From a plasmid: a stretch of 12,663 nt of DNA. Position 1 is the first letter of the stretch. Each line of letters opens with the position of its first letter. Shown one piece after another: positions 1-12,663 of this stretch. The DNA lies in the sequence record NZ_LT960779.1; one strand, 5' to 3'. The position numbers and the translations under genes were made by a program. The notes beneath the pieces are model-generated. The model was not told where the DNA came from, ran no database searches, and saw only the letters and a list, made by a program, of their open reading frames with translations.

Positions 1-36
1 GCCCTCTAAGAGCCTGTTGAGGGCTTTTTGTTTTTG
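1..36 (+). terminator. Hairpin (GCCCTC/GAGGGC) followed by a T-run. Probable rho-independent terminator of a gene upstream of the window.
   Basis: gccctc-N12-gagggc, then ctttttgtttttg. Stem is only 6 bp with a large loop. Confidence 0.35.
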
Positions 37-99
37 CTTTGGTATAAATATATATAAACAGTCTCAAAACCGCTAAAAACGAAAAATAAGGCCCTTAAA

Positions 100-407
100 A
101 ACGAACATAGCAGTTGAATTCTTGTTAAGATTCAGAAAAACTAACTGTTTGCTGTCAATGGTAGCGGACGAGCAAAGCGTGGGAGCATAAGGAATTGACA
201 GCTCTAAACCAGTCTTAACACTGAATTGGCGAAAGCCAAAGTTTCTATAAAACTTTGCTTTCCTGCCTAACGGCGAGTGAAAAAGCGGTTAAGCTGGCTC
301 AGCTTGGACGGGGTTCGGGGCGTTAGCGCCCGATTAAATGTGGCTTGCCACACCTTTTAAGCAACGAACAGCGTGAGGCGCAAGGCGCTGTGCGACTGGA
401 GTTTAAT
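100..407. other. GC-rich structured non-coding island upstream of the origin, containing several hairpins.
   Basis: No ORF above about 12 aa. Inverted repeats include gctgtcaat...attgacagc (153-201), aagctggctcagctt, ggggcgttagcgccc, gtggcttgccac and cagcg..cgctg. Local GC is much higher than the flanking AT-rich origin DNA. Confidence 0.4.
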
Positions 408-444
408 GTGAGCCGGTTTTTGGCTCACTCCTTTGTGTTTTTTG
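408..444 (+). terminator. Rho-independent-terminator-like hairpin closing the structured island.
   Basis: gtgagcc-ggttttt-ggctcac (7-bp stem) followed by tcctttgtgttttttg. Confidence 0.5.
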
Positions 445-473
445 ATTCTAGGTTTTGGCCTCGTACAGTAGTG

Positions 474-528
474 CCTCTTTTATACCTCTTTTATAAACCT
501 CTTTTAAACCTCTTTTAGACCCCTCTTG
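474..528. repeat. About 4.5 direct repeats of CCTCTTTTA with 11-13-bp phasing in the AT-rich origin region.
   Basis: Copies at 474, 485, 498 and 509, plus a partial ccctcttg at 521. Helical-period spacing. Matches the short repeat block that precedes the 22-bp iterons in pUCL287/pCI305-type LAB theta replicons. Confidence 0.6.
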
Positions 529-556
529 AGCCTTACTCTCCCAAGACATACAGAAG

Positions 557-656
557 TTTATCAAGTAGGTTTTGTCTGTTTATCAAGTAGGTTTTGTCTG
601 TTTATCAAGTAGGTTTTGTCTGTTTATCAAGTAGGTTTTGTCTGTTTATCAAGTAG
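557..656. repeat. Replication iterons: 4.5 tandem copies of the 22-bp unit TTTATCAAGTAGGTTTTGTCTG. This is the RepA binding site (ori).
   Basis: Perfect copies at 557-578, 579-600, 601-622 and 623-644, and a half copy at 645-656. They lie immediately upstream of repA. Confidence 0.92.
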
Positions 657-666
657 AAATATAAAG

Positions 667-695
667 TTGACTACTTGATAAACATAATCTAAAAT
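667..695 (+). promoter_or_regulatory. repA promoter (-35 TTGACT, 17-nt spacer, -10 TAAAAT), overlapped by an inverted half-iteron (ctacttgataaa, 671-682). Probable RepA autoregulation operator.
   Basis: TTGACT at 667-672 and TAAAAT at 690-695. The inverted copy of the iteron core sits in the spacer. The RBS aggagg at 711-716 lies 6 nt before the ATG at 723. Confidence 0.6.
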
Positions 696-722
696 TAATT
701 TGTAATCATTAGGAGGTACAGC

Positions 723-1658
723 ATGGGAAATGAAATTATTAAATATGATCCAGAGTTAAATACCATTCCACTTCGAAAATTTACTCCAGTTGAAATGAAT
801 TTATTTTTTTCGATTATTTCTCGTATGCGTGATAAGAGTAATCAGACCATTCGTTTTACTTTTGATCAATTAAAAGAGTTAAGTGCTTATAAACCTACTG
901 CAAATAACCGTTTTGAAGATGACATTCAGAGAACTTATGAAAAAATGATGGGATTACATTTTGGTAGACGAAGTAAAAGTGGATTAACTCGAGAGTTTTT
1001 TGTTTTGTTTACAGAATTTAAAATTGATGGAGATGCAGAAGAACCTTATGTAGACGTAAAAGTTTATGAACGTGCTTTACCCCTTTTAAACAAGCTTGAA
1101 AGTTGGGTTCGTTATGCGTTGGCAGAGTTTAGAGATTTAAAAAGTAGTTACGCAAAAACAATGTTTCGGTTACTAAAACAGTTCAGAACCACTGGATATG
1201 CTTATTTTTCTAAAGAAGACTTTTTTGAATTACTAGATATGCCCAAAAGTTACTGGAATAGTCCCTCTAACGTCGATAAATTTGTTATAAAACCCATTAA
1301 AGAAGAATTAACTCCTTTGTTTAGAGGATTAACGGTTAGAAAAAAATATGGTAAAGGTCGTGGGAAACCAGTGATTGGGTATTCTTTTACTTGGAAGCCT
1401 GAAAAGAAAGACGCTAATGACTTCTCACAAGGTCAATTTCAAGATGAACGTCAAAAACTCTTTAACATTCAGCATAATGGTGAATTAACAGAGCAGGAAA
1501 AGTGGCGCGCCATTGACAAGGTTAAGGGGTTAACCTTAGGCTCTACTGAGAAGCAAGCATTGGCTGATAAACAGGCCGAGCACGATAAAAAAATAAGAGA
1601 TCAAGCAAGACAAGAAGCTCTTGCTGAACTCCGAAAGGGGTTTGGAAATCATGCCTAA
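723..1658 (+). CDS. repA: Replication initiator RepA (Rep_3 / RepB-family theta-plasmid initiator).
   Basis: 311-aa ORF directly downstream of the iterons with a strong RBS. The N-terminus (NEIIKYDPELNTIPLRKF...LFFSIISRM) is typical of Rep_3 initiators of LAB theta plasmids. It overlaps the next gene in the sequence ATGCCTAA. Confidence 0.9.
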   Translation: MGNEIIKYDPELNTIPLRKFTPVEMNLFFSIISRMRDKSNQTIRFTFDQLKELSAYKPTANNRFEDDIQRTYEKMMGLHFGRRSKSGLTREFFVLFTEFKIDGDAEEPYVDVKVYERALPLLNKLESWVRYALAEFRDLKSSYAKTMFRLLKQFRTTGYAYFSKEDFFELLDMPKSYWNSPSNVDKFVIKPIKEELTPLFRGLTVRKKYGKGRGKPVIGYSFTWKPEKKDANDFSQGQFQDERQKLFNIQHNGELTEQEKWRAIDKVKGLTLGSTEKQALADKQAEHDKKIRDQARQEALAELRKGFGNHA

Positions 1659-2199
1659 AACTATTAGAGAACTTGCTGATGAATTGGGCGTTTCAAAGCA
1701 GGCTATATGGCAAAAGATAAAAAGAGATGCGTCAATCGATTTACGTCAATTTACATCAACAAAAGGCAATACTGTTTACGTTGATGTTGATGGGCAAAAA
1801 GCTATTAAAGCAATGTTCTCAAACGATTCGTCAACAAGATACCGTCAACAAAAAGATGATGTTGACGACAACAAAAAAGATGCGGTTGATGGACAAGATG
1901 AAGTGAAATTCCTTCGAAATTTAGTATCAGAAATTCAATCTGAAAAGAAAGAGTTACATAAGTTACTAGATCAGCAACAAAGATTGGCCTTACAGGACAA
2001 ACAACTGCTCGAAGAATACAAGGCAGAAATTAAGGACTTGAAAGCCTTAACAATGGCACCGCATGATGATGGTGAAAAAGAAGTGACGTCAGACAAACAA
2101 CCGGAACCTGAAAATAGCACCCCGGAGTCACAACCTAAACCTAAAAAGTGGTGGCGTTTTGGTAATAGGGGTAACAGAAGAGCTTGCAGCAAAAAATAA
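1651..2199 (+). CDS. repB: Replication-associated HTH protein (RepB/OrfX-like, DUF536-type accessory protein).
   Basis: The ATG at 1651 is preceded by aagggg. The N-terminal HTH MPKTIRELADELGVSKQAIWQKIKRD is followed by a charged coiled-coil region. The gene is translationally coupled to repA by an 8-nt overlap. The first 10 codons of the ORF-track start (1621) lie inside repA. Confidence 0.7.
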   Translation: MPKTIRELADELGVSKQAIWQKIKRDASIDLRQFTSTKGNTVYVDVDGQKAIKAMFSNDSSTRYRQQKDDVDDNKKDAVDGQDEVKFLRNLVSEIQSEKKELHKLLDQQQRLALQDKQLLEEYKAEIKDLKALTMAPHDDGEKEVTSDKQPEPENSTPESQPKPKKWWRFGNRGNRRACSKK

Positions 2200-2248
2200 T
2201 TTAAGTGATTTTGGAAAAGTTACGATATTTAGGAAAGTGGGTTTTAAT

Positions 2249-4030
2249 ATGCGGTTAGCTAAGTTTGAAATTAAGAATTTTCGTGGGTATAGAGACGAAA
2301 AAATAGATTTTACAGATTTTACAACCTTCGTTGGTATAAATGACTCTGGGAAGTCAACAATTTTTGAAGCACTTGATATTTTTTTTGGAAATTCAAAGAT
2401 TGAAAAGAGTGATCGCTCAGTTAATTCAAACGATGACGTTGAATTAACTGCATATTTTAGCGATTTACCCAGAGAAATAAAATTAGAAACTATACCAACT
2501 ACGCTTAAAGAAGAGTTTCTTACGTTACACGATAACAATCTAGATAAAGATTATTTAGTATTAAAGCAAAATTATTCTGGTGAAGGAATGAAATTATCTG
2601 AGTTTTTGGTTTCAACCTTTCCATCAGATGAATCTGTTCAGGATATTCATACTTCTAAAATAACTGCGTTAAAGAAAACTTTTTCTAACTTAATAGCTGA
2701 CATAGATAAAAGAAAATCAACTGAAATAAGAAAAGTAGCTTTGAAAGATGCCGCTAAAAGAAGTGATCTCGCAACAACGGAAATTAGTTTGAACGGCAAA
2801 GGTACGTTAAAAGATATAGCAGGTGTAATTCATGTGAATTTACCCATGTATCAGCTATTTAAATCTGATCGAAGTAATACAGATGCTGATTCTGAGATTC
2901 AAGATCCTATAAAAGCAATTATAAAAACAGCACTTTCACGTCAGGATATACAAGATCAGTTAGTAGATATATCAAAAAACATAGAAGAATCGGTTACTAG
3001 CATAACAAATCAGACTCTAGGCATGTTAAGGGAGATGGATAATTCACTATCTAATGATCTTAAGGCTGATTTTAATAGTCCAAACTGGAGTTCGGTATTT
3101 AAGTTTAATTTGGATACTGATTCAGGGATACCATTAAATAAACGCGGTAGTGGAGTCAGAAGATTAATTCTATTGAATTTTTTTCGAGCCGAAGCACGAA
3201 GGAAATTAGAGCAATCTGAAAATGAAAAGAATAATGAGATTAATATAATCTATGCTTTTGAAGAGCCAGAAACTTCTCAGCACCCCAAATTCCAAAAAAT
3301 GTTAATTGATTCGTTCAAAACAATGAGTGATTTAGATCATGTTCAAGTATGTATAACGACGCACAGTCCAGCAATTGCTAAAATAGTTCCGAAAGATGGG
3401 ATACGACTAATTAAAAAACAAGCCGGGAATGCCAATGTGATATCTGGTCAAACAGCTATTGGAGAAGTAATTGAACAATTAGGAATTGTTCCTAATATAA
3501 AATTATATCCAGACCAATTGGATCGTGTAATATTAGTTGAGGGTCCTACAGATGTTGTTTTTTTTCAATATATTTATGATAATTTGAGTAGTAAAATTGC
3601 TAGTGAAAAATCTAAAACGGCATTTATATCTGGCGGTGGGGCTTCGATTGTAGATGTTTTGAATTCAAATTTCATTAATCAGTTAAATTTAAAAAAGAAA
3701 ATAATGATCGTTGATGGTGATGGAGCCGGTAGCGATGATAAAAAAAAGGCAGACGAAAATAATAATTTAAAAACTATCCAATTAAATAAATCTACAATTG
3801 AATTTTATTTGCCTTATGAAGATGTTCAAAACGCGTTAAAGGAAAGTGCGCAAAACCCCTTTATACGTACAAAGGATGAATGGGTAGTGGGTAACAATGA
3901 GTGTAAATTAAATAAGGCACAAAAAAGGATGCTTAAGGATAAAGAAATATATAATCATTTCAATTTAGAAAATATTCCCAGTTCCATCAAAACGGAGCTA
4001 AACAAGATAGTGCATGACATCGATGACTAA
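2249..4030 (+). CDS. OLD-family (overcoming lysogenization defect) nuclease: N-terminal ABC/AAA_15-type ATPase fused to a C-terminal Toprim domain. Class 1 (single-gene) architecture.
   Basis: The start is taken at ATG 2249 (MRLAKFEIKNFRGY...), with RBS aggaaag at 2231-2237. ATPase motifs are Walker A GINDSGKST, signature-like NKRGSGVRRLILL, Walker B/D-loop IIYAFEEPETSQHP and H-loop TTHSP. Toprim motifs are the glutamate motif RVILVEGPTDVVFF and the DxD motif IMIVDGDGAG. The ORF-track start at 2159 would overlap repB. Confidence 0.85.
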   Translation: MRLAKFEIKNFRGYRDEKIDFTDFTTFVGINDSGKSTIFEALDIFFGNSKIEKSDRSVNSNDDVELTAYFSDLPREIKLETIPTTLKEEFLTLHDNNLDKDYLVLKQNYSGEGMKLSEFLVSTFPSDESVQDIHTSKITALKKTFSNLIADIDKRKSTEIRKVALKDAAKRSDLATTEISLNGKGTLKDIAGVIHVNLPMYQLFKSDRSNTDADSEIQDPIKAIIKTALSRQDIQDQLVDISKNIEESVTSITNQTLGMLREMDNSLSNDLKADFNSPNWSSVFKFNLDTDSGIPLNKRGSGVRRLILLNFFRAEARRKLEQSENEKNNEINIIYAFEEPETSQHPKFQKMLIDSFKTMSDLDHVQVCITTHSPAIAKIVPKDGIRLIKKQAGNANVISGQTAIGEVIEQLGIVPNIKLYPDQLDRVILVEGPTDVVFFQYIYDNLSSKIASEKSKTAFISGGGASIVDVLNSNFINQLNLKKKIMIVDGDGAGSDDKKKADENNNLKTIQLNKSTIEFYLPYEDVQNALKESAQNPFIRTKDEWVVGNNECKLNKAQKRMLKDKEIYNHFNLENIPSSIKTELNKIVHDIDD

Positions 4031-4109
4031 TACTTAAACACCAAACAGAAAGGGGCTATGAATATATAGGGTCTATAACTATCAAATAGACCCTCAAAAT
4101 CATTGTTAA

Positions 4110-4157
4110 AATAACCCCCAATATCTATAATGTAGATGTTGGGGGTTATTTGTTTTT
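4110..4157. terminator. Bidirectional intrinsic terminator between the convergent OLD gene and the TA operon.
   Basis: aataaccccca (4110-4120) pairs with tgggggttatt (4140-4150) in an 11-bp stem, followed by tgttttt. A second hairpin, agggtctat..atagaccct, lies at 4068-4094. Confidence 0.6.
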
Positions 4158-4178
4158 ATATGGTATAAACGACTTCTC

Positions 4179-4535
4179 TTATTCGTCATTTTTTCGATAC
4201 CTTTTGGAACGATTTTGACCAGGAAATAAACGATCATGCGATCCGACTCGAATGCCAATTAAGACTAGTTCATCTTTATCAATCGTATAAACCACCAGGA
4301 CATCGTTAGTTTCGCTTGGTGTTTTGTTTTTCGGGGTATCTCGTAAGTGAAATTCATTATAACCGCTCATTCGCCGATTAAGCTCATGATCTTCAAATTC
4401 TGATGGTAATTGTTGTTGCTCAAGCAACAGGTCAACGGCTGCTCGAACTTCATCAATAATAGATTTGTCTAAACTGGCTAACCGTTTTAGATCAGCATTA
4501 AAAGTTGCACGTGGTTTAAATCTTAGTTTTTTCAT
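4179..4535 (-). CDS. Type II toxin, YafQ/RelE-family mRNA interferase.
   Basis: 118 aa. The core ...DHELNRRMSGYNEFHLRDTP...DVLVVYTIDKDELVLIGIRVGSHDRLF matches the YafQ pattern (DHxL..G..GYR..H....D.LLIY....L...R.GsH..LF). It lies downstream of the antitoxin with a 1-nt overlap (TAATG). Confidence 0.8.
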   Translation of the reverse strand: MKKLRFKPRATFNADLKRLASLDKSIIDEVRAAVDLLLEQQQLPSEFEDHELNRRMSGYNEFHLRDTPKNKTPSETNDVLVVYTIDKDELVLIGIRVGSHDRLFPGQNRSKRYRKNDE

Positions 4536-4813
4536 TATTTAAACTGACCCCAATAATCATCATCTGATTCAACAATTTCATCGTCAGGTAAAACATGGCG
4601 TTTAATTAACTGATCACGTGCAATTGCATATTCTAACGAACCTTCTTTAGCTTTTAATGCTCTTTCTAGCCAGTCCATTTTTTCTTGTGAAACGATGGCT
4701 ACTGCGCGACTATTTGAACGAGCAATATAAACGGTTTCGTCTTCGTCATTAACTTGATCTAAATATTTTTTTAGGTTAGCGCGAAAATCGCTCTGTGTTA
4801 GTGCTAATGTCAT
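4535..4813 (-). CDS. Type II antitoxin, Phd/YefM family.
   Basis: The N-terminus TQSDFRANLKKYLDQVNDEDETVYIARSNSRAVAIVSQE fits the Phd_YefM fold pattern. The ATG at 4813 is preferred, with SD gagagggtgg 5 nt upstream. The ORF track uses an upstream GTG at 4822. Confidence 0.75.
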   Translation of the reverse strand: MTLALTQSDFRANLKKYLDQVNDEDETVYIARSNSRAVAIVSQEKMDWLERALKAKEGSLEYAIARDQLIKRHVLPDDEIVESDDDYWGQFK

Positions 4814-4829
4814 ATTTACCACCCTCTCA

Positions 4830-4869
4830 TTGTACTTAATATTGTACTTTAATTTGTACTAAAAATCAA
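4830..4869 (-). promoter_or_regulatory. TA-operon promoter (minus strand: -35 TTGATT, 17 nt, -10 TACAAT) overlapped by three phased TTGTACT repeats. Probable antitoxin operator in a divergent region shared with the recombinase gene.
   Basis: On the plus strand, aatcaa lies at 4864-4869 and attgta at 4841-4846. TTGTACT occurs at 4830, 4842 and 4854 (12-bp period). Confidence 0.45.
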
Positions 4870-4889
4870 TTTTTTAAGGAGCTAAAACT

Positions 4890-5477
4890 ATGCAACAAGT
4901 TGTCTTACCCATCAAAGATTCAAACGTTCTCAAAGAGGTTCAAGATACCTTACTCAACAACTTTAAAGCTGGCCGGCGTAACTATACAGTTTTTCAAGTT
5001 GGTAAAGCGACACTGTTGCGAGTCAGTGATGTCATGCGCTTAAAACAAACCGATATTTTTAATCCGGACGGTTCTATTAAACAAAATGCGTTCATTCACG
5101 ACCGAAAAACGGGTAAGCCTAATACCTTGTATCTTAAACCAGTTCAAACAGAGCTCTTATTGTACCGTCAATGGCTACTTGATCATAGACTAGCCTCTGA
5201 ATGGCTCTTTCCTTCCATTCAACACCCCGAGCGCCATATTACAGAAAAACAATTTTACAAAATCATGAGTAAGGTTGGCGATCTGTTAGGAATTAATTAT
5301 CTGGGTACTCATACGATGCGCAAAACCGGGGCTTATCGCGTCTACACACAATCTAATTATAATATTGGTTTGGTCATGAATTTGCTCAATCATTCCAGTG
5401 AAGCAATGACTTTAGCTTATTTAGGCTTAGACCAGGCTAGTACTGAAACGATGCTAGATCAAATTGATTTTGGTTGA
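4890..5477 (+). CDS. Small tyrosine-type site-specific recombinase (phage-integrase family). Likely a plasmid multimer-resolution or invertase-like recombinase.
   Basis: 195 aa with RBS aaggag 8 nt upstream. The C-terminal catalytic signature is THTMRKTGAYRVY...LNHSSEAMTLAYLG (HxxR followed by the catalytic Tyr). Its size is typical of LAB plasmid integrase/recombinase genes. Confidence 0.8.
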   Translation: MQQVVLPIKDSNVLKEVQDTLLNNFKAGRRNYTVFQVGKATLLRVSDVMRLKQTDIFNPDGSIKQNAFIHDRKTGKPNTLYLKPVQTELLLYRQWLLDHRLASEWLFPSIQHPERHITEKQFYKIMSKVGDLLGINYLGTHTMRKTGAYRVYTQSNYNIGLVMNLLNHSSEAMTLAYLGLDQASTETMLDQIDFG

Positions 5478-5513
5478 ATGCAATAGCGTATAACTTTAAA
5501 ATAATAATATATA

Positions 5514-5528
5514 TGGTATAATTCAAAT
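5514..5528 (+). promoter_or_regulatory. Extended -10 promoter (TGgTATAAT) ending 6 nt before the higB ATG. Predicts a leaderless higBA transcript.
   Basis: TGG at 5514-5516 and TATAAT at 5517-5522. The ATG is at 5529 and there is no Shine-Dalgarno sequence between them. Confidence 0.45.
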
Positions 5529-5900
5529 ATGGAAAAGCCAGAATTTGAAACTTACAAACGTCCCAATGGTCATGATGAATTCGATGAATGGTTACAGCAA
5601 CTGCCAATTAAAGATCGCGCTAAATTACTGCAAGTGATTACAGATACGCAGGATCAAGGTTTACTAGTCGCTCAACGCATGACTTGGGTTAAAAAGATAG
5701 AATCAGCTAAAAATTTATATGAATTAAGAAGTAAGGTATCCAGTAATATTCAACGGGCATTATACTTTCACGTTAAGGGACCAAAATATGTGATTACCCA
5801 TGGGTTTACCAAAAAGACACAAAAAACACCACCCGCTGAAATTAAACATGCGATTGAATTACGAACTGAATGGGAGGATAGTCAAAATGAAAATCAATGA
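5529..5900 (+). CDS. higB: Type II toxin, RelE/ParE superfamily, HigB/Gp49-like (phage Gp49 / DUF891 type).
   Basis: 123 aa. The segment LYELRSKVSSNIQRALYFHVKGPKYVITHGFTKKTQKTPPAEIKHAIE matches the Gp49/HigB family motif (..RI.YF...G.ii.LHGF.KKTQKTP..EI..A). The toxin-first gene order is typical of hig loci. Confidence 0.75.
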   Translation: MEKPEFETYKRPNGHDEFDEWLQQLPIKDRAKLLQVITDTQDQGLLVAQRMTWVKKIESAKNLYELRSKVSSNIQRALYFHVKGPKYVITHGFTKKTQKTPPAEIKHAIELRTEWEDSQNENQ

Positions 5901-6156
5901 TATTTTAACCCGGGAATTAAAAGACCCTAAGTTTGCTGAAGCTTATCATGCTGACAAGGAAAAATCTGCCAGTGCCTTAGCGTTGTATCACACTCGTGAA
6001 GAAGCTGGCCTAACTCAGGCCGATTTAGCTGAAAGAGCAAACGTCCCTCAATCCACCATTGCTAGAATCGAACGTGGCGATAATGTAACGTTTGATAAAC
6101 TAGCTGAAATTGCCCATGCTATGGGTAAAACAATTAAAATTGAATTTACTCAATAA
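5887..6156 (+). CDS. higA: HTH XRE-family antitoxin (HigA-like).
   Basis: The ATG at 5887 overlaps the higB 3' end by 14 nt. The HTH is LTQADLAERANVPQSTIARIERGDNVTFDKLAEIAHAMG. The ORF-track start at 5800 is an out-of-frame readthrough of higB. Confidence 0.75.
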   Translation: MKINDILTRELKDPKFAEAYHADKEKSASALALYHTREEAGLTQADLAERANVPQSTIARIERGDNVTFDKLAEIAHAMGKTIKIEFTQ

Positions 6157-6180
6157 GTTAGACCTTTAAAGAGGTATTTG

Positions 6181-6214
6181 GCAGCAGTTGATTTAATCAA
6201 CTGCTGCTTTTTTG
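6181..6214 (+). terminator. Strong rho-independent terminator after higA.
   Basis: gcagcagttgat-tta-atcaactgctgc (12-bp stem) followed by ttttttg. Confidence 0.75.
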
Positions 6215-6394
6215 ATCAAGCTAAATTAGCTTGCGCCGTTTGCGCAAAACTCCGCCTGAAAGGCTCCTACTGAAGGCATGCTCATGATGCAAAATCATTC
6301 GGCCGACAGCCCCTGTCTGGAAGACTTTTTTACTCAAATTCCGATAGCAATTTTGAGTAAAAACGCGAAGCTTTGCCAAAAAGTGGCTAGCCGA

Positions 6395-6510
6395 TCGGCT
6401 AACCATTTTGGCATTGCACAGCGAACTTGGGGGTCAAGGGGGAGCGTTAGCTGTCCCCCTTGCAAGCACCACATCAGACACGTAAGTGGCTAGCATGTGG
6501 GTTGCTTGCC
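6395..6510. other. Candidate origin of transfer (oriT) with nic region.
   Basis: Palindrome tagccgatcggcta at 6396-6409. Inverted repeat caaggggga/tcccccttg at 6435-6462. Downstream CTTGCAAG and GTAAGTG (6482-6488) resemble the RSF1010/MOBQ nic motif GGTAAGTGCG|CCCT. The region lies immediately upstream of mobC-mobA and overlaps the mob promoter. Confidence 0.4.
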
Positions 6511-6559
6511 AATCTTCTGTTATTCGATTATCATTAGGAGGTCGTCAGCCGTCGGCTGA
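6506..6559 (+). promoter_or_regulatory. mob operon promoter (-35 TTGCCA, 17 nt, -10 TATCAT) followed by the 15-bp palindrome tcagccgtcggctga (6545-6559). Possible MobC/relaxosome operator.
   Basis: TTGCCA at 6506-6511 and TATCAT at 6529-6534. The palindrome is 10 nt downstream. Confidence 0.45.
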
Positions 6560-6614
6560 TCCGACTTTTGATATCTCGAATAACTTTGCCCGCAGGGCAA
6601 CGGAGGTGGGACTT

Positions 6615-6968
6615 GTGAACGAACCACAAAATCTGGCTAGCACAAAAAAGACGACTCAGGTTCATCGTCAGGCTAGCAAACAAATTAATTTTCGGGTGAG
6701 TGAACCGGACTATTTAAAGCTGGCGCGTTCCGCGCAAACTTTAAATCTGTCCGTGCCGGCTTTTGTCAAAAAGAAGGCCCAGGGGGCGCGCTTAGTTGCC
6801 CCTAAGATTGCTGCCCAAGATGCCCAGAACATCACTCATCAGTTAGCTAAAATTGGCGGTAATCTTAATCAATTGGCCCATCATGCTAATCAAGGTGGTC
6901 AAATCGATCCCCAAGCATTAAAGGATTTACAAAACGAGGTGCAACGCGTATGGCAACAACTCACATAA
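6615..6968 (+). CDS. mobC: Mobilisation relaxosome accessory protein MobC.
   Basis: The GTG at 6615 is preceded by RBS ggaggtg (6602-6608). The MobC-family signature KQINFRVSEPDYLKLA...LAKIGGNLNQLAHHANQ is present. The alternative ATG at 6486 lies upstream of the predicted promoter and adds a non-conserved extension. Confidence 0.8.
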   Translation: MNEPQNLASTKKTTQVHRQASKQINFRVSEPDYLKLARSAQTLNLSVPAFVKKKAQGARLVAPKIAAQDAQNITHQLAKIGGNLNQLAHHANQGGQIDPQALKDLQNEVQRVWQQLT

Positions 6969-8119
6969 AACGTTCCACCAGTGCATCTAGGTTAGTCAAT
7001 TACGCTGAAAAACGAGCCATCAAAAAAGATGGCCTCAATTTAGATATTCAGTACGCTAAAAGCGAATTTAAACAAGTGCGGGCCGTCTATGGCAATCCTG
7101 GTAAAACCCAAGCGTATGCCAGCCGGATTGCCTTTAGCCCGTTGGAATTTAATCCGCAAGATCCTCATGATCAGACAACGGTTTTAGCCGTTGCCAAAGA
7201 AGTTTATGCCAAAGCCTATCCCAATCAACAGGTGGCCCTTTATGAACATGCCGATACCGATTCGTTACACGTCCATGCCGTCATTGGCGCGATTAACCTG
7301 GAAACCGGGCAAAAAATGCACGGTAATTGGCACCAATATCGCGATCACTTAGTCCACATCACGGATCAAGTGTGCCAGGAACATGGCTTAATGGTCACCC
7401 GGCCCGATCCTAACCGTCACGAGAAACGCTCAATGGCCGAAATTAAGCTCCGGGCTAAACAGCAGCCCACTTGGAAAGATCAAATCCGCCAAGCCGTCGA
7501 TCACACCATGCAGAACCCCCTGATTCGCGATTTTCAGGCCTTTCAGGACGACTTGAAACAACAGGCAGTTAAAGTATGGGAACGGGGCAAAAATCTCACC
7601 TATCAGCTATTAGGGACCAATTACAAGTCTCGGGGAACAAAACTCGGGCTTGATTATGAAAAGGAGACGATTTTTAATGAGTTGGCAAGCCGACAAAACC
7701 AAACAAGAACCAACCAGCAACCAGAACGAACCGTTAACCCAACAATTGACCCAGCTCAATCAGACCATAGCCGAACTCCGGAATTACCAGGGCACTCAGA
7801 TTCAACTGCAAGCCACAGCCAAAACGTCCCTCGATCAACAACTTCATCAGATCGAACAGACCGCCCAACAAGTCAACCAACAGTTTCAGACGACCTTAAA
7901 CAACTTAGACAGCAGCAACGCCAGCTCGCAGGCCCAATTAAAACAGACCTTACAAAGCGCCTACGCAGCATTCCAAAAGCAGACCAACCTGATCAGTCAG
8001 GAAAATCTGACCGCGCTCAAACAAATTCAAACCGAACAAGCCAAAAACAACCAGCGCCTCAGCCAACTCAGCGACCAAGTGAACCAGACCATTCAAGAGA
8101 CGATGGCCCAAGTCGCTGA
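6950..8119 (+). CDS. mobA: MobA relaxase (MOBQ-like; relaxase/mobilisation nuclease domain).
   Basis: The N-terminus MATTHIKRSTSASRLVNYAEKRA carries a candidate catalytic Tyr (compare RSF1010 MobA ...ADYIQRE). The 3-His motif is YEHADTDSLHVHAVIGAIN (HxDx4HxH). RBS gaggtg is 8 nt upstream. The gene overlaps the mobC end. The C-terminal ~145 aa are low-complexity (S/T/P/R/Q-rich) and overlap the nested mobB-like ORF in another frame. Confidence 0.8.
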   Translation: MATTHIKRSTSASRLVNYAEKRAIKKDGLNLDIQYAKSEFKQVRAVYGNPGKTQAYASRIAFSPLEFNPQDPHDQTTVLAVAKEVYAKAYPNQQVALYEHADTDSLHVHAVIGAINLETGQKMHGNWHQYRDHLVHITDQVCQEHGLMVTRPDPNRHEKRSMAEIKLRAKQQPTWKDQIRQAVDHTMQNPLIRDFQAFQDDLKQQAVKVWERGKNLTYQLLGTNYKSRGTKLGLDYEKETIFNELASRQNQTRTNQQPERTVNPTIDPAQSDHSRTPELPGHSDSTASHSQNVPRSTTSSDRTDRPTSQPTVSDDLKQLRQQQRQLAGPIKTDLTKRLRSIPKADQPDQSGKSDRAQTNSNRTSQKQPAPQPTQRPSEPDHSRDDGPSR

Positions 8120-8255
8120 TCAAATGGATCAGCAGTTACAAACCACGAAAAAGCGGTTCTCGTGGTATGAAATTAAGAATTATCTGCTGGCTGTGATCCC
8201 GACTGGTATTCTGACAGGCCTTATTTTCTGGTTATTGACCAAGTATTTCGGTTAG
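7677..8255 (+). CDS. Nested mobB-like gene: Gln-rich coiled-coil protein with a C-terminal transmembrane anchor, encoded out of frame within the 3' part of mobA.
   Basis: The ATG at 7677 is preceded by RBS aaaaggaga (7659-7667). The protein is 192 aa with heptad-like Q/L/N-rich repeats and a C-terminal hydrophobic helix LLAVIPTGILTGLIFWLLTKYF. The gene-within-gene arrangement is known for mobB in mobA of RSF1010 and mbeB/mbeD in ColE1. Confidence 0.5.
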   Translation: MSWQADKTKQEPTSNQNEPLTQQLTQLNQTIAELRNYQGTQIQLQATAKTSLDQQLHQIEQTAQQVNQQFQTTLNNLDSSNASSQAQLKQTLQSAYAAFQKQTNLISQENLTALKQIQTEQAKNNQRLSQLSDQVNQTIQETMAQVADQMDQQLQTTKKRFSWYEIKNYLLAVIPTGILTGLIFWLLTKYFG

Positions 8256-8477
8256 TTCAAGTTAAGCTTTCAGGTTTCCGCGTCCTCAATTGCTGACAAT
8301 TTTATTTCAGGGTTAAACCAAATTGGCGTTTTATTGACATGAATTTAGGATTTTGAAACCAATTAGCGTATTTTTTCGCTTATTATTGGCTATATTTATC
8401 GTTTCTAAGCCATTTTAAATCAGCTCTGGTGTATTTATATGCAAGTTAACTAAAACGGCTGAGAAACGATTTTAGAG

Positions 8478-8945
8478 CTAATCTGAAATGACCCCTTGAT
8501 TTTTGAATTCTTCTGAGTGTTGCGCCCGATATTTAGCCCCAGCTAGTTTATTCCAGTAAATACCGAACAGATTCGTCATGGTCCCGTACAAATAGTTTTC
8601 CACGTCCTTAACATGCTTCTCGTTACTTCTGAGCACGTTAAAGTATCTTCTCAAGGTCTTAGTTATCAGTGGTTTAAGCGTATCGTCACCTAAATTAATT
8701 TTGACTCCTAAGGCTTGATGTTCTTTTTCGAGGTTGTTTTTAGCATTCAAAATGATGCGGATAAAGCGTCGCATTTGTTGTGGTGTTCGACACCAGAAAC
8801 TGAGCAGTTGAATGGCTTCGGGTTCTAAGAAGACTTCCCAGCCACTTTCTGGATCGGTTAAAAACTCGTCAGCATGTTTTACTAAATCCCGGTTTTGGGT
8901 TTCAATTTCAGCTGGTGAAAAGTTAGTGCAAGAAATGCCCCACAA
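8478..8945 (-). pseudogene. 5'-truncated ORF remnant of unknown family, possibly from a mobile element, at the junction between the mob block and the high-GC block.
   Basis: 155 codons (about 42% GC) opening with TTG. An in-frame stop lies 2 codons upstream and there is no RBS. The reading frame is cut at the hairpin gttagac-ttctt-gtctaac (8949-8967). No confident family assignment can be made from sequence alone. Confidence 0.3.
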
Positions 8946-8980
8946 TCGTTAGACTTCTTGTCTAACAATTGTAGGGCACT

Positions 8981-9253
8981 TCAAATCGGCTGATCGAGGA
9001 CTTTTTGGTATTCGTCCAGCACGTCATTCGGCAAGGGCGTCAGTAAATGCAGGTCATCGATGACATCGCTGGCCGTGTCGGTGCTGGGCAAATCAACGAA
9101 AAGGTCGATTTTACTGAGACAATCACTTAGTAGATCGGTCAGCTGCGAAAGCGGCTTGCCGTTTTCATCGGTGATCACGACCTGGCGATGATTGAGGGGC
9201 TGGTGCTCGATCTGAATCATTTTCAGCGCATGATAAACATTCAACTGGCTCAC
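8981..9253 (-). CDS. Small acidic hypothetical protein (90 aa) downstream of the ATPase gene.
   Basis: GTG start with a weak SD, and no alternative start upstream. It shares the intermediate-to-high GC of the ATPase block. No recognisable motifs. Confidence 0.25.
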   Translation of the reverse strand: MSQLNVYHALKMIQIEHQPLNHRQVVITDENGKPLSQLTDLLSDCLSKIDLFVDLPSTDTASDVIDDLHLLTPLPNDVLDEYQKVLDQPI

Positions 9254-9303
9254 CTCGATATGGTTACCCCGATTGTAGGCAATCTGGCCCGAAAAAACAA
9301 TCT

Positions 9304-12108
9304 TTAATCATGCTCTGGGGCTACCGGCGGGCGATGCCAACGCAGCCACAGTTCTTTGATTCCAGACAAAATGAGGGTCGGTAGCGCCGGGATGAAGACT
9401 ACCGCAGCATACAGCGTGCTAGAAAGTGGCGCGGTCCCCATCACTTCGTTGAAGAACGGCATGATGGTGACAAGTAATGAAGCCACCGCCGCGAAAGCCA
9501 CTGCCAGCAGCAACTGATAGTTTTCAAACGGGTTGCGGGCGAACAAAGTGCGGGTGCTACGCGCGTCGAACACATGCCACAGCTGGCCAAACACCAGGGT
9601 CAAAAAGGCGAGGGTTTGCGCTTCTGCGCCGCTCATGCCTTGACTGGCAGCCCAGATGAAGGCGACATACACGAGCCCACCCATCACAATACCGCGCAGG
9701 AAGATGCGCCCGAGCATGCCATGCAAAATGGATTGTTTCACATTGCGCGGCGGCTGGTTCATGAGGTCGGCTTCTGGCACATCATAGCCGAGGGCAAAGC
9801 TCGGTAAAGCATCGGAAATCATGTTCACCCACAGCACCATCAGCGCCGTTAATGTTGGGGTGGTGGCCGCCACTTGGCCGACGGGTTGCGTCATCAGTAG
9901 CACGCCGAACAGCAGCGCCAACACCTCGGCGACATTGGTGGTTAACTCATGCCGCATAAAGTTTTTGATATTGCCAAAAATGGTGCGGCCGGCGCGGACA
10001 CTGCGCTCGATGGTGGTGAATTTATCATCCAGTAAAATCAGATCTGCGGCGTCTTTGGTGACTTCGGTGCCATTAATGCCCATGGCAATGCCAATGTCAG
10101 CAGCGCGTAAGGCTGGCGCGTCATTGATGCCATCACCAGTCATGGCCACGGTTTCGCCATGCCGCTGCAAGGCGCGCACGATGCGCTGCTTGTGTTCCGG
10201 CGACACCCGGGCGTATACGCGGATGCTTGGCGCGAGCCGGAACAAATCTTCATCGGTCATGGCTTCCAGCTGCTTGCCTTCCACTACCCGGGCGCTAGGG
10301 TCGGTGACAATGCCCAGCTTTAAGGCAATCGCGCGGGCGGTGACTGCGTGATCGCCGGTGATCATCACGACCTGAATACCGGCTTGGTGCAAGGTGGTCA
10401 CACTTTGGCGCACTTCCGGCCGCGGCGGGTCAATGATGCCGGCAATGCCTAGTAAGGTCAGGTGCTGCTCAAGCTCAGCGGTGCTACCATGCAACGCCAG
10501 GTCCTCGTCGATGTCACGCAGCGTCACCGCCAGCGTCCGCAGCGCCTGTTCGGCAAAGCGGTTGACCTGCGCTTCTACCGCAGTTTGACCAGCTGGCAAT
10601 GTTACGAGTTGGTCGTGGTCCAGAATGGCATCAGTTTTGGCTAAAATCACGTCTGGCGCACCTTTAGTCAGCACCTGATACTGGTCGCCATCTTTAATGA
10701 CGACACTCATCATTTTACGGTCGCTGTCAAACGGCAGTTCGCGAATGATGTCGATGTCCTGCGCCTGGTCTTTGCTCAAAATCGTATCGCGATCGATACC
10801 AAATTTGTGGCCCATCACTACCAGCGCTACGTCGGTGGGGTTGCCATACGGGCGGCTGCAGCCTTCGTCGTCGGTTTGAATCGCCGCTTCGTTATTCAGG
10901 ACAGCGGCCATCATGAAGCGCGAAAAGCCGGGGGTGTCGGCTTCGTCATCAGGGATGATTTCGCCTACTGGTTCATAGCCGTCGCCTTCCACCACATAAC
11001 TGGCGCCATTGGCATAAAACCGGGTGACAGTCATTTCATTTTTGGTCAAGGTACCAGTTTTATCTGAGGCAATGTAGCTGGTGGCCCCTAGGGTTTCCAC
11101 ACTGTTCAGGGACTTGATCAGACCGTTGTTTTTGGCCAGCATCGTGGCCCCGACCGTGAGCACAATTGACAGCACCGCCGGTAGCGCATCGGGAATCGCG
11201 GCCACCGCCAAGGCAATCGCCGTAGAGAGGGATTCGGCCAGCGCAGCGAAGGAGAGACTGCCAGTTTGCTGATAGGCTTTCAAGAGCTCCACCAGCAACG
11301 TGAACGCCACAATCACCATCGCCACCATCATCAGTTTGGTGGTCAGGCGCGCAATGGTGCGTTCAATCGGGGTCTTTTTGTCCTTGACTTGATCCAGCAA
11401 GGTGGCGATTTTGCCCAGCTCGGTTTGCATGCCGGTCGCAACCACCACCCCGAGGCCGTTACCATGCGTCACTGTCGCACCAGAAAAGCCCATGTTGGTG
11501 CGGTCACCGATTTGCACGTCAGCGCCCAATGCGTGGGTTTGTTTTTGCACAGGTTCCGCTTCGCCGGTGAGGTGGGCTTCGTTGGTTTGCAGCTCGGCGA
11601 CATGGAGCCAGCGAACGTCGGCTTCGATGAAGTCGCCGGTTTTGACACTGACAATATCGCCAGGCACCAGCTCGGTGGCTGGCACCGTCAGCCAGTCGCC
11701 ATCGCGCAGGACCTTGGCGTGGTGATCCGCCATCACCTTCAGGGCGTCCAGGGATTTTTGTGCGCTTTTGGCTTGCCAGAAGGAGAGGCCGGCATTAACG
11801 AAAATCAGCAGCAGAATCGCAATGCTTTCATACACTGCCGCCATACCATGGCTGGGGTCGTGGCGCACGAAGAAGTCATAGCCGGCGCTGGCCCAGGCCA
11901 ATAGCACGGCGATGAATAAAATAATCACCAAAGGTTCTTTCAAGGTGGCCAAAAACTGGCGCCAGGCTGGTAGGGGCTTGCTGGCGGCCAAGGCGTTGGG
12001 GCCATGCTGGGTGAGCCGGGCCTGTGCTTCTTCACTGGTGAGGCCGCTTTGCCGGCTGGTGGCCAAGCGCTTTAGGACATCTGCTTTGTGTTCGTTGTAA
12101 GGGGTCAT
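9304..12108 (-). CDS. Cation-transporting P-type ATPase (type II, Ca2+/Mg2+-ATPase PMCA/SERCA-like, E1-E2 family).
   Basis: The start is taken at ATG 12108 (MTPYNEHKADVLKRL...GLTSEEAQARLTQHGPNAL), with RBS ggagg 6 nt upstream. Motifs include the TGE-like actuator HLTGEAEPV, phosphorylation site IASDKTGTLT, TGDHAVTA and hinge MTGDGINDAPAL, plus about 10 predicted TM segments. The ORF-track start at 12177 reads through a palindromic leader. Confidence 0.9.
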   Translation of the reverse strand: MTPYNEHKADVLKRLATSRQSGLTSEEAQARLTQHGPNALAASKPLPAWRQFLATLKEPLVIILFIAVLLAWASAGYDFFVRHDPSHGMAAVYESIAILLLIFVNAGLSFWQAKSAQKSLDALKVMADHHAKVLRDGDWLTVPATELVPGDIVSVKTGDFIEADVRWLHVAELQTNEAHLTGEAEPVQKQTHALGADVQIGDRTNMGFSGATVTHGNGLGVVVATGMQTELGKIATLLDQVKDKKTPIERTIARLTTKLMMVAMVIVAFTLLVELLKAYQQTGSLSFAALAESLSTAIALAVAAIPDALPAVLSIVLTVGATMLAKNNGLIKSLNSVETLGATSYIASDKTGTLTKNEMTVTRFYANGASYVVEGDGYEPVGEIIPDDEADTPGFSRFMMAAVLNNEAAIQTDDEGCSRPYGNPTDVALVVMGHKFGIDRDTILSKDQAQDIDIIRELPFDSDRKMMSVVIKDGDQYQVLTKGAPDVILAKTDAILDHDQLVTLPAGQTAVEAQVNRFAEQALRTLAVTLRDIDEDLALHGSTAELEQHLTLLGIAGIIDPPRPEVRQSVTTLHQAGIQVVMITGDHAVTARAIALKLGIVTDPSARVVEGKQLEAMTDEDLFRLAPSIRVYARVSPEHKQRIVRALQRHGETVAMTGDGINDAPALRAADIGIAMGINGTEVTKDAADLILLDDKFTTIERSVRAGRTIFGNIKNFMRHELTTNVAEVLALLFGVLLMTQPVGQVAATTPTLTALMVLWVNMISDALPSFALGYDVPEADLMNQPPRNVKQSILHGMLGRIFLRGIVMGGLVYVAFIWAASQGMSGAEAQTLAFLTLVFGQLWHVFDARSTRTLFARNPFENYQLLLAVAFAAVASLLVTIMPFFNEVMGTAPLSSTLYAAVVFIPALPTLILSGIKELWLRWHRPPVAPEHD

Positions 12109-12138
12109 AAGTTTCCTCCAATAAGAAAAGGCCGCACC

Positions 12139-12172
12139 CAAGAAAGCTTTCCTCCCCGAGAAAGCTTTCTTG
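12139..12172 (-). promoter_or_regulatory. Perfect 13-bp inverted repeat (CAAGAAAGCTTTC-N8-GAAAGCTTTCTTG) in the ATPase leader. Candidate operator or leader hairpin.
   Basis: The arms are exact reverse complements. The element lies 31 nt upstream of the ATPase ATG and downstream of a candidate promoter (TTGACA at 12242-12247 on the minus strand). Confidence 0.4.
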
Positions 12173-12663
12173 AGCACCGCCCAACCGAATTTTTTGAATT
12201 AGTTACCTTTTATTGCTAGTTTAAAGGATACCTAGTGTTGCTGTCAAAAGATTTGGCCCGGGCCGCCGGTGGCGTGGGCAACGTGCACGTTTTCTAGTCG
12301 CTAAACTGTGAACAATGCTCGTGCTAAATGCAAAACTGAGCAAGGAGATGAACTATAAGCGGGGGATCCTTTGCTATTGAGGAGGCAGGCGAAGTAGAGA
12401 AAGAGCGGTGATTTGAACTCGAAACAGCGGCGCCTGCGCAGGAGCGCGAAGACGCCGCTGATTGCGGTAAAAGGTTACTGACGCTGTTACGACTAGCGTT
12501 CAGCGCACGACTGCTTGTGGGGGTGGTCGCCTGCCAGGACGTAACCGGCGCCGCAGGCTAGCAGCACTGTCAGATTAATCGCCAGCAGCAGATACTAGAC
12601 AGCTTCTTATATTTTGAAAAAAAGACAAGAAGATATTATTAATCGTCCTGGCTTCGTTATTTA

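Follow-up and report, generated by a model that had tools for sequence, protein, structure and literature searches.

A Class 1 OLD-family ATPase-Toprim gene carried as cargo behind the repA-repB operon of a Latilactobacillus plasmid

The window analyzed here is the whole 12,663-nt stretch of plasmid record NZ_LT960779.1, and its carrier is a mobilisable theta plasmid of 12.7 kb from Latilactobacillus. Its first 5 kb, the part compared, match plasmids OZ061414 and OZ061415, both from a single assembly, with 100% identity. Iterons at 556-656 are followed on the plus strand by repA (723-1658), which encodes a Rep3-type initiator with Pfam Rep3_N and Rep3_C domains, and by repB (1651-2199, +), which encodes a 182-aa HTH protein and whose start overlaps the repA stop. 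The Pfam HTH matches of RepB were sub-threshold only (HTH_11, 24.2 bits against a cutoff of 25 bits), and its relatives are annotated as "HTH domain-containing protein". The old gene lies at 2249-4030 on the same strand, running from the ATG at 2249 to a TAA that ends at 4030 and is included in the range, exactly as the earlier note had read this frame. Its product is a 593-aa Class 1 OLD-family ATPase-Toprim protein, and its GC content is 31-33%. Downstream of old lies a long hairpin terminator (4109-4151, a 20-bp stem followed by a T-run, assigned to neither strand), which is shared with the convergent yafQ-phd pair and forms the right limit of the conserved old cassette. The neighbors of old in the window encode RepB, YafQ/Phd, a small tyrosine recombinase, Gp49/HTH proteins, MobC/relaxase and a P-type ATPase.

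The GenBank version of the protein is 623 aa long, starting from a TTG at 2159 that overlaps repB. The N-termini of the homologues all read MRLAKF or MKL, and position 1 of the AAA_15 model pairs with residue 1, so ATG 2249 is the correct start and the longer version was rejected as an over-extension. A Shine-Dalgarno-like sequence, AGGAAAGTGGG, is located at 2231-2241 (+), 7 nt before the ATG, in agreement with the earlier proposal that old has a ribosome-binding site of its own. The site is conserved; TTAGGAAAG is kept in 6/6 aligned alleles and is followed by TGGG or CGGT. The dN/dS of old was 0.16-0.27, with both domains alike, and the gene is under purifying selection. It is a real and intact gene, ordinary in kind, and one more member of the OLD family.

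The earlier note had assigned the product an OLD architecture, an ATPase joined to a Toprim domain, and had suggested a profile search; Pfam, motif conservation, profile alignments and structural alignments all agreed on this assignment. AAA_15 matched aa 1-377 over its full length (positions 1-374 of 374, E = 1e-67). At aa 425-526 (3521-3826, +), OLD-like_TOPRIM and OLD-like_TOPRIM_1 (PF20469 and PF24395) each scored 28-30 bits, above their gathering cutoffs of 23.2 and 27, respectively. The motifs originally quoted for the protein (Walker A, GSG signature, Walker B, H-loop, Toprim glutamate and DxD) are all present in the translation, and their conservation was assessed in an alignment of 30 homologue sequences of 36-96% identity. 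Invariant residues in this alignment were G29, N31, D32, G34 and K35 in the Walker A motif or P-loop, GINDSGKST (aa 29-37; 2333-2359, +); K298, G300, S301 and G302 in the ABC signature-like KRGSG (aa 298-302; 3140-3154, +); Y335, F337, E338, E339, P340 and E341 in the Walker B motif, IIYAFEEPE (aa 333-341; 3245-3271, +), which pairs with the EEPE of Ts OLD; and T371, H372, S373 and P374 in the H-loop, TTHSP (aa 370-374; 3356-3370, +). The acidic Toprim residues, namely E431 (ILVEGPTD; 3539-3541, +), D435, D489 and D491 (IVDGDGAG; 3713-3721, +) and E518, were likewise invariant, as were Q218 and G432. A basic residue, K514, is found 4 positions before E518 and is a candidate counterpart of Ts R487, the Arg/Lys position that completes the active site in Class 1. 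The Toprim glutamate and DxD pair with those of P2 Old, YbjD and Ts OLD in the alignments. OLD ATPases have an inserted dimerisation domain; in the structure model of the plasmid protein, about 250 aa are inserted between the Walker A and signature motifs (strands at 64-125, helices at 138-263). Class 1 OLDs lack the C-terminal helical domain of Class 2 and are shorter; in the model, the Toprim core is followed by a helical stretch of about 70 residues, and a length of 593 aa is not short. The protein joins an ABC ATPase head of the SMC/Rad50 type, enlarged by this insertion, to a Toprim nuclease domain.

A partner gene of the helicase, retron, DUF4435 or HNH kind was neither found in the window nor conserved across 15 other genomic contexts, which bears out the earlier statement that a UvrD-like helicase and a DUF4435 partner are missing from the window. 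Since there is no partner gene here or conserved in the 15 contexts, the protein was assigned to Class 1, the single-gene OLDs. The Pfam assignments of the neighbors in the 100%-identical loci included no helicase, and no reverse transcriptase was present among the window ORFs or the neighbors' Pfam matches. The sole Rfam match on the window was a Bacillus-plasmid RNA motif at 151-211, with no retron ncRNA. Homologues of 35-96% identity were found in unrelated contexts, and the PADLOC Old model matched the protein at 5e-32. Gabija (GajA-GajB) was rejected because the tandem gajB helicase gene is absent. Septu or a retron PtuA was rejected because the PtuA matches covered ATPase motifs only (48 bits against a cutoff of 500) and there is no adjacent HNH gene.

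Comparison with sister plasmids showed that old is cargo in a variable slot, which extends from the repA-repB operon to the toxin-antitoxin/recombinase module of an otherwise syntenic backbone. In the sister plasmids this slot contains a polysaccharide deacetylase gene with or without a GIY-YIG nuclease gene, dps with an old stump, or HNH, SIR2 and TIR genes. The last 280 nt of old were found in 212 PLSDB plasmids and its first 1.5 kb in 7, and hence in more than 200 plasmids that share this repA-repB the gene is reduced to a 250-nt stump, beside a dps cassette. Most plasmids of the lineage have lost old, which argues that its benefit to the plasmid is not indispensable. Alleles of 91% DNA identity follow a type II restriction-modification (R-M) pair, and their homology begins about 20-45 nt before the ATG. 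An allele of 96% identity follows the repB-like gene of another, lactococcal-type replicon, where the homology continues across the intergenic DNA and enters the 3' end of repB. Since the homology crosses the repB-old junction in a second replicon type, this junction is long-standing and not a fresh insertion. The earlier note had argued against a recent insertion from the shared GC content; GC cannot decide the matter in a variable slot, and it is the junction shared with the second replicon type that upholds the argument in part. The stretch at 2166-2248 (+) is intergenic in the L023-type allele and is fused to repB here, as seen by alignment and blastn. Relative to that allele, a 38-nt deletion between TAAC repeats has taken the repB-old gap from 107 to 49 nt. 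On the right, homology to the other old-bearing plasmids stops at 4151-4189. Some close homologues are chromosomal.

In a putative repA-repB-old transcript, repB would be the gene upstream of old. The best promoter-like site of the region, TTGACT-17-TAAAAT (667-695, +; 10/12 matches), lies between the iterons and repA and is likely the rep promoter. A weak sigma70-like site in the 3' end of repB, GTAACA-18-AATAAT (2171-2200, +; 9/12 matches), is a possible promoter of old itself. The number of sigma70-like sites in the region did not exceed the expectation from chance or shuffled sequences. On the plus strand between 400 and 4900, terminator-like sites were found only at 408 and 4109, with none between repB and old, and the repB-old gap contained no regulatory RNA structure or attenuator (fold z = -0.3; no Rfam match). 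These results are in line with the earlier description of a 49-nt gap behind repB (stop codon 2197-2199) without a convincing promoter or terminator: no terminator-like site was detected, and promoter matches reached 9/12, a chance frequency. As the gap lacks a terminator or a stable structure, read-through from repA-repB into old is plausible, and so, judged from the sequence, is co-transcription of the three genes. The L023-type allele, in which a site similar to that in the repB 3' end occurs (TTAACA-17-AAAAAT), has two promoter-like sites in its 107 nt of intergenic DNA; together with the site in the repB 3' end, they suggest that old may have independent transcription. The coupling to copy number put forward in the earlier note is conjectural, and the dosage of every plasmid gene follows copy number. 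In a more elaborate arrangement, common to two or more replicon families, the OLD nuclease would belong to a RepA-autoregulated repA-repB transcript, and its level would track the state of replication control instead of a promoter of its own; a phage or rival replicon that upsets the occupancy of the iterons by RepA would then raise the dose of a toxic nuclease, and replication control would act as an infection sensor. We regard this arrangement as improbable.

We propose, with a probability of roughly 0.6, that old encodes a catalytically intact Class 1 OLD, carried as plasmid cargo, which functions as an anti-phage nuclease of the abortive-infection type and is expressed by rep read-through. 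The proposed defence role is based on the PADLOC Old match, on the defence-type genes in or near the slot of the relatives (a type II R-M pair, an Abi_2 gene, SIR2 with TIR, and GIY-YIG and HNH nucleases), and on the phage defence provided by Class 1 OLDs (PMC12392090, PMC12445682, PMC13261556). By analogy with these proteins, defence against phage by an abortive-infection nuclease appears to be the most likely function. Transcription of old would be low, probably reading through from the rep promoter beside the iterons, with the weak internal promoter possibly helping, and would stop at the 4109-4151 hairpin. The protein would be translated from its own ribosome-binding site. By binding and hydrolysing ATP, the presumably dimeric ATPase would activate the Toprim domain, which is predicted to cut nucleic acid by two-metal catalysis through E431, D435, D489, D491 and E518. 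Precedents for the substrate would be DNA, which is nicked by Vc OLD, and the tRNA anticodon stem, which is cleaved by P2 Old. The substrate varies among Class 1 OLDs, as does the need for the Toprim domain, which YbjD can do without (PMC13261556), and therefore the mechanism is not safely transferable from one to another.

Several other explanations were weighed against this defence reading. The nuclease could act against plasmids, attacking incoming or co-resident foreign DNA and so helping its own plasmid to hold the cell. It is plasmid-borne and adjoins replication and stability modules, Ts OLD and Class 2 OLDs nick or linearise plasmid DNA in vitro (PMC10568477), and a Gabija system of lactic acid bacteria (LAB) is reported to have lowered foreign plasmid uptake (PMC13304284). 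Two near-identical plasmids of one assembly both carry old, so that the gene does not exclude its own kind. However, action against plasmids is not known for any Class 1 OLD, the window has no gene for self/non-self marking, and old-bearing strains hold several further plasmids, as does the multi-plasmid strain with pIRG201. We consider an anti-plasmid role unlikely. A part in plasmid replication or maintenance, such as the processing of replication intermediates, would account for the position of old directly behind a repB-like gene in the same orientation in two replicon types, with homology across the junction and no terminator between repB and old. The archaeal OLD ATPase Cran1, for which a cell-cycle role is reported (PMC12796447), is a loose precedent outside defence. 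Yet the more than 200 PLSDB plasmids that have the same repA-repB and only the stump are evidently maintained, unrelated genes occupy the slot in other sister plasmids, and close homologues are chromosomal, which makes an accessory role in replication highly improbable.

The remaining alternatives concern partners of the protein. In three examined PLSDB records with the full gene, from L. plantarum and L. pentosus plasmids, a repB-like gene, a D12 DNA adenine methylase gene, a gene for a 214-aa PD-(D/E)XK protein and old lie in this order on one strand, as would be expected if old normally worked with the two genes upstream and the copy in the window were an orphaned remnant. A methylase and a PD-(D/E)XK nuclease nevertheless form a self-sufficient type II R-M pair; this pair is separated from old by a spacer of about 300 nt and is absent from the window lineage, the L023 lineage, pNCHBL-3 and all more distant homologues, and comparison with the R-M-linked alleles shows purifying selection on the window allele. 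An orphaned effector is thus very unlikely, and an obligate three-gene system of methylase, PD-(D/E)XK protein and OLD was rejected, the pair being ordinary type II R-M and absent from most contexts. The least credible alternative is a fused PARIS, with AriA and AriB in one polypeptide ("Class 4") and tRNA cleavage triggered by phage anti-restriction proteins. The top PADLOC match is indeed AriA (2.3e-58, aa 1-377), and single-gene AriAB fusions are on record (PMC10568477). This match spans only the generic AAA_15 part, the AriA model having 373 positions and AAA_15 374, whereas the C-terminal 193 aa gave no DUF4435 match even at E up to 10, matched OLD-like_TOPRIM, and when searched alone against PADLOC returned only Old and GajA. 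Against PDB sequences, the profile scored AriA at 1.2e-06 and Ts OLD at 7.6e-24. A fused PARIS was therefore rejected.

According to the earlier note, the function of Class 1 OLD proteins on Gram-positive plasmids was essentially uncharacterised. Class 1 in general has now been studied, in Vc OLD, P2 Old and YbjD, but the narrower statement stands, as no tested homologue from a Gram-positive plasmid was found. In the literature search, we found no report on a Class 1 OLD from a LAB plasmid and no experiments on a close homologue. A lactococcal plasmidome study lists PARIS and Septu, and a term search of it returned no single-gene OLD; the LsGajA paper concerns a Class 2 OLD. The gene described here opens no new class of system. 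Testing it would give the first characterised Class 1 OLD of a Gram-positive host, and the first of a plasmid; it stems from lactobacilli of food fermentation, in which resistance to phage is of practical value. One backbone with an intact old, a stump or other cargo also offers a natural experiment for tests of cost and benefit, and these variants would allow read-through expression of defence genes behind a rep operon to be tested.

Among the known systems, the closest solved relative, by profile and by single sequence, is Ts OLD of Thermus scotoductus, the structural archetype of Class 1 (PDB 6P74; PMC7049728). It was the best PDB match of the homologue-alignment profile (6p74, E = 7.6e-24), and the alignment runs through Walker B, the H-loop, the Toprim glutamate and DxD. 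The two differ in length (528 aa against 593 aa here), share only 15-20% identity in structural alignments, and Ts OLD has no known biological role. The GSG signature is clear in the family of the plasmid protein, whereas the Class 1 signature was described as degenerate by Schiltz et al. (PMC7049728). GajA of Gabija, a Class 2 OLD, was the next profile match and a weaker one (3e-15), and no gajB is found 3' of old. P2 Old, the founding Class 1 protein, is also a single-gene ATPase-Toprim protein (586 aa) and an accessory gene of a mobile element, and cleaves tRNA anticodon stems upon RecBCD inhibition (PMC12445682). It aligned by hhalign with a probability of 98.3% (E = 1.7e-14) over 414 columns that include VEG..(E/D) and DxD. 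It is distant, with about 25% identity in this alignment and no P2 match in a tblastn search of the phage collection at a cutoff of 1e-5; that search gave no phage-borne close homologue, only two weak matches on uncultured gut phage contigs. P2 old belongs to a prophage and has an old-tin promoter of its own. The stand-alone YbjD (OldB) of E. coli aligned through the Toprim glutamate and DxD (hhalign probability 92%, E = 5e-7) and is more distant than P2 Old; it is a chromosomal core-genome gene, and the phenotypes reported for it do not depend on its Toprim domain (PMC13261556). Vc OLD, from a phage defence element of Vibrio cholerae, was compared by its published description (PMC12392090). 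It nicks DNA, defends by abortive infection, is natively expressed at a low level, and belongs to a distinct clade in the Gammaproteobacteria, whereas the gene described here has a Gram-positive host and a plasmid carrier. Both are single-gene and mobile and adjoin toxin-antitoxin genes, and the ATPase and nuclease residues that Vc OLD requires for defence (PMC12392090) are all conserved in the plasmid protein.

The old gene runs from ATG to TAA at 2249-4030 on the plus strand and encodes a protein of 593 aa. The ATG at 2249 is the true start, since all homologues start there and position 1 of the AAA_15 model aligns with residue 1. The 623-aa version in GenBank/RefSeq, starting from TTG 2159 (window 2159-4030), overlaps repB and is an over-extension. 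In Pfam, the AAA_15 model was matched over its whole length by aa 1-377 (E = 1e-67), and two OLD-like Toprim models matched aa 425-526, each above its own gathering score. The translation contains all motifs quoted in the earlier note. Among 30 aligned homologues of 36-96% identity, the invariant positions included G29, G34 and K35 of the P-loop, Q218, the KxGSG signature (298-302), E338 and E339 of Walker B, H372 of the H-loop, and the Toprim acidic residues E431, D435, D489, D491 and E518. The dN/dS of the window allele, calculated by the Nei-Gojobori method, was 0.27 against the 96% allele and 0.16 against the 91% allele; by part, it was 0.16 for the ATPase and 0.19 for the Toprim. Both domains are thus under purifying selection.

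The homologue alignment was turned into a profile, for which the best solved relative was Ts OLD (6P74; E = 7.6e-24), the archetype of Class 1; the match spanned Walker B, the H-loop, the Toprim glutamate and the DxD motif. The next matches were GajA (3e-15), PtuA (1e-14) and AriA (1e-6). The AlphaFold2 model had a mean pLDDT of 80.8 and matched GajA, Ts OLD and the retron-Eco8 OLD in Foldseek at 1e-15 to 1e-17. Profile search and structure prediction, together with the invariant catalytic residues, bear out the ATPase-Toprim architecture proposed earlier. The top PADLOC match was AriA. However, this match was restricted to the generic ATPase part, while the C-terminal 193 aa matched the Old and GajA models and gave no match to DUF4435, and a fused PARIS protein was therefore rejected. 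The family is large: of the candidates that were scored, more than 5,000 matched at E ≤ 1e-10.

Over the first 5 kb, the part that was compared, the window is 100% identical to two plasmids of assembly GCA_964063755.1, OZ061414 (12,662 bp) and OZ061415. The neighbours of old are RepA (Rep3), RepB (HTH), YafQ/Phd, a 195-aa tyrosine recombinase, Gp49/HTH, MobC/relaxase, a Bac_RepA_C protein and a P-type ATPase, and no helicase, reverse transcriptase, DUF4435 or HNH gene was found among them in the window or the identical loci. Homologues of 35-96% identity occur in unrelated surroundings: some lie behind a type II or type III-like R-M system, those on ETEC and IncHI2 plasmids adjoin a recombinase, and some are chromosomal in Leuconostoc, Oenococcus and Weissella. 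No conserved neighbour was found across the contexts examined. With no partner gene in the window and no neighbour kept among homologues, the single-gene assignment stands, and the published definition (PMC7049728, PMC10568477) makes the protein a Class 1 OLD. In Leuconostoc citreum pPUL105_2 (locus L008), a hypothetical gene of 156 aa (5288-5758) that is absent from the window lies 5 nt downstream of a 63%-identical OLD; the plasmid also has a locus of dps plus an OLD stump. The rep-OLD-TA regions of OZ061414 and OZ061415 (12,470 bp), both from one assembly, are 100% identical, and OZ061415 has a shorter stretch in place of the one equivalent to window 325-406; the two could represent forms of a single plasmid or a duplication arising in the assembly.

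The 91% alleles are found on L. plantarum and L. pentosus plasmids. Their homology to the window starts at about 2205-2229, some 20-45 nt before the ATG, with about 300 nt of different DNA upstream; in three of them this DNA is preceded by a D12 methylase and a 214-aa PD-(D/E)XK protein, an ordinary type II R-M pair. The 96% allele, present on 24 metagenomic and isolate contigs, lies downstream of a repB-like gene (192 aa) in a replicon of lactococcal type, whose 396-aa Rep has L_lactis_RepB_C. Homology to the window there covers the entire 107-nt intergenic region and extends into the 3' end of repB (81% identity). A 38-nt segment of this allele, lying between two TAAC repeats, is missing from the window (window 2166-2199; 3887-3924 in the allele's representative, L023). 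This deletion eliminates the repB stop codon, adding seven codons (RepB C-terminal extension RRACSKK), reduces the repB-old gap to 49 nt, and eliminates a promoter-like site, TTGGCA-18-TAGAGT. The repB-old linkage is thus real and recurrent, yet old is also a movable cassette, bounded by its own RBS region and a hairpin at 4109-4151.

Between 400 and 4900, plus-strand terminator-like sites were found only at 408 and 4109, and the fold of the 116-nt stretch across the repB-old gap was no more stable than that of shuffled sequences (z = -0.3). Since no terminator-like site lies between these two and the gap has no stable fold, transcription of old by read-through from the rep promoter is plausible. 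The best promoter-like site (667-695, +) lies between repA and 4.5 copies of a 22-bp iteron (556-656). Weak promoter-like sites were no commoner than in shuffles; old may also have a weak promoter of its own, separate from that of rep, at GTAACA-18-AATAAT (2171-2200, +), which overlaps the repB end. In the origin, 11-13-bp repeats (474-521) precede the iterons, and upstream of the origin repeats the Rfam motif RF01691, 'Bacillus-plasmid RNA', was found at 151-211 (+), where it scored 74 bits (gathering score 31).

The backbone order (P-type ATPase, ori, repA-repB, slot, toxin-antitoxin, recombinase, mob) is syntenic in many Latilactobacillus and Lactiplantibacillus plasmids, and the content of the slot differs. 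It holds a polysaccharide deacetylase in pKG6_1, a polysaccharide deacetylase and a GIY-YIG nuclease in L. sakei J54 plasmid 3, HNH, SIR2 and TIR genes in L. paraplantarum pls4, and dps with the last ~250 nt of old in L. sakei MFPB19 plasmid 3, whose coordinates are those of the window up to position 2168. The slot behind repB seems to be a hotspot for cargo and defence genes in these plasmids. Its extent, compared in loci L003, L040, L041 and L007, is about window 2200-4160; the HNH/SIR2/TIR content is Thoeris-like, and one related slot holds a type II R-M pair, OLD and an Abi_2 gene.

The first 1.5 kb of old is present in 7 PLSDB records, whereas the last 280 nt is present in 212 (95-99% identity), so in more than 200 plasmids just a stump of the gene is left. 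An IS-end sequence (GGTAGATTGTAAAATTAA or inverse) and a dps cassette adjoin this stump, and the breakpoint is essentially the same throughout, near 3771-3780, which suggests a single IS-mediated truncation long ago and its later spread. Intact old is thus the rare, ancestral state of a widespread locus. The IS-end or MITE-like element (GGTAGATTGTAAAATTAATCCGAACG and inverse) flanking the truncating dps cassette was located in related loci L014 (2284-2486 and 3113-3131), L004 (~520-575) and L002 (~1950); it also lies upstream of intact old in pNCHBL-3.

GC content is 31-33% for old, 31-39% for the rep and toxin-antitoxin genes, 45-49% for mob and 54-59% for the P-type ATPase. The plasmid is a mosaic, as seen from the latter two. 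The earlier note had argued from shared GC against a recent insertion. This reasoning fails, because the LAB plasmid pool has the same composition and the gene sits in a variable slot, but the old age of the repB-old junction was upheld. The P-type cation ATPase block (9304-12177, -) is clearly a foreign segment. A 155-aa ORF at 8478-8945 (-) has a Bac_RepA_C domain in Pfam, and related plasmids are typed by MOB-suite with two replicon clusters; the window may thus contain a second replication-related module.

Since the catalytic residues are all conserved and defence genes are common in this slot on sister plasmids, the protein is, by analogy, most likely a Toprim nuclease that is gated by ATP and serves in phage defence, and its substrate would be DNA or tRNA. 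Alternatively, it could act against other plasmids, or be the orphan of an R-M-linked system. A role as a replication accessory is contradicted by the 200+ plasmids with the stump only.

The view that Class 1 OLD proteins are uncharacterised applies to members on Gram-positive plasmids but not to the class. Ts OLD is a metal-dependent DNA exo/endonuclease with two-metal catalysis (PMC7049728), and Vc OLD is a DNA nickase that stops phage genome replication via abortive infection and requires both active sites (PMC12392090). In hhalign, P2 Old aligned with the window protein over 414 columns (probability 98.3%, E = 1.7e-14), and E. coli YbjD matched with a probability of 92% (E = 5e-7). In P2 Old, ATP hydrolysis activates cleavage of the tRNA-Thr(UGU) anticodon stem (PMC12445682), and the anti-phage phenotypes of YbjD are ATPase-dependent and Toprim-independent (PMC13261556).
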